DNA from: a virus | Taxonomy: Duplodnaviria; Caudoviricetes | Strand: one strand, 5' to 3' | DNA length: 64,000 nucleotides | Virus record (IMG/VR): IMGVR_UViG_3300020598_000119 | In this document: positions 1 to 64,000 of the stretch, in pieces | How the letters are laid out: every line of letters starts with the position of its first letter | How positions within the stretch are numbered: position 1 is the first letter of the stretch | The notes under the pieces: generated by a model | Database searches by the model: none | What the model saw: only the letters and a program-made list of their open reading frames with translations | Told to the model about the DNA's origin: nothing | Made by a program: the position numbers and the translations under genes

Positions 1-201
1 CGACCGATCAATCTGGTAACCGTGATATAGCTGATCCACCTTCACCCGAGTTGCAAGTGGATCGCACGTTGCGGCTATTCCATCTGTAGAAAACATAAAT
101 GGACATAGAAGGAGGAGAAACGCTTTTCGTTCCATAGACTTGTAACCTTAAAAAGGATATATTACATCAACATTATCCGTGAATTAAATAGGAGGTCAAA
201 T

Positions 202-909
202 ATGAGAAATTCCGGTAATCAGTACGCAGATGCATATTTCTACGATGAAGGCCTCAGGAACCATATGGTTTCCACCTACTCGCTCGTAACGCAAGGCCTG
301 GTCGCGACTGCTCTTACCGCTACGGTCGTTGGGGGCACCAATCTGATGGATCTTTTCGTCAGGCCAGAAGGTGGATTTACGGCCCTTGGCACGGTGGTCT
401 CACTTGCACCACTGGCAGTCCTTCTGCTCTTCATGTTCGGCTTCGTAGGAAAAACCCTCGCCTCGACAAAGGCCGTATTTTGGACCCTGGTTCTCCTGCT
501 CGGCCCATCCTTGGCCGTGACCGCTTGGCATTACACAGGAGCATCGGTGATTAATGCAGCACTCGCTGCCATTGCCACCTTCATGGGGGCAAGTCTCTAC
601 GGCTACACGACCAAGAAAAGCTTGGCCAGCATGGGCGCGTTCATGGTGATGGGCCTCATTGGATTGATTGCGGCTTCAATCATCAACATCTTCCTCGGCT
701 CCTCGGCCCTAGATTTCGCTCTGTCCTGCATCGCAGTTCTTATTTTTACGTGTCTGACTGCGTGGGAGACGCAAGAGCTGAAAGCAACTTACGGCCTGAA
801 TCTGCCAAGCGAAGAGACGGAAAAGCTGAAGTATCTCTTCGCCATCAATCTTTACCTGAACATCATTAATCTGTTCAGGTCGATTCTCAACCTGACCGGA
901 AGCAGGTAG
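202..909 (+). CDS. Bax inhibitor-1/YccA family membrane protein
   Basis: About 7 hydrophobic helices, YGYTTKKSLASMG and INLYLNIINLF family motifs; SD GGAGG upstream. Confidence 0.9.
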   Translation: MRNSGNQYADAYFYDEGLRNHMVSTYSLVTQGLVATALTATVVGGTNLMDLFVRPEGGFTALGTVVSLAPLAVLLLFMFGFVGKTLASTKAVFWTLVLLLGPSLAVTAWHYTGASVINAALAAIATFMGASLYGYTTKKSLASMGAFMVMGLIGLIAASIINIFLGSSALDFALSCIAVLIFTCLTAWETQELKATYGLNLPSEETEKLKYLFAINLYLNIINLFRSILNLTGSR

Positions 910-921
910 TTATCAGTTCCA

Positions 922-1869
922 TCAGTCGGTGAGATCATTTCGGAGGCGTTCATACGCCTCCTTTATTTTTGGATCGTCACCTGATGGGATTTGAATAGAC
1001 ACTACTGCAATCAGGTCACCTTTCTCAGTGTCATCCGTATTTTTCCGCATTCCCATATCCTTCAACCGGATGCGCCGACCTTGTGGCGTCCCTCTGGGAA
1101 TGTTGAACGTATACCTTTCCCCATCAGGACCATGGACATCTTTTTTCCCACCTAACACCGCTTCCCAGACATCGAGCTTTAAATGCATCTCGATATCCCT
1201 GCCCAAAACCCTGAAACGAGGGTCAGGCTTCAAAGCGATCAGTAGCTCCAGATCCCCTACCACATTATTATCCTGATTAGAGAAGCCGTTTTCGACGACA
1301 AAGCTATCGTCTGCCAAACAACCAGCGGGAAGGTCAATAACCAGCCCTGCACCAGCCTTAGTTCCGAAACCATGGCATTCCAGGCACTTACGCCGTGTCG
1401 TCTTTCCGCTACCCTCGCAGTGCGAACAAACAATCTTGATCTGCAATGGGCCTCTATCTTTATAGGCCGAATTCCCAGTCCCGCCACAATAGGGGCAGGC
1501 GGTCGGCTGCTTCAGTCTGACAAATCCATCTCCATGGCAGGTGTCGCAATGACCGTGTGCATCATCAATTCGGTAGTGAACTCCATTCATTGCCTCATCA
1601 ATCGTCAGATGAATTACTTTTATCGAATTTACCCGTCTCGGAGACGAGCGATATGAATGGGTAGACGGCCGCTCACTTGCTGCAGGTGCTTGATCCAGAT
1701 TTTCAATGAGCTTGCGGTAAGCATCGTTTAACTCCTTGAACTTCCTCTCTAGAGTTAAATCGTGTCGATTGATATCAGGGTGGCACTCCTTCGCTTTTTT
1801 GCGGAAAGCTGCCGTTATTTCTTGCTTGGAGGCACCGGGTTTTACGCCTAATATCTGGTAAGAATCCAT
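922..1869 (-). CDS. DnaJ-class co-chaperone (J domain, Zn finger, C-terminal domain)
   Basis: HPD motif, four CxxCxGxG repeats, C-terminal GDL motif. Confidence 0.9.
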   Translation of the reverse strand: MDSYQILGVKPGASKQEITAAFRKKAKECHPDINRHDLTLERKFKELNDAYRKLIENLDQAPAASERPSTHSYRSSPRRVNSIKVIHLTIDEAMNGVHYRIDDAHGHCDTCHGDGFVRLKQPTACPYCGGTGNSAYKDRGPLQIKIVCSHCEGSGKTTRRKCLECHGFGTKAGAGLVIDLPAGCLADDSFVVENGFSNQDNNVVGDLELLIALKPDPRFRVLGRDIEMHLKLDVWEAVLGGKKDVHGPDGERYTFNIPRGTPQGRRIRLKDMGMRKNTDDTEKGDLIAVVSIQIPSGDDPKIKEAYERLRNDLTD

Positions 1870-1938
1870 TTTGCACCTTAAATCGACGTTGACTGTAACC
1901 GAGCCATGAGGCTATTTCGTCAACAAAGGAGTTTTCTG

Positions 1939-2652
1939 ATGAAAATGCTAACATCAGCCTTGGCTATTTCTCTAGCCCTTTCTTTGCCGAATACGTCTGT
2001 TGCAGCAGACAGCTTCACAAAGTTGTCCCCAGAAGATCGTAAGGCAATCGTGGGGGAGGTCATTGAGTATTTTAAAACCAATCCCAAGGAACTCGTTGAA
2101 GCCATAATGGAATGGCGACAAAAGGCAGAGACAGCCGCAGTGACGCCAAAGTTCCCAACGCCAGTATCAGGAAATCAAACGGGTGATGTCACAATTTTTG
2201 AGTTTCCAGACTATGGTTGCGATGCCTGCAACACAGTTTCAAAAATAATCGACAAGGTAGCGTCGGACGATAATGGCGTCGGTATTGTTCATCATGATCT
2301 TCCGAGAAGCGGTAACGTGATGGCCGTCCAAGCGTCGAGTGAGATAATTGCGGCAAATGCGGCAGGCGCAGATTGGAAACACTTGAGACGGGTATTCCTA
2401 AATGAAGGAATACAACCTGAGACACGCCTGAAGGCACTTAATGACCTTGGCTTGGTGCCGCTGTCTCTCGATACCCCATCAGCAGCGCTCAATATCCGGA
2501 GCAACAACGAACTCGCCAAGAAGACAGGCCTGCAATCACAGCCTGCAATAGTCATTGCGGTAGGCGATAAAGTCCAAGCTCTCAATGGAAACATCACCGA
2601 GATAATGGTTCTCGATGCAATAAAAGCGCTGAGAGCCGCACATTCAAAGTAA
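1939..2652 (+). CDS. Periplasmic DsbA/ScsC-like thioredoxin-fold protein
   Basis: Signal peptide, N-terminal YFKTNPKELVEA helix, EFPDYGCDAC CxxC motif; start uncertain (1906 or 1939). Confidence 0.75.
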   Translation: MKMLTSALAISLALSLPNTSVAADSFTKLSPEDRKAIVGEVIEYFKTNPKELVEAIMEWRQKAETAAVTPKFPTPVSGNQTGDVTIFEFPDYGCDACNTVSKIIDKVASDDNGVGIVHHDLPRSGNVMAVQASSEIIAANAAGADWKHLRRVFLNEGIQPETRLKALNDLGLVPLSLDTPSAALNIRSNNELAKKTGLQSQPAIVIAVGDKVQALNGNITEIMVLDAIKALRAAHSK

Positions 2653-2705
2653 GACAGAAGGCTGGAATTTTGGTTCCAGCCTTCTGTCTTTTAGACATAT
2701 CGCGG

Positions 2706-3788
2706 TTAATTTGCGTCAATCACATTCTTCTTAGGCTTAGATGCCATACTCCAAGCGGCATAGGCCAAGCCGCCCATATTGATCATCGACAGTCCAACGG
2801 CCAAGCTTATGTTGACGTCAGGCGTCCACCCCAGATAGCTCGCCGACAACAGGGCAAAGCCACCAACGCACGCAGAAATTAGACCCAAACGTGCGGCCCG
2901 TTGCGCGAGCAATGCGCCAGCTACGCACAGCATGCCGACAAGTGTCAGAAGCAGGAAGCTATCGAGATACTTCATTTCTTCAAACGGCATAGATGCAATC
3001 GGGAGGTAATAACCGTACTGGTATATCAATGCGCTAAATACAAGGAAGGCGTTAGTACCCAAAACGGTACGCGTGTGGATGCTTGGCGGGTCCAGCTCTT
3101 TCACATGACCAAGCAGAGCATTGATCAGGATCATCACAACCAAGGGGGTCCCGAGTCCTGCTAAAACGGCCTTCCAGCCTGCAGGAGAAGTGTCTTCTGG
3201 TTCCCAGTTAATAGGAACGACCATATGAGCAGCAGACGACCTGAGAGTGGTGATTTCCTGGGCCATCTGTACCCATCTTGACCGCAGGTTCTGAGATGAA
3301 GGAGAGACAAAGTCGGCAATCAGGATGCAATCTGGTGTAAAGAGGGCCTCCATATGCCCCACCAGCGCATCTCCGACCTTATCAATCTTAGTCTCTTCAA
3401 CGACCACCGACGCCACGGGATCATGAGGATGAACGGACTTCTCAGCCCATCGTCCTTGTGCCTTTGCCTTGCCCACCATAAAGCCAGCGAACTCATCGAC
3501 CTTGGCTACGTATGCACTTCGGGATATGTTTCCAACGGGATCGGCGCGGCCGAATGAAAGACTGACAACCATACGTGGATCATCCACATGACTAAAAACC
3601 ACTGATCCGTCTTTTTGTTTTTCCGGCGATTTAACTAGACGCGTGTTGAAATACGAACTCGATGCGACCACTTGGTTCACATCGAGCCTACACATCGCCT
3701 GAGCGGGAACCATCCCGAATAATATGATAAATACGCCGATTATAAAAGCCAACGAATTTTTCATAAAAGAATTACCTCCCGATGCCAC
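2706..3788 (-). CDS. Hypothetical membrane protein (signal peptide, periplasmic domain, about 5 C-terminal TM helices)
   Basis: 360-aa ORF, hydrophobicity pattern. Confidence 0.7.
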   Translation of the reverse strand: MASGGNSFMKNSLAFIIGVFIILFGMVPAQAMCRLDVNQVVASSSYFNTRLVKSPEKQKDGSVVFSHVDDPRMVVSLSFGRADPVGNISRSAYVAKVDEFAGFMVGKAKAQGRWAEKSVHPHDPVASVVVEETKIDKVGDALVGHMEALFTPDCILIADFVSPSSQNLRSRWVQMAQEITTLRSSAAHMVVPINWEPEDTSPAGWKAVLAGLGTPLVVMILINALLGHVKELDPPSIHTRTVLGTNAFLVFSALIYQYGYYLPIASMPFEEMKYLDSFLLLTLVGMLCVAGALLAQRAARLGLISACVGGFALLSASYLGWTPDVNISLAVGLSMINMGGLAYAAWSMASKPKKNVIDAN

Positions 3789-3905
3789 TGATGCGACAAT
3801 TGTGCGCCCTCATAAATCTGAATTTATATTGAAATCTTGTTTTCAGTCTTGCGCAAGCGGCGATTTAAGCGCAATATTTTTTGCGTTTTTAGAGAAGGAA
3901 GATCA

Positions 3906-6368
3906 ATGCATTTTAAGCGACCGCCTGCAGAAGCATTCTCCTACAAAAATAAGGCTTCAGGCGTAACTTCAAAGGCGTCGACGCCGAACAATTTGGGCAA
4001 TAGTCAGGGCGATCTTTTTGGTGCGGCTCCCAAACCTGCGTCGACAGGTTTTAGCCGACCGAATTCGTCCTCAGGTTTTGGCCTGAAAAAGTCTGTTCAG
4101 CCGGAGCAGTATGAGGACATCTCGTTGCCGCAAGCATCAGTCGCAAAAGCACCTGCTTCTCAACCTGTAGCTCCAGCCGAACCTACTTTGCAGGAAGTAA
4201 TTGGTAGGGTTGAGCGTGTGATCTATGAGACGTCTGACGGTTACGCCGTTTATAGCGTCAAAATCGACGGTGGAAAATCTACGACCGTTGCGGTGACCAG
4301 CAACATCAAGGCCAAGCGCGGTGACCGTATTGTCGCAAAAGGACAGTGGTCTCAGTACAAGGGTAAGGAAACCTTCAAAGCTGCGATTTTCATGATGGAA
4401 ATCGCGAAAGGGGCGAAAGGTGTCGTGGCCTGGCTTAAGATGGGTTCTGTTCCTGGCGTCGGCAAATCGACAGCCGAAAAGATCGCAAAGTTCTTTGGCG
4501 ATGCCATTCTAGAGGCCGTTGTAGACCCGAACGAACTCGTAAAATCGGGCATTCCTATGCGTCGCGCTGAGGCAATTGCGGAAGCTTGGAACAGCAACGC
4601 AGCCCAACCTGAACTGATCGAATTTCTCGGCCGCTTCGGGCTTGGCGAAATGACTATCGGCAAGATCATCAAACGCTACGGTGCGGCAGCTCGCCGGGTG
4701 ATCCAGACACGACCATGGGAACTCGCTGAGACCATCGATGGCATTGGATTTGCCACAGCAGACGAAATTGCTCTCGATGCAGGACACGCCAAGGATAGCC
4801 CTGCTCGTCTCAATTCAGGTGTTCGCTACGCGCTTGACCAGAAGACAGGTCGAGAAGGACATTGTGGACTGACTATGGAAGCTCTCGTTGGCGAGGCGCG
4901 ACGCCTGTTGCAGGTCGATGAGGCACTGATCGAGGAAGCGATCATCACCGTCGTCAAAGAAGGCGGCATCGTCGATGACAAGGTGACAGGCCTCCTCTAC
5001 ACCGAAGGCCTCTACCAAGCCGAAAGCAGACTCGCAAAGCGTCTGCTGGACATGGTGAAAAGCGGACCTCGCATCCCAGAAGAACTCGCTCGCAAGGTCG
5101 TTGAAGAAGCTGTTGTCGAGCTGAAGGTCAATCGCGATGACAGCCAGGTCAACGCTGCCGTGATGGCTGTTATGAATCCAATTTCGATCATCACGGGTGG
5201 CCCAGGCACTGGTAAGTCGACAACCCAGAAAGTCATCGTCCACGCAATCGAAAAGCTGGAGCAAGAAACCATTCTTGCCGCTCCCACTGGTCGTGCAGCA
5301 AAGCGCCTGTATGAGGCCTCAGGGCATCCGGCAAGCACCTGTCACCGCCTTCTTAGCTTTTCAGCAGACAAGGGCGGCTTCGAATACGATGCATCCAATC
5401 CGTTCCCAGAAGATCGTATCATCATCGACGAATTTTCGATGGTCGATATTCGGCTAGGACAAGCATTTATGGATGCCGTATCAGTGCATGCAGCCGTAAC
5501 CATTGTCGGCGACGTCGACCAGCTCCCGTCCGTGGGTGCAGGTCAGGTGCTACGCGATCTGATTCAGTCCGGCGTGATCCCTGTTGCTCGCCTGCAGACG
5601 GTTCATCGTCAGTCGGGTGACAGCGGGATCGTCGTCGCGGCGGCTAACATCAATGCTGGCGAACATCCTCTCAATGGCCGCGATGTCTTGAACGGCTTCG
5701 AGGTGTTTTCAGATACCAAGGCTGTTGGAGATCCCGAGTCATTCGCAAAAACTGTCGTGGATTTCATGTCGGTCAAAGTGAAAGAGCTTGGTTTTGATCC
5801 AATTTCGGATGTGCAGGTTCTATCGCCTATGCGCGTTGGCGATCTGGGAATTCTCGCTTTGAACCAGAAGCTCAAGGAGGCTCTAAATCCATCGAGCAAC
5901 GCTAAGACCGTGGAAATTCGCAAACGTGAGTTCTCGGTCGGCGACCGTGTCATGCACCTGAAAAACGACTATGTGAAAAAGGTCTATAACGGTGAAGTAG
6001 GGACGATCCTGCGCGTCGGCAAGCGCCCGAACAAAGACAACAATGAAGAACCATATCTGGTTGTCGATTATTCAGGTTTCGAAGCCTTCTACGGCCCTGA
6101 CGACATTCATGACATCGAACTGGCATGGGCCGCTACGGTCCATAAAAGTCAAGGGTGTGAATTTCCAGTCGTCATCTTCGTTTGCCCATGGGCGCACAAG
6201 CACATGCTGACACGCAACCTGATCTACACCGCCGTGACGCGCGCCAAGAAGCTCTGCATTGTTGTCGGCCACGATCAGGCTGTCTTACACTCTGTGAGAA
6301 CGACCGAGGCCAACGAACGCTTTACGGGCTTGTCTGCGCGTCTAAAAGAAGGCAAACAGGTAGCCTGA
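3906..6368 (+). CDS. recD2: RecD2-like SF1B DNA helicase
   Basis: OB and HhH N-terminal region, GGPGTGKS Walker A, DEFSM, GDVDQLPSVG, TVHKSQG, YTAVTRA; start placed after SD GAAGGA. Confidence 0.92.
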   Translation: MHFKRPPAEAFSYKNKASGVTSKASTPNNLGNSQGDLFGAAPKPASTGFSRPNSSSGFGLKKSVQPEQYEDISLPQASVAKAPASQPVAPAEPTLQEVIGRVERVIYETSDGYAVYSVKIDGGKSTTVAVTSNIKAKRGDRIVAKGQWSQYKGKETFKAAIFMMEIAKGAKGVVAWLKMGSVPGVGKSTAEKIAKFFGDAILEAVVDPNELVKSGIPMRRAEAIAEAWNSNAAQPELIEFLGRFGLGEMTIGKIIKRYGAAARRVIQTRPWELAETIDGIGFATADEIALDAGHAKDSPARLNSGVRYALDQKTGREGHCGLTMEALVGEARRLLQVDEALIEEAIITVVKEGGIVDDKVTGLLYTEGLYQAESRLAKRLLDMVKSGPRIPEELARKVVEEAVVELKVNRDDSQVNAAVMAVMNPISIITGGPGTGKSTTQKVIVHAIEKLEQETILAAPTGRAAKRLYEASGHPASTCHRLLSFSADKGGFEYDASNPFPEDRIIIDEFSMVDIRLGQAFMDAVSVHAAVTIVGDVDQLPSVGAGQVLRDLIQSGVIPVARLQTVHRQSGDSGIVVAAANINAGEHPLNGRDVLNGFEVFSDTKAVGDPESFAKTVVDFMSVKVKELGFDPISDVQVLSPMRVGDLGILALNQKLKEALNPSSNAKTVEIRKREFSVGDRVMHLKNDYVKKVYNGEVGTILRVGKRPNKDNNEEPYLVVDYSGFEAFYGPDDIHDIELAWAATVHKSQGCEFPVVIFVCPWAHKHMLTRNLIYTAVTRAKKLCIVVGHDQAVLHSVRTTEANERFTGLSARLKEGKQVA

Positions 6369-6423
6369 ATTCAAAAATGCAAATGACAGCGCTACAATAG
6401 ATGAAATCGTGAGGTAAGGTTCC

Positions 6424-7557
6424 ATGATTCATCTATTGGATGCACCCATTGCGCCACAGAATAAGTCTGAAAACATTGATGCGAGAAGCAGTCTTTTCGC
6501 GTCCGAAACCATTCATTCTGTCACGTCGGACGACGGACGCATCTGGGGACCATTCACCTCATTACAAGCATCTAAGAACTGGATCAAATTCTACTCGACT
6601 CATCGGCATAGGATTTTCACCGCTCGTGATCTCTACGAAGGCGCAATTCAGGGCGATGCAATCTCACTAATATCAGCATCCGCTTTCGAATTTGGCACCC
6701 ACCCCTTCACCGAGATTTATGACTTCTTAGAACGTCATGACAACGGGCGCGTCGTTCTTGATTTGCCGTCCAGCACCAAAGCTGTAGCAGCCAACACGGT
6801 TGTCTTGGTTGACAGACCCATGCCTAGTCATCGCATTCGGCACTTACCAAGCCCGATTACCCCTCCAGAATACGCAAACATTCGCTTTGGCATAAAGATG
6901 TCCATACCCGCCAAGGATCGGGGTGAGATAGTCATCTTCGAAGACGACAAAAACATACTCGTTGGATGGAGGCCAGACACCCGACACACGCGAGACATCA
7001 AGGTTCTAAGTCAGCACGACTTTATGGAAGCGGCTGAATCAGAAGCCAGACAGATAGCTAAACGATTTGATCCTCCGGCTCGGGGAAAGTCGAACCGTAT
7101 TCGCGATTACCAGCGTGAATTAGTCTATCGGTGGGAATGGACGTTTGATTACAAAAATGAGCAATTCAATACGATTGATGAATGTAGAGCTTACGCCGAT
7201 CAGGTTTGCGAGGAGTTAGGCGTCAAGGAAGTGCCGATCAAAGCAGGGCCATCGAATTTAGAAACTCATAGCTACTTCTCTGCGACCAAAGGAATAGTGC
7301 TCGCCAGCCACATGATGAACAGTGGCACAATAATCCATGAACTCGCCCATTATGTAGTGAAATTAGATCGAAAAGTTCGTGAAGCTTCGCATGGACCGAC
7401 ATTTGTCGGAACACTTGCGGCTATGTACGCCAAATTCTTGGATGCCGATCTGGATGAGGCGTTCCTGTCTGCTCGAAATCTCGGAATTGATTGCAATGAG
7501 GAAAAGGGAAGGGAGCTTTTCGAAAAGATGGAGGAAAAGTCGTCATTCAAGCCGTAG
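6424..7557 (+). CDS. Hypothetical protein with C-terminal HExxH zinc metallopeptidase-like domain
   Basis: IIHELAH...HGPTF motif (SprT/WLM-like). Confidence 0.65.
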   Translation: MIHLLDAPIAPQNKSENIDARSSLFASETIHSVTSDDGRIWGPFTSLQASKNWIKFYSTHRHRIFTARDLYEGAIQGDAISLISASAFEFGTHPFTEIYDFLERHDNGRVVLDLPSSTKAVAANTVVLVDRPMPSHRIRHLPSPITPPEYANIRFGIKMSIPAKDRGEIVIFEDDKNILVGWRPDTRHTRDIKVLSQHDFMEAAESEARQIAKRFDPPARGKSNRIRDYQRELVYRWEWTFDYKNEQFNTIDECRAYADQVCEELGVKEVPIKAGPSNLETHSYFSATKGIVLASHMMNSGTIIHELAHYVVKLDRKVREASHGPTFVGTLAAMYAKFLDADLDEAFLSARNLGIDCNEEKGRELFEKMEEKSSFKP

Positions 7558-7615
7558 GAGTTTAGATATATTCAAAAAGATTGACTACGATTGACGAAAG
7601 GATCGGTCAATTCAC

Positions 7616-8374
7616 ATGCATCAGAAATTCAAAACTTCAGACCATATTACTGACTATGCAATTGGCGACGTCCACGGCTGTGTTGAGCAGCTCAGGATCG
7701 CACTCGATTGGTGCGCCGCCGACGCTTTACAAAGCGGGACCAGAGGCAGAGTGCATTTGCTTGGTGACTACGTCGACCGAGGCCCAAGCTCCAGAGAAGT
7801 CATAAACCTCTTGATTGCAGGACCTCAAGAAAGTCACATGTCCTGGCATCCCATCAAGGGGAATCATGACGACATGTTCTCGTCTGTCTGGTTCGACCCT
7901 TCACACAATCTGGCAACAGCATGGTGGGAGCATGGTGGGCAACAAACTCTGCAGAGTTACGGCTGGAACCCGCTCTACAACCCGATCCCAGATACCTTGG
8001 ATGAGTTTGTTCCAGAGGAACATGCTGAATTCCTGCGGTCGCTTCCCATGACGGCGGAAACTGACACGCACATCTACGTCCATGCTGGGCTAAGGCCAGG
8101 CGTCGATCTGGAGAAGCAGTCGCTCCATGACATGATGTGGATCAGAGGCGAGTTCAATCGCTCGTCTCATGACTTCGGAAAGGTCGTCGTATACGGCCAC
8201 ACGCCCGATAAGAAGAACCCTTGCGATTATGGGAACAGGATCGCAATGGACAGCGGCTGTTTCGGTAGCGGCGTACTGTCGGTCGTAGCTTTCGACGATA
8301 GCGGGCGCAATCTTCGCTTCCAAACCATAACCCTTGAAAGCACGGTCGAGAACGTAGCTTCACCAAAACCCTGA
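7616..8374 (+). CDS. Ser/Thr phosphatase-type metallophosphoesterase (PPP/NinI-like)
   Basis: GDVHG, GDYVDRG, GNHD, VHAG, GHTP motifs. Confidence 0.9.
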   Translation: MHQKFKTSDHITDYAIGDVHGCVEQLRIALDWCAADALQSGTRGRVHLLGDYVDRGPSSREVINLLIAGPQESHMSWHPIKGNHDDMFSSVWFDPSHNLATAWWEHGGQQTLQSYGWNPLYNPIPDTLDEFVPEEHAEFLRSLPMTAETDTHIYVHAGLRPGVDLEKQSLHDMMWIRGEFNRSSHDFGKVVVYGHTPDKKNPCDYGNRIAMDSGCFGSGVLSVVAFDDSGRNLRFQTITLESTVENVASPKP

Positions 8375-8510
8375 TAGTTTGCGAGCCTGTCAAACTGTCA
8401 GGTTGGTTGCCCCATACACCTCGGTAGCGTGCATTCCAACCATCCTAACTCTCATCGAGAGAAAACGCAGAGTTTGTCAGTCACACAAACTGATAGTTTT
8501 GCAGACAAAC

Positions 8511-8538
8511 AAAAAGTGGCCCGAAGGCCACCATTCTC
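8511..8538. terminator. Intrinsic terminator hairpin
   Basis: AAAAA-GTGGCC-CGAA-GGCCAC; U-tract on the minus strand after the ORF ending at 8556. Confidence 0.6.
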
Positions 8539-8555
8539 TTCCATGCTGGAGCCGT

Positions 8556-9488
8556 TTAGCCTGGACGGCCAAACCCACCTGGGCGACCAAACCCGCCACC
8601 CATAGGACGACCAAAGCCAGTTGGCTTTGAAGCTGGGGCAGGAGCTGGCTTAACGGATGCTTCAGGAGCCTCCTCTTCGACCGGCGCTGCAGGCTCATCA
8701 TCAAGCACGTCCGACTGGCTTTCATCCAAGCCTTCCTCGGCTTCGTTACCAGCAGGCGCGTCTTCAGCTAACGGCTCATCGTCAACCACTTCACCGAAAA
8801 CGTAATCGTCTTCGTCAGCAGGTGCTTCTTGGCCAACGCCGGATACCTCAGCAACCTCCTCGTGAGCAGCCTCCTCCTTAGGGGCGTCACCAGCGAACTG
8901 CATCGCGTCTTCAACGCGGTTCATAGAAGAGAACTTCTTCAAAGCAGTCGCCTCAGGCGACGCAGAAGGCTCCTCAGCCGAAGAGACGTCGAAATCGTCC
9001 GGAATTTCATCATACCGATTGAGGCTTTCAACGATCTCCGAAACTTCATCGATCATGTTGCAAGTACGCCCCGCTTGCGCGAGCAACTCACGATAGGCGG
9101 AACGGAAATCGCCGTCCGCTCGGAATGCCTCGGCACGATGAAAAGCAGCCAAAGAATCCTGGCGAATTTTTTGGAGTTCTAGAGCTGGGCCAAGGAGGAA
9201 TTGAAACTGATCGATCTCAAATTGTCGATAAGTAAACTTCTTACCTTCCTTCTCATGCTCTCTATTTTTCCAATCACCATGAAGGTCAACGGTAACACTG
9301 CGCTCAGACAGGTCCGTAGTTGGATCGCAAATTTTATAAAGGCTTTTCAAAATATTATCGGCCGTAAACCCAAACGCAATAGCCTGGCTTTTACGGCCAT
9401 TCTTATCAAAACCATTAAGAGCGATCCGAGTGCGGCCATTAGATGCAACACTCTGACTGACTGACTTAATCTCTAGGAGTAATCGCAT
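8556..9488 (-). CDS. Hypothetical protein, possible OB-fold ssDNA-binding N-terminus with long acidic tail
   Basis: Beta-rich N-terminus (VTVDLHGDWKNREHEKEGKKFTYRQF), D/E-rich linker, C-terminal GFGRP repeats; start at MRLLL inferred. Confidence 0.55.
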   Translation of the reverse strand: MRLLLEIKSVSQSVASNGRTRIALNGFDKNGRKSQAIAFGFTADNILKSLYKICDPTTDLSERSVTVDLHGDWKNREHEKEGKKFTYRQFEIDQFQFLLGPALELQKIRQDSLAAFHRAEAFRADGDFRSAYRELLAQAGRTCNMIDEVSEIVESLNRYDEIPDDFDVSSAEEPSASPEATALKKFSSMNRVEDAMQFAGDAPKEEAAHEEVAEVSGVGQEAPADEDDYVFGEVVDDEPLAEDAPAGNEAEEGLDESQSDVLDDEPAAPVEEEAPEASVKPAPAPASKPTGFGRPMGGGFGRPGGFGRPG

Positions 9489-9664
9489 ACCCACAATCTC
9501 CATATCAAAAAATGCTCGATTTCCTTCATAGTCGTCGTTATTTTTGCAAGGAACCAGAACGCCATTTCCGATCAAAAGGTCAAAAATTCAACACAGCTAT
9601 TGCGACGAGACAACTGTGGTGGTTTCATAAATTATAAGAGGTCTCTTCAGAGAGGATATTTGTC

Positions 9665-10141
9665 ATGATCAAAACCGCCACCCTGTGTGCCACTATTATT
9701 TTGGGGACGGTTTACGCGTCTGCAGCCCAACAAAGCTTTGATGATTGGTCCGTGTTTTCAGGGAACGGGGCATGCTGGGCAAGCACAATGCCACATCATA
9801 GTGAGAGTACCTTCGAAAATCGAAGCACTCCATATTTATCAATCCAGAATCATCCATCTGAGGGCGTGAGAGGCTCGATAGCCGTCACCAATGGCGGCGT
9901 TGATGCAAGCCAAATGAAGGCGGTCATTGACGTAGACGGCAAGCAATTCGCTACTCTCACCTACGCAGAAGCTGCTTTTGTTGGAACGGGCAAACCAGAG
10001 ACGAACCTTACTGCCGCCATGCTACGCGGAAAAGAGTTCAAAGTTACTTGGACGGACAAAGACGGGAAAAGCGCCGAAGACAGATATAGCCTGACAGGGT
10101 TTTCAGCCGCAAAAAACGAAATTGACCAAAACTGCAAATAA
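9665..10141 (+). CDS. IalB (invasion-associated locus B)-like exported protein
   Basis: Signal peptide, FDDWSVF...CWAST, DRYSLTGFSAA...C motif. Confidence 0.75.
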   Translation: MIKTATLCATIILGTVYASAAQQSFDDWSVFSGNGACWASTMPHHSESTFENRSTPYLSIQNHPSEGVRGSIAVTNGGVDASQMKAVIDVDGKQFATLTYAEAAFVGTGKPETNLTAAMLRGKEFKVTWTDKDGKSAEDRYSLTGFSAAKNEIDQNCK

Positions 10142-10157
10142 GAAAACCAATTTAACG

Positions 10158-10195
10158 AAAAAGGCCAGCAAGAGGACTTCTTAGCTGGCCTTTTT
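10158..10195. terminator. Bidirectional intrinsic terminator
   Basis: AAAAAGGCCAGC...GCTGGCCTTTTT between convergent genes. Confidence 0.8.
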
Positions 10196-10219
10196 GTTGT
10201 TCATTTTTGAGGAAAGCAT

Positions 10220-10837
10220 TTATTTTTCTAGGGCAGTCGAACCAGCTTTTACGAGGACCAAGAAATTCTCAGGCGAAATAAAGCCGTCAAACTTCTCACC
10301 GTTGATAAAGAAGGTCGGAGTCGATGCTACTCCATTATCAATCGCCTTCGTCATGCCGTTTACAATTTCATTGGCCAGCTCTGAATTCGAAGCGCACTTC
10401 AGCATTTCAGCTGCATCAATCCTGTCGCCAAACTTCGATTGAAGAACTGGAACCATTTTCTTGATGTCTGGTGCCCAGACAGCAACTTGGTCGAATAGCG
10501 TGGAAACAACCTCAAATCGAATGTCTTCGGGAGCACAGGAAGCTGCAAGAGACCCAGCCAGCGCGGATTGATCGAGCGGAAGATGACGATAAATCAACTT
10601 TGCCTCTCCGGTGTCGATCAACTGCTGTTTGAAGGAAGCCATAGTTTCCTTATGAAATCGGCCGCAATGAGGACAAGTCAACGAAGCGTACTCAACGACT
10701 GTGATTGGAGCTGAAGGATTACCCACAATTATGTCGTGAGGCATTGGGGCATACGGGTCCCACTTGCTATCGACAGCCATAGCCACGGAAACAAGAGAAC
10801 CAAGTGCCACCAGGACCAACAAAGCTAATTTTCGCAT
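10220..10837 (-). CDS. DsbA family thiol-disulfide oxidoreductase
   Basis: Signal peptide MRKLALL, EYASLTCPHC, STPTFFING; SD AGGAG. Confidence 0.9.
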   Translation of the reverse strand: MRKLALLVLVALGSLVSVAMAVDSKWDPYAPMPHDIIVGNPSAPITVVEYASLTCPHCGRFHKETMASFKQQLIDTGEAKLIYRHLPLDQSALAGSLAASCAPEDIRFEVVSTLFDQVAVWAPDIKKMVPVLQSKFGDRIDAAEMLKCASNSELANEIVNGMTKAIDNGVASTPTFFINGEKFDGFISPENFLVLVKAGSTALEK

Positions 10838-10838
10838 C

Positions 10839-11300
10839 TTATTCTCCTGATTTAGCGAGGCGGGCCTGCTCATTGGCAAGCTTGTCGCATCGCTCGTTAA
10901 GTTCAATTCCGATATGACCGCGAACGTGCTTCCATTTAACCTTTCGATTGGAGACTTCGCGATCAAGACGTTGCCAGAGTTCAAGATTTTTTACTGGCTC
11001 ACCGTCAGCTTTTTTCCAGCCACGACGCTTCCAGCCAAAAATCCACGACGTCATGCCATCAACGACATACTTTGAATCCGTGCAGACAGTGACATCTACC
11101 CCCAAGGGGAGTTGAGCCAACCCTTCGGCGGCGGCAAGCATTTCCATTCGCTGGTTGGTGGAACGTTTCTCGCGACCAGTTACGACCGCGAGTTCCTTTC
11201 CATCGGGATCAAACGCAATGGCAGCGTATCCACCTGCGCCGGGGTTCCCAAGACAGGAACCATCGGACCAGACCTGAAAACCACCTATCCCATTATTCAT
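10839..11300 (-). CDS. rnhA: Ribonuclease HI
   Basis: [33 protein letters not shown]. Confidence 0.95.
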
Positions 11301-12369
11301 CCGAACCGCCGTCATCTGACATGTCGCCAGTCAGCAGAGATTCGGAAATTTCATCCTGCTCGCCGCGAATCTTTGCCTCGATTTCATCCGCGACTTCGGG
11401 GTTGTCACGCAGATACTGCTTGGCATTTTCACGACCCTGGCCGAGGCGCTGCGAATTATATGAGAACCACGCACCCGACTTTTCAACGAGGCCAGCCTTC
11501 AGACCGAGGTCAATGAGTTCGCCCACCTTCGACACGCCTTCGCCGTACAGGATGTCGAACTCAACCTGCTTGAACGGAGCAGCCAGCTTGTTCTTGACGA
11601 CCTTTACCTTGGTCTGGTTGCCGACGACCTCGTCGCGATCCTTGATCGAGCCAATACGGCGAATATCGAGACGAACCGATGCATAAAACTTCAGCGCGTT
11701 GCCGCCAGTCGTGGTTTCAGGAGAACCGAACATAACTCCGATCTTCATGCGAATCTGGTTGATGAAGATGACCATACAGTTCGAACGCGAGATCGAAGCG
11801 GTGAGCTTGCGTAGCGCTTGGCTCATCAGACGCGCCTGCAGACCTGGCAAGGAATCACCCATTTCGCCTTCAATTTCAGCCTTCGGGACGAGAGCGGCAA
11901 CCGAGTCGACAACAAGAACATCTACCGCACCGGAGCGCACCAGAGTGTCAGTGATTTCCAGAGCCTGTTCGCCAGTGTCGGGCTGAGAAACCAGAAGATT
12001 TTCCAGGTCAACGCCAAGCTTGCGGGCATAGATTGGATCGAGGGCATGTTCTGCGTCAACGAATGCGCAGGTGCCGCCGTTCTTCTGGGCCTCGGCAATC
12101 GTGTGCAGCGCGAGCGTGGTCTTGCCGGAGCTTTCCGGGCCATAAATTTCGATAATACGACCGCGAGGGAAACCACCGATACCAAGCGCGATGTCGAGCG
12201 AGAGCGAACCTGTCGACACGACTTCTGTTTCAACCTTTGAATTTGCACCAAGGGTCATAATGGACCCCTTGCCATGCGCACGCTCGATCTGCGAGAGGGC
12301 GCTTTCAAGGCTCTTTCGACGTGCGTCGATGTCACCGCCATTTTCGATAGAATTAAGCTTCTTTGTCAT
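11293..12369 (-). CDS. recA: Recombinase RecA
   Basis: GPESSGKTT and [11 protein letters not shown]; closely resembles rhizobial RecA. Confidence 0.98.
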
Positions 12370-12502
12370 TAAATGCTCCGTTGCAAGGAATATTCACAGG
12401 AATATCCATTGGGTAAAAATGTTGACACACATCAGAAAGATGCGCAACAAAAAAGCACGAGCTATGCAGAAAATAGCCCGTGCCCATATTATTTAAACAA
12501 AA

Positions 12503-13813
12503 TTATCGACCGAATTTCGGCAGGTCGCTGCCGTACTCAGTCTCTTGATCTTGCTTGGCCTCCAGTTTGTTCTCGAATTCAACAATATTCCCGCGACGGT
12601 CATAATGCTTCAGCGAACCGTCATCGAGAATTTCGGTATATCCTTCGACGACACCGTGAACATTTTCGCGATCATAGCGGCCCGCAGGCATATCACTAAA
12701 CTGAATCTGGGTAGCTTCGTCAAAATCCCGATCATATACAACGAACTCATTCGAAGTCTCAGCATACATACGGATGCTCAGATTGCGCGTAGATTCATAG
12801 TTTTCTTCGAGTTCATAGCCGAAATCGCCGAACGAGCTGACATTTGGATCGCTTGTCTTTGCAGCAAATGGCTCCGGTTCCTTACGCAAGAACTGTGACA
12901 GGTCAAATTCCTGAGTGCTTTCCTGCGTTTTGCCATCAAGGGAAGCTTCGCGCGCTTGCTTCGACTTAATCTTGCTTTCGATGGTTTCGACGAGGCCCAA
13001 ACCTCCGAACGCGTTAGCCAACGCATCGTGCTTTAGGCCTGAATGAACCACCTCGGCCTTCAAGGACTCCATTTTTTTCAAGAACGGAAGACCTGGAACT
13101 CGGCGTCCATTGATCGTGCCATCATCAGTCGGGAGTATGAGTTCAATACCCTGCTGTTTCGCCGCCCCTACAATCTCATGCATGGTCCGGCGATCATTCT
13201 GGTCAGCAAAGACCTTGCCTACATAAGCCTGCCCCTTGGAGATGGAGTAGCCGATATTCCCGCGAGAGTTGGACAGGGACATGGACATGCCTTCCCAACT
13301 GCCGAAAGCCTTTGCTGGCTCAGCCGTGCCGATTTCGCGGCGCAGATCCCCACGGAGCTTCTCCTCAAGCATATTCCAGTAAGACAGACGCTTGTCGACG
13401 GCAGCAGCAGGCGTAGCCGCGCTGGACTTGGTGTCCACAAGCATGTTCATAGGGCCTGGAGGCAGTTTCCAAGTTTCGAGGCGCAGGAAGCGCTCAGAAA
13501 GGTATTCCTTGAGTTCAGTGATGCTCTCTGGTTTGAACTTGTTTTCGACGAATTCCGAAATGCGTTTGCGCGCATCCTCTATCGTGAAAAGGATCGATGA
13601 TCTGGCGATTGGCTTGGCATTGGCCTTGAATTTGTCAGCAGACGCGAGGACACCGAAATTTCCAAACGGATTGTCTATCTTCTTTGTTGCTGCCATCGAA
13701 GGTGCAACGAGCGAAGTTGTCCCCATCAGGTTTTTCGTCAAGTCGGACAGAGTGCTGGTGAGCCTCTTCAAGAACGAGGCATTTTGTGGTCGGGACATCG
13801 CCATCGTTGCCAT
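12503..13813 (-). CDS. Hypothetical protein
   Basis: 436-aa ORF with SD GGAGGAG; acidic C-terminus ending LPKFGR. Confidence 0.75.
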   Translation of the reverse strand: MATMAMSRPQNASFLKRLTSTLSDLTKNLMGTTSLVAPSMAATKKIDNPFGNFGVLASADKFKANAKPIARSSILFTIEDARKRISEFVENKFKPESITELKEYLSERFLRLETWKLPPGPMNMLVDTKSSAATPAAAVDKRLSYWNMLEEKLRGDLRREIGTAEPAKAFGSWEGMSMSLSNSRGNIGYSISKGQAYVGKVFADQNDRRTMHEIVGAAKQQGIELILPTDDGTINGRRVPGLPFLKKMESLKAEVVHSGLKHDALANAFGGLGLVETIESKIKSKQAREASLDGKTQESTQEFDLSQFLRKEPEPFAAKTSDPNVSSFGDFGYELEENYESTRNLSIRMYAETSNEFVVYDRDFDEATQIQFSDMPAGRYDRENVHGVVEGYTEILDDGSLKHYDRRGNIVEFENKLEAKQDQETEYGSDLPKFGR

Positions 13814-13887
13814 GTGTCGTCTCCTCCATGATCATCAATATTCAGGAGATTATGACGACCACAAAGGCAAATAACTAATGCCGGTGC

Positions 13888-14202
13888 CTAGAGGCTGTTT
13901 TCGATAGCAATATTGATGTTCCGCTCAGCTAAATATAAAGCCACTCGACGAGCTACCGCCCAGATGTCATTAAGCGGCTCTTCAAAAAGAACATTTGTAA
14001 TCTCTCGATCTGTTAAACCATCAATCGAACCGACTTTAAATGTTGTCGTAACGAGCCAAACACGAGTGTTGCCCGACAACTCTGGAGTTATCGCAATGTT
14101 CTCAGAAGGAATAAGAAGTGCCGACCCATTAATCTGGACGGCTTCAGCAGGCAAGCCGAGTACGGAACACGCAGCAGCCAGCGTTTTTTGAAACCCATTC
14201 AT
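13888..14202 (-). CDS. Hypothetical protein
   Basis: ORF of about 104-116 aa; start uncertain. Confidence 0.55.
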   Translation of the reverse strand: MNGFQKTLAAACSVLGLPAEAVQINGSALLIPSENIAITPELSGNTRVWLVTTTFKVGSIDGLTDREITNVLFEEPLNDIWAVARRVALYLAERNINIAIENSL

Positions 14203-14360
14203 TGTTAAATTCTTCAAGGAAACCTCCCGAGAGCGCATTATTAATTGCCTTCAGACTATATGATCTACGCTAGATTTGCGCCAAGCAAGAGACCGTATTC
14301 TCCTTGTGGGCCTCAGCCGATTGAATCACACTAAGTCATACTTTGAAATGGAGAAGAAAT

Positions 14361-15293
14361 ATGCCGAGGCATCCTGAATACCAATATCTCGATCTGCTAG
14401 AAAACATTCTGGAGAATGGCGATTATCGCATGGATCGTACTGGCGTCGGCACGCGTTCTATATTCGGCGCAATGATGCGGTTTAATGTATCGGATGAAAC
14501 TGTTCCGATCCTGACCACAAAGCGCGTTTATTGGAAAACGGCGGTCAAAGAAATGCTCTGGTTCCTTACTGGGCAAACCAATATCCAGCAGCTGCTCCAG
14601 CAGAACGTGAAAATTTGGTCAGATTGGCCGCTTGATAAGTACCGCAAGGCGACTGGAGAAGATATCTCCCAAGAGCAATTTGAAGAGCGCATTCTTGCCG
14701 ACGATAGCTTCGCCGAAATGTGGGGCGACCTAGGCCCCGTGTATGGAAAACAGTGGCGCAAATGGAAAGGACCTGATGGCAAGGAATATGATCAGATCGC
14801 TACAATCATCGAAACACTGAAGACCAATCCTGCAAGCCGCAGAATACTGTTTCATGGCTGGAACGTGGCCGAGCTAGATGGAATGACCCTCCCTCCATGC
14901 CATCTCCTGTATCAATTTCATGTAAGCAATAAAAAGATTGAAGATCCGAATGATGGAAAGCTTAAGTTTAGCATCTCTGCAATGCTGACAGCCAGAAGCC
15001 AAGATTTATACCTGGGAACACCGTTTAATCTGATAGGGGTTAGCGCACTGCTACACATGATTGCCCAGCAAGCAGACATGATGCCTGGAGAAATAATCTG
15101 GTCTGGCGGCGACGTCCATCTTTACTCGAACCACGAAGACATGGCGCGAGAGTTGCTGACGCGCGAGCCTCGCCCGCTTCCCAAAATGAAATTGCTTCGT
15201 AAACCAGATTCCATCGACGGCTATCAGATCGAGGACTTCGAGGTAACTGGTTACGATCCTCACCCCGCAATCGCAGCGCCTGTGGCGGTCTGA
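14361..15293 (+). CDS. thyA: Thymidylate synthase
   Basis: DRTGVGT, LPPCH, RSQD..LG.PFN, HLYSNH, C-terminal PVAV. Confidence 0.97.
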   Translation: MPRHPEYQYLDLLENILENGDYRMDRTGVGTRSIFGAMMRFNVSDETVPILTTKRVYWKTAVKEMLWFLTGQTNIQQLLQQNVKIWSDWPLDKYRKATGEDISQEQFEERILADDSFAEMWGDLGPVYGKQWRKWKGPDGKEYDQIATIIETLKTNPASRRILFHGWNVAELDGMTLPPCHLLYQFHVSNKKIEDPNDGKLKFSISAMLTARSQDLYLGTPFNLIGVSALLHMIAQQADMMPGEIIWSGGDVHLYSNHEDMARELLTREPRPLPKMKLLRKPDSIDGYQIEDFEVTGYDPHPAIAAPVAV

Positions 15294-15294
15294 C

Positions 15295-15762
15295 ATGCAC
15301 ATAACATTGATCGCAGCAGCCGACGACAACTGGGGGATTGGCTTAAATGGCCACCTCCCATGGCATCACAAGGAAGACCTCAAACACTTCCGAACGAGAA
15401 CGATGGGGAAGGACCTTCTTGTCGGCCGAACCACCATGGAGACGTTGCCTCCGCTGACTGGTAGGAGAATTCACTCACTTTCGTCTCAAAACGGCGACTT
15501 CAGATCGCTTGAGGCAGCTATTTCCCATTTTAACAAGATACCCGTCGAGGAGTTTATTATCGCAGGCGGTGCCAAACTGTACGAATATTCCTTAGAATTC
15601 TGCAACTCGGCGGAAATAAGCAGGATTAATGGGATTTACGTTTGCGATACGTTCATGCCAGACTTGCGTTCTAAGATTGGCTGGAAACTAGTCAAAATCG
15701 AAGAAAAAAACCCTAATCTAAAAATTGAATACTGGGAAAACGAATGCATAAAATCGAAATAG
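15295..15762 (+). CDS. folA: Dihydrofolate reductase
   Basis: IG.NG.LPW..KEDLKHF, GRTT, IAGG; follows thyA. Confidence 0.93.
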   Translation: MHITLIAAADDNWGIGLNGHLPWHHKEDLKHFRTRTMGKDLLVGRTTMETLPPLTGRRIHSLSSQNGDFRSLEAAISHFNKIPVEEFIIAGGAKLYEYSLEFCNSAEISRINGIYVCDTFMPDLRSKIGWKLVKIEEKNPNLKIEYWENECIKSK

Positions 15763-16205
15763 AAATCAAAAATCCGTTGTTGAAGGAGCTTGACGCGTTG
15801 CCAAAGAGGGCAACTGATGGCGCTGCAGGATACGACATCCGATTTTGCGGTTCGAAGCCACTTGAACTGCGAACAGGTGATCGAGTGAAAATCCCACTTG
15901 GTTTCGCCATCCATATTGGCAATCCCAATATTGCAGCAGTTCTAATGCCACGTTCTGGTCTAGGTTCCAAGGGGCTGAGCCTTGCCAACACCATTGGCCT
16001 GATCGATTCCGATTACCAAGGTGAAATTGCGGCCGTTCTCGAATGGCATCCTGTCGATGGAGAACCACTCATCGTCCAGCCAGGTGACCGTATCATTCAG
16101 ATGGTGTTCCTCCCAATCGTTGGAACGGAACTTGCGGAAGTCGAAAAATTTTCATCCTCCACCGAACGCGGCGAAGGCGGCTACGGCTCTACTGGAGTGA
16201 AGTAA
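15744..16205 (+). CDS. dut: dUTP diphosphatase
   Basis: AGYDI, PRSGLG, GLIDSDYQG, RGEGGYGSTG. Confidence 0.97.
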   Translation: MHKIEIEIKNPLLKELDALPKRATDGAAGYDIRFCGSKPLELRTGDRVKIPLGFAIHIGNPNIAAVLMPRSGLGSKGLSLANTIGLIDSDYQGEIAAVLEWHPVDGEPLIVQPGDRIIQMVFLPIVGTELAEVEKFSSSTERGEGGYGSTGVK

Positions 16206-16967
16206 TCAAGAAGTGAAATTAGCCGCGACGTCGAATTCAGAAAGCGTCGCGGCCATTTTTTGTAGGGCCGCAATCTCAATCTGCCTGACTCGCTCTCGCG
16301 TAACGCCCAAATCGGTAGATATATCTTCCAGAGTGCGCGGAGGCTCGGTTAGTTTTCTCTCGAAAATAACCTTCTGCTCTCTCGGCGTCAGGCCCGACAT
16401 GGCGCGAGCAATTAGACGCTTATATTCTTCTTGAAGCGTCGAGTCGACCATCAGGTCTTCAGGATTCGGGCGCTTATCAGCTATCTTTTCCGAATAAGTC
16501 TGTCCGGTTTCATCTACCGTCGCCTCAAGGGCTACCAGATTATTCGTCGCATTGAATGCAGCGTGAGCCTTTTCTCCTTCCAGTTTACCCATCCTGGATT
16601 CAAGGAAAGCGCGCGATGGTACATAAACTACGTTCATAGTTCTTGATGCGGCATCCGCAACAAAATTCTCTATCCAATAAAAGCAGTATGTTGAGAACTT
16701 CACATTGTAACTGAAATCGAATTTGTCCAGAGCGCGGCAGATACCCAAGCTGCCTTCCTGCGCAAGGTCTCGCATATGCGTTTCATTTTTCGTGTAACGC
16801 GCGGCAAATGAGTAGCAAGAGCGCATATACGCCCGAACTATGCGCTCCTTGGAGCGCTCGTTTTGGTGTTGTTGCCAGTCCTTGATGAGCCTTGTTTCTT
16901 CATCGGGTTTCAACATAGGCTCCGCCAAGGCAGAATCCCGTGAATGTACCAAAATCACTTCCTTCAA
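16206..16967 (-). CDS. RpoH/sigma32-like RNA polymerase sigma factor
   Basis: PML..DEE..L, DLAQEG.LG..RA..KFD, FSTY..YWI, TLEDI...LGVTRERVRQIE..AL. Confidence 0.9.
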   Translation of the reverse strand: MKEVILVHSRDSALAEPMLKPDEETRLIKDWQQHQNERSKERIVRAYMRSCYSFAARYTKNETHMRDLAQEGSLGICRALDKFDFSYNVKFSTYCFYWIENFVADAASRTMNVVYVPSRAFLESRMGKLEGEKAHAAFNATNNLVALEATVDETGQTYSEKIADKRPNPEDLMVDSTLQEEYKRLIARAMSGLTPREQKVIFERKLTEPPRTLEDISTDLGVTRERVRQIEIAALQKMAATLSEFDVAANFTS

Positions 16968-17068
16968 TATATTCCACCCACCATAGTGGATCGTGTCGGC
17001 TAGTTAAAAGTCAATGATTTTATTTGTTGTTGGCAATTATAAATACGTTGGCGCGATGAATTTCACCA

Positions 17069-19345
17069 TTAATCATCGTCGTAATCGTAGGTTTCATGGG
17101 TGTAATTCTGCTCGTCTTCTACGTGTTGCTCAGAATTTTCCTCAGGAACGATTGGCTCAAGCTGCCTGACTTCATCGGCCGTCATAACCTCAAGAACGTC
17201 GCCATTCTCATCAATAGCTCCCGTTTTTCGGTTCACTCGGACGGTTCCAGCTTCTGCCGGGATTGAGAATTCATCAAATGAAACAGCCCCATCAATAGCA
17301 TCAGCAACACTTCGTACTAGTGGCGCTGCACTCGAACCACCAGCTGCGCCATTATAGAGGGGACCGTGGTCATCCCTTCCAATCCATCCAACGATAACCA
17401 CCTCAGGGCCGTATGCCGCAAACCATGCGTCCCGTGACTTGTTCGTAGTGCCTGTCTTGCCTGCCAATGGTTTCTTGAAGCCAGAGAAGGCCTTCTGCGC
17501 GGTACCAGCCTTGATCACGCCCTCAAGGATAGATGTCATCTTGGCGACATCCATAGGCTCAAATGCACGCTGTCTAACGACATCCTTGCTGAGTAGAAGC
17601 TTGGCGTCCACTCGATATCCGCCATTTGCGAAAGAGGAGTAGGCGCTGGCAACTTCAAGCGGTGTCGCCTCGGCAGCACCTAGAGCCATCGCATACGAAG
17701 CATTCGCAGGCATCGTGAAACCAGCTCGGGTGGCCACATCGACTACGCGATCCATACCGAGATCGTAGAGGAGACGAACAGTCGAGAGATTGCGAGACAA
17801 CTCCAGCGAGCGACGGAACGTGATCATACCCATGCCACCGGACGAACCGCCACTCGGCCGCCAGTCTTTCATCCCAGCACCTTGATCGATTGCTATCGGG
17901 CTATCGAGTACTGGAGAGACAGCGTTATAGCCTGCTTCGATGGCCGCCATATAAACAAACGGCTTGAACACCGACCCAGTCTGGCGCTTTGCCTGTGTCG
18001 CCCTATCGAATTCGCTCGTTTCGCCGCTGAACCCGCCAGCAAGGCCAAGCACCGATCCATCACGAGGGTCCATAACGACCACAGCCCCTTGAAGCTCAGG
18101 CAACTGGACAAGCTCCAACCCCTTGCCGAGATCAGCAAGCAAGACCACGTCGCCTTGTCTGAGAACAGCATTCGCGCGCTTCTTGGATGTTGCCCACGAC
18201 AGGCTCGCACCTTTGATGGTCACCTCGCCGTTTTCCGTGGCTAATGTCGCGTCACGATCAGACTTCAATACGACAGATACGATCCAGTCCTCAGCTCCTT
18301 CAGGCTTTGCCAACTGAGGGGAAGACCAATCAATCACACCAGCATATCCTCGCTTCAGAGGTCCACGCCAACCAGATTTGCGATCCTCAAGGACAAGGTG
18401 GCGTCGCAATTCAGCATGTGCGGCCCTCTGAACTCGCGAATTGATAGTCGAAACGACCTGCCCGCCACCTTCATAAAGTTGCTTTGCGCCACGTTCTTGC
18501 AACAACTGTCGTCGAACAGCTTCCTGTGCGTACCACATCGCTGGATCGTTCTCGGCAAGAGTAGCATCAGATTTATGGGCCGTAATCGGTGCGGAAGACG
18601 CTATCTGCTGTTCCTGAGCCGAAATGAATCCGTTCTCCTGCATCCTGCGAAGCACGTAGTTCCGGCGCTCAAGGGCACGACCAGGATTGATAAATGGATT
18701 GGCTGCACTTGGTGCTTTAGGAAGGCCTGCCAACATAGCGGCTTCCTCAATGGTCAACTCGGATAGCTCCTTTCCAAAATAGGTTTGAGCGGCCACAGCC
18801 ACTCCATAGGCTCCAGCGCCGAAATAAATTTGATTGAGATAAATCTCTAAAACACGATCCTTACCGACATCGCGATCAACCTTAAGGGCGAGGATGCCTT
18901 CCTTGATTTTACGGTCAAATGTACGCTCCGATGTCAAAAGGACATTCTTGACCACTTGCTGAGTGATGGTCGAGCCGCCTTCAAGTCGAGAGTCAGGACC
19001 TGATTTCAAATTCGACAGAGTCGCGCGGGCTATTGCACTGGCATCGACACCGTGATGCTTCCAGTAGTTGCCGTCCTCTGCCGCTATGAAAGCCGAGACA
19101 ACCACATTCGGGATAGCCTTCAATGGAACGAATTTGCGATGTTCTTTGGCATGAATCCCGAGCGTCACTCCATCGCTCGATACGATGGTCGTCCCCTCAG
19201 ACGGAGACCATGAAATGAGTTGTTTATGGTCTGGAAGTGTCTGCTCCACCTGCTTGATGTAGGCTATAGAGGTTGAGCCAACCAATACAGCTCCAGTCAA
19301 GCCAAGGACAGAAATCCCTGACATGAATGTCTTTGCCAAACTCAT
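17069..19345 (-). CDS. Class A penicillin-binding protein (PBP1A)
   Basis: AAED..Y..H.G, GGSTITQQ, RKIKE, YLNQIYFG, SVFK, SRN, KTGT. Confidence 0.95.
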   Translation of the reverse strand: MSLAKTFMSGISVLGLTGAVLVGSTSIAYIKQVEQTLPDHKQLISWSPSEGTTIVSSDGVTLGIHAKEHRKFVPLKAIPNVVVSAFIAAEDGNYWKHHGVDASAIARATLSNLKSGPDSRLEGGSTITQQVVKNVLLTSERTFDRKIKEGILALKVDRDVGKDRVLEIYLNQIYFGAGAYGVAVAAQTYFGKELSELTIEEAAMLAGLPKAPSAANPFINPGRALERRNYVLRRMQENGFISAQEQQIASSAPITAHKSDATLAENDPAMWYAQEAVRRQLLQERGAKQLYEGGGQVVSTINSRVQRAAHAELRRHLVLEDRKSGWRGPLKRGYAGVIDWSSPQLAKPEGAEDWIVSVVLKSDRDATLATENGEVTIKGASLSWATSKKRANAVLRQGDVVLLADLGKGLELVQLPELQGAVVVMDPRDGSVLGLAGGFSGETSEFDRATQAKRQTGSVFKPFVYMAAIEAGYNAVSPVLDSPIAIDQGAGMKDWRPSGGSSGGMGMITFRRSLELSRNLSTVRLLYDLGMDRVVDVATRAGFTMPANASYAMALGAAEATPLEVASAYSSFANGGYRVDAKLLLSKDVVRQRAFEPMDVAKMTSILEGVIKAGTAQKAFSGFKKPLAGKTGTTNKSRDAWFAAYGPEVVIVGWIGRDDHGPLYNGAAGGSSAAPLVRSVADAIDGAVSFDEFSIPAEAGTVRVNRKTGAIDENGDVLEVMTADEVRQLEPIVPEENSEQHVEDEQNYTHETYDYDDD

Positions 19346-19920
19346 TTCTGTCTAGCCTTCTTGTTGACGCTGAACATAGGAGGAAGGTTGGTGGCCAATG
19401 CAAACAGATAGCTCTTTGTAGGCTGCTTACCAGGCAACAGAGGAACAGGAGAGTCCTGGTAGATTTTTCCATACTCAAGAAGCGCTTTTACGGCGTCCTG
19501 CGCCACATGCCTTGACTTAGCCAAAAGCCCCCAGGCTTGACGTGCTACGTTCGCATAATCCCGAGAAAGGCTGGCTCCTACAGTCACCATGACAACCTGG
19601 GTGGCAACCATTTCCCACTTGCAGGCCATCACATAGATGTCTTTCATATTGCTACCGTCAGTATTATCGAAGGCCCCTTCAAGGCGCGTATATTGATCAT
19701 GTAATGCATCCAGCACCGTAGTGATTGTGTCAGGCTGAATTTTCATTGGCTGATGAGAAATCTCACGCCCCCAATGCGAGGCAGCTTTAAGAAGCAAGGC
19801 ATTCGAAACAGCAAGCGCCGAGCAGCGTTCGACAGCGGACACTGAGCCGATAAAGGCTATTAACTCAGGGGCGATTACAGCAAGCGCGTCCTGCCCTTTG
19901 CTCGTCCGCAATTTGGCCAA
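19342..19920 (-). CDS. Hypothetical protein
   Basis: 192-aa ORF, TTG start with SD AGGAG, overlaps the PBP1A start. Confidence 0.7.
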   Translation of the reverse strand: MAKLRTSKGQDALAVIAPELIAFIGSVSAVERCSALAVSNALLLKAASHWGREISHQPMKIQPDTITTVLDALHDQYTRLEGAFDNTDGSNMKDIYVMACKWEMVATQVVMVTVGASLSRDYANVARQAWGLLAKSRHVAQDAVKALLEYGKIYQDSPVPLLPGKQPTKSYLFALATNLPPMFSVNKKARQK

Positions 19921-20047
19921 AGTCGAATTCTCCTGAAACTGTAATTCTATGATGGTTCAGCAATAGCGACTTCGCAACGAATTTTGCTTTGAAATTAATC
20001 TTTCTCAATTATTTAGGAAGGAGATTCTTAGTCGGTCACCACGTCGC

Positions 20048-20076
20048 TTGTTCGTATCTACGAAATCGGTTATAGC
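20048..20076 (+). promoter_or_regulatory. Putative sigma70 promoter P1 of the Lys leader
   Basis: TTGTTC-N17-TATAGC upstream of the leader ORF. Confidence 0.45.
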
Positions 20077-20103
20077 TATTGAGATAAACGTTAGGAACTC
20101 AAG

Positions 20104-20157
20104 ATGTCCGTCACTTTCACAGCACTCAAACGAAAACTTTGGCACTGCGCGTCATAG
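20104..20157 (+). CDS. Putative attenuator leader peptide MSVTFTALKRKLWHCAS (Lys sensor)
   Basis: SD AGGA; AAA-CGA-AAA codons; followed by terminator/antiterminator and two tRNA-Lys genes. Confidence 0.6.
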   Translation: MSVTFTALKRKLWHCAS

Positions 20158-20183
20158 CGGCAGGATATCCGTTCTCTTTGACC

Positions 20184-20211
20184 AGAGCCGCGATGTCCTC
20201 GCGGCTTTTTT
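20184..20211 (+). terminator. Attenuator terminator upstream of the tRNA-Lys pair
   Basis: AGAGCCGCGA-TGTCC-TCGCGGCT followed by a U-tract; 5' arm can alternatively pair with CATAGCGGC (20153-20161). Confidence 0.75.
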
Positions 20212-20294
20212 AATGCGCAGTGCGAAACCATCCCTCGAATTCGATGGCTTTCGATGCGCTATTTTAGCGCCACGGAACTCCTTTGATTATTGCC

Positions 20295-20362
20295 TAACTG
20301 ATTGAAATTTATATCTTTTTTCTATTTTTGTTGTTGACTTGGTTTTTTGGGTATGCCATATA
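20295..20362 (+). promoter_or_regulatory. tRNA promoter cassette P2 (IHF-like site, T-tracts, -35/-10)
   Basis: TAACTGATTGAAA starts 39 bp before TTGACT-N17-CATATA; same layout at the other two tRNA clusters. Confidence 0.7.
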
Positions 20363-20375
20363 TAGATCATCAAAT

Positions 20376-20454
20376 GGACGCGTAGCTGAGTAGGTTTTAG
20401 CGGGGGACTTTTAATCCCCGTCTTACGTGGGTTCGAATCCCACCGCGTTCACCA
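20376..20454 (+). tRNA. tRNA-Lys(TTT)
   Basis: Cloverleaf; anticodon arm GGGGA-CTTTTAA-TCCCC; GTTCGAATC; CCA. Confidence 0.93.
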
Positions 20455-20458
20455 CTAC

Positions 20459-20535
20459 GGACGTATAGCTCAGTTGGTTAGAGCGGCGGTCTCTTAAACC
20501 GCAGGTCCTCGGTTCGAACCCGAGTGCGTCTTCCA
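20459..20535 (+). tRNA. tRNA-Lys(CTT)
   Basis: GCGGT-CTCTTAA-ACCGC; GTTCGAAC; CCA. Confidence 0.93.
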
Positions 20536-20606
20536 TTTTCCCGCCGATTAGATTCCTGCAAATGCGTGTGAAATAATCAAAGAGAAGAATTTCTCGGAGA
20601 AAAACT

Positions 20607-21842
20607 ATGGTTGTTATTGGCGCAAACGCTGTAAACAATACGTTGTTGATGACTGCGGCCAAACCTGCCATGCAGGCAATGCGAAATGCAGCACAATCTC
20701 AAAGAGGCGAGCAAGCTCGTGAAATTGCTGCTGAGGCCAGCAAAGGCAAACTAATGTCCGGTCTTCCGATTTTCGTGACGCTCGATGAAATTGTGGGGCC
20801 TGACGAAATCAAAGGTCATCTGGTTGTTGATACCTTTGGCGTAAAAGCAGGACAGCGCATAACCCTCAAACAGGCAGACGGACATACGTCCGAGCGCAAC
20901 TCACTAAAGACTGCAATTGCTGGCAACGACTGGGTCGCTCCGCTGGTCAAAGGTGACATCATTGGCTTCGAACGCGGATACGTTGAAAACAATAAAGTCA
21001 TGGTGGGTGCGGTAGCAGCTCGTGTTCACGACAAGCTTTTGGGCGAAGTGCAGGTCATGACCGCAATGACTCGACCAACCAAAGCCGTCGTAAACAAGAA
21101 AGGCGCTTTGCAGTCTGGGATAATAGCTGACGGCGCAAAAGCGATGGTCGTGAATTCAGTCGAAGGCCTTCGCGCCGCTTTTGATCGGATCAGAAGTGAG
21201 CGCTGGCCTGGAGGCAACCCAGGCTTCATCATCCGTGATAACGATGGACAGACCGACACCTTCTTTCAGACCTCAGAGAAGACAATCGATCACCTGATCG
21301 AGGATTTGATTCACGCAGACGTTGCCCCTGCTGCCGATTATTTACTCGAACTGATCCCAGCTTGGTCCCTTCCGATGGGCAAAGAACAGATCGTCAAGGA
21401 CGTAAACCCTAAGAATGAAACAGGCAAGGCCGTCGTTGGAAAATTCAGCTCCCAGTACATGACAGGAAATGAACTCGGCTTTCTACCATCACTGGTGATT
21501 GTATCAATGGAAGAGGAGTGGGCATTTGGAGGCAAAACCGGAAAAATAATTCCAGTTATCTCTTCAATGGCACCTGTCTTCAAACGTGAAGCGGTTAGTG
21601 CAGGGCGTCTTCCAACAAGCAAACGTGCGTATGGTGGAACTCCGAACACAATCCTGAAGCTCTATGACGACGAAGCCCTGAAGCGTATGAACTTCGAACG
21701 CATCAATCGTCGTGGCTATGAAAATCCGGAACCTTCCAGGTCCTCATCGTCAGGTCGGAAGTACGACACGCCTTCAGGTGGTCAGAATGACGATGACGAA
21801 TATGGCCGTCCATCTCCAAGAATGTCTTTCGGCCGGAGATAA
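20607..21842 (+). CDS. Hypothetical protein
   Basis: 411-aa ORF with SD GGAG; ends PSPRMSFGRR. Confidence 0.8.
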   Translation: MVVIGANAVNNTLLMTAAKPAMQAMRNAAQSQRGEQAREIAAEASKGKLMSGLPIFVTLDEIVGPDEIKGHLVVDTFGVKAGQRITLKQADGHTSERNSLKTAIAGNDWVAPLVKGDIIGFERGYVENNKVMVGAVAARVHDKLLGEVQVMTAMTRPTKAVVNKKGALQSGIIADGAKAMVVNSVEGLRAAFDRIRSERWPGGNPGFIIRDNDGQTDTFFQTSEKTIDHLIEDLIHADVAPAADYLLELIPAWSLPMGKEQIVKDVNPKNETGKAVVGKFSSQYMTGNELGFLPSLVIVSMEEEWAFGGKTGKIIPVISSMAPVFKREAVSAGRLPTSKRAYGGTPNTILKLYDDEALKRMNFERINRRGYENPEPSRSSSSGRKYDTPSGGQNDDDEYGRPSPRMSFGRR

Positions 21843-22303
21843 TGATGGAATTGAGCGACACGTCGGAAACCGAGATCGATGATTATACGACTGGCTACTG
21901 CCATGTGCTCGCTATTGCCATTCATGAGCTAACAGGCTGGGAAATGCTCGTCATCCTCGACGATGGCGAGCCGCACTGGATAGACCCCGATGACGATGCC
22001 AACTACATCGCGTCTGCATGCCACGTATTTTGCGTAGATGACGAGGGAATGGCTTGGGACATTCGAGGTCGTCGTCCATTGGCCGAAGTCAAGGATGAAA
22101 TGGAGAATTGGCTTCACATCCAATCCTACTCAGAGGACACATTGAAGTCCGCTGCAGAACTGATCGAAATCTATGTGGATGATGAGTGTGATTTAGAAGT
22201 CGACCGACCGCTTGCGTCTTACTCAGCTTCCAAGCTGGAGGATGCGAAAGTCATCGCACAAAGGTTGCTCGATCAGTTCAACACAGCACCAGCATTGAAG
22301 TGA
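21842..22303 (+). CDS. Hypothetical protein, possible Cys-His-Asp (papain/transglutaminase-like) fold
   Basis: YTTGYCHVLA...CHVFC...WDIRG. Confidence 0.55.
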   Translation: MMELSDTSETEIDDYTTGYCHVLAIAIHELTGWEMLVILDDGEPHWIDPDDDANYIASACHVFCVDDEGMAWDIRGRRPLAEVKDEMENWLHIQSYSEDTLKSAAELIEIYVDDECDLEVDRPLASYSASKLEDAKVIAQRLLDQFNTAPALK

Positions 22304-22328
22304 AAGGGCGCTTGAAGCGCCCTTTTTG
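22303..22328. terminator. Bidirectional intrinsic terminator
   Basis: AAAGGGCGC-TTGAA-GCGCCCTTTTT. Confidence 0.8.
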
Positions 22329-22331
22329 ATG

Positions 22332-22892
22332 TCACATCTTCAGCGTGGAAACCGCTTCAGGTTCAGGCTCGTTAGCCGCGACCGAAATTGGTTCCAACTG
22401 TAGCTTCAGGTAATCGCCACCGTCGTTGACATAGCGGCCGAAACTAGCTTCGTCGGCATAAAGTCCCTTGCCTACCCTATGCGCATAATCATCATCGTAG
22501 TGGGCAAGGTGTTGAGGGTTCTTTTCAGCATTTTCGTGAGTGAATTCCTTAAGCTGTGCCTTAGAAATATGAAGGGACACAGGGGGTTCTCTGCCAACGA
22601 AGCAGGCAGCCTCATTCGTTTTGCTACCACTTGCCTGCCCGTTTACCAGCCAAGTCAAATCATGTGCATGAGTGGCATAAAGAACTGATCGAGCGGTAAT
22701 CACACCGTATTCACGACCTTCGAATGGTACGGCAATGACCTTCTCGCCACGGCCGCCTTTGATGCGACCTTTGAAACTAAAATGACGATCCTCCAAACGG
22801 ATCGGAGCGTCGGAAATGGTAATACCAAGACCGTGATCCTCAGAGAGTTTTTCGACATATGCGCGCAGTTGCGATTGAGTGAATTTTGTCAT
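22332..22892 (-). CDS. Hypothetical protein
   Basis: About 186-aa ORF ending EPEPEAVSTLKM. Confidence 0.7.
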   Translation of the reverse strand: MTKFTQSQLRAYVEKLSEDHGLGITISDAPIRLEDRHFSFKGRIKGGRGEKVIAVPFEGREYGVITARSVLYATHAHDLTWLVNGQASGSKTNEAACFVGREPPVSLHISKAQLKEFTHENAEKNPQHLAHYDDDYAHRVGKGLYADEASFGRYVNDGGDYLKLQLEPISVAANEPEPEAVSTLKM

Positions 22893-22946
22893 TTGAATAT
22901 TCCAAGTTTTCAATCAGATTGAGCGCTGAAGTCGCAACCAACAAGC

Positions 22947-24584
22947 CTATCCTCTAGCAAAGAGCTTAGCGATATCCTCATTTTTCAAAAACGCGACGGT
23001 AGGCCTGCCATGGTTGCAGTATGAAGCATTGGGGGTCGCCTCGATTTCACGGAGCAACAGATCAGCTCGTTCCGGTGTCAGATCATCACCAGCCTTGATC
23101 GCCGCCTTACAGGCCGCTGTAGCCAACTTCTCCCACAGCGCCTCTTTCAAAGCGCCAGCGCCAACACCATCGACCGCACAGCGAACGACCAGAGTGACAA
23201 GCGACTTCGGCGAGACATCGGCTAGGACACTTGGCACCGAGATCAGTTGGACAATGTCTCCAACGACGCGTGTCTTGAAGCCAAGTTCACCGTACACCTC
23301 AGCCGCTTCATCAACACAGGCTGCATCCGAGAATGAGACATTCATTGAGACAGGCTCTGGATAGACGAACGCAGGGATCGTGATGCCATCCATGTGCTGC
23401 TTCAAACGCTCCAGAATGACCCGCTCATGGGCGGCATGCTGGTCAATGATGACAATGCCATCTGCGGTCTCGGATATCAGCCACGAGCCATTCGTCTGGC
23501 CAACAAACTGTCCGAGCGGCAGACGACGGCGATCATCAACTCCAATGTCGTTCTCTGTGGCAAGCGTACGAGCGAGATCGGGAAGAGAGACTGGCGAACG
23601 CAGTCCGGAATGATCGAGCGCGTGCTCAACTGCCTGTCTCACGGCCGCCGCCACATCGCTCGGTCGCATGAAACGCACCTCAGCCTTCCGTGGGTGAACA
23701 TTGATGTCGACCAGGCTGGAAGGAAGGGTGATGGCAATGTAGGCCTGCGGGTGCCTTCCAGGGCCGATCAAGGAGGCATAGGCGGCCTGAACAGCAGCCT
23801 TCAGCATCTTGTCGGCAACAGGGCGTCCGTTTACTGAGAGACGAATGCCGGATGCGTCAGAGCGCGCAGCAGTAGGGATGCAGGTGACACCGTCGATACG
23901 CATATCACCGACCTGATGAGCCACTTCAATACCGTTCCCTTGGAAATCCTTGCCCAGAACGTCAGCGCAGCGATCCTTGATGCTCTCACGTGCCTGATAG
24001 CGCCCCTCGGTGCCATTGACCGTAAAACGGAAGTCGACATTCGGAAAACAGAGCGCAGTCGCTGCCAAAACCTCTCGAATGGCGGCCGCCTCGGTCTTTG
24101 CCGATTTCTGGAATTTCTGTCGAGCTGGATGCCGTGCAAAGAGATCTGAGACCTCCACAATTGTACCGTATTGCCCAGCTGAAGGTCGTGGGCCTTGCAG
24201 AACTCCATGACGGCTTGTCATCACAAATGCGCAGTCCATATCGGCCGTTCGAGAGATAATCGCGACATCTGCCACCGTGGCAATGGAAGGCAAAGCTTCT
24301 CCACGATAGCCCAACGTCGAAACTTTCAGGATGTCGTCATCCGTCAGTTTAGATGTTGCATGCCGATGCATCGAAAGGGCCAAATCCTCCACATCCATGC
24401 CGCGACCATTATCAAGCACCTTGATATGTTCAAGCGCTGGTCCACGAACCGAGACCGTGACCGATTTAGCGCCAGCATCGACAGCATTCTCAACGAGTTC
24501 TTTAACGACAGAAGCTGATCTCTCGACAACCTCGCCAGCAGCAATTCTGGATGAGATGTGAGGCTGCAAAACTCTTATTTTCAT
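22947..24584 (-). CDS. mutL: DNA mismatch repair endonuclease MutL (compact)
   Basis: IAAGEVVER, KELVENA, DNGRGM, LGYRGEAL, DQHAAHER, CNHGRP. Confidence 0.96.
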   Translation of the reverse strand: MKIRVLQPHISSRIAAGEVVERSASVVKELVENAVDAGAKSVTVSVRGPALEHIKVLDNGRGMDVEDLALSMHRHATSKLTDDDILKVSTLGYRGEALPSIATVADVAIISRTADMDCAFVMTSRHGVLQGPRPSAGQYGTIVEVSDLFARHPARQKFQKSAKTEAAAIREVLAATALCFPNVDFRFTVNGTEGRYQARESIKDRCADVLGKDFQGNGIEVAHQVGDMRIDGVTCIPTAARSDASGIRLSVNGRPVADKMLKAAVQAAYASLIGPGRHPQAYIAITLPSSLVDINVHPRKAEVRFMRPSDVAAAVRQAVEHALDHSGLRSPVSLPDLARTLATENDIGVDDRRRLPLGQFVGQTNGSWLISETADGIVIIDQHAAHERVILERLKQHMDGITIPAFVYPEPVSMNVSFSDAACVDEAAEVYGELGFKTRVVGDIVQLISVPSVLADVSPKSLVTLVVRCAVDGVGAGALKEALWEKLATAACKAAIKAGDDLTPERADLLLREIEATPNASYCNHGRPTVAFLKNEDIAKLFARG

Positions 24585-25015
24585 TAGGTGACCGGAAGCT
24601 TCGTGCAGTGGTCCTCAAACATCTTGAGCGATTTTATTACATCACGAGGAGCTACGCCCTTGGCAACGCAGGCCTCTTTAATTGCAACAACAAGCGCTCG
24701 TCCCCGATCCGTGCAGACAACGATAGCGTTTCGCTTATCCGAAGGATCTTGACGACGTTCGATAAAACCACCGTCCTGCAGTGACTTTAGGGCGTAAGAA
24801 GCGTTCGAACCGACATAGTGACCACGTTTGACCAGATCATTCACGCGAGCTTCATTTTCACCAACCGAAACCAAGAAAAGCAGGTTGGTAATCGACATAG
24901 TGTCGGCTGCATGCGCGATTAGAATTGGCTTGGAAAAATCCGCAAAGACACGCAAGCCGCGATCCATGGCAATCGCAACTTCCGACCAGTCAAATGGCTG
25001 TCTATTGTCGGACAT
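24584..25015 (-). CDS. MarR family transcriptional regulator (LdtR-like)
   Basis: RGHYVGSNASYALKSL, DKRNAIVVCTDRG wHTH. Confidence 0.85.
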   Translation of the reverse strand: MSDNRQPFDWSEVAIAMDRGLRVFADFSKPILIAHAADTMSITNLLFLVSVGENEARVNDLVKRGHYVGSNASYALKSLQDGGFIERRQDPSDKRNAIVVCTDRGRALVVAIKEACVAKGVAPRDVIKSLKMFEDHCTKLPVT

Positions 25016-25222
25016 TCATGATCCTTAATTCGACATCTTCACAATTAGGATCAAAGAAACAAACGGGATTGGCAACCGCCGGTGCCGGATTTACTTATAA
25101 ATAAGCCGAATTTCGACCTTTCAATCCCGATGGTTTTGTCAGGGCAATCCAAAAAAGCGAAACCCTGAGAGCAGCGTTTCAAGCACGCCTGTCTCAGGGG
25201 CCTATCTATTTCACGGCTGTCC

Positions 25223-27190
25223 TCACCCGAAGATATCTACATAATCGTCTTCGAACCCGAAGGCGAATGACTGAGAATTTCTGCTTACCACACCAATCTT
25301 TTGCTGCTCACAAAAAGGTGCAATCAGATACTCGAAATTCGACTGCTGGAGAAAAACTCCTTTAAAACCAGTAGTAGGTTTGGTGATTTCAAGAATTTTT
25401 CTCGGGCGCGTCACAGCGACATAAAGTACGCGCTTTTCTTCCTCGATTTCCTCGTAACCATTGGCGTAAGCCGATGGCATGTGGCCCTGAATAAAGGACG
25501 GAATATAAACGACGTCCCATTCCAGACCCTTCGCAGAATGCACAGTTGAAATGGTCACAGGGTTTTCTTCCTGCATTTCCCCTGTAATTTCCCGCTTTTT
25601 ATCAATCGAATAATCGAGCGACATAGTCGAGAGGAAGCTATCAAGGCTTTCTTGGCCTTCGGCGAGGCCGATTACGGCATTGATGTCGCTCTTGCGACTG
25701 CTCCAGTCGTCATAGCGAAGCTTGAACAGGTCCTCAACGACAGCCATAGCGCGTTCGAGTATTTCGACAGGTGGGCCGCCCGCTGCCAAAATCCGATATG
25801 CTTCCGAAATGGGGCCTGCATCTGGGCTTTTCTTGCACATATCCATGATGATTTCGCACGGATCACCGAGGAATGATTCCGAAACTGCGTCAGCAATCTT
25901 GTTGTAAACCTGAGACGCCTTTTTCTCGCCGACTGTGCGGGCCATCATCAGCACGCGAAGCCATGCGGGTTCATCCAACGGGTTGGCGGCACAACGAGCC
26001 ATGCAAAGCATGTCCTTAATGTGAGCCGCATCATTGATCTTGATACCGCCAGAGACCTTATATGGAATGCGACGTCGAACCAGTTCAGCTTCAATGTGTC
26101 GAGCCGTATTCATCGACCTAACAAGGATCGCCTGCTCCCCGAGGTCGACACCATCGTCCTTACGGTCGAGGATTTTGTCAGCGATGTATTTTGCCTCGGT
26201 CTCATAATCCACGACCTGAGTCATGATAGGAGTTTCACCGACAGCGCCTGGAGCTGGAAGCAGTTCACGATCAAAGCGCTCGCGCATGTCGCGGTCGACA
26301 GCGTTTGCAATCGAAAGGATTTCTTCCGTCGAGCGATAATTCGTGTTCAGCTTAATCGTCGTCGCATGTGGCCAACGCTCAATGAACTCAAACATCGTGC
26401 GAGGAGCAGCACCTCGGAATGCATAGATCGACTGCGCAGGATCACCAACGACCATGACGTTCGGGTTATCGCCACCGAGCTTCGCCACGATAGAGCACTG
26501 GATAGCATTCGAATCCTGATCTTCATCGACCAGAACATACCTGAAGCGTTTGCGCACAGCCTCTCCGATGGCCGGATGGTCCATCATGTTGTCCCACGCA
26601 ACCAGCAGGTCGTCGTAATCCAGAAGTCCGCGCGTGCGCTTGTAAGTCTTGTACTCGTCCGCACACTTCTGGAAGAAGTCGACGGCATAGGAAAATTCGG
26701 GGAAGCGGTCGTGGACCACATCGTCCAGCTGGCGCTTCGTATTGACCGAGAACGAATGAGCTTTTGCTAGGGCCGACCCCTTCGGCATGTTCTCATCCTT
26801 ACCACCAAGAGAGACGGCGATTTTCTTGAAAGCCGACGTCACATCGTCTGGATCAAGGAAGGTAGGCTTTTCAGGCAGACGGAACATGCGATGGTTTTCA
26901 AGAACCAGCCTGTGCGCAATCGAGTGATACGTGCCGCCAACGACGTCAACCGCTGCTGGTGTGATCCGCTTAGCGCGATCCAGCATGTTCTTGGCCGCAA
27001 AACGTGTAAAGGTCAGAAGCAAAATCGAGGAAGGCTCGATGCCCGCCTCGACAAGTGCCGCAACACGGCGAGACAAGACCGTGGTCTTGCCCGAACCTGC
27101 GCCAGCAACAACGAGATATGCGCCGTCAACCGCTTCGGCCGCCTGGCGCTGTTCCTTGTTCAGACCCTGAAGGATGTTCTCTCTGCCCAT
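25223..27190 (-). CDS. UvrD/Rep/PcrA family helicase
   Basis: AGAGSGKT, VDEDQD, GDPAQSIY, STVHSAKGLE, YVAVTR. Confidence 0.93.
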   Translation of the reverse strand: MGRENILQGLNKEQRQAAEAVDGAYLVVAGAGSGKTTVLSRRVAALVEAGIEPSSILLLTFTRFAAKNMLDRAKRITPAAVDVVGGTYHSIAHRLVLENHRMFRLPEKPTFLDPDDVTSAFKKIAVSLGGKDENMPKGSALAKAHSFSVNTKRQLDDVVHDRFPEFSYAVDFFQKCADEYKTYKRTRGLLDYDDLLVAWDNMMDHPAIGEAVRKRFRYVLVDEDQDSNAIQCSIVAKLGGDNPNVMVVGDPAQSIYAFRGAAPRTMFEFIERWPHATTIKLNTNYRSTEEILSIANAVDRDMRERFDRELLPAPGAVGETPIMTQVVDYETEAKYIADKILDRKDDGVDLGEQAILVRSMNTARHIEAELVRRRIPYKVSGGIKINDAAHIKDMLCMARCAANPLDEPAWLRVLMMARTVGEKKASQVYNKIADAVSESFLGDPCEIIMDMCKKSPDAGPISEAYRILAAGGPPVEILERAMAVVEDLFKLRYDDWSSRKSDINAVIGLAEGQESLDSFLSTMSLDYSIDKKREITGEMQEENPVTISTVHSAKGLEWDVVYIPSFIQGHMPSAYANGYEEIEEEKRVLYVAVTRPRKILEITKPTTGFKGVFLQQSNFEYLIAPFCEQQKIGVVSRNSQSFAFGFEDDYVDIFG

Positions 27191-27193
27191 AGA

Positions 27194-28021
27194 TTACCCC
27201 GTTACTGCTAGTGCAAACTTTCGTTCCGCGATCACTGGCTCGGCACCATCGACGAGGACATCTGCAAGGTTTTCGATCAACGACAAATTCGGAAGCTGAA
27301 CCTGTTCAACACTGGACCGCTCGATTGGACCAGTCGGACGATGTTTCTCAGGGATGCGAGCCAGCTCTTCGGCTGTCAGTTCTCTCATCACCTTCACGCG
27401 CCTTACGAAAGCGCCGCGCCGGAAATCTTCAGGGAAACCATCAAATTCCAACCCGCGAGCGGACATCATCTCGCGCTGTTCACGGGATGAACGCCCACTA
27501 AGTTCGTTGGGCGAACAGACCGAACGGGCTGCCATGCTGACAGCATTACGACGAGCATCCAGCTCACGCCAAAGGATCGCCTTGGCAGCCAAATCAAGTG
27601 TCGGAAAAGCGATAGCGCGACCGTCAAATGAGGGCAAACGATCACCAATCAGGTCAGGGAACAGTTCAAGGCCCTTCATGAGGAAGTGAGCCGTCACATG
27701 CGCAGCAAAGCGACTGGCCAACTTCTCGTACCGACCACTGCAAGGCAGTTCCTGATCTGGACTATAAAGCAGGAAGCTCATTTCATCTGATTGTGTGTAG
27801 CCGATCCGGCAGTTGAATTCCTCAACCGTAGACTTCGTTGCGTAGATCATCGCCGCTGAAATACGCGCGTCAAATGGCTTCACCGCATTCCGCGTGAACT
27901 TCGAAAAAGAAGCTCCGTCGACACGCACAACCATCGGCTCGCCAATGTTGGCTGCGCGAGCAGAATTCAATTTCTCATATGCCTTGATCTCATCACCAAG
28001 GACGTCGTCTACCTTGCTCAT
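27194..28021 (-). CDS. Thg1-like 3'-5' RNA polymerase (tRNA-His guanylyltransferase family)
   Basis: VRVDG..F.KFT, GYTQSDE, FDGR, WRE.DA.RN. Confidence 0.92.
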   Translation of the reverse strand: MSKVDDVLGDEIKAYEKLNSARAANIGEPMVVRVDGASFSKFTRNAVKPFDARISAAMIYATKSTVEEFNCRIGYTQSDEMSFLLYSPDQELPCSGRYEKLASRFAAHVTAHFLMKGLELFPDLIGDRLPSFDGRAIAFPTLDLAAKAILWRELDARRNAVSMAARSVCSPNELSGRSSREQREMMSARGLEFDGFPEDFRRGAFVRRVKVMRELTAEELARIPEKHRPTGPIERSSVEQVQLPNLSLIENLADVLVDGAEPVIAERKFALAVTG

Positions 28022-28175
28022 CACAATCTCCAAACACGGGCCAGGAAGACCCGTCATAAGCTTTTATTAAATCCCTCGAAAAAATAAAATTGTCAACTTA
28101 ATTGAGCTTGGTTTCTTGCGTTAAAATTCATAATTATTATCAGGCAAAAAATACGAAAAAAGCGAATGAAAGAAA

Positions 28176-30542
28176 ATGAGAAAGCTGATTATAACTCGTG
28201 GCCAGCCTGGTTCTGGCAAATCCCACGCCCTGAAGGCAATCGGAATGGAACAATGGACCCTGTCTGCCGACAATATTCGGTCGACAATCGCCGCCCCATT
28301 TCTGACGAGTGATGGTCAGATGATCGTCAATCAAGAGGTCTCAAGCCGCGCTTTCATGATGCTCAATCAATTCGCAGCCGAACGCATGTCGCGAGGCGAA
28401 ACGCTAGCGATTGACTCGACTCTCATCGAGCGCTCGAACTTGAAGAATTTGGCAGAGATGGCGAAGCCTCATCGCTATGAAATCGCCGTGCTCGACATGT
28501 CGACCATCCCGCTTGAGTTGACGCTCAAGCAAAACAGCGAGCGGCAGGAGATCAATCGAGTTTCTGAATTCAAAATTCGCGAGATGCATGCAAAACTATT
28601 GGAAGCTGGTATTCGAGATGATGTCGATGACGTCACCATCATTTATGGCAAGGAAGACGGTAGCCACATTGCTGAGCTGGATGCGTGGCTGCGTGAGCCT
28701 GTTCATGACTTCAGCGACCGCTACAAAGGCGTAATTCACATTGGCGATCTTCAAGGCTGCTTCACCGTTCTCGCGGGAGAGGGCGGCCCGCTGGCGAATG
28801 GATTTGACGACGACTACAAGTATGTCTTTGTAGGCGACCTGCTTGATCGTGGCATTGAAAACGGCCAGGTGATGCGCTGGTTCGTCGACAATGCTCTCCA
28901 CAGGGAAAACGTCACCCTTCTCTGGGGTAATCACGAAGACCATCTCGACCGCTGGGCGCGTGGTGAAGATGCCACAAGCGGTGAATTCGCCCTCAGAACG
29001 CTTCCGCAGCTTATCAAAGCAGGGATTACTCCTGCAGACGCTGAAGCCGTCTGTCAGAAGGCTAAGGAATTTCTCCAGTACAATTTTAAGGGTGCTGAGG
29101 TTCTCGTTACCCACGCTGGCTTAAGCACATTCCCAGATAAGCCTCATCTAATTTCGCTGTATCAATACTCCCATGGCACGGGCTATTGGGAAGATCCGAT
29201 TGATGAGCAGTTCGAGCGCAACAGCAAGAGAGGCTTCCAAGTTCACGGACACCGCAATCACGGCAACGTCGATATTGCGGCGACCGAACACTCGTTCAAT
29301 CTCGAAGACTCAGTCGAACACGGCGGCAATCTGCGAATTTGCACTCTCGATGGCAATGGCTGGAGCACCAGTGCATTCCGCAACTATGTCTATCGCCCGC
29401 TCAAGGAGCGCCTGGCTCTCGAAACCCAGATCACCGAAGTCAGAAAGGCCCAACGTAAAATGCTGCCTCATTGGATTATCAAGCCTGACGGCAAGTCGAC
29501 GGAAATGGATGCAAGCCTCCTGAAGTCTATGCACGAGCATGAAGGCGTTCGTGAAAAGTCGAGCGAACTTTTCCCGCACATATATTCGCTTAATTTCACT
29601 AAAAAAGTTTTTTACGACCGTTCATGGGATGATGTTGTCGTGAAGGCTCGTGGCCTGTTTATTGAACGAGAGACAAACAAAATCGTTTCTCGTGGCTATG
29701 AAAAATTTTGGAATGTGGGAGAACGTGAAGAAACTGAACTCACTAATCTCGCAAAGAACATGCAATTCCCGATCAGGCTTTACGTGAAATACAATGGCTT
29801 CCTTGGAAATATGGGGTACGACGAAAAAACCGACAGTCTCTTCATCGCCTCAAAATCTATGCCAGAGGGAAAATTTGCAGATTTCTTTAGAGATATTGTC
29901 GCACAACAGCTAACCAGCGTTCAGCAGGAAAAAATACGTCGATATCTTCGCGACACTGAATCGTCGATGACTTGGGAGGTTATTGATCCAGTAAATGACC
30001 CACACATGATCGAATATAACGAACCGAAAATAGTTCTGCTCGACATTATTCGACGTTCTGCGAATTTTGAGAAAGCAAGCTTTGATGTGGTTGAAGCCGT
30101 TGGCCGGAAATTCGGTATCGAAACGAAGAAACTGGCGATGACGTTCCAGAATGCCGCTGCCTTTGCTGGCTGGTACAGGAAGGCGACCACCGACATGAAC
30201 TACCGCGTCGGCGGGGAACATGTGGAAGGCTTGGTGATCGAAGACGCCGCTGGGTATATGACGAAGGTCAAACTGCCATTCTACGCGTTCTGGAAGCAGA
30301 TGCGTGGCGTGAAGGATCGTATCGTTGCATCCCGCGAAAAAGGGACGGAATTCACGTGGTCGCATACGCGGAAACCAGACGGTGGGCAGCCTGATGATAC
30401 TGAGATCGGGCTTGCTCATAGCTTCCGTGATTGGTGTCTGACGCAGGACAGCGACACATTGAAGGCCGATATCATTACTCTTCGCAAGGCTTACGAAGCA
30501 CATCTGGAATTCGGCCAGGACCTATCTGGCCCTTCGCTCTAA
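28176..30542 (+). CDS. Trifunctional RNA repair enzyme: polynucleotide kinase, metallophosphoesterase and Rnl1-type RNA ligase
   Basis: GQPGSGKS P-loop; GDLQG/GDLLDRG/GNHE/HAG/HGH; ligase KYNG (motif I), EGLVI (IV), KVK (V). Confidence 0.88.
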   Translation: MRKLIITRGQPGSGKSHALKAIGMEQWTLSADNIRSTIAAPFLTSDGQMIVNQEVSSRAFMMLNQFAAERMSRGETLAIDSTLIERSNLKNLAEMAKPHRYEIAVLDMSTIPLELTLKQNSERQEINRVSEFKIREMHAKLLEAGIRDDVDDVTIIYGKEDGSHIAELDAWLREPVHDFSDRYKGVIHIGDLQGCFTVLAGEGGPLANGFDDDYKYVFVGDLLDRGIENGQVMRWFVDNALHRENVTLLWGNHEDHLDRWARGEDATSGEFALRTLPQLIKAGITPADAEAVCQKAKEFLQYNFKGAEVLVTHAGLSTFPDKPHLISLYQYSHGTGYWEDPIDEQFERNSKRGFQVHGHRNHGNVDIAATEHSFNLEDSVEHGGNLRICTLDGNGWSTSAFRNYVYRPLKERLALETQITEVRKAQRKMLPHWIIKPDGKSTEMDASLLKSMHEHEGVREKSSELFPHIYSLNFTKKVFYDRSWDDVVVKARGLFIERETNKIVSRGYEKFWNVGEREETELTNLAKNMQFPIRLYVKYNGFLGNMGYDEKTDSLFIASKSMPEGKFADFFRDIVAQQLTSVQQEKIRRYLRDTESSMTWEVIDPVNDPHMIEYNEPKIVLLDIIRRSANFEKASFDVVEAVGRKFGIETKKLAMTFQNAAAFAGWYRKATTDMNYRVGGEHVEGLVIEDAAGYMTKVKLPFYAFWKQMRGVKDRIVASREKGTEFTWSHTRKPDGGQPDDTEIGLAHSFRDWCLTQDSDTLKADIITLRKAYEAHLEFGQDLSGPSL

Positions 30543-30576
30543 TTAAAGGCGGCGGTGTCACACGGATAGGAAGCAG

Positions 30577-31047
30577 ATGGATTTTAGTAGTTGGAATATG
30601 CGACGCAGGCTGATCGACAAAGATTTTCGTGCGGATTTGGAGGCCACCATTGAATGTGGGCCATTCGATGGTGGCTGCGTTATCGTTGCGCAGGCTCTAA
30701 AGGCAGTCATTGGCGGCGAAATTGTCGGTCTGGTAGACAAGGACGATGCAGTTGGTCATGCTGTCATTCTATTGGATGGAAAGCTTTGGGACTACGATGG
30801 CCCGATGCCGCCAGTGGCATTTATCGCGCGCTTCAATCGCCTTGAAGCTCCATGGAAATGCGTCGGATACCGGACGTTTCATGAAAATGATCTTGAATTA
30901 GCCTATCGCGATGACGAACTAGTCCGACGCTTGGTTAAATTATTTCGTCGAATGATGCCAGATTTGGCAAGGCAAAAAGTACAGTCATCCACTCTCGATG
31001 AAGAGTCACAACACACCGTTTACACGCCCAGGCTTGGGCCATCGTAA
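30577..31047 (+). CDS. Hypothetical protein, possible Cys-His-Asp fold
   Basis: DGGCVIVAQAL...GHAVI...WDYDG, resembles 21842..22303. Confidence 0.55.
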   Translation: MDFSSWNMRRRLIDKDFRADLEATIECGPFDGGCVIVAQALKAVIGGEIVGLVDKDDAVGHAVILLDGKLWDYDGPMPPVAFIARFNRLEAPWKCVGYRTFHENDLELAYRDDELVRRLVKLFRRMMPDLARQKVQSSTLDEESQHTVYTPRLGPS

Positions 31048-31200
31048 TGTTCACCCGTTTAATAATACGAATGAACTCGAATCATTTCGCTAGGTCGCCA
31101 AGACCACATCTATTGTTGATGTTGAAAACACCCATCTTTTGGATGCCGGTGGCGAACTGTTGTATGTTCGCAACGAATATTCAAACAAAGGCTTCATATC

Positions 31201-33171
31201 ATGCTTAAATCGATACTAGCTGCAGCACTCATTTCGACGTCACTGAGTTCAGTTGCATACGCTGACACGAAAGGCCCCATCCGATCCGTAACTCTCTCTT
31301 CGGGAGGTCTCGCAGAAATTCACAGAACGGCCTCCATCAAGGATGATGGAAAAATCCTCATTGAAGTTCCCCTTGATCAGGTCGACGACATTTTGAAAAG
31401 CCTGATCGTGAAGGACAGGGAGGGGACCGTGAAGGGGATTTCTCTCGCTGGTCCACAGCCAGTCGAAGAAACATTCCGGACACTACCGTTCTCAGCTGGA
31501 GACCTGCAGAGCCTTCCACAGTTGCTCTCCAACCTTCAGGGAGCCAAGGTGTCTGTCACATCATCCGGCCAGGCGCTTCAAGGCAAAGTTCTTGGTGTGT
31601 CCTCAAAGCAGAGTGAGGAACGAGGCGTTCAATATGTTCTCAGCTTGCTGACCACGACAGGAAAGTTGACCAGCATGCCGCTGGATAGTTCGACAGAAGT
31701 CACCATAGAAGACCCAGACATTCAGGCCAAAATCGCTGCCGCAGTTGATGCAGCAGGGAAGAGGAAGTCAGACGGTTCACGCGTTATTGCCATCGAAATG
31801 GGTGGCAAAGGCAACCGTGACATCGATGTTTCCTACGTCGTCTCGGCCCCTGTTTGGAAAACGGCATATCGAGTGGTGGTCGAGGACGACAAGAAGGCTC
31901 GCATTCAGTCCTGGGCCATACTTGAAAACGCCAGCGGTGAAGACTGGAAGGACGTCTCGATCACCCTGTCGTCAGGCGCTCCTGTAACACTCAAACAGCG
32001 TCTCCACCAACGTATCTGGAAAGATCGCGCCGATGTCGCCATCAGCACAGCAGCAAACGCAGCCCCAAGGATGGATCGAGGTGAACTAGCGAGGCGTAAT
32101 AGCGCCAGCATAGGTGCAAAAGCGGCGATGGCCCCGATGCCGACCATGCAAGCGGCCGGAGCAATGGCCTTTGGTGCTGAAGTCGCAAGCTATGATATGG
32201 CGAAGGCCGAAGTCTCCGATGCGGTCGAAAACGACATCTCGACCTCGTTCACCATCAAAGGATCGCACGATGTCACGAACGGCGACACGCTTTCAGTACC
32301 TATCATTGACCAGGACGTCGATGCAGAAGTCGTGTCCGTTTACACGCTACATCAGTCGTCGGAAAATCCCGTCGCTGCTATCAGTTTCAAGAACTCGACG
32401 GGCGCTGGTCTGCCAGCGGGCATCCTAACAGTCTATGACAAGCACAACGGCTATGTGGGCGATGCACAACTGCCCAGCCTTGCTCCTGATGAAACCAGGT
32501 TTGCAAGCTTTGCCACCGACAAGAAAGTGACTGTCACCCCCGACGCGAAGAACGGTCGAACCATCCGATCCATCAAAGTCGTCGACGGAGTGATCACGAC
32601 GTCAGGCGTCATGAGAAATTCGACCACTTACACAATCTCAACGGCACCAGATGCAGAACGAGCCGTAATCATCGAGCATCCGAAATTGAACGGCTGGAAG
32701 TTCATTTCAGACGCCAACGTGACTGAAACGACGACCCATTATCGCATAAAAGTCAAAGCGCCAGCAGGAGAGCGCACAACAGTCAACGTCGTGGATGAGA
32801 TGCCCCTCGACGAGAGCTACACTGTCGGCGACATCAACTCCTCGATGATTGCGATGTGGGCCAACGACACCACTGACGAAACTTTGAAGGCAAAGCTCGA
32901 AGAATTAGCTGACCTCAAACAGAAGCAGATGACCGCTCAGTTTAGAGTAGAGGACCTAAACAGACAGATCGACCTCGTCTACAAGCAGCAGGACCGCATT
33001 CGCCAAAACCTGTCAGCAGTGCCGACAACAAGCGACATACATAAGAAGTATCTCCAGGCCTTGGAAGATTCAGAGGTCGCCCTCAAGAAACTCGAAGCGG
33101 ACTCAGAGGAGAGCATACAGACATTAAATCGCTGGAAGGCAACAGTAGATGACGTCGTGAGAACCTTATGA
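31201..33171 (+). CDS. DUF4139-domain exported protein
   Basis: Signal peptide, IRSVTLSSGGLAE, P.WK..YR, EN.SGEDW.DV, C-terminal coiled coil. Confidence 0.8.
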   Translation: MLKSILAAALISTSLSSVAYADTKGPIRSVTLSSGGLAEIHRTASIKDDGKILIEVPLDQVDDILKSLIVKDREGTVKGISLAGPQPVEETFRTLPFSAGDLQSLPQLLSNLQGAKVSVTSSGQALQGKVLGVSSKQSEERGVQYVLSLLTTTGKLTSMPLDSSTEVTIEDPDIQAKIAAAVDAAGKRKSDGSRVIAIEMGGKGNRDIDVSYVVSAPVWKTAYRVVVEDDKKARIQSWAILENASGEDWKDVSITLSSGAPVTLKQRLHQRIWKDRADVAISTAANAAPRMDRGELARRNSASIGAKAAMAPMPTMQAAGAMAFGAEVASYDMAKAEVSDAVENDISTSFTIKGSHDVTNGDTLSVPIIDQDVDAEVVSVYTLHQSSENPVAAISFKNSTGAGLPAGILTVYDKHNGYVGDAQLPSLAPDETRFASFATDKKVTVTPDAKNGRTIRSIKVVDGVITTSGVMRNSTTYTISTAPDAERAVIIEHPKLNGWKFISDANVTETTTHYRIKVKAPAGERTTVNVVDEMPLDESYTVGDINSSMIAMWANDTTDETLKAKLEELADLKQKQMTAQFRVEDLNRQIDLVYKQQDRIRQNLSAVPTTSDIHKKYLQALEDSEVALKKLEADSEESIQTLNRWKATVDDVVRTL

Positions 33172-33292
33172 ATTGATGCTTGCGTGCCAGCAAACCAATA
33201 TGAAGGCATGACCAAAGGAGTGTTGTGTCTTCATTATTGAGCCGAGCAACAGAAAACCCGTATCGCTACACAACATTCCTCTGTCTCTACTG

Positions 33293-33802
33293 ATGGAGCC
33301 AGAAAACGCGTCTAGCCATGAGGAGGAGATGCTGAAGCTTGCTCTGTGTGGAAAGACCTGGAACGGCAAAGCCCTTCACAATCCGCTCGAACTACTCAGA
33401 AAGCACGCCAATCGGACCTTTAAAATGCGGCACAGGTTCAATGTTTCCTCAGAAAGTGGATACGTCTGGATCAGCCCAAAAGAGCCGGATGAAGAAGGGA
33501 TTATCGCCATCTATGAAAAGGGATCTAGAGCATTTGTCGGTGGCATCAGCAAGAATTGGATCGCTGTTGACGAAGCGCACCACGGAGCTGGCCTCGGAGC
33601 CGAATTATTCATTCGAGCGTTCGACGCGATGATCAAACATCCAGATACCATGAACGTAGGGCACAAGCTGACAAAAGCGGGTCGTGCATGCCTTATGAAG
33701 GCTCACAAGATCGCGATACAACGCGCTATCGACAGCGGCCTCGAAGTACCAGGCGAAGTCCTCGTAGATTACCCAGAATTCACCGTTAGCCCATCAATTT
33801 GA
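33293..33802 (+). CDS. Putative GNAT-fold protein
   Basis: IAVDEAHHGAGLGAEL acetyl-CoA-binding-like motif A, T.AG.A. Confidence 0.55.
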   Translation: MEPENASSHEEEMLKLALCGKTWNGKALHNPLELLRKHANRTFKMRHRFNVSSESGYVWISPKEPDEEGIIAIYEKGSRAFVGGISKNWIAVDEAHHGAGLGAELFIRAFDAMIKHPDTMNVGHKLTKAGRACLMKAHKIAIQRAIDSGLEVPGEVLVDYPEFTVSPSI

Positions 33803-35491
33803 CTCGCGGTCTGGACGCGGAGTCGGAACGGGTATGTTCTCCAAGGTGATGTTTTCGGCTTCCATGGCCGCCTGTTCAACCACAGGTGCGATTGCAGCCT
33901 TTGCAATCTTAGTGTTCTCGTAAAGGACTGGAGCAGGCAGGTGGGACACTATGAGGTTCCAAGGGCCTATCGAACCAAGACCACGGCCAAGCTTCGAAAA
34001 TTCCGGCTGTATCGCTATTGCGCCGTGCATCAGATGAGCAACTGGGGCACCGCTCTTTATCTGAGCGAAAGCGGCGTTCGAGGTGACTACGTTGCCAGAC
34101 ATGCCCATGAATATGAAGGCACTAGCCATGACTGAGAAACCGAGGGCGTGGCGAACACCAGTGTTTATGAACTGAAGCTTCGTCCGGCCAGCCAAAATCT
34201 GTATGAGATAGGTCGAGAACTTATATATGTGCAACATCGCGCCAGCTATCGAAAGCAGGATTGCCATCACCGGAACTTGGATCATTTTCACTGCATTGGT
34301 CCCGAGCTTCTCGAACTCGTTGCCATTCGCGAACTGCGTGGCAGGGGCATCAAACGCACGAGCAAAAATGTCGGCATTACTGGAAGCAAGCGGCTCATAG
34401 ACCAGCTTTGAAAAATCTGCATCGGACATCGTATCGCCCAGAGGGATGGATGACTTCGGAAGCTTGAACACCGAGCGAAGCTTGTTGTGAACGGCGGGAT
34501 GGCTGAAGAATTCCTCAAACCCGAGGTCGGGGTCTATGACAGAACCAAACTGTTCTCGTATGCCCTTATCAAAAGATGCCCTAACTTCGACCTTGTACTT
34601 CTTGCCGAATTCATGGGCGAACACATCGCGATCAAGCGGGTTCTGCTTGTTCGTAAAGTGCAGGCCGTGTTTGCGGAATTCAGTACGAGCAACCTCAGCC
34701 TTCTTTTCCTTGTCATACCAGTACCACAAGCCATTCGCCTTCTTCCGAGCAGCGTCTTCGAACTTGCTTACGGCCCTGTTGGCTTCGCGGTTCAATTCCT
34801 GAAGAGCTTCGTGATACTTGCCAACAGCAACTTGGTACTGAGCATATATCTCTTTAGATACGGTGCGGCTCTCAGTGGAGAATTGCTTGCGGCCGTCCTC
34901 TAGGCTGCCAAGCGCACGATAAGCTTCCTCACGTATCATGTCCTTACGAGCGACGTTCGACATTTCAAACAGCTCGTCAGCGGATGCTCCAAGCGAAGGT
35001 ATTGCAGACACAAACGTAAGCCAGTCACTAGTGTCGGTCATAGCGATATCGCCAACGCCGTTCTGAGCTATCTGACGTTTTATAACATTCGTCTGAAATG
35101 CAACGCGGCGCTGCTCAGGCGTGCTGGAGGCACCCAGATAGTCGGCAATGTAGTTCAGAGCGTTAAACGTGCCGCCAATTGATAGCGACGTCCAAACGGC
35201 AATCCAGAAAGCGTTGCGAAACTTGGAACGCCTGAAGTTCATACGAGGAAGAACAATTGCGCCCACAACAAAGATTGCGACCGCGCAACCAGTCAGAATG
35301 CGACCAAAAAACTCTATGTCATCGATGTCCGATAACGAAGGGTTACCACCCATGAATTCGATCAAATGAACAGAGAAAGGCACTTCAATAGTCAGATATG
35401 CTAAGGTAACGGCCAGCATTACATAGACATATACGGGAACTTTCTTGTTCGAGGTTGAGAAATTCAAAATCAGCTCCTTTAATGGGGCCAA
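33794..35491 (-). CDS. Hypothetical membrane protein
   Basis: 565 aa; N- and C-terminal TM clusters flank a large soluble domain. Confidence 0.75.
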   Translation of the reverse strand: MAPLKELILNFSTSNKKVPVYVYVMLAVTLAYLTIEVPFSVHLIEFMGGNPSLSDIDDIEFFGRILTGCAVAIFVVGAIVLPRMNFRRSKFRNAFWIAVWTSLSIGGTFNALNYIADYLGASSTPEQRRVAFQTNVIKRQIAQNGVGDIAMTDTSDWLTFVSAIPSLGASADELFEMSNVARKDMIREEAYRALGSLEDGRKQFSTESRTVSKEIYAQYQVAVGKYHEALQELNREANRAVSKFEDAARKKANGLWYWYDKEKKAEVARTEFRKHGLHFTNKQNPLDRDVFAHEFGKKYKVEVRASFDKGIREQFGSVIDPDLGFEEFFSHPAVHNKLRSVFKLPKSSIPLGDTMSDADFSKLVYEPLASSNADIFARAFDAPATQFANGNEFEKLGTNAVKMIQVPVMAILLSIAGAMLHIYKFSTYLIQILAGRTKLQFINTGVRHALGFSVMASAFIFMGMSGNVVTSNAAFAQIKSGAPVAHLMHGAIAIQPEFSKLGRGLGSIGPWNLIVSHLPAPVLYENTKIAKAAIAPVVEQAAMEAENITLENIPVPTPRPDRESN

Positions 35492-35582
35492 TATTATCCA
35501 GGTTCAAGAATTATGCAACAATAAAAATTGACAAGTTCAATAAAAATATAGGCTTATCAGGGGTTCACGGGCGTTCAGAAAA

Positions 35583-35948
35583 CTAGATACAGGGCTGAAT
35601 ACCGAGCCTGCTCTCGTCGTACACTTCTGCTCTTTGAAGGAGAGCGCTACCGGAAGCGGGGTCATTAATAGCCGAGTTAAGGGCACAAACAGAATCCTCG
35701 GTAGCCTCAAAACAAAGAATGGAGAAATCTGCGCTCAATCCGGCGTCAGATGAGGCATTTTTCGCAAAGTCTTCAAACACCTGCATGATACGAGCGACGT
35801 TAGTTACATCGCCATGTGCGATCATCTGGTTAGCAGAGTTGTCCCATCCGATAGACAATAAATCGCCAATATGGCAGATGTAATCCTGTTTGCCACTCGG
35901 TCTATTCTTCACAACTAAGTCGCCAATAATCTCATAATCTGTAGACAT
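35583..35948 (-). CDS. Hypothetical protein
   Basis: 121-aa ORF filling an intergenic gap. Confidence 0.65.
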   Translation of the reverse strand: MSTDYEIIGDLVVKNRPSGKQDYICHIGDLLSIGWDNSANQMIAHGDVTNVARIMQVFEDFAKNASSDAGLSADFSILCFEATEDSVCALNSAINDPASGSALLQRAEVYDESRLGIQPCI

Positions 35949-36093
35949 GTAGATACTGCCTTACTTTTCTAATTAAGGAAAATAATGCCGAGCTTTCTTG
36001 AAAAACAAAAGGGAAATCATATCCTCGCGTGAATATATAGAATACCTACATCACAGTCAGAAAGACAAAGACCGAGGCCCATTCTGCTTTCTC

Positions 36094-36396
36094 TCAATCT
36101 TCGAACGGATAAATGTCCAAGTCGCAAAAGCTGACACCAAGAGGGTTTGGAGACGGCAAGGGAATGTTCTTTCCTGCTCTAGACGAATAGACATACTCAG
36201 GAATCGGACGCATGGGCTTACTGTCGGCAGGAGCTATCGTCGTTCCTGGTATCATCTCAAGGGCGTCCCGAGAGACATTGCCAGACGGAACAGCTCGCAA
36301 AGATTCCACGCGAGTAATGGTGATCTTGTGTTGCGCTAAAACTGGGGAAGAAGAAGCCACCAATGAAGCCACAATAAGAACAAGCTTAGCGAGCAT
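36094..36396 (-). CDS. Small exported hypothetical protein
   Basis: Signal peptide MLAKLVLIVASLVASSSPVLA; SD GGAGG; coupled to the upstream gene. Confidence 0.55.
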   Translation of the reverse strand: MLAKLVLIVASLVASSSPVLAQHKITITRVESLRAVPSGNVSRDALEMIPGTTIAPADSKPMRPIPEYVYSSRAGKNIPLPSPNPLGVSFCDLDIYPFED

Positions 36397-36913
36397 TCCC
36401 GCGAACCTCCAAAATTGCATAGTCAACAACAGCCTTGAGATAGCGAACGCCAACAAGCGCTCGACCGCGAGAAGGCATGCTCTCTTGAACGGCATCGAAA
36501 ATCTCATAAGCCCGCTCTGCTTCGATTCCCAAAAAACCGAGCAACCGTCCGACGCTTTCGATTTCATAATCACGCTTCACATCAGCCGCTCGATGAAGCT
36601 CATCGAGCCAATCGGAATCAGCCTCTGGGGAGTCCGAAAAGACTTTCTTTCCTTTGAAGGACTGATTGAGCCGAGCAGCAACCCTAACCGGGTGCAGACC
36701 TTTCATCGTAAGCGTCTGCACTGACAAGCCATGCATCGCTTCAGCATCGACATCCCATCGGGTCATATCCCAATGTTTCGACGGATCGATAATTAGGTGT
36801 CCAAAAACATCATCAACCAGCCAACCGACCTCGACTGGAAATGAACCCTTCATCAGGCCGCTGGCTTCAACATCAATTAGAGCCGACTTTTTCCAAATAT
36901 CTGGAACGGACAT
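36386..36913 (-). CDS. DEDD-type 3'-5' exonuclease-like protein
   Basis: IDVEASG..PVEVGW, HGL, SDSPEAD; C-terminal H..D motif degenerate (GRALVG). Confidence 0.65.
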   Translation of the reverse strand: MSVPDIWKKSALIDVEASGLMKGSFPVEVGWLVDDVFGHLIIDPSKHWDMTRWDVDAEAMHGLSVQTLTMKGLHPVRVAARLNQSFKGKKVFSDSPEADSDWLDELHRAADVKRDYEIESVGRLLGFLGIEAERAYEIFDAVQESMPSRGRALVGVRYLKAVVDYAILEVRGNAR

Positions 36914-37035
36914 TCGCAGCCTACCTATTCACCCTCCAAAAAAATGGAGAAAAATGTTGAACAACTGATATTCTGCGATAATAAATTACGGAAAAATCAT
37001 CCGCAAACGAAAAGAGAAAATATTCGAGAAAGTAC

Positions 37036-37335
37036 CTACATCTTCATCGTTGGCGCTTCCTCAATATCTTCAACTTCTGGCTCCCTCCCCATCCATACGG
37101 TAGTGGCCAAAATGCGATCTTCATTGGAAGGATCAAGCGCTTCATTCGAAGCCCAATCCAAAAACTCAGAGTAGCCGCTACCGTGGGGTGGAGGAGGTGC
37201 CGAACGGCCAAACCACTTCGAACTCCGCTTTGCCTCTTGCTTAGGAGCGGATGTAGCCAACGAACGAGACGAAGACGTCATCTCATCGGTATCCTCCGGC
37301 TTAGTTCCAGGTCGTCTAAGTTTAAGCGCCATCAC
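37036..37335 (-). CDS. Small hypothetical protein
   Basis: Coupled to the CCA gene; ends EDIEEAPTMKM. Confidence 0.6.
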   Translation of the reverse strand: MMALKLRRPGTKPEDTDEMTSSSRSLATSAPKQEAKRSSKWFGRSAPPPPHGSGYSEFLDWASNEALDPSNEDRILATTVWMGREPEVEDIEEAPTMKM

Positions 37336-38498
37336 AACCTCCTAGCAGCGGGACCGCCATTCATAATCTCAGTGATCAGTTCCTCTTTTGAGAGCGTAAA
37401 GCCGGAGTCGATCCACTTGACCTTGGCCTCGTTCAGAGCCGCGCCCATGCCAGGACCCTTGTCCACGACACCTACGAGATCACGGCCCTTAAGGGGGAAG
37501 ACCGGAATATCGCCAGCCAACGCCTTTGCGGCCGCGTGAGCGCCAAGCGCAGAAAGAATTGGACAGGCGACAGCAGGATCAAGTCCATTCACTGCCTGAG
37601 TCAGCCAGTAGTGAGGGTCGCACTCAGCTGCAGCGAGGACCTGAGCTGCAGCAACAGCGTCCTTCAGCTCGGCATTCGACAATTTCCAGCGAGTTCCAAG
37701 CTCTTCGGCATAACTCTCATGCCCTGAGAGGATGCCCAACATCACCGATGGCCGCGCGCCGAACTCTCTGGCATCGGAAGCAATCCCGATATGTTCCTCG
37801 TCAATCGGCAGACCAATGACCTGGGCAACGCCCAAGGACGCCATCGGCCGCAGCTGCTTCGTGCCATTCGAATGCTGCAAGACCTTTGATATTTCGCTCC
37901 AGACACGCTCGACCGAGATACCGGAAAGCCCATGAGCGGTATCTTTAATCGCCTGCAGGTCATGCTCGGTCTCTTCGCCACCAAAACGAGCACGAAAACG
38001 AAAGAAGCGCAGGATGCGCAGGTAGTCCTCTTCAATACGCTCGCGCGCATTGCCGACAAATCTTACGCGCCCTTCATTGAGATCCTTCAAGCCGCCAAAA
38101 TAGTCATGCACCTGCCCGTCGAGAGAGGCCGACATCGCGTTGAAGGTGAAATCGCGTCGAGCCGCATCTTCCGCGAAGTCAGTGACATACTCCACAGTTG
38201 CATGACGTCCATCGGTCTCAACGTCTTTCCGGAGCGTCGTGACTTCATAGCCAACGTCCTCATACATGAGGGTGACGGTACCATGTTGCAGACCAGTCGG
38301 AATAACCCGATAGCCCTTACGCTCAGCCAGTTCCATTACGACCTCGGGCAGAGCGTCTGTAGCAAGGTCCATATCTTTCGGTTGCATACCGACAACCATG
38401 TCACGCACGGCACCTCCGACCAGGCGGGACTGAAACCCGCCTGCTGAAAGGAGATGACCAATTGCATGGATGCCACGATCCGTTATGGAGATTTTCAT
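37332..38498 (-). CDS. cca: CCA-adding tRNA nucleotidyltransferase
   Basis: VGGAVRD..DMDLAT, HGT, EVTTLR, RRDFTFNA, EDYLRILR; start after SD GAGG. Confidence 0.93.
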   Translation of the reverse strand: MKISITDRGIHAIGHLLSAGGFQSRLVGGAVRDMVVGMQPKDMDLATDALPEVVMELAERKGYRVIPTGLQHGTVTLMYEDVGYEVTTLRKDVETDGRHATVEYVTDFAEDAARRDFTFNAMSASLDGQVHDYFGGLKDLNEGRVRFVGNARERIEEDYLRILRFFRFRARFGGEETEHDLQAIKDTAHGLSGISVERVWSEISKVLQHSNGTKQLRPMASLGVAQVIGLPIDEEHIGIASDAREFGARPSVMLGILSGHESYAEELGTRWKLSNAELKDAVAAAQVLAAAECDPHYWLTQAVNGLDPAVACPILSALGAHAAAKALAGDIPVFPLKGRDLVGVVDKGPGMGAALNEAKVKWIDSGFTLSKEELITEIMNGGPAARRL

Positions 38499-38569
38499 GT
38501 TCACCTCAAATTGCTTATGTCGAATGTAACCGAACATGACGAAATTACCTACGGCCAAAGATGCGATCC

Positions 38570-38598
38570 TTGACTGAGGCGGCGACATTTACTAAACA
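38570..38598 (+). promoter_or_regulatory. Putative sigma70 promoter P1 of the Glu/Asp leader
   Basis: cTTGACT-N17-TAAACA. Confidence 0.55.
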
Positions 38599-38622
38599 CT
38601 AATAGAAACCTTGGAGTTAAAC

Positions 38623-38688
38623 ATGAACGGCATGCAGCACATTCTGCGCACTGAAGAACGTCGGGAGGACGATACCACCCGGCGGTAG
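38623..38688 (+). CDS. Putative attenuator leader peptide MNGMQHILRTEERREDDTTRR (Glu/Asp sensor)
   Basis: SD GGAG; GAA GAA..GAG GAC GAT codons match downstream tRNA-Glu(TTC), Glu(CTC) and Asp(GTC). Confidence 0.72.
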   Translation: MNGMQHILRTEERREDDTTRR

Positions 38689-38747
38689 CCGTTTATCGGC
38701 GGCCGTCAAGCACGCGGCCGCTCAAAAAGATATCTGAATTCTTTTTT

Positions 38748-38777
38748 AGGGGTCGCATTTGCGGCCCCTTTTATTTT
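38748..38777 (+). terminator. Attenuator terminator upstream of the Glu/Asp tRNAs
   Basis: AGGGGTCGC-ATTT-GCGGCCCCT-TTTATTTT. Confidence 0.8.
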
Positions 38778-38820
38778 CTAGGTTCAAACCTGAAACCATC
38801 CAACCAGAAAGGAGAAAACG

Positions 38821-38913
38821 ATGCCGAAAGGCGACGACGATAGCGAAGAACGAGAACGTGACGAAACCAAATTGCGAGCGAATTTCAACGAGGCCAAAGG
38901 CAGCGAACGATAG
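38821..38913 (+). CDS. Second short D/E-rich ORF MPKGDDDSEERERDETKLRANFNEAKGSER
   Basis: Strong SD AAGGAG; 10 of 30 codons are Asp/Glu. Confidence 0.5.
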   Translation: MPKGDDDSEERERDETKLRANFNEAKGSER

Positions 38914-38929
38914 CCCATATTCATAAAGC

Positions 38930-38997
38930 TAAGCCTTTGAAATAATTATCTTTTTTTGATTTTAATGGTTGACGCCGATTTTAAGGTGTGTCATATA
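38930..38997 (+). promoter_or_regulatory. tRNA promoter cassette P2
   Basis: TAAGCCTTTGAAA starts 39 bp before TTGACG-N17-CATATA, with T-tracts between. Confidence 0.7.
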
Positions 38998-39055
38998 TGA
39001 GTTCATCAAGAACGGACGAGCTGACAGACAAAATCAGCAAGATCGAAATTGATAA

Positions 39056-39127
39056 GCCGCCATCTTCTAGTGGTTAGGATGCTGCCCTCTCAAGGCGGTG
39101 ACGCGAGTTCGAACCTCGCTGGCGGTA
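39056..39127 (+). tRNA. tRNA-Glu(CTC), no encoded CCA
   Basis: GCCGCCA/TGGCGGT acceptor; CTGCC-CTCTCAA-GGCGG; one nt separates it from the next tRNA. Confidence 0.9.
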
Positions 39128-39128
39128 C

Positions 39129-39205
39129 GGTGATGTAGCTCAGTGGGTTAGAGCACCTGACTGTCGATCAGGGTGTCGTGGGTTCGAGTCCCATCATTGC
39201 CGCCA
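39129..39205 (+). tRNA. tRNA-Asp(GTC)
   Basis: CCTGA-CTGTCGA-TCAGG; G73; CCA. Confidence 0.92.
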
Positions 39206-39208
39206 CGT

Positions 39209-39283
39209 GTCGCTGTCGTCTAATGGTTAGGACGTCTGATTTTCAATCAGAAAATGGGAGTTCGATTCTCCTCAGCGGTACCA
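39209..39283 (+). tRNA. tRNA-Glu(TTC)
   Basis: TCTGA-TTTTCAA-TCAGA; CCA. Confidence 0.92.
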
Positions 39284-39379
39284 CTTTACCATAATCCCAC
39301 AGACCACTGGCCCCGCCGCGCAAGCGGATAAACTTCGTTCTGCTCCCTTAAAAGAAAAAGGCCCCAAAGGGCCTTAATC

Positions 39380-41506
39380 CTATTCTTCTTTACCGCCTCC
39401 TTGTCCACCACCTGACTGAGGTGGTGGCGGTGTCTTGACTTGAGGTTGCTTGACAGGAAGTTTCTGAGGGGCAATTGGGGCTTTAGCCGTTGCCATACCT
39501 GCAGCAACCATTGCGCCTGCGGCCGCATGAGTTTCCTGTCCATCATTGTAACCATGGGTACCAGAGAAGCCCATCCAATGCCCAACACGATCTGCAATAG
39601 TTGGAATGAGACCAAAAAGACGAAGCGTCAAATGCCACTGCATCCATGCCCACATAACAAGCTTAACCGCGTATTGAATGAAGAAAAGGATACCCATGCT
39701 ACCCGTTTGGGCATAAAAGGCCTCATCCCAGATAATGTTAAGGGACAACAAGAGAACTGGAAGCAACAACAATCCGCCAATAAATGCTAACATTCCAATA
39801 GCAGGTCGCAAGAACAGATTGAATATTAATGTAACACCAGGGGCCTGGTTACGATCAAAAAATTCATTGCCATCCATGCGAATGAATGCAAAGGCCCATA
39901 GAACGCCAGCGATTGCTGCTTCCAAGAACATTATCAGCCAAGACACACCCATCACAAACACCATAATCATTGGGATCATAGGCAGAACATAAGCATGTAA
40001 CATACCGACAACCAAAAAGATCAATATCAGATACGTGACCCACTGACCGAAATAACTCAGGACCCCGCTAAGAAATCCACTCGCGGCACCAACACCTGGT
40101 AACAGTTTAAAAAAGCCAGTGCCTTCGGCAGCAGCATTGGCAGTTCCATTTAGCAGAAGCATAGCAGCAATAGCTGAAGCAGCAGCACCGAGCAAGTAAT
40201 GGCCATAGGTAATCATAGACCCAATAGGATCACCTGACATATTCTTAATCTGCATATCATCGGCAGATGGCAAAATTGAGGACAATAAGGTAGTTACAGT
40301 ATCACCACCATCGGAAGCAATCATACTACCATCTTCAGACAACGTCATATTATCAAGTGCGCGTGCCGCCAACACTGCATTGAAAGCAGCGGCGTATGCC
40401 TCATAATATGAGCGTCCAGGATTCGGAGTCGTCTTAACTGGAGTAGCATTCGCCAAAGAAGATGTTGTTCCCGAAATTTTCGATATGTCTCGCTCGTAAG
40501 AGCCAGCCATCATAAAGCCGTACTCTTTAATCCGCTTTGCCAGATTCTCTTTATTCTCAGATGAGGCCCCCTTGTAAACCTCAGATGCCGCTGCTCCCAC
40601 TGCTTTGTTCCATTTTCTTGCCTCATCTTCGATAGTGGTTGCAATGTGCTTAGAAATAATACCGGCCTTTTCAAGCTCTGCAGCGACTTCACCTGCAGGC
40701 CGATCAGAATACGACTTTGTAGCAAAATACTCGCCGAGAACCGACATTTTGTCTTCTGCCGATTTTCTCACATCAATTTTACTGCGAACCGTATTAATGA
40801 CCGCTTGAGTAGCATCGTCCCGCTTCTTGTGAAAGTCTGAAAATCTACGGGTTTTATCTTCCTCGGAACCTGCGAGACCATCATCCGCAATTGTGGTTGT
40901 GAATCCAATCGAACCACACCAACCATAACTCCACGTAGTGGTTATAGAACCAGACTGTATTCTCGTAGTTGGCTTCTCGGGCAGAGCGATCTCCCCGCTC
41001 ACACCAAAATAAGAATTATTGTAGATTGCATTACGAACAGTGGTACACACTTCGCGCTCTATAACATCGATGACCAATTGACGCCCAGACATTGACGTAA
41101 GGGATATCTCACCTCCGTTCGCGGCCAAGTGATCGATGTAGGCAATGATTGGCGCATTGCCCATGTTTACGGCTGCTCGACCTATAACCTCCTTTAGAAC
41201 ATAATGGACCGAAGAAAAACCACCGGCGATTGGGATCAAGAGACCGAATCCAAGGACAACACGCAGCGGTGCCCAAATTTGATGATATCTTTCTCCCAAC
41301 ACTTTGCCACTATAGGCCGAGGACACGATACCTATGACAATGTGCCAACCCAGAAAAAGACCGCCGAGAAGACCAAGCATCGATGTAAAAACGGAGAAAG
41401 CCTGTCCAAATCCGCTTTCTGGACCGGTATTAAACAAGACTTCGATCCACTTAAAAGCGATATCGTTGCCTTTTCCATCCCCTGGCGTTGCAAATAGGTC
41501 CAGCAT
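39380..41506 (-). CDS. dotA: DotA/TraY family type IVB secretion membrane protein
   Basis: SA..GKVLG...IWAPLR..LG.GLLIP N-terminus; YVLPMIP, EA.IA..LWA, LFLRP C-terminal TM bundle. Confidence 0.88.
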   Translation of the reverse strand: MLDLFATPGDGKGNDIAFKWIEVLFNTGPESGFGQAFSVFTSMLGLLGGLFLGWHIVIGIVSSAYSGKVLGERYHQIWAPLRVVLGFGLLIPIAGGFSSVHYVLKEVIGRAAVNMGNAPIIAYIDHLAANGGEISLTSMSGRQLVIDVIEREVCTTVRNAIYNNSYFGVSGEIALPEKPTTRIQSGSITTTWSYGWCGSIGFTTTIADDGLAGSEEDKTRRFSDFHKKRDDATQAVINTVRSKIDVRKSAEDKMSVLGEYFATKSYSDRPAGEVAAELEKAGIISKHIATTIEDEARKWNKAVGAAASEVYKGASSENKENLAKRIKEYGFMMAGSYERDISKISGTTSSLANATPVKTTPNPGRSYYEAYAAAFNAVLAARALDNMTLSEDGSMIASDGGDTVTTLLSSILPSADDMQIKNMSGDPIGSMITYGHYLLGAAASAIAAMLLLNGTANAAAEGTGFFKLLPGVGAASGFLSGVLSYFGQWVTYLILIFLVVGMLHAYVLPMIPMIMVFVMGVSWLIMFLEAAIAGVLWAFAFIRMDGNEFFDRNQAPGVTLIFNLFLRPAIGMLAFIGGLLLLPVLLLSLNIIWDEAFYAQTGSMGILFFIQYAVKLVMWAWMQWHLTLRLFGLIPTIADRVGHWMGFSGTHGYNDGQETHAAAGAMVAAGMATAKAPIAPQKLPVKQPQVKTPPPPQSGGGQGGGKEE

Positions 41507-41671
41507 GAGCCGCTCCCAAAATAAATAATTGATAAAGATGATAAATGTTATCCCCAGTCCATGCAAACATCGATTTTTTTCGTTTTTAGAAGAAAAATAT
41601 GTTGACAGGCATAAATAACGCCCCTATATAAGGGTCACAAAGACCGCAGACGATTTTATAAGGAGGATCAC

Positions 41672-41938
41672 ATGCGTAAGATTATTGCTATAGCACTCGT
41701 TGCCATCGCCGTAGCTCCGGTTGCATATGCCATGGTTGGCGACATAGCCCACGACATACGAATAGTTAACAAGCTTGAGTCTTCAAAGACTCTGAGCAAT
41801 AAGGCAATAGCTGAGGAGCGCGAGAAGACCTTTAAGGGCGCTTGCTCAATATATTTCGAGCAGAGCTACATAAGTCGCATAACCACCTCAACTGGGAGAA
41901 ATTTGGCATGGTGCGAAGACTACAAGGATCGCATGTAA
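41672..41938 (+). CDS. Small exported/membrane hypothetical protein
   Basis: SD AGGAGG, signal-like N-terminus, own TTGACA..TATA promoter. Confidence 0.7.
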   Translation: MRKIIAIALVAIAVAPVAYAMVGDIAHDIRIVNKLESSKTLSNKAIAEEREKTFKGACSIYFEQSYISRITTSTGRNLAWCEDYKDRM

Positions 41939-41959
41939 GCGACCCGATTAATATGAGCC

Positions 41960-42001
41960 AAATAGAAGGTGCTTGAACGTTCAAGCACCTTCTATTTTTT
42001 T
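41960..42001. terminator. Bidirectional terminator
   Basis: AATAGAAGGTGCTTGAA-CG-TTCAAGCACCTTCTATT perfect inverted repeat plus U-tract. Confidence 0.8.
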
Positions 42002-42579
42002 GGCACCCAGTCAAATGATTTGAGGAATGACAGCAAAGTTCCCAACTGTCGTGTTCTAACAACCCAGTTCGTATAGGCATATTTGAGCAAAAGAGGCCCG
42101 ACGATATAGAGTGGTACAAATCTCGTAAGAGCGTCAGCAAAGTCTCTCGGCGAGAATGAAAATAGCGACGCAACGCCAAGGAAAGCGGCTATTAAAGTCA
42201 GGGCAAAATACAATATTGATGCCCGATACGTATTTGTCTGGATCGCTATTATATCGTCTTCAGAGCGGTTATGAACGATCATAGACTGAATGAAGCGCTC
42301 CTTGGCATTACCGCCTTCAGGAAGAGCCTGCACATTTTCTCGCCCGAATACACTAGAAGTCAGTGTCGAAAGCCTGTTGAGAGACTCGTTTGCTGTGTTG
42401 CCAACGGTGCCCACAGATCTCTTGATCACAGACGCTCCGGTCAAGTAACCAACCTTACTGCGCTTCCAATCATCTGATCCGACCAGGTCTTTTACAATTA
42501 CGTTCTTGGCAAGAGCGGTCGTGTCGTAGCGTTCATCGACTTCTGTAGTTTCTCGCGCGGTCTTGTCGTTGTTTTTCAT
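41992..42579 (-). CDS. IcmV/TraX-like membrane protein
   Basis: ERF...M...SEDD then 2 TM helices then W.VR.R.LG...F; upstream of dotA as in icmV-dotA/traX-traY. Confidence 0.6.
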   Translation of the reverse strand: MKNNDKTARETTEVDERYDTTALAKNVIVKDLVGSDDWKRSKVGYLTGASVIKRSVGTVGNTANESLNRLSTLTSSVFGRENVQALPEGGNAKERFIQSMIVHNRSEDDIIAIQTNTYRASILYFALTLIAAFLGVASLFSFSPRDFADALTRFVPLYIVGPLLLKYAYTNWVVRTRQLGTLLSFLKSFDWVPKK

Positions 42580-42712
42580 GGCAACTCACTCATATATTCA
42601 TTAAGACCCAATTATCTGCCAAATACCTAGAGTTCTTGATATTTTAGGCAAATAATGTTGACTTAAAAATAGGAATTATGGCATTATATTGGCCAATTAG
42701 GAGTGAAATCAA

Positions 42713-42994
42713 ATGAAAGATTCTGACAACGTTGCCCGCCTTGAAGCGCTTCGCCCAAAATACGAACAGTTTCGCGATCTGAAAATTCGGACTGGCGCTG
42801 AATTGGAGCGTGCCGAGGCTGATCTTCAGGCCGCTCGTGATCAGGCAATTGCCGTTGCTGGCACTGATAACGAAGACGAAATTCGTCAGAAAATTCTTCA
42901 GAATTATGAGGAAAACACAAAGCGCGTCGACGAGTTCAGTTCGGTTCTAGACGCCATTGAGTCCAAGCTTGCTGCCGTCGAGGGTGGCGCTTGA
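42713..42994 (+). CDS. Small coiled-coil protein, first gene of the SbcCD-like operon
   Basis: SD AGGAG; helical heptads. Confidence 0.7.
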   Translation: MKDSDNVARLEALRPKYEQFRDLKIRTGAELERAEADLQAARDQAIAVAGTDNEDEIRQKILQNYEENTKRVDEFSSVLDAIESKLAAVEGGA

Positions 42995-43004
42995 GGTGAC
43001 GCAA

Positions 43005-45185
43005 ATGAACGTGGACGTCCTTAGTCATCGAAATCGTCTATCTGTAGCAGAACGCAAAATCGCAGAGCTTGTCGGTGAGCAAACATCGGTCATTCGTCGA
43101 CGTGAAACTCTGACAAATGAAGTGGGACTTGCAAAGGGGCGTCTCGCCAACAAATCAAAAGTCAGCGACTTCCTCGAACAATTGCAGGCTGACGCCAATG
43201 CCCGTCTCGTCTCGAACTATGAGATGTTGCTCACTGCCCTCGTGACCGAAGTGCTTCCGAATGAAGCACCGATTGGCCTCGATCTCCAGATTGAACGCGG
43301 CCAGCCGTCGCTCGATATCGTTTCCAGGCGTTCCAACGACCGTTCTGAGGATATCTATGAGGATCAGGGCGGAGCACTCACCAATCTGGTTTCTCTTGGC
43401 CTGCGCATGATTGGCGTCGTGCGTTCGGGCATGAACCGTTTTCTGTTGCTCGACGAAAGCGATTGTTGGGTCGCGACGGAACGGGTTCCATCTTTCTATG
43501 GCGTGGTCAAGGACGCTGCGCGCAAGATCGGCGTTCAGTGTCTCGCTGTGTCTCACCACGACGTGGCTACATTTAATGACGGCATCTCAATCGCAAAGCT
43601 CACTGGTCATCCAGAACACCCAGAAGGTGTCCGGATCGAAAACAATCCGCGTCCATATCCATGGACGAACGAGGAAACTGGTATCCGTTGGATTCGCCTA
43701 AAAAATTTTCAGGGCTACGTTGATGAAACTCTCCACCTGACGCCTGGCGTAAATGCTCTCGTTGGCACCAACAATATCGGCAAAAGTTCATTTGTTCGTG
43801 CTTTCCGGGCTGTTTTCTACGGTGAAGCGCGCGACAGCCTTATTCGGTGGGGCGAGCGCATGTGCACCGTCGAAATCGGTATGGCAGGTGGTCGTGTTCT
43901 GTGTTGGGACCGTCAGGCAAAGCGCAATCCGATCAATCGCTGGCGCTACCTTGAAGCTGACGGCTCTCTTGTCAGCGAAGAGTTTAACACTGGCGGCCGC
44001 ACGGTTCCTGATTGGATCATGTCCGAATTCAAGATCGGGTCTCTTGAGGGCATGGACATTCACGCCATCAAACAAAAAGAACCAGTCTTCCTGCTGAATC
44101 AGCCAGCTTCCAAGCGCGCTGCTGTGCTGTCTATTGGCCAAGAAGCCAGCCACATCCGCAAGATGCTGACCCTTCATAAGGACCAGTGTGCGGCCGACAG
44201 CGCACGGGTAAAGGAAGGCGAAGCTGAAATGAGCGTTCTGCTTGATCGCCTAGAGAAGCTTTCCGCACTGCCAGAGTGTCGACTGCTGGTTGAAAAGGCG
44301 AGCCAACTCCTTCAGCAATTCCAGACCACTGCCGAAGAGACATCGAAATTGGAGCTTGCAGCCGATAGCCTGAACAAGGCGGTCGCAGTCAAAACTTCCA
44401 TCATCAGGAAGCTCAACGCACTGGCAAAGCTACCAGAGACTGAAGCTGTCCGAAAAATGGAACAGCAGGCCTCAACGATCTCTAAGCTTGAGGAGCTTGC
44501 AAGCGCGATTTTGGTCTCCAGTCAGAAGGTGTCCTCGAAACGAGGCGTTCTTAGTGCCCTTGCTGACCTGCCTGCGAATGGGCCTGCACTTATTAACAAT
44601 GAACGCCTCGTCAATGTCGCGCAAAATATCGAATCCAGTTCGCAACGCATTGCTCGCAACAAAAAGGTCGCCGAGGCTTTGGCATCACTGCCTGCTGTAG
44701 CACCGGAGCTTCATGACATCCGTTCCCTGAACTCAGCGCTCTCGACCATCGTGTCGGCTACAAAAACCATCGAACGCAATTCAAGGACGTTGGCGATCCT
44801 GCAGCACCTGCCTCAGGCAATGCCGGAGATCATCAGGAATGAAGAAGCCATCAAATGCGGAAAGGCGCTTCGGGATACGCGCATTTATGTAGGGAAGGTC
44901 AAGGAGCGGAGTGCAATCTTGGCCTCCCTTCCAGACGCAATGCCTCAGCTTGCCGACAATAAAGTTCCTGAAGATCTTCTGACTTCAATCGGGAAGGCGT
45001 CGTCGCGGGTTCAAGCCACAAAACAGAAGCTGGCACAGACCGAGATCGAGATGAAGAATGTAGAGAGCGAGCTGGAAACGGTTGTCGCCTCGATGGGCCA
45101 CACTTGCCCACTTTGCCACAGCACTATTGGAAGCGCGGCTTCCTTGCTTGGCCACAGCCACACGGAAGAGCACGCACATGACTGA
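43005..45185 (+). CDS. Circularly permuted SbcC/Rad50-like ATPase
   Basis: Signature/Walker B/H-loop (QGGAL, LLLDE, VSHH) precede LKNFQ and GTNNIGKS Walker A; coiled coil ends in CPLC. Confidence 0.8.
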   Translation: MNVDVLSHRNRLSVAERKIAELVGEQTSVIRRRETLTNEVGLAKGRLANKSKVSDFLEQLQADANARLVSNYEMLLTALVTEVLPNEAPIGLDLQIERGQPSLDIVSRRSNDRSEDIYEDQGGALTNLVSLGLRMIGVVRSGMNRFLLLDESDCWVATERVPSFYGVVKDAARKIGVQCLAVSHHDVATFNDGISIAKLTGHPEHPEGVRIENNPRPYPWTNEETGIRWIRLKNFQGYVDETLHLTPGVNALVGTNNIGKSSFVRAFRAVFYGEARDSLIRWGERMCTVEIGMAGGRVLCWDRQAKRNPINRWRYLEADGSLVSEEFNTGGRTVPDWIMSEFKIGSLEGMDIHAIKQKEPVFLLNQPASKRAAVLSIGQEASHIRKMLTLHKDQCAADSARVKEGEAEMSVLLDRLEKLSALPECRLLVEKASQLLQQFQTTAEETSKLELAADSLNKAVAVKTSIIRKLNALAKLPETEAVRKMEQQASTISKLEELASAILVSSQKVSSKRGVLSALADLPANGPALINNERLVNVAQNIESSSQRIARNKKVAEALASLPAVAPELHDIRSLNSALSTIVSATKTIERNSRTLAILQHLPQAMPEIIRNEEAIKCGKALRDTRIYVGKVKERSAILASLPDAMPQLADNKVPEDLLTSIGKASSRVQATKQKLAQTEIEMKNVESELETVVASMGHTCPLCHSTIGSAASLLGHSHTEEHAHD

Positions 45186-46194
45186 GACCTATCGCGAAGT
45201 GGAAGGCATCCTTTTTATCGGAGATCCGCACCTCAGCTCCAAGAAGCCTGGTCGACGCAAGGACGGAAACTTCAGTGCGACGGTTCTCAAGAAGATCGAG
45301 TACGCAATCAACATCTGCAATGAACGCAGGTTCGTACCCTGCTTCCTCGGCGACATGTTTGATGACGCTGTTGAGAAGGATGAATCGCTCAAGACAAAAC
45401 TCATCCGCATCCTGCGACAATGCTGGACGACACCAATCTCGAATGTGGGCAACCACGACAAGGTCAATGACACACTGACAGATTCCGATACGCTGGCGAT
45501 CATCGCAGAAAGTGGCGTTCTAAACGTCTGCACCAAGGCAGGGGCGTTCGAGACGTTCAAGATCGGCGACAAGATTGTAGGCCTCGGAGCGACACCTTAC
45601 GGCCAGAGCTTCCCAACCGACGCTCGCCCATTCTTCGGTCAGGTGGACCAGATCGTTTGGCTCACCCATCACGACGTCGCCTTCGAGAACCCTTATCCGG
45701 GATCGGTGGCTCCTCAAGCGATCATCGGCTGCAAGCTGGTCGTGAACGGCCATATGCACCTGCGCAAGAACGTTGTGAGGGTAGGGGCGACTGTTTGGTT
45801 TAATCCAGGCAACATCATCCGCCAGCATGTCGACGCCATCGATCATGAACCCGCCGTCTTCGCATTGACGGCCAAGGGAAGCCTCGAAAAGTTCGTGATC
45901 CCGCATGAGAAGATCATCTTTGACCTCACGGGCAAGCTGATCGATGCTATCTCGCCAGGTGAAGCACCGACTCCAGAATCGAACAAGGATTTCGATAGCG
46001 CCTTCGTAAACCTTTTGAACGCCAACAGCTCCATGGAAATGGCCAAGAGCGACGACGGCTCGATCCTCCTTGAAGACATCAAGGACAAATTCGAGCGAGA
46101 GAAAACCTCGGTCGAGGTCCAAGACATTGTTCTCGGCCTGCTATCTAGGGCCGTTAAGAATGAGAAACAACTTATCGCTGAAGTGAAGGTTTGA
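45178..46194 (+). CDS. SbcD/Mre11-like metallophosphoesterase nuclease
   Basis: GDPH, LGDMFD, GNHD, THH, NGHMH, NPG. Confidence 0.85.
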   Translation: MTETYREVEGILFIGDPHLSSKKPGRRKDGNFSATVLKKIEYAINICNERRFVPCFLGDMFDDAVEKDESLKTKLIRILRQCWTTPISNVGNHDKVNDTLTDSDTLAIIAESGVLNVCTKAGAFETFKIGDKIVGLGATPYGQSFPTDARPFFGQVDQIVWLTHHDVAFENPYPGSVAPQAIIGCKLVVNGHMHLRKNVVRVGATVWFNPGNIIRQHVDAIDHEPAVFALTAKGSLEKFVIPHEKIIFDLTGKLIDAISPGEAPTPESNKDFDSAFVNLLNANSSMEMAKSDDGSILLEDIKDKFEREKTSVEVQDIVLGLLSRAVKNEKQLIAEVKV

Positions 46195-46230
46195 GAGCCG
46201 CCAGGCTTACGTTTTGCCGCAAGACACACT

Positions 46231-46479
46231 ATGTATGCACAGGATCGCCTCGAAAGGGAGAATGCAATGAGAATCTCGGATGCTATTAAAAAGAATTCAG
46301 AATCGATCCGTCAAATGGGTCGAAAGGCTATCGAAGAAAGCAAGAAGAAGGGCGTGCCAGCCTACTATGTAGAAAAGGGCGAGGGAAAAACTATTACTCA
46401 AGAAAATCCAGACGGGACAAGAGTTCACATCGAGGGAGAGGAAGAGGGGGTGCAAAATGGAGCACGAATGGGAAGATGA
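46231..46479 (+). CDS. Small protein, putative antitoxin partner of the zeta-like kinase
   Basis: KAIEE.KKKGVP.YY...I..E.PDG pattern; overlaps the downstream gene. Confidence 0.55.
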   Translation: MYAQDRLERENAMRISDAIKKNSESIRQMGRKAIEESKKKGVPAYYVEKGEGKTITQENPDGTRVHIEGEEEGVQNGARMGR

Positions 46480-47092
46480 GTTATACTGCGTAATCCTTGC
46501 AGGTCCTAACGGATCAGGTAAATCGACGATTGCCAAGGAAATTGAAACGCCTGGAGAATTCATAAACGCTGACCATATTGAGGCGGCCCTTAAAAGGGAA
46601 GGTAACCCCAATGCTGGGTCTATTGCGGCGGGCAAAATAGCTATAAAAGCAATAAACAATAAGATCGAAACCAGAAAATCGTTCACGTATGAAACAACCC
46701 TAAGCAGCCATCAGTCTATGAATGTAATAAGGAGTGCAAAAGATCACGGATACACCGTAGATCTTCTTTTTGTCTGCGTAAATTCCACTCTCCTCAACGT
46801 CAAGCGAGTTCAGAGCAGAGTTGAACAGGGTGGGCATGATATCCCAATCGAAGCCATTACACGAAGATATGACAAGTCCTTTTCAAATCTGTCTCCAGCA
46901 CTACAGCTTGTTGATACTGCTCTTATTTATGACAACTCGGGCGAAAGCCCTCAATTGATTGCCCACGTTGAAGACAGAATGGTCATAGCTACCAACTTTG
47001 AGGATGGGAACGAGCTACACGAAAGAATTTTCGGCATATTAAGAGATAATTTTGAAATCACTTCAGATGCGAAAAAACCGGGACCAAGATGA
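46457..47092 (+). CDS. Zeta-toxin-like P-loop kinase
   Basis: AGPNGSGKST, INAD, ETTLS, RV..RV..GGH.IP, YDNS. Confidence 0.85.
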   Translation: MEHEWEDELYCVILAGPNGSGKSTIAKEIETPGEFINADHIEAALKREGNPNAGSIAAGKIAIKAINNKIETRKSFTYETTLSSHQSMNVIRSAKDHGYTVDLLFVCVNSTLLNVKRVQSRVEQGGHDIPIEAITRRYDKSFSNLSPALQLVDTALIYDNSGESPQLIAHVEDRMVIATNFEDGNELHERIFGILRDNFEITSDAKKPGPR

Positions 47093-47107
47093 TTATTCAT
47101 CAAGCCC

Positions 47108-47137
47108 TTGACGATTGCGCATCAATCGATGTATATT
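47108..47137 (+). promoter_or_regulatory. Putative sigma70 promoter P1 of the array leader
   Basis: cTTGACG-N18-TATATT. Confidence 0.6.
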
Positions 47138-47176
47138 GTAGAAAGAGCTAAATAGCTCAGGAGAAAAGGTATTCAG

Positions 47177-47299
47177 ATGCATTCCGTGCGCGCTATCGCG
47201 ATTAATACCATCAACGTCACCGCCAATATGGCGGGCGGACGTGGTATTGTCGTGCGCTCAGCACAGAAGGGTGTCGAAGTAGGGATTAACGCGAGGTAG
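47177..47299 (+). CDS. Putative attenuator leader peptide MHSVRAIAINTINVTANMAGGRGIVVRSAQKGVEVGINAR (Ala/Ile/Asn/Thr/Val/Met/Gly sensor)
   Basis: SD-like AGGAG/AAGG; 20 of codons 6-26 are read by tRNAs of the downstream array. Confidence 0.78.
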   Translation: MHSVRAIAINTINVTANMAGGRGIVVRSAQKGVEVGINAR

Positions 47300-47325
47300 C
47301 AAAATCCCCAAGGTTCTGAAGAACC

Positions 47326-47363
47326 AAGGCCCCTTCTGGAAACGGAAGGGGCCTTTTCTTTTT
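47326..47363 (+). terminator. Attenuator terminator upstream of the 14-tRNA array
   Basis: AAGGCCCCTTCTG-GAAA-CGGAAGGGGCCTT-TTCTTTTT; 5' arm complementary to CAGAAGGG (47264-47271) in the leader. Confidence 0.85.
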
Positions 47364-47383
47364 GGCCTCGGGGAAAAACGACA

Positions 47384-47503
47384 ATGGACGACGACGGTAA
47401 CGGGGCGGCGGTCACTCGCCGCAGACACCAAGCACTAACCAAATTTTCGGACGCCTCAAAAGAGGCGAACGGGGAAGTATTGCGCCATAAGTTAAGTCGT
47501 TGA
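47384..47503 (+). CDS. Possible second short ORF MDDDGNGAAVTRRRHQALTKFSDASKEANGEVLRHKLSR
   Basis: Weak SD GGGG; same position as 38821..38913 in the Glu/Asp locus. Confidence 0.35.
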   Translation: MDDDGNGAAVTRRRHQALTKFSDASKEANGEVLRHKLSR

Positions 47504-47560
47504 AATAATTATATTTTTTTGATTTTTGTTGTTGACTTACGTTTTTGGCCAGGCTAACTT
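47493..47560 (+). promoter_or_regulatory. tRNA promoter cassette P2
   Basis: TAAGTCGTTGAAA starts 39 bp before TTGACT-N17-TAACTT, with T-tracts between. Confidence 0.7.
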
Positions 47561-47602
47561 AGTAAACATGAACGACGACCGACGACGACGACGTTCACTA
47601 CC

Positions 47603-47631
47603 GCTCTCAACCGAGGGCATGTTCTTTGACA
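47603..47631 (+). promoter_or_regulatory. rrn-like boxB-boxA antitermination element
   Basis: Hairpin GCTCTC-AACC-GAGGGC followed by TGTTCTTTGACA (cf. boxA TGCTCTTTAACA). Confidence 0.55.
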
Positions 47632-47732
47632 TTGATGGAAACGATAAAATCTCGCGAATGCTTCTGCTGAGATTTGCCCTTAGCGCCAAATTGGCTGCTT
47701 CGTGCATAAAATGAAGCAAGGCATTCGCATAT

Positions 47733-47808
47733 TTGGGTGTAGCTCAGTTGGTAGAGCGCCTGGCTGTTAACCAGGTTGTCGCAGGTTCGAACCCTGCCAT
47801 CCAAGCCA
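47733..47808 (+). tRNA. tRNA-Asn(GTT)
   Basis: CCTGG-CTGTTAA-CCAGG; G73; CCA. Confidence 0.93.
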
Positions 47809-47871
47809 ATTTTCACTTCAGGTAAACCTGAAAGCTCGCGGATATTGATTGTCGCGGCGAGCGAGGAATTC

Positions 47872-47948
47872 GCGTCCTTAGCTCAGCTGGTAGTAGCGTC
47901 TCCTTTACACGGAGAATGTCGGCGGTTCGATCCCGTCAGGACGCACCA
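47872..47948 (+). tRNA. tRNA-Val(TAC)
   Basis: TCTCC-TTTACAC-GGAGA; CCA. Confidence 0.93.
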
Positions 47949-47972
47949 AATTGCAATTGAGAGGAGATGGAA

Positions 47973-48128
47973 ATGCAAAGAAATGAGGCTTCGGCAGGAC
48001 GTAAATCGGGTGAAAAGCTCGTTCGTGCATGTCCAGTTAGTGTTCTAAAACAGCCAGTTAGGAAGTTTGAAGATACATTTAGCGCCGAGAATGTCGTTCT
48101 TGAGAAATTCTTCTCGCGCAACATATGA
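47973..48128 (+). CDS. Small 51-aa ORF inside the tRNA array
   Basis: SD GAGGAG 6 nt before ATG; MQRNEASAG...EKFFSRNI. Confidence 0.4.
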   Translation: MQRNEASAGRKSGEKLVRACPVSVLKQPVRKFEDTFSAENVVLEKFFSRNI

Positions 48129-48154
48129 TCTATGACATTTGAATGTCGATAATT

Positions 48155-48229
48155 GCGGGTATAACTCAGTGGTAGAGTGTCACCTTGCCAAGGTGAAAGT
48201 CGAGAGTTCGAATCTCTTTGCCCGCTCCA
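48155..48229 (+). tRNA. tRNA-Gly(GCC)
   Basis: TCACC-TTGCCAA-GGTGA; U73; CCA. Confidence 0.94.
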
Positions 48230-48290
48230 CGAATTGCCTTCCGAACTGGTCCTTGACGGGCGGCGATTTGAGAAACAACATCAGGACTAT

Positions 48291-48366
48291 GGGGAATTAG
48301 CTCAGCTGGGAGAGCGCGTGCTTTGCAAGCATGAGGTCATCGGTTCGAACCCGATATTCTCCACCA
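48291..48366 (+). tRNA. tRNA-Ala(TGC)
   Basis: G3:U70; CGTGC-TTTGCAA-GCATG; CCA. Confidence 0.94.
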
Positions 48367-48487
48367 GAATTTGTAGCTCATTAATGGGCGAGGGAGCGAC
48401 ATGCCTTAAGGGCGGCTCAACGTAATTATGCGAGGAATCTATCAGGTACGCCGGAGAAAGTTCCACGGTTGGGGGCAGATTACAAAT

Positions 48488-48561
48488 GCGGGTGTAGCTC
48501 AATGGTAGAGCAGTAGCCTTCCAAGCTGATGACGAGGGTTCGATTCCCTTCACCCGCTCCA
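48488..48561 (+). tRNA. tRNA-Gly(TCC)
   Basis: TAGC-CTTCCAA-GCTG; U73; CCA. Confidence 0.93.
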
Positions 48562-48602
48562 TCTAATTCACTGAATTTGACGTTTAAATACGTCATACGA
48601 AA

Positions 48603-48678
48603 CGCGGAATAGAGCAGTGGTAGCTCGTCGGGGTCATGACCCGAAGGTCGCAGGGTTCGATTCCCTCTTCCGCAACCA
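48603..48678 (+). tRNA. Initiator-type tRNA-fMet(CAT), variant 1
   Basis: C1:A72 mismatch; TCGGG-GTCATGA-CCCGA; bulged T stem. Confidence 0.82.
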
Positions 48679-48833
48679 ATGTCGGCCTCAGCCGAGTGTC
48701 GACATCTTTCTCTCCCGTGAGGGGTGCGAGATGCCCTCTAATTATCAAAGGGCTACCGTGCTCAGAATGGCCTAGACTTTCGGGGCGTGGAGAGTAACGT
48801 CTACAGAATTTGCCGGAAAGGCAGTCAAGTTAT

Positions 48834-48911
48834 CGCGGAGTGGAGCAGCCAGGTCAGCTCGCTAGGCTCATAACCTTGAGGTCATCGGTTCGAATCCGAT
48901 CTCCGCAACCA
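48834..48911 (+). tRNA. Initiator-type tRNA-fMet(CAT), variant 2
   Basis: C1:A72; GAGC/GCTC D stem; CTAGG-CTCATAA-CCTTG. Confidence 0.85.
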
Positions 48912-49110
48912 GCTTGGGAAATCGCGAGTAAAGTAGCCCTGCGGCGGTTCGAAACGTTTGCGCAGTGTGTGAAATGATAAGCGGTTTCCCATCCTTAAAG
49001 AAGATGGCGCATTGATTGCGACGTCGACAAACAGCGGCATTCGTTGCCGTGTAGAGGCCCGTAATGATCACCACGGATGTACTGGGATCAATCAGGCCTC
49101 GAACCCTTTT

Positions 49111-49187
49111 GGCGGGATAGAGCAGCCAGGTAGCTCGTCAGGTTCATAACCTGAAGGCCGTAGGTTCAAATCCTACTCCCGCAACCA
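49111..49187 (+). tRNA. Initiator-type tRNA-fMet(CAT), variant 3
   Basis: G1:A72 mismatch; TCAGG-TTCATAA-CCTGA; GTTCAAATC. Confidence 0.87.
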
Positions 49188-49216
49188 GTAAGATGCGAGA
49201 AAACATCAAGAAATTC

Positions 49217-49312
49217 ACTGCCGGATGCTCCAACTGGGTTGGGGAGAATCCATAATATGACCTGGGCGCGGCCTGTCGGTCACAAGGTAGGTTCGATTCC
49301 TGCACGGCGGTA
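49217..49312 (+). ncRNA. tRNA-like RNA without a canonical anticodon arm
   Basis: ACTGCCG/CGGCGGT acceptor-like stem, long D-like hairpin, long extra hairpin, T arm GTAGG-TTCGATT-CCTGC; no CCA. Confidence 0.5.
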
Positions 49313-49329
49313 AAGTCATTCACTCATAT

Positions 49330-49405
<76 letters not shown>

Positions 49406-49621
49406 TATTCCGCGATGAAGCGCCACTATCGGCGATCTCGCATCATTTCTGTCGAAGGCCCAATCGATGGGCAGCCACCAGAGGATTCCGTGAGGAACTC
49501 GGCCGATGAAATCTAGCCCCTCACCAGGGCGGCGAGATCATCAAATGGTCAGTGGGGTGGAAGGTAGCGAAAAAGGAGCTGTGGTGGCTCTTGGTGCAAA
49601 TCCCGCTCGGCAGGCCAATTC

Positions 49622-49696
49622 GGGTTCGTAGTTTAGTGGTAGAACATCGCCTTGACATGGCGAAGGTCGCAAGTTCGATCCTTGCCGAACCCACCA
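49622..49696 (+). tRNA. tRNA-Val(GAC)
   Basis: TCGCC-TTGACAT-GGCGA; CCA. Confidence 0.93.
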
Positions 49697-49712
49697 CGAA
49701 GTTTAACAGTTT

Positions 49713-49787
49713 GCGCGCATAGCTCAGTGGTAGAGCACTCCGCTGATAACGGAGAGGTCGGAAGTTCAACCCTTCCTGCACGCACCA
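49713..49787 (+). tRNA. tRNA-Ile(GAT) copy 1
   Basis: CTCCG-CTGATAA-CGGAG; CCA. Confidence 0.92.
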
Positions 49788-49795
49788 GAATTGAT

Positions 49796-49870
49796 GTCAG
49801 TGTAGCTCAGCGGGAGAGCGCGCGCTTGATAAGCGTGATGTCGCAAGTTCGATCCTTGCCATTGACACCA
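49796..49870 (+). tRNA. tRNA-Ile(GAT) copy 2 (divergent body)
   Basis: CGCGC-TTGATAA-GCGTG; CCA. Confidence 0.9.
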
Positions 49871-49884
49871 GTTATCATAGTTTT

Positions 49885-49960
49885 GGCAGTATAGCTCAGT
49901 TGGTAGAGCGGCGGACTCATAAGCCGTAGGTCGATAGTTCAATCCTATCTACTGCCACCA
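49885..49960 (+). tRNA. Elongator tRNA-Met(CAT) (Ile2 not excluded)
   Basis: Paired G1:C72; GCGGA-CTCATAA-GCCGT; CCA. Confidence 0.85.
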
Positions 49961-49987
49961 AAACATCGTTTCCATTAATGTTGAGAT

Positions 49988-50062
49988 GCTGCAGTAACTC
50001 AGTGGTAGAGTACCTTCTTGGTAAGGAGGAAGCCGAGAGTTCGATCCTCTCCTGCAGCACCA
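49988..50062 (+). tRNA. tRNA-Thr(GGT)
   Basis: CCTTC-TTGGTAA-GGAGG; CCA. Confidence 0.93.
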
Positions 50063-50253
50063 CATTACAAAACCTCCTATTTTCTTCAATTAGTTATTAA
50101 TTGGGTTGTGACCCTAATCCGCAGTGGCGACTGCAGGGCATCATTGGATGCCTGAGTTAACGGAGGTTTTTCTCCTGTTTTATCGGCCCAATATGGGTTT
50201 GGTGAAATACGATTGTTCTCAAAGCACCGACTGGCAAACAAAGCCATAACTTC

Positions 50254-50283
50254 AAAAAGGCGAGCATAGCGCCCGCCTTTTTT
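50254..50283 (+). terminator. Terminator of the tRNA array
   Basis: AAAAAGGCGAGC-ATAGC-GCCCGCCTTTTT. Confidence 0.7.
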
Positions 50284-50356
50284 CTTATCAAAAGGATGGT
50301 GGTGTAGCTCGCGTGAGAATATGCCATCCTGTCTCTACAAACGTAGAGGAGGTGTC

Positions 50357-50881
50357 ATGCAAGTTGATAGAAGCAAACCATATTTCGAGGTTGATTATCC
50401 GCGCAAAGTACGGATTACCCACTATCCGAGTGGCGATACATGCCTGCGCCATCCTTGGATGATCGGAAAAGACAGCAAGAAGTGGGAGGAAAAGCTAAGA
50501 GCATTCTTCGAAAAACACTCAGATGTCAAAGTGATGGCCAACTCGCGAGGACAGCTTATTGGCAACGTCGATGATTTCCCAATTCAAGGTGCATCGTTTA
50601 AGGTTGGCGATGTGGTCATACTGAAGCACGATGAATTCGGCGAATATGCAGAAGAAATTGTGGAGGTTGTTCCAACCAAACAGCCGCTCTTGGATTTCGG
50701 CGATTTTCACGAACATTATGTTCTAGAAAGTGGCGACGAGGTCTATTGGAGTGACGGTAGCGACACCTGGATGTCGACTTCTAAGAACTCAAATAGTCAG
50801 AGAGTGCGCAAGCAAAGAGAAGGCGATCCAACCGAAACCTTGGAAGACCTTTTAAACGCACGGAATTCTTTCCGCATTTAA
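50357..50881 (+). CDS. Hypothetical protein
   Basis: SD GGAGG before MQVD; ends NSFRI. Confidence 0.7.
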   Translation: MQVDRSKPYFEVDYPRKVRITHYPSGDTCLRHPWMIGKDSKKWEEKLRAFFEKHSDVKVMANSRGQLIGNVDDFPIQGASFKVGDVVILKHDEFGEYAEEIVEVVPTKQPLLDFGDFHEHYVLESGDEVYWSDGSDTWMSTSKNSNSQRVRKQREGDPTETLEDLLNARNSFRI

Positions 50882-50911
50882 GAGATCAGGCGAGCTTCAA
50901 GCTGGCCATCG

Positions 50912-51778
50912 CTACGCGAGCTTTCGGCAGTTTGATAATTCAGGCTGCCTAACATCAAAAAGTAGCTCACCTGTAGGTCCGTGAATTTCCAGTAACCTGT
51001 CATTACCGCTTTCCGCTTGCGCGTACTTCAATCGTTTTCCATTCAGCTTCAACAACCAGCCATCATTTCTGTATTTATCGCCATCTAGGTCATTCATCGG
51101 GTCGGAGACGGCAAAGGTTTCCAACATCTTGCGGCCATCGTCAGTGAAACTGTGACCAGCCTTGTTGAGATAATCGGCAACAAACACTCGAAGGAAGATG
51201 GGATCAAATGCACGTCTGCCGAAACCAGGGCTTTCAACATTCGCAGACATCAAACACAAGGCCGCCTCAGCCGTCATCCCGCTCTTATAGACTCGCTTTT
51301 GGGTCAATGCGTCGAACACATCCGCAATAGCGGTCAAACGAGCAGAAACTGGGATATTCTCGCCCTTTAGGCCATGATAGCCAAAGCCGTCATAGCGCTC
51401 ATGATGGTATTTTGCGACGTCTCTCCAAATCTGGGGCGCATCGTCGCCGAGCAAAACGCTTCCGTCCGATGCATGCCGCTGCATGATCGTTCGTTCACTG
51501 TCGTCCAGCTTTCCTGATTTGTTCAAAACCGCATCTGGGGTCGCCAGTTTGCCGATGTCGTGCCAACGAGCTGCATCGTTCAAAGTGGCCACGAAATCGA
51601 CATCAAAACCCACCGCATCAGCCAACGCCGTTGCAACGCGCGCAACACCCTCTGAATGCAGCTTCACGTCCTTGCGGAAAGACGATTCACGCGCCTCAAG
51701 CCAGGTCAAACGATCTGCAAAGGAAATCCCACGAGGGATTTCTCGCATAAGCGCGGTAATATTCGACGTTGTCGACAT
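50912..51778 (-). CDS. HD-GYP family phosphodiesterase
   Basis: HSEGVA, HDIGK, HHERYDGFGY, IADVFDALT.KR.YK. Confidence 0.9.
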   Translation of the reverse strand: MSTTSNITALMREIPRGISFADRLTWLEARESSFRKDVKLHSEGVARVATALADAVGFDVDFVATLNDAARWHDIGKLATPDAVLNKSGKLDDSERTIMQRHASDGSVLLGDDAPQIWRDVAKYHHERYDGFGYHGLKGENIPVSARLTAIADVFDALTQKRVYKSGMTAEAALCLMSANVESPGFGRRAFDPIFLRVFVADYLNKAGHSFTDDGRKMLETFAVSDPMNDLDGDKYRNDGWLLKLNGKRLKYAQAESGNDRLLEIHGPTGELLFDVRQPELSNCRKLA

Positions 51779-51891
51779 GAGCTAAACTCCACCATTCGAA
51801 TTCAATGGTGAGGAGCGCTCACGAATGGCACAAACAAAAAGGGCGCTTCCAACCAGGACGCGCCCTTGCAATCCTCGAATTTCAGGTGCGG

Positions 51892-52545
51892 TCAGATACG
51901 AACGCGACGACGAGTTCCAGTAACATAATCGACGTCGAACGTGGCTCCACGTTGCAAGATCATCAGAGGCGCATGCATCGGATAACTTGCAGACAGACCC
52001 CACTTCTCGCGATATTGTGTAGGCGTCATATTCAATGACTTGAGGTGGGCGGCCAAGTCTTTCACCTTCCTACCGTCCTCAAGACACACAATCGACTTCA
52101 TGGAAATCGTTTCTTCGAGAGACGTCACATTCTTCGGCAGTTCGTGCCCATTGATCATGGGGCGGAGCTTCCGAGCACGCCCGCGAGGACGTGGCGCGGG
52201 TTGGACAGCAGGCGCTGGAGCGATCTCTCGCGGTCTTGGCGATACAGGAGCAGCAGAAGGGGTCTGAACAGGCGTTACCCTTGAGACCGCAATCCCCTCA
52301 GAAGCCAAAAACCGCCTGAATTCAATTTCAGCTGCATCAATGACCGTTTCCGAACTGTCCGATGCCCTGTTTGCAAGTTCAAAAGCATTGTCAGCTTTTG
52401 AAAGGATTTCCATACTCAATGAAGCGAGGGAATCATCACTCACATTGTTGCGAGACTTGTAAGCATCCAAAAATCTGAGTGTCGCACCCACAACCTGCTG
52501 ATTAGTAGGTTTTAAATTCCATGAGCCGATATGAAGCCCAGCCAT
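51892..52545 (-). CDS. MucR/Ros family regulator with extended N-terminus
   Basis: IVCLEDGRKVKDL..HL...MTP.QYREKWGL...YPM.AP. Confidence 0.85.
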   Translation of the reverse strand: MAGLHIGSWNLKPTNQQVVGATLRFLDAYKSRNNVSDDSLASLSMEILSKADNAFELANRASDSSETVIDAAEIEFRRFLASEGIAVSRVTPVQTPSAAPVSPRPREIAPAPAVQPAPRPRGRARKLRPMINGHELPKNVTSLEETISMKSIVCLEDGRKVKDLAAHLKSLNMTPTQYREKWGLSASYPMHAPLMILQRGATFDVDYVTGTRRRVRI

Positions 52546-52678
52546 CTAAGCCTCCTAAGTGATTTAGATCTCTATTGCATTTTGCTCGGTGGACATCAAG
52601 CAAAATCGCCGGCGTTTGGCAATGAGCGTTATCAAGTTATCCTTATCCATGAGTACGAAACCCTAGAGGCAAAACCAG

Positions 52679-53662
52679 ATGTCCCACGACACGAACGATA
52701 CCAGCGCTCAGATTTTGCCTGAAGCCGATATCATGCAGCTTCCTTTTACCGATTTATATATGACTATGAGCGAAGCTCATATGCACGTTCCGACCAGATT
52801 TCGACCGGACCCAACTAAGGTCAAAGAAGCCGGGAATTACATTGTTCCGAGGAAATATCAGCCTGCGATTAACAAAATTCGCAATATGATCAGGGAAAGA
52901 GAGGAGGACGATGGCACTGTTCAATACAGCGCGCTCCGTCTCAGATACTCTCGATTTAAGGCAGCTGAAGACATGGAATGGGCCGCTGTTCGCGCCGTTC
53001 CATTGGACCTTCCTGACCTCGATCACTTAAGAATTAATGCAAATCTGCTGAAAGATATCCAGGGATGGGGCAGGCAGCGGGGATTGGTTCTGGTTGGCGG
53101 AAGAACTGGCGACGGGAAAACCACTACCTCCGTAGCAGCACTAAAATATTATCTGGAGAAATTCGGCGGCTTGGCAATTACCTGCGAAGATCCCGTCGAA
53201 TACCAGCTTCAGGGCGCTATTTCTGAAAAGGGATATTGCCTCCAAACTGAAATTAAAAACGAGGAAGATTGGGCTAAGAGCATTCGAGGGATTATGCGCC
53301 GCCGTCCGGAATATATCTTGATAGGTGAAGTCCGCTCTCCTGAGGCTGCAGAACAATTGCTTAAAGCAGTAACAAGCGGACACCTTGTCTTCGCTACCAT
53401 TCATGCAGCTTCGGCGGCCGACACCGTTCAGGCAATCCTCCATCTCGCTGAAAACAAGCTCGGTCCCGTGGCAAGGAGCATTCTTGGCGACCGACTTGTT
53501 GGCATTCTTCACCAGACTCTCCGAACTGACGGCCCGCATATCGATGCAGTCATACCAAATCAGCACAATAAGGAACAGATAAAGGCAATTATTGTAAACG
53601 GAGAAGTAGGAAGCCTGAACGACAATCATGTCACTACATTCAAGCCTGTTCCTATTAGGTAA
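52679..53662 (+). CDS. DotB/TraJ (PilT-like) secretion ATPase
   Basis: GRTGDGKTT, EDPVE, MRRRP.YILIGEVR, SGHLVFATIHA. Confidence 0.85.
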   Translation: MSHDTNDTSAQILPEADIMQLPFTDLYMTMSEAHMHVPTRFRPDPTKVKEAGNYIVPRKYQPAINKIRNMIREREEDDGTVQYSALRLRYSRFKAAEDMEWAAVRAVPLDLPDLDHLRINANLLKDIQGWGRQRGLVLVGGRTGDGKTTTSVAALKYYLEKFGGLAITCEDPVEYQLQGAISEKGYCLQTEIKNEEDWAKSIRGIMRRRPEYILIGEVRSPEAAEQLLKAVTSGHLVFATIHAASAADTVQAILHLAENKLGPVARSILGDRLVGILHQTLRTDGPHIDAVIPNQHNKEQIKAIIVNGEVGSLNDNHVTTFKPVPIR

Positions 53663-53736
53663 ATTTCTGTTTGACATTCTCAATGTGCTCAGGCAGGAAT
53701 AAAGTCATCCCTCTTGCGGGATAAAGGGTAGAACAA

Positions 53737-53841
53737 ATGAGCGCAATGCAGATCAATTCGGTCGGGATTTATGATGGCGGGACAGCGATGCTCCCGGCAG
53801 GTGAATTCCTGCGCTCTGATTTGGAATACTCTTTTGGTTGA
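53737..53841 (+). CDS. Possible 34-aa leader ORF upstream of the HNH gene
   Basis: Downstream of TTGACA; MSAMQINSVG...EYSFG; followed by alternative hairpins over the HNH RBS. Confidence 0.35.
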   Translation: MSAMQINSVGIYDGGTAMLPAGEFLRSDLEYSFG

Positions 53842-53927
53842 AGGGACATCGTCCGGTTCGGCCAACTAGCCGGACAAAATGCTAAATTCTTGGTGTTCTC
53901 CGGCTACAGATTTTTACGGGGAATATC

Positions 53928-54488
53928 ATGATCTACGAAAACAGTTATCCTGCCTTACTTTTGAACGCCGATTTCAGCCCTATCAGCATCTTCCCTCTGA
54001 AGACGCTGACGTGGCAGGAGGCAATTCGCGGCCTGTTCCTGAACAAGCTCGTGCGCGTGGCAGAGTATGACGTCGAGGTCAAAAGCCCCACTTCATCCGT
54101 TCGCCTGCCAAGTGTCGTAGCCCTTACGCAGTACAAAAAGGTTCCGCATTGCGTCGCGTTTTCCAGAACCAATATCTGGCTGCGCGATCATGGTCGGTGC
54201 GTATACTGCAACAAGGACCTGACGACAGCCGAACTGACGTTCGACCACGTGATGCCAAAGTCGCGTGGTGGCGACACGAGCTGGGAGAACATTGTTTGCG
54301 CTTGCACTCCATGCAACCTGCGCAAGGCGAACAGGACTCCAAAGGAAAGCAAGATGTTTCCTGATCCGACGCCACGCAAGCCAAATCAGTTTGAACTGGC
54401 TCGCAACGCAAAGAAGCTCATCAGGAGCAGCCCAGCACCCAAAGATTGGGTCGATTTCCTCTACTGGGAATCAGAGCTGGAGCGGTAA
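53928..54488 (+). CDS. HNH endonuclease (McrA-like)
   Basis: LLLNAD..P, RD...C.YC, TFDHVMP.SRGG...WENIV.AC..CN. Confidence 0.93.
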   Translation: MIYENSYPALLLNADFSPISIFPLKTLTWQEAIRGLFLNKLVRVAEYDVEVKSPTSSVRLPSVVALTQYKKVPHCVAFSRTNIWLRDHGRCVYCNKDLTTAELTFDHVMPKSRGGDTSWENIVCACTPCNLRKANRTPKESKMFPDPTPRKPNQFELARNAKKLIRSSPAPKDWVDFLYWESELER

Positions 54489-54493
54489 AATAG

Positions 54494-54519
54494 AGAAGCC
54501 CCCAATTGGGGGCTTTTTC
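54494..54519. terminator. Bidirectional terminator
   Basis: AAGCCCCC-AATT-GGGGGCTTTTT. Confidence 0.8.
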
Positions 54520-54524
54520 ATTTT

Positions 54525-55091
54525 CTAGAGCAAGGGCATTCGCTTCGGAGTGGAAGGGGTATTCAGCAACCGCCCCAGCTCTTCCAAGCGCCGATTCACA
54601 TCCTCATCGGTTGAAAACTCGGGCGTAGAAACTGGCGCACCGCGAACGACAGCACGGCGCTGTGTCGCAACGCTCTGTGCTTGAGCAGGTGCAGCAGCAC
54701 GAGGAGCCATCTCGACTGGCTGGCGGCGCGGTTCAGAGAAACCTGGAAGGTTGATTTCGGAACCAAGAGCCACAACTCGATCTACCATCTGAGCATCTGA
54801 CTGAGCAAACTCACGGGTGGCTGCATCTAGGGCAGACATCATGGTCTGAACATCGTGTTCAAGGCGCTGATTGACCTGCTGCAGATGACGGATTTGTTCC
54901 GTCGCCGTCTTGTATTTGGTGTTCACTTCTCGAAGCTGTACCAAGGCAGCATCTCGCTCCTCGCGAGTCTTGGTGATCTGCGTAACCGCCGCCGTCAGAT
55001 AGGACAAAATCTTCTCACGCTCTTTTTGGCCGTTCTGAAGAACGGTATTCAGCGTCTGGACGAAACGGTTGGTGTTATTGCTGACGGTCAT
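54525..55091 (-). CDS. Coiled-coil hypothetical protein
   Basis: SD AAGGAG; heptad repeats. Confidence 0.7.
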   Translation of the reverse strand: MTVSNNTNRFVQTLNTVLQNGQKEREKILSYLTAAVTQITKTREERDAALVQLREVNTKYKTATEQIRHLQQVNQRLEHDVQTMMSALDAATREFAQSDAQMVDRVVALGSEINLPGFSEPRRQPVEMAPRAAAPAQAQSVATQRRAVVRGAPVSTPEFSTDEDVNRRLEELGRLLNTPSTPKRMPLL

Positions 55092-55100
55092 TATGGCTCC

Positions 55101-55559
55101 TTAATTAAGACTGTCTTCGATGAGATTGAGAAAAGAGATCGATTTAGGCGATGTCAGATTTGGATGATTTCCAACTTCAGAACCTGAATTTGAAGCAAGC
55201 AGAAATGACTCCAAACGAGTTTCGAGAGAAAGTTCGCTTTCACCTGGAAATTTGAGGGTAAGTACCTTGACTAGGCCTTCATGAAGTTCTGCATATTTAC
55301 GTTGAAGACTATTCAGCTGAGCCGACAAATTCTGGACTTCGAGTTCGGCTGAAGAACGGAGTGTTCGCTCCTCAATCAGCTCCTTAGTCGCCTTGTGAAG
55401 TTTCTCTGAAACACCGTCAATGGCCTCGGACATTCTCTCGGCCGAGCTTCGACGAATTTCCAATAATTTGGACATCGCAGCCTTAGCAGCATCAGAAGAC
55501 TGCTCAGCTGGAATTTTTTGGCTAACAAGCGGTTGCTCGATTAAGAGAGCGCGAGACAT
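55101..55559 (-). CDS. Coiled-coil hypothetical protein
   Basis: ORF 55101..55595; probable start MSRALL. Confidence 0.6.
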   Translation of the reverse strand: MSRALLIEQPLVSQKIPAEQSSDAAKAAMSKLLEIRRSSAERMSEAIDGVSEKLHKATKELIEERTLRSSAELEVQNLSAQLNSLQRKYAELHEGLVKVLTLKFPGESELSLETRLESFLLASNSGSEVGNHPNLTSPKSISFLNLIEDSLN

Positions 55560-55611
55560 TGAAGGTTCCTTTTCACCCTTTAATTGTTCACACAAACTAA
55601 AGTGGAGTCAA

Positions 55612-56328
55612 CTAATTTTGCTGGAAAATTCCCCAGACAGAATCTTTAATTCCAGAGATAAATTTCTGGTGGGCCGCCAATTCCGAAAGGGTCGGCTGGA
55701 TGGCCCCACGAGATGGGCGGAAAATCCGATTATGGCTTACACTAGAAGTGATTGCTTCAATCTCCGTGGCCTCCTCGGCGACGTCGAGATTTAGCTTATC
55801 CAGGCCCATAAGCTTGACATAAACGCGAGCCAGCAAAGTGGCATCGATCAATGCGCCGTGGAGTGTACGATCAGTGTTATCCACACCATAGCGAAGGCAG
55901 AGATGATCGAGCGAAGCCTTTTTGCCTGGCTCCTTTTCACGAGCAACGCGCAGCGAGTCGATAATCTCGTTCTGAATTGGCTTCAGGGAGAGGCGGGCAC
56001 ACTCTTCATTCAAAAAGCCCATATCGAACGACGCGTTATGGATAACCAAGGGAGCGTCGCCGATAAATTCAAAGAAATCATGATAGATATCCCTAAAACG
56101 AGGGGCATCCTTCAGCATTTCATCTGAAATCCCGTGAACCGCAAATGCGTCAGGGTGAACTTGGCGAGGATATGGGTTTAAATATGTGTGATAACGGCGA
56201 CCCGACTCTAGATTGCCGATAACCTCAACCGCACCAATTTCAATGACTCGATCTCCATCCTGATAGCTAAGGCCAGTTGTTTCCGTATCTAAAGCGATGA
56301 ATCGCTTTTGCGGCGCTTGAGACATCAT
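55612..56328 (-). CDS. dnaQ: DNA polymerase III epsilon subunit
   Basis: LDTETTG, HNASFD, HGALIDA, C-terminal EL.AH..F...W. Confidence 0.93.
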   Translation of the reverse strand: MMSQAPQKRFIALDTETTGLSYQDGDRVIEIGAVEVIGNLESGRRYHTYLNPYPRQVHPDAFAVHGISDEMLKDAPRFRDIYHDFFEFIGDAPLVIHNASFDMGFLNEECARLSLKPIQNEIIDSLRVAREKEPGKKASLDHLCLRYGVDNTDRTLHGALIDATLLARVYVKLMGLDKLNLDVAEEATEIEAITSSVSHNRIFRPSRGAIQPTLSELAAHQKFISGIKDSVWGIFQQN

Positions 56329-56444
56329 TTCCCTTTCGGTAGTCAATAAATCCTGTAATATCGAATGTGGAATAAAGTATCTGTCTGGAGAATGCGTTGT
56401 CAACGAATTTAAGCAATAAAAGCCATTCCAAATTCAGAAGTATT

Positions 56445-56795
56445 ATGTGGGCGTCGATTTGGCTTTTCGCGTGCTCCTTGGCGTGGAAAGGTTCCACATT
56501 GTCCGGTGGCAGTCGTTCGGCAGAAGCCGAACAATTGGCCTTCACCGTAGGTCTTTATAATCATCTCAACCTAAAATGCGTGCTGCAGGCACGAGATTTA
56601 GCTGACGCATCCATTCGCGCTGAAATTGCTAACTATCGGCCGACAGCTCGGTATCTCAAAATGAAAGAAGACAGGGCCATCAAGGAATGGCATAAGGCCA
56701 GGTGCCCTGACCGTGCTCTTGTTGGAATTTCCTATGGAGTCATGAAAATTGCTCGCGAGGACCTTGCCTCTCGAAAGATTGCGAAGAGGAAGTAA
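56445..56795 (+). CDS. Hypothetical protein
   Basis: Hydrophobic N-terminus; abuts rusA; start uncertain. Confidence 0.45.
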   Translation: MWASIWLFACSLAWKGSTLSGGSRSAEAEQLAFTVGLYNHLNLKCVLQARDLADASIRAEIANYRPTARYLKMKEDRAIKEWHKARCPDRALVGISYGVMKIAREDLASRKIAKRK

Positions 56796-56796
56796 A

Positions 56797-57390
56797 GTGG
56801 TCCGAATAACCGAGGCGCAAGCCAAGAAGCTTGGAATAAATCTGTGGAGGAAATCCGCCTCTGGAGAAAAGAAACCCACCAAAGCAAAAGGGCGTTCACG
56901 CGCAAAGCGATGTGAATACAATTTCGAGCCAGTTGAATTCACAGTGAGGCTGGACCACGATCCCAAGCCCAAGGAACGTCCGCGCACGGTTGTAGACCGC
57001 GATATTCTCCACAGCTGCTTTCTTGCCGCCCGAGGCAATGTTGGAGCATTTATGGACATGGTGAACAAAAAGATCAGCCGCACCTACACTCCCAAGGCTA
57101 CCCTTGATTACGAGCGTCTTGTTGCTGACCACGCCAAAATTGCCATGGCTGGGAAGGCAATGTTCTACTGCCCCGTTGAAACCAGCCTGATTTTCGTCCT
57201 GAAGGGTGAAGATGACATTTGGCCGACGTCCAGACTGGACGGTGACGCTGACAACCTTGAGAAGTCAGTGCTCGACGCATTGAACGGCATCGTATTTGAA
57301 GACGACAAGTTGGTCGTCAAAAGCTTTCGTGAGAAGCGCTGCGGAGCAGAGCCTTGTGTTCACATTCGTATCGCCCCAGCCAAACCCTGA
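56797..57390 (+). CDS. rusA: RusA family Holliday junction resolvase
   Basis: PKPKERPR, YTP..T..YE, DADNLEKSVLDALNG..FEDD.LV; GTG start after GAGGA. Confidence 0.88.
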   Translation: MVRITEAQAKKLGINLWRKSASGEKKPTKAKGRSRAKRCEYNFEPVEFTVRLDHDPKPKERPRTVVDRDILHSCFLAARGNVGAFMDMVNKKISRTYTPKATLDYERLVADHAKIAMAGKAMFYCPVETSLIFVLKGEDDIWPTSRLDGDADNLEKSVLDALNGIVFEDDKLVVKSFREKRCGAEPCVHIRIAPAKP

Positions 57391-57404
57391 GGCGATACGA
57401 CTTC

Positions 57405-59519
57405 TCATCGAGCGAAACCTGAACGACCTGCGCGCTTCTTTGCCTTCTTACGTCCGAGATCAGCAGTCGTTGCAGTCCCGATTTCCTGCCACTTGAATTC
57501 GCATTCTTCCATAAAGCTCGACGGGCCACCCACCTTAGTCTTCTGGTGAGATCCTCCTCGACGCCACGCAAAGCTGACATCGAGACCGTGACGAGCACGT
57601 GTGAAGGCCACATGAGCCAGGCGACGCTCCTCTTCCACACCGCCGCCTGCAGGACCATTCCAGCGGTCGCCAGCTTTGCCTTTACGACCTTCTTCCATAG
57701 CGCGAGCATTTGGCATTACGCCGTAGTCGAAGGCAGGGCAGAACACATAATCGAATTCCAAGCCCTTCACAGAGTGCATCGTGGAAAGACGCACTTTCCC
57801 AATCAGATCGACCATGCTACGGTCAACTTCAGTCAGAAGACTAAGGTCTTCCAAAAACTGGATTGCATCCTCATAGCCATCGGCCAGTCGATGAACCGCC
57901 TCGATGTTCTGAAGGCGCTTGTCGCCATCCGACTGGTTAGAGAGCCATTCCAAATAGCCAGTCTTCTCCAGACCAATCGTGATGATGTCGTGCGTATGGT
58001 GGCACCACTCACCTTTCTCCGCTAGGATCGCGAGAGCATGCCCCAGCGATGCAGCGCCATCGCGAACGTCCTTGCGCAGTCCGACACCTGACTTGACATC
58101 AGCCGCAACGATGCACGCCTCGTGGAACGGTATGGAGCGGGCGAGCACAAGGTTTGTGATCGCTTCAATAGCGGCGGTACCCAGACCTCTGGTCGGACGG
58201 GAGGCAACACGGATAAACGAGAGGTCGTCGAACGGGTTCATGGCCATACGGACCATGGCAATCACGTCCTTGACTTCCTCACGATCCAGCAGAGACGAGC
58301 CACTGGTCACAACGCTAGGAACGCCCTTTCGAAGGATCGCTTCTTCATACGGAGGTATGATGTACGCCGAACGGAACAGAACGGCGATTTCATGCGGAGG
58401 GACCCCGCCGTCGATCAATTCCTTGATCCGGCCAGCAATCCAGGAAGCCTCGCTTATATCGGTTGCATGACCCGTCGACCGAACAGCTTCACCAGAACGC
58501 TGAGATTCCAAAACCTTCGGGGTCGAACGGCGATTGTAATCAACGATGATGTTCGCTGGCTCCAATATCTGTTGAGTACAGCGACGATTGGCCTTGAGAA
58601 CGAACCGACTGGCGGTCGGCCCGACCATGTCACTCATTGCACCCGTGTAGCCGCCCTGGAAGCCAAAGATGTTTTGATCTTCGTCGCCAACTGCAGTCAG
58701 CCCGCCATTATACGAGGTCAGCAACCGCACCCACTCAACCTGAACCTGGTTGGCGTCCTGCGCCTCGTCCACGAGCATGTGCGTGATGGCAGAGGCCTCA
58801 GCCTGAAGAATGTCAGGGTTTCCTTTGAGCAAGGTGACGACCTTCAATATCAGGTCACCGAAATCGACCATGTTGCGTCGTTCGAGTTCGTACTGATACG
58901 AGCTGTAGGCGACGGCCATCTGCTCTTCTTCGGGGCTACGTGCCTCGCGAGCTGGATCGGATGCCTCTACATCGGACAACCCCCATCCCTTCCAAAGCGA
59001 AACCTGGCGAAGTGCTCGTTCAGCGAAGTTGCGAAGACCAGCGTCATAATCCTTTTTCAGAGCCTTGATTTCAGCCTCTGTGGCGTCTTCATGTGTGATA
59101 AATGGACCGAATGCCCCATCAACGACCGCAGCCTCAATCATCAGAGCCTTTGCCTCGTCTTCATCAACAATCATGAAGTTGCGGCTCTGCAAGCCAGCCA
59201 TCTCGGCATATTTACGGAGAATTTTTGAAGATAAACTGTGGAATGTTCCGATCCTCAAACCTTCGGCCGCAGCCCCTACATGCTTTTCCACACGTTCTTT
59301 AAGCTCCTTCGCCGCTTTCTTGGTGAAAGTGACTGCCATAATTGACGAAGCGGGAATTCCGCGAGCAATTAAAACAGAAATTCTTGCGGTAAGAGTTGTT
59401 GTTTTACCCGTACCAGCACCGGCAGAAATAAGCGAAATTCCTTGTGGCGCAGCGGCTGCAGCAGCCTGATCGGCATCTAGTTTGCCTGTGATTTCAATGA
59501 TTCTATCTTCGATTTTCAT
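57405..59519 (-). CDS. Second UvrD/Rep/PcrA family helicase
   Basis: AGAGTGKT, VDEAQD, GDEDQ.IF, STMHSVKGLE, EERRL.HVA.TRA. Confidence 0.93.
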   Translation of the reverse strand: MKIEDRIIEITGKLDADQAAAAAAPQGISLISAGAGTGKTTTLTARISVLIARGIPASSIMAVTFTKKAAKELKERVEKHVGAAAEGLRIGTFHSLSSKILRKYAEMAGLQSRNFMIVDEDEAKALMIEAAVVDGAFGPFITHEDATEAEIKALKKDYDAGLRNFAERALRQVSLWKGWGLSDVEASDPAREARSPEEEQMAVAYSSYQYELERRNMVDFGDLILKVVTLLKGNPDILQAEASAITHMLVDEAQDANQVQVEWVRLLTSYNGGLTAVGDEDQNIFGFQGGYTGAMSDMVGPTASRFVLKANRRCTQQILEPANIIVDYNRRSTPKVLESQRSGEAVRSTGHATDISEASWIAGRIKELIDGGVPPHEIAVLFRSAYIIPPYEEAILRKGVPSVVTSGSSLLDREEVKDVIAMVRMAMNPFDDLSFIRVASRPTRGLGTAAIEAITNLVLARSIPFHEACIVAADVKSGVGLRKDVRDGAASLGHALAILAEKGEWCHHTHDIITIGLEKTGYLEWLSNQSDGDKRLQNIEAVHRLADGYEDAIQFLEDLSLLTEVDRSMVDLIGKVRLSTMHSVKGLEFDYVFCPAFDYGVMPNARAMEEGRKGKAGDRWNGPAGGGVEEERRLAHVAFTRARHGLDVSFAWRRGGSHQKTKVGGPSSFMEECEFKWQEIGTATTADLGRKKAKKRAGRSGFAR

Positions 59520-59640
59520 TCAAAAACTCCAAGTGCCAATTAGTTGACAAATATAAGGGGAATATGTCAAGGATAAAGAGTTCTCGACTGGCGCATCAGG
59601 AATTTGTATCTTTATTCGCCAGCCGCAATAAGAGGAAATA

Positions 59641-62600
59641 ATGCAGGAAATTTTTGCCCATCTACATGTCCACTCCGATTTCACGCTTGCTATCGGCGCG
59701 AGCAAGGTAAAGGCGCTCGTAGCCGCTGCAAAGGCCGCAAAAATCCCAGCTATTGCCTTGGTTGACGAAGGCAATATGTACGGAGCCATGGAATTTTCGC
59801 AAGCTGCCGCAGATAAGGGCATTCAACCAATTATCGGTGTAAAGCTGTGGTTCGATAACGGCATGAATACGAAGGGAAGCATTATTCTTCTGGCTCAGAA
59901 CGAAAAAGGCTATGAGAATATTTGCCATATTCTGGCTCAGTCGCACCGTCCTCGCGAGGGCAACGAGGGCGGCATGGCAATTATTCCTGTTGAGGTTATT
60001 TCTGGAAATACCGAAGGCGTCATCGCCCTGACAGGCGGCGTTGATGGTTGCATTCGCACTCTATTGTTGAAGGGCCGCGACGACGACGCAGAACAGCTCC
60101 TGAACTGGTTGCGGTACGAATTCTGTGACCGTATTTATATCGAAATCACGCGTTTCGGCGACGAGACTGCAAAAGACATCGAAATCGAAGAGAAGCTGAT
60201 CAATTTCGCCTACAATGCTGTGGAGTTTGAATGCTCTGACGGGGTCGTCCGCAATTCTGTTCCGCTGGTTGGCACTAGCGAAGTCTGGTACGCAGAAAAG
60301 AAGCGGCACGACGCCTTTGAAATACTGAATGCCGTTACGAACAAGAGCGTCGTTAATATCGAAGGCGGTGTCATCACCGCTCGTAGCAACCGTCGATATC
60401 ATGTCCGTAGCGTCGACGAAATGAAGGCCCTTTTTGCCGACCTTCCGGAAGCTTTTGAAAACGCGGCTGCCATCGCGCAACGTTGCGCCTTCAAAACAAG
60501 CGGTCGCAAACCGATTCTTCCCCCTTTCCAGACACAGGGCGGCCGCTCTGAGGGTGAGGAAATGCGTGTTCAGGCTCACGAGGGTCTTAAACAACGTCTG
60601 GCATCAGTTGGCATGGCAGATGGCTATACCGAACAGCAATACATTGATCGCCTTGAATACGAACTCGGCATCATCGAGGGGATGGAATTCCCAGGCTACT
60701 TCCTTATCGTTTCGGACTTCATCAAGTGGGCGAAGGCCCATGGCATTCCTGTAGGTCCTGGACGTGGCTCGGGTGCTGGTTCGCTCGTCGCATACAGTCT
60801 CAAAATTACCGACCTCGATCCGCTTCGCTGGGGCCTACTGTTTGAGCGCTTTCTCAATCCAGAGCGCGTTTCGATGCCGGACTTCGACGTCGACTTCTGT
60901 CAGGACCGTCGAGGTGAAGTGATCCAGTACGTTCGCGAGAAGTACGGTGACGATTATGTTTCCATGATTGCCACCTTTGGTGAGATCAAGTCGCGTACCG
61001 CGATCAAGGATGTCGGCCGCGTTCTAAACTCGGACGAACACGGCACCTATAGCTATCCTGAAGTGGATGCGCTCACGAAGATCATCCCAAAGAAGGGGCA
61101 AGAACCGAAACCGCTCGCTGAAGCTATGGAAGACGAAAATGATCCAGGCTTCCGCATGCTCGTAAACAGCTCGGAAAAGAACAAGTTGCTGATCCAGAAG
61201 TCGATGCAGGTTGAAGGCCTCTATCGAAGTCAGGGAACGCACGCTGCTGGCGTGATCATCACCGGACGTCCAATGGACACACTGGTCCCGGTCGGCTGGG
61301 ATAGCCAGTCGAGTATGCCTGTATGCCAGTTCAATATGAAGCACGCTGAAAAGTCTGGCCTCGTGAAGTTCGACTTCCTTGGTCTGAAGACGCTCTCTGT
61401 TATTCGTGAATGCCTTGAAAACATTGAAAACACCACTGGTGAGAAGATCGACCTCGAACAAATCGATCTCGGTTGCCAACAGACTTACGCAATGCTCTCG
61501 GAAGGCTATACCAACGGCGTATTTCAGTTTGAATCTGATGGAATGAAGAAGTGGTTCCGAGCGCTCAAGCCGAGCCGCTTTGAAGACTTGATCGCTCTTG
61601 TGTCGCTGTATCGACCAGGTCCGATGGACATGATCCCGCACTTCGTCGACTGTAAGAACGGTAAGGCAACGCCGCATTACCCTGAACCTGCGGATCAGAC
61701 CAAGCTCTTTCTCGAAGAGACGTTCGGCATCATGGTCTACCAGGAGCAGGTCATGCTCGTGGCGCAGGTCGTCGCAGGCTATTCGCTAGGTGGCGCAGAC
61801 ATGCTTCGTCGTGCTATGGGCAAGAAGATCCCCGAAGAAATGGCTGCTCAGCGAAAGACCTTCATCGATGGTGCTGTCGCGAAGGGCACGCCTGCCGAAA
61901 CAGCCAACGCTCTATTCGACACCATCGATAAGTTCGCAGGCTACGGCTTCAACAAGTCGCACGCAGCCGCTTATGCGCTGATTGCGTACCAGACGGCGTG
62001 GTTGAAGAAGCATTATCCGGCGCAGTTCATGGCCGCACTCCTGACCTACGAAGACAAGCCTGAAAAGATGGCCAAGGTTAAGGAAGACATGGACGCGTTC
62101 GGCATCAAAATGCTAATGCCGTCCATCGACCTGTCCAGCGCTCGTTTCAAACCTGAGAAATTTGGTGATGGCTTTGGCGTCCGCTTTGGATTGGCCGCGA
62201 TCAACGGAATCTCGAAAGACCTTTCGATCCTGGAAAATGCTCGCAAAGATGGTCCGTTCAAGAGCTTGACAGACTTCTACTCTCGCGCGGGTACTCAGTT
62301 CAACAAGGGGCAACTCGAACGTCTGGTGGAGGCTGGCGCTTTTGATGGCAAGCAATTCGCCAGAAACCGCTATTGTGCTGCGAGCATCCTCGCCTACCTG
62401 TCCAAGGGTGGTAAAAAGACCAACACTGCTCAAACCGATCTATTTGGCGGAACCCTGGAACTTGCCTTCCCGAAGGAACTCAATGAGAAGGTCGAATGGG
62501 GCAACCGTATTGATCGAGAGTTCAACGCTGTCGGCTTCTATTTCGGTGAACACCCTCTCGACACCTATGAAGCTCGCCTTCGCAAGGTGAAGGTAAAGCG

Positions 62601-63312
62601 CAAAGCCTCGTTGGCGCGCTGGATGCAGGAAAACAACGCTGCATCCCTGAAGAACAAGCGTCTTGCTGGCCTCGTTGAATTCATCGAGCGTAAACAGACC
62701 CGCAATGGAGATCCATTTATCACGGCCAGAGTTGCCGAAAAGAATGATCACTTCTACGTGCGATTTTTCATGAGTGATGAAGACAGCGAGCATCTGGACA
62801 AGGTTCGACAGACCCTTGAGAACGCCAAAATAAGCCGTCGACCTGTCATTATCGTGGCGAATCTTTCCATTCGATCTGACGGCGGTGATCGTGAAGATAT
62901 GGCAATCTGGGGGAACGCTGTTCTCGATGCGGACGAAATTCTAGTCAGCGAGCGAGGCAAAATTCGCGTAAAAATCGACGCGGATCAGATCATTCCTTCG
63001 ATGGATGAGCAGAAGCAAATTCGCGACATTAAGGAAAAGCAGACTCAGGGTACTTTCTCGACGGAAGATGCAGAGAACGCAATCGCTGGAGTCAGAGCAG
63101 CGGGTGCGAGGCGCAAGACTGAAACATTGACCAAAATGCTGGGTCGAGTTCGGGCCGATGAAAAGGAATCTGCGACGCAGATCATTCTTACTACAATCGT
63201 CAATGGAACTTCGACAGACGTCCTGCTAGAAGGCAACTACATGGTCGATCTGTCTGTCGAGAACGCCATTAAAGCCACGGACGGCGTCATATCTGTCGGA
63301 GAAGCCATCTAA
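59641..63312 (+). CDS. dnaE: DNA polymerase III alpha subunit
   Basis: HLHVHS PHP domain, GRGSGAGS, PDFDVDF, KFDFLGL, FNKSH, QTDLF clamp motif. Confidence 0.97.
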   Translation: MQEIFAHLHVHSDFTLAIGASKVKALVAAAKAAKIPAIALVDEGNMYGAMEFSQAAADKGIQPIIGVKLWFDNGMNTKGSIILLAQNEKGYENICHILAQSHRPREGNEGGMAIIPVEVISGNTEGVIALTGGVDGCIRTLLLKGRDDDAEQLLNWLRYEFCDRIYIEITRFGDETAKDIEIEEKLINFAYNAVEFECSDGVVRNSVPLVGTSEVWYAEKKRHDAFEILNAVTNKSVVNIEGGVITARSNRRYHVRSVDEMKALFADLPEAFENAAAIAQRCAFKTSGRKPILPPFQTQGGRSEGEEMRVQAHEGLKQRLASVGMADGYTEQQYIDRLEYELGIIEGMEFPGYFLIVSDFIKWAKAHGIPVGPGRGSGAGSLVAYSLKITDLDPLRWGLLFERFLNPERVSMPDFDVDFCQDRRGEVIQYVREKYGDDYVSMIATFGEIKSRTAIKDVGRVLNSDEHGTYSYPEVDALTKIIPKKGQEPKPLAEAMEDENDPGFRMLVNSSEKNKLLIQKSMQVEGLYRSQGTHAAGVIITGRPMDTLVPVGWDSQSSMPVCQFNMKHAEKSGLVKFDFLGLKTLSVIRECLENIENTTGEKIDLEQIDLGCQQTYAMLSEGYTNGVFQFESDGMKKWFRALKPSRFEDLIALVSLYRPGPMDMIPHFVDCKNGKATPHYPEPADQTKLFLEETFGIMVYQEQVMLVAQVVAGYSLGGADMLRRAMGKKIPEEMAAQRKTFIDGAVAKGTPAETANALFDTIDKFAGYGFNKSHAAAYALIAYQTAWLKKHYPAQFMAALLTYEDKPEKMAKVKEDMDAFGIKMLMPSIDLSSARFKPEKFGDGFGVRFGLAAINGISKDLSILENARKDGPFKSLTDFYSRAGTQFNKGQLERLVEAGAFDGKQFARNRYCAASILAYLSKGGKKTNTAQTDLFGGTLELAFPKELNEKVEWGNRIDREFNAVGFYFGEHPLDTYEARLRKVKVKRKASLARWMQENNAASLKNKRLAGLVEFIERKQTRNGDPFITARVAEKNDHFYVRFFMSDEDSEHLDKVRQTLENAKISRRPVIIVANLSIRSDGGDREDMAIWGNAVLDADEILVSERGKIRVKIDADQIIPSMDEQKQIRDIKEKQTQGTFSTEDAENAIAGVRAAGARRKTETLTKMLGRVRADEKESATQIILTTIVNGTSTDVLLEGNYMVDLSVENAIKATDGVISVGEAI

Positions 63313-63332
63313 ATGCAATTCCGCAAACAAAT

Positions 63333-63360
63333 AAAAAGGCGGCACAGGAGCCGCCTTTTT
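63333..63360. terminator. Bidirectional terminator
   Basis: AAAAAGGCGGC-ACAGGA-GCCGCCTTTTT. Confidence 0.8.
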
Positions 63361-63361
63361 A

Positions 63362-63952
63362 TTACTGTTTGAACGTCGCAGAGGGAGGGGACGGCAATTG
63401 CAGATATTTCTTGTCAAATTTCTCACAGAGGATTTCACCGTTTTCGGCATGCAAGAATTCATGTCCCTCGTTAGCCAGTGCAACGGCGTCGACTTCGATG
63501 ACCATGGGTCCAGGACCAGGTCGGGCCTCTGCGATTTCTAAAGCACGCTCAAATGTATCCACCAACCGAATGAAGTGCTTCTTTGACAAAGTAAGGCCAT
63601 GTTCCTCGATCTGATCCCGTGCTTCCTCCGTCGTTCCGAAATAGAGCATCCCCGTAGGCACATATCGCTCATATCCCAAATCGACTTCAAATGAGTGGCC
63701 AGAGAGCGCCCGAATTTCCAATCCATTCTCGCTCAGAGCGAAACGTGTCTTATGAGGGTCATTGAGAGCCTCTTCAATATGAACCCGATCCAGCTTTCCG
63801 TCGAACGCCTTCAATCCATTCAGGTAGTTAATAACAGAGTCGACTGACACAAAACCGTTACGATCAATGGAGAGCACACCATCAGGATTGTGTCGGAGCA
63901 AGCGCGAGAGACTTTTAGTGATCAGAGGCAACGGAAATCCATTGTGTTCCAT
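63362..63952 (-). CDS. kptA: Tpt1/KptA RNA 2'-phosphotransferase family protein
   Basis: S.LLRH, K.RF, IRA.SGHS; NAD-domain HGT is FGT; start may lie further upstream (window edge). Confidence 0.8.
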   Translation of the reverse strand: MEHNGFPLPLITKSLSRLLRHNPDGVLSIDRNGFVSVDSVINYLNGLKAFDGKLDRVHIEEALNDPHKTRFALSENGLEIRALSGHSFEVDLGYERYVPTGMLYFGTTEEARDQIEEHGLTLSKKHFIRLVDTFERALEIAEARPGPGPMVIEVDAVALANEGHEFLHAENGEILCEKFDKKYLQLPSPPSATFKQ

Positions 63953-64000
63953 AAAAATAGCTCCAAGCGACATTGCCGGAGCCATTTCTATCACGAGCAT

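Follow-up and report, generated by a model that had tools for sequence, protein, structure and literature searches.

What does a 40-codon open reading frame (ORF), followed by an intrinsic terminator, do upstream of an array of 14 tRNA genes? The features that raise this question are located as follows in the window, by which we mean the whole 64,000-nucleotide stretch of DNA that was analysed:

47108–47137, + strand: predicted promoter P1 (TTGACG, 18 nt, TATATT), from a consensus scan with 10/12 matches
47166–47170, + strand: Shine-Dalgarno AAAGG, 6 nt 5′ of the ATG, by sequence reading; a second, AGGAG, is at 47160–47164
47177–47299, + strand: predicted leader ORF (MHSVRAIAINTINVTANMAGGRGIVVRSAQKGVEVGINAR), ATG at 47177, TAG stop at 47297–47299, 40 codons
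47192–47254, + strand: regulatory run, codons 6–26, in which 20 of 21 codons are array-decoded and ten elongator anticodons are covered
47326–47363, + strand: intrinsic terminator with a 13-pair stem, GAAA loop, and T run
47733–50062, + strand: 14 tRNA genes, identified by ARAGORN

The array is ordered Asn GTT, Val TAC, Gly GCC, Ala TGC, Gly TCC, three CAT, and then six more, namely Ala GGC followed by Val GAC, two Ile GAT, CAT, and Thr GGT; a mismatched, initiator-like 1:72 pair was present in three of the four CAT tRNAs. When codons and anticodons were matched by standard wobble rules, the array tRNAs decoded 29 of the 39 post-start codons of the leader ORF (binomial 9e-6), and CGT was the sole one of the 21 run codons without an array tRNA. 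The sequence-only reading had listed codons 6–26 at 47192–47254, and had claimed that 20 of the 21 were read by array tRNAs, that each elongator anticodon had a cognate codon, and that both Thr codons of the run were ACC; the listed codons proved identical to the sequence, the decoding was reproduced using the ARAGORN tRNAs and wobble rules, and both Thr codons are indeed ACC. The ten anticodons represented in the run correspond to seven amino acids. The array codon set made up 39.2% of codons in the long ORFs of the window, and with the codon frequencies of those ORFs the binomial probability of at least 20 matches among 21 was 9.7e-8. In a six-frame scan of the whole window, comprising 127,870 segments of 21 codons, at least 18 matches occurred in eight segments, all of them inside the leader ORF, and the single segment with 20 matches starts at 47192. 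When 1,028 short ORFs in the window were ranked by run score, the leader ORF came first with 18 and the runner-up had 9.

The same arrangement was found in two elements from cultured strains. A chromosome contig of Mesorhizobium sp. SP-1A contains a near-identical island whose 45 extra tRNAs are divided among seven clusters, and a diverged relative on the 1.3-Mb Rhizobium leguminosarum plasmid pRlX5 has 52 extra tRNAs in the same seven clusters and a DnaE-like polymerase with 55% identity. A leader ORF and terminator were present ahead of every cluster in both elements, the terminator being found in 14/14 leaders examined, and a purine-rich site was located 6–7 nt 5′ of the start codon in 7/7 island leaders. 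A promoter-like site in the position of P1 was also present, as judged by eye, in pRlX5 and metagenomic relatives. Among 41 genomes searched, from the nearest genus and other genera of the order, the region was found in the nearest genome alone, and blastn searches with the region from the leader to P2 (a second promoter, see below) returned no match among phages and one short match among plasmids, which led to pRlX5. A CCA-adding enzyme was also tried as a marker but was uninformative, recovering five distant loci with tRNA genes absent nearby.

The seven clusters are designated A to G, the array of the window being of type G. For four of the types, namely B, C, D, and G, the codon run clearly matches the tRNAs downstream, synonymous codons included. 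The leader run of the Ser/Gln cluster is MFAQSSQQQSSQSSSSSSN and that of the Leu/Pro/His/Tyr cluster is LPHLPHLLPLPYL, while the leader of the Trp/Thr(CGT,TGT)/Cys/Arg(TCT) cluster contains ACG AGA ACG ACA TGG ACA TGT TGG AGA and that of the Phe/Arg cluster CGT CGG CGA TTT. Two sister units were also located in the window:

20104–20211, + strand: tRNA Lys(TTT)-Lys(CTT) unit, with leader MSVTFTALKRKLWHCAS and terminator
38623–38779, + strand: tRNA Glu-Asp-Glu unit, with leader MNGMQHILRTEERREDDTTRR and terminator

The Glu-Asp-Glu leader had 5/20 codons matched, which is weak alone, and its ERE(E)D recurred both in pRlX5 and in five metagenomic relatives. The Lys leader had two Lys codons, insignificant alone, and its LKRK was conserved in pRlX5, in which an extra AGG codon of the Lys-type leader accompanies an extra tRNA-Arg(CCT). 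For leaders E, F, and A the codon match was not individually significant. When all seven upstream regions were scored against all seven codon sets without choosing ORFs, the diagonal of this 7 × 7 table was the unique maximum (1/5040 permutations; 2/5040 for pRlX5). Synonymous choice followed the anticodons present, with Thr encoded as ACC in G-type versus ACG/ACA in D-type leaders (Fisher 0.011), and Arg as CGN in A-type versus AGR in D-type leaders (Fisher 0.0095). The host chromosome served as a control: upstream of 22 of its tRNA loci, no cognate codon runs were found.

Five metagenomic relatives retained the G-type design despite peptide drift, and across seven lineages with very different peptides the best-run scores of G-type leaders were 11–20; the relative bearing tRNA-Thr(CGT) was the only one with ACG ACG within the run. 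Because the G-type leaders keep their composition while the sequence drifts, in pRlX5 as well as the five metagenomic contigs, a functional peptide is argued against. This replication, comprising the seven island clusters, the seven pRlX5 clusters, and the five metagenomic G-type relatives, strongly supports the earlier proposal of a leader-peptide attenuator with codons mirroring the downstream tRNAs; its anatomy, the codon match, and the recurrence of both in relatives can be read directly from the sequences.

Additional structures were located in the leader RNA:

47186–47263, + strand: long hairpin within the coding region, with codons 4–15 as 5′ arm and codons 17–27 as 3′ arm, in MFE and centroid folds
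47264–47275, + strand: putative antiterminator 5′ strand (CAGAAGGGTGTC, codons 30–33), with predicted partner 47328–47338
47282–47309, + strand: inner hairpin 1 (GGGATT...AATCCC) over the stop codon, from folding
47312–47325, + strand: inner hairpin 2 (GGTTC TGAA GAACC), from folding; pRlX5 counterpart GGTTCGGTAAGACCGAA

The leader RNA had a folding z of -7.3 versus shuffles. Self-pairing of the coding region, as the sequence-only reading had proposed, was seen in both the sequence and the folds, as was its GGGATT/AATCCC helix across the stop codon, and the complementarity of CAGAAGGG (47264–47271) to CCCTTCTG (47331–47338) was confirmed in the sequence. Folding makes the coding-region hairpin at 47186–47263 a candidate pause or '1:2' structure, the apical CCGCC/GGCGG stem of which was conserved in 7/7 G-type leaders. 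At the position of inner hairpin 1, pRlX5 had a hairpin of differing sequence, likewise across the stop codon. As far as sequence goes, attenuator anatomy is complete in 47108–47363: promoter, Shine-Dalgarno, short ORF, strong terminator, and a predicted alternative pairing that involves the terminator 5′ arm.

Because full-length ribosome-masked folds of leaders A, B, C, and G always gave the terminator, masked folds used RNA truncated before the terminator 3′ arm in place of full-length equilibrium folds. In the truncated RNA, the predicted antiterminator probability was 0.91 without a ribosome (0.86 in pRlX5), as expected from the earlier claim that the antiterminator strand is unsequestered in naked RNA, although the same was not predicted for most other leaders. 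This probability was at least 0.9 for most stalls in codons 2–27, the lowest being 0.72, and fell to about 0.7 with a ribosome over codons 29–40. Such folding supports a CAGAAGGG/CCCUUCUG antiterminator that could be blocked by ribosomes late in the ORF. Since the terminator was always favoured in full-length RNA at equilibrium, any switch must be kinetic. On equilibrium folding, naked RNA would be ON, so that loss of tRNA-fMet might also lead to read-through, which would explain the three initiator genes.

In the Mesorhizobium-type leaders G, A, C, and D, and in C2 of pRlX5, the terminator 5′ arm was most strongly paired when the ribosome stalled near the beginning of the run or immediately ahead of it (in G, at any position in codons 2–27), and less so once the ribosome had reached the final part of the ORF or the stop codon. 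Leaders B, E, and F, together with B2 and D2 of pRlX5, gave little or no signal in masked folds, pairing being flat. By a free-energy measure, the maximum fell at a mid-run stall for leaders A, A2, B, B2, C2, D, and G. The antiterminator duplex energy was -17.8 kcal/mol, matched by 13/500 shuffles, and the share of shuffles that equalled the complementarity between leader and terminator arm ranged from 3% for the window to 57% for pRlX5; such complementarity is cheap, because the coding sequence is G-rich and the terminator arm C-rich. The terminator arm and its partner co-varied in two lineages, being CAGAAGGG/CCCUUCUG in the window and GGGAGAGGG/CCCUCUCC in L119, with GGAGGG/CCCUCC elsewhere, and cognate strand pairing surpassed the shuffled assignment except in 96/5040 permutations. 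Co-variation was judged by cognate versus non-cognate duplex energies rather than column-wise pair counts, because MAFFT, applied to the seven G-type leaders, misplaced the antiterminator strand.

We consider it probable, at roughly 0.7, that 47108–47363 is a ribosome-mediated (leader-peptide) transcription attenuator sensing the decoding speed of array-tRNA codons. RNA polymerase would initiate at P1 and a ribosome would translate the 40-codon leader; on reaching the last third of the ORF, the ribosome would cover CAGAAGGG (codons 30–32) or separate it from its partner, and with the ribosome unhindered the terminator at 47326–47363 would form and the transcript would end. A shortage of charged Ala, Ile, Asn, Thr(ACC), Val, Gly, or Met tRNA would cause the ribosome to lag in codons 6–26, whereupon CAGAAGGGUGUC would pair with the terminator 5′ arm, and the polymerase would pass a second small ORF (ORF2) and then P2 before transcribing the 14 tRNA genes. 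There would be seven sensors per element, each matched to its own tRNA cluster, and because each would be tuned in this way the element would boost only the limiting tRNA group. That there is a switch, in which direction it works, and how much it contributes to array transcription compared with P2 is what we infer from this evidence; the physiological signal we also infer, because amino-acid starvation likewise stalls ribosomes, when added tRNA would not help.

The distance from the terminator to the first tRNA is 370 nt, and this interval contains three further features:

47384–47503, + strand: second small ORF, ORF2 (MDDDGNGAAVT...), on putative read-through transcripts
47500–47560, + strand: predicted promoter P2, with a T-rich upstream element, TTGACT (47532–47537), 17 nt, and TAACTT (47555–47560)
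47620–47631, + strand: putative boxA-like TGTTCTTTGACA, by sequence reading, 3′ of a small hairpin at 47603–47618

The start motif of ORF2, ATG GAC GAC GAC GG, was kept in pRlX5 and five metagenomic relatives, and in the Arg/Phe cluster the same nucleotides give MRRRRR; at the boxA-like position pRlX5 has TGTTGTTTGACA. Within the window, the P2 module was found before tRNA clusters only, and P2 was alignable across clusters A, F, and G and pRlX5. Exact matches to the P2 core in metagenomes and viral contigs were followed by tRNA genes in 22 of 78 cases; a strict P2 pattern had no match in genome contigs or viral contigs, and a looser core was matched in metagenomes. The conserved and strong-looking P2, together with ORF2, separates the terminator from the array, a point that the sequence-only reading had left out of account; the attenuator is therefore at most one of two array inputs, and given P2 the array could be fully expressed without read-through. 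The terminator is thus not the sole gate to the array, P2 being promoter-like and downstream of it; it is the sole gate in sister clusters C and D, in which, in both elements, it adjoins the first tRNA without a second promoter, so that no route to their tRNAs other than read-through is visible.

This layout bears on a reading that we regard as unlikely but deserving of attention, in which the sensor is real and its output is elsewhere: leader RNA or peptide would act in trans, or read-through would interfere with P2, the latter being the true array promoter. Conservation of P2 exceeds that of the leader, and its upstream element is of the kind usual in stable-RNA promoters; the leader RNA has an unusual degree of structure (the z of -7.3); and an attenuator-derived trans-acting RNA and peptide have been documented in a related rhizobium, the RNA rnTrpL and peptide peTrpL of the Sinorhizobium trp attenuator acting in trans according to PMC6614838 and PMC7298713. 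However, in clusters C and D, which are without P2 and have the terminator abutting a tRNA, the output must be read-through, and the G leader is likewise built. Moreover, the peptide sequence is unconserved among G-type relatives, and a trans role would supplement, not supplant, control in cis.

Nor do we think it at all likely that the leader and terminator are a relic, made redundant by insertion of the P2 module and now neutral in A, E, F, and G. The ORF2-P2 module resembles a duplicated cassette common to A, (E), F, and G, and the runs are short in the A, E, and F leaders, but decay would be expected of a neutral relic, whereas the long G-type run (scores 11–20) persists in seven lineages, including pRlX5 with its 55% identical polymerase, and the terminator and complementary strand are retained and co-vary. 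We give almost no weight to the idea that this is a small hydrophobic protein or structured RNA gene unrelated to tRNAs, with the match a by-product of Ala/Gly/Val/Ile-rich composition. In its favour, the codons read by the array are numerous (39% of all), A, G, V, and I abound in small membrane peptides, and the Rfam matches are weak only. Against it, Asn and Thr(ACC) also occur in the run, where each of the ten anticodons is represented, and nothing else in the window comes close in any ORF or frame; thirteen further leaders in the two elements, of quite different compositions (Ser/Gln; Trp/Thr/Cys/Arg; Leu/Pro/His/Tyr), each fit their own cluster, and composition persists while sequence drifts.

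The leader-peptide attenuator thus favoured is of a known mechanism class with a new target, tRNA genes; no published account of leader-peptide attenuation governing tRNA genes was found in the literature. In amino-acid operons, attenuation by leader peptides is a textbook mechanism, and the enterobacterial attenuators include thrL (Thr and Ile) and ilvL (Ile, Leu, and Val), as well as trpL, hisL, leuL, and pheL. Like these leaders, the unit at 47108–47363 has a promoter, a short ORF with regulatory codons, an intrinsic terminator, and a predicted alternative pairing over the terminator 5′ arm, and, as in the multivalent ones, a single leader would sense several amino acids. In contrast, the controlled genes here are tRNA genes rather than those for biosynthetic enzymes, the run is anticodon-matched down to synonymous choice for seven amino acids and ten anticodons, and the terminator is followed by ORF2 and the additional promoter P2. 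Furthermore, the untranslated leader RNA is predicted by folding to read through, whereas trp super-attenuates. The window leader gave a weak full-length match to Rfam RF00506, Thr_leader (E = 0.004–0.05), and falls outside that family, because its 27.9 bits are far under the gathering threshold of 55; the resemblance is architectural only. PyrG leader and sRNA models of Rfam were also below threshold, matching the terminator alone. T-box riboswitches, which are found mainly in Firmicutes and control aminoacyl-tRNA synthetase and amino-acid genes, bind uncharged tRNA directly and without translation. As in a T-box, the state of one specific tRNA would be sensed and would decide between termination and read-through, and no T-box match was found in the window with Rfam.

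A closer parallel in gene content is the trn operon of Anabaena sp. PCC 7120, in which horizontally spread extra tRNAs are located on a large plasmid, silent by default, induced by impaired translation, and co-regulated with a tRNA-repair RNA ligase (PMC8421152, PMC10272220). Like the Anabaena array with its ligase, the element described here, which has a near-complete tRNA set, encodes RNA ligase/kinase/phosphatase and other tRNA enzymes, namely a Thg1-like enzyme, a CCA-adding enzyme, and Tpt1; the island also has its own sigma factor, at 16206–16967. Control of the Anabaena array is at the promoter, where the repressor TrcR binds direct repeats (PMC8421152); leader-type control of that array was considered and rejected on this ground, and the words "leader", "attenuation", and "terminator" are absent from PMC8421152. 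Unlike in Anabaena, there are seven separate operons here, each with its own codon-matched leader. The carrier is a large rhizobial mobile element; the island region had no match to Terminase_6N or an HK97-type capsid, a divergent phage being another possibility.

More tentatively, and as an extension that we hold to be possible though doubtful, the island may be a self-regulating spare decoding system. Its seven attenuators would watch 60/61 sense codons by anticodon, each switching on only the tRNA operon for slow codons, for example after anticodon nucleases or tRNA damage, beside the island's own tRNA repair enzymes; the G-type leader, ON when untranslated, would also report failure of initiation, hence the initiator genes in its operon. 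Because instances are located in cultured, genetically tractable, and harmless rhizobia (Mesorhizobium sp. SP-1A and R. leguminosarum TP16), the attenuator proposal itself is directly testable. If that proposal holds, decoding capacity would be gauged codon by codon and answered with matching tRNAs, a direct feedback on tRNA supply, which would explain the grouping of supernumerary tRNA genes by amino acid and isoacceptor, and would bear on how mobile elements and phages survive tRNA-cleaving defences.

The 14-tRNA array of the window, hereafter cluster G, is preceded by a leader unit with the following parts:

47108-47137: sigma-70-like promoter before the leader ORF (TTGACG, 18 nt, TATATT)
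upstream of the ATG at 47177: purine-rich ribosome-binding site
47177-47299: leader ORF of 40 codons, from ATG (47177) to TAG (47297-47299)
47326-47363: terminator, a G+C-rich stem of 13 pairs plus a T run
47733-50062: 14 tRNA genes (ARAGORN and Rfam)

Codons 6-26 of the leader are GCT ATC GCG ATT AAT ACC ATC AAC GTC ACC GCC AAT ATG GCG GGC GGA CGT GGT ATT GTC GTG, as listed in an earlier, sequence-only reading that proposed a multi-amino-acid attenuator. Under standard wobble rules, 20 of these 21 codons are readable by the array (the exception is CGT), and all ten elongator anticodons have a codon in the run. The array's codon set makes up 39.2% of codons in the window's 31 long ORFs, and the chance calculation proposed in that reading returned P(≥20/21) = 9.7e-8 (binomial, with this codon share). 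About 0.012 windows with at least 20 of 21 matches were expected across all six frames, and exactly one was found, starting at 47192; moreover, all 21-codon windows with at least 18 matches in the six frames fell inside this leader ORF. The leader also had the highest run score of 1,028 short ORFs, 18, with the runner-up reaching 9. Compared with shuffled versions, the leader RNA was far more strongly structured (z = -7.3), and its predicted fold contained the pairings named in the sequence-only reading.

The window holds two further tRNA clusters, Lys-Lys (20376-20535) and Glu-Asp-Glu (39056-39283), each with a promoter, small ORF, and terminator upstream. In the nearest genome, Mesorhizobium sp. 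SP-1A contig 2, the leader region is 99% identical, and the 280 kb examined there contain 45 tRNA genes in seven clusters (A-G) spanning ~130 kb. Upstream of all seven lie a small ORF, with its Shine-Dalgarno sequence, and a terminator. Because ~44 of the 92 tRNA matches in the SP-1A genome sit in this island and the rest elsewhere, the island set is supernumerary; jointly its tRNAs read 60 of 61 sense codons, ATA being the sole one not visibly covered. The match between leader run and downstream anticodons is long in B, C, D, and G, and short in A, E, and F.

tRNA clusters of the SP-1A island and the runs in their leaders
A: Phe GAA, Arg ACG (x2), Arg CCG; run CGT CGG CGA TTT
B: Tyr, five Leu, two Pro, Ser GGA, His; run LPHLPHLLPLPYL
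C: four Ser, three Gln; run QSSQQQSSQSSSSSS (codons TCG, TCC, TCA, AGC, AGT, CAA, CAG)
D: Trp, Thr CGT, Thr TGT, Cys, Arg TCT; run ACG AGA ACG ACA TGG ACA TGT TGG AGA
E: Lys (x2); run LKRKL
F: Glu, Asp; run EERREDD
G: 14-tRNA array (47733-50062); run, codons 6-26

In a test free of ORF choice, each cluster's 650-nt upstream stretch was scored in three forward frames against the seven codon sets. The diagonal of the resulting 7 x 7 table was the unique best among 5040 assignments, and the diagonal scores of B, C, D, and G each far exceeded every off-diagonal value, while for A, E, and F the own-cluster match was not distinguishable individually in this table. Specificity extended to synonymous codons: Thr is written ACC in G-type leaders (tRNA GGT) but ACG or ACA in D-type leaders (tRNAs CGT and TGT; Fisher 0.011), and for Arg, A-type leaders use CGN and D-type leaders AGR (Fisher 0.0095), both comparisons pooling homologous pairs and so not being fully independent. 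No cognate codon runs were found upstream of 22 host chromosomal tRNA loci, used as a control. This leader family, with its cluster-specific runs, is the main evidence for G being a putative attenuator.

CGN Arg codons stand inside the cognate runs of three leaders, namely the large-array (GGA CGT GGT, 47249-47257), Lys (AAA CGA AAA, 20128-20136), and Glu/Asp leaders (GAA GAA CGT CGG GAG, 38653-38673), and are kept in relatives as GGRG, LKRK, and ERE, respectively. They may point to a shared ancestry of the three leaders or to Arg decoding as an additional input.

The island's DnaE-like polymerase has a 55%-identical copy on the 1.32 Mb plasmid pRlX5 of R. leguminosarum TP16, the first 350 kb of which carry 52 tRNA genes, grouped as in SP-1A into seven clusters (A2-G2), with a leader and terminator at every one.

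Leader peptides on pRlX5
G2: MHRFVTNAGNNATAAIMAGGVAACVVAEGDGG
D2: MSRTTTTTWTCWRH...
C2: ...AQQQQSSQSSSSSSI...
B2: ...AHLPLPLHLLPLPYC...
A2: ...MRRFR...GRFSLRRRMA
F2: ...AAEREEDI...
E2: ...NRLKRKT...

An AGG codon occurs in leader E2, and cluster E2 includes an additional tRNA-Arg(CCT). In B2 (~249500-249700 of pRlX5, upstream of tRNA-Tyr), an array-G-type stretch, MFAGINNAGMVGGANSVVAARVAAGA, precedes the HLPLPLHLLPLPY run; nearly every codon in this first half of the leader belongs to the set of the Ala/Gly/Val/Ile/Asn/Met array (run score 18), which makes it either a double sensor or a by-product of GC-rich sequence.

Exact matches to the core of a conserved promoter module were found in 78 contigs (76 metagenomic and two viral), 22 of which had tRNA genes just downstream. 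Five of those 22 carried G-type arrays, and in each the leader, terminator, second ORF, and promoter module were built alike. The seven distinct G-type leader peptides diverge widely (e.g., MSRFVANVGNANVTAIMAGGVAV..., MAFFVAKIATINTAAANVAGGVNGM..., MLLLKGTIATTNNAATIKVAGVAGM...), yet the codon composition of all of them remains that of the array; a drifting peptide with composition kept is compatible with a codon sensor but not with a functional peptide. ACG ACG occurred within the run only in the G-type relative whose array carries tRNA-Thr(CGT).

At equilibrium, full-length leaders A, B, C, and G always formed the terminator, which is also expected of a kinetic switch. In a second folding test, the RNA ended just past the terminator 5′ arm and a ribosome footprint was masked codon by codon. 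In shortened leader G, CAGAAGGGUGUC (47264-47275) was predicted to pair with GGCCCCUUCUG, enclosing small hairpins at 47282-47309 and 47312-47325, and the pairing probability of the terminator arm was 0.91 in naked RNA, at least 0.9 for most stalls in codons 2-27 (minimum 0.72), and ~0.7 with the ribosome over codons 29-40. A ribosome at the stop codon would also sit between the antiterminator strands, presumably hindering the helix sterically. The pRlX5 G-type leader shared this fold topology but not its sequences (CGGAGGG/CCCUCCG, with GGAGGC...ACUCC as the stop-codon hairpin). In the masked folds of A, C, D, and C2, arm pairing peaked when the ribosome stalled early in the run or immediately ahead of it and dropped at later ORF positions; little or no such signal came from B, E, F, B2, and D2. 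By a free-energy measure, a stall midway through the run scored highest in A, A2, B, B2, C2, D, and G.

All seven G-type leaders have a stretch complementary to the terminator arm within the last 15 codons (-16 to -20 kcal/mol), and the two lineages with an altered arm, the window and the G-type relative L119 (GGGAGAGGG/CCCUCUCC), also have an altered partner. In 96 of 5040 permutations, pairing was at least as good as in the cognate arm/partner assignment. When the G-rich region was shuffled, 3-57% of trials reached the same complementarity, and the exact antiterminator helix is therefore not proven. The termination/read-through switch itself remains a plausible proposal.

It had also been suggested that failed initiation, through loss of initiator tRNA, would cause read-through. 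Bacterial initiator tRNAs have a 1:72 mismatch, and three of the four CAT tRNAs in array G have one. The fourth (49885-49960), with a regular G1-C72 pair and an anticodon stem that has an A.G mismatch at its base, could be an elongator Met or a lysidine-modified Ile tRNA. Untranslated RNA was clearly predicted to form the antiterminator in G (0.91) and G2 (0.86), where it was favoured by 8.4 and 4.4 kcal/mol, respectively; the probability was 0.76 in F and 0.27-0.66 in the remaining eleven leaders. As an argument from equilibrium folding, this prediction is consistent with read-through upon failed initiation. The start-codon region of leader G, which is transcribed earlier, can also pair with CAGAAGG, as seen in the full-length fold.

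Clusters A, E, F, and G have the conserved promoter-like module (~70 nt) between terminator and tRNAs, and A, F, and G a second small ORF between terminator and module. The module reads TAAG-N3-TTGAAATAATTAT-T run-ATTTT-N5-TTGAC-N17-CATATA or TAACTT; with its T-rich upstream element, it was found in the window solely before tRNA clusters.

47500-47560, 38937-38995, and 20300-20365: promoter modules
47384-47503 and 38821-38913: second small ORFs
~1650-1710 of sequence L003, minus strand: second small ORF
16206-16967, minus strand: sigma-70-family factor (regions 2 and 4)

In B, C, and D, a promoter of the module type drives the leader itself, and in C and D the terminator directly adjoins the first tRNA, which leaves read-through as the sole visible path to the tRNAs of these two clusters. 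In G, the module follows the terminator and the attenuator would thus be one of two inputs. The second ORFs begin on a common nucleotide motif, ATG(C)GACGACGACGG, in a frame that differs by cluster, translating to MRRRRR in A (Arg/Phe), an Asp/Glu-rich peptide in F (Glu/Asp; MPDDDSDDTDERDEERE in relatives), and MDDDGNG in G; those of A and F are also written in cognate codons. On pRlX5, the Arg/Phe second ORF continues through the T-rich promoter element, reading Phe codons. Approximately ten module contigs, some from gut metagenomes, have tRNA-Lys(TTT) exactly 47 nt downstream of the module. The island's sigma factor could read promoters of this module type; a sigma-factor-like gene, recognized by eye in translated sequence, lies directly upstream of the pRlX5 Lys leader. 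Downstream of the module in G, a boxA-like TGTTCTTTGACA (47620-47631) follows a small hairpin, and TGTTGTTTGACA follows the pRlX5 module; such a site would be expected if antitermination of the rRNA type acts on the long untranslated array.

Leader G belongs to the same mechanism class as classical leader-peptide attenuators, the multivalent thr and ilv leaders being nearest, although its match to Rfam Thr_leader was far below threshold. Full-text literature searches found no published description of leader-peptide control of tRNA genes. The nearest functional analogue of the island is the supernumerary tRNA operon of Anabaena, which is induced by translational stress along with an RNA ligase (PMC8421152, PMC10272220) and controlled by a repressor acting at the promoter (PMC8421152), unlike the island clusters with their proposed leader attenuators. 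Because the design is replicated and is specific among synonymous codons, the attenuator reading of G is well supported at the sequence level.

Pfam and PHROG matches in the element included replication and repair proteins (DnaE-like polymerase, epsilon-like exonuclease, RecA, RecD2, two UvrD-type helicases, MutL, and an SbcCD-like pair), thymidylate synthase, the sigma-70-family factor, PBP1A, DnaJ, and zeta toxin, alongside enzymes of RNA-end repair and tRNA maturation:

27194-28057: Thg1-like enzyme
28176-30542: kinase-phosphatase-RNA-ligase fusion (kinase, phosphoesterase, T4-type RNA ligase)
37332-38588: CCA-adding enzyme
63362-64000: Tpt1/KptA 2'-phosphotransferase

Profiles of Terminase_6N and HK97-type capsid had no match in the island region. 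The element is a mobile or accessory rhizobial region of very large size, and its repair and maturation genes, together with a full spare tRNA set, suggest an investment in tRNA integrity.
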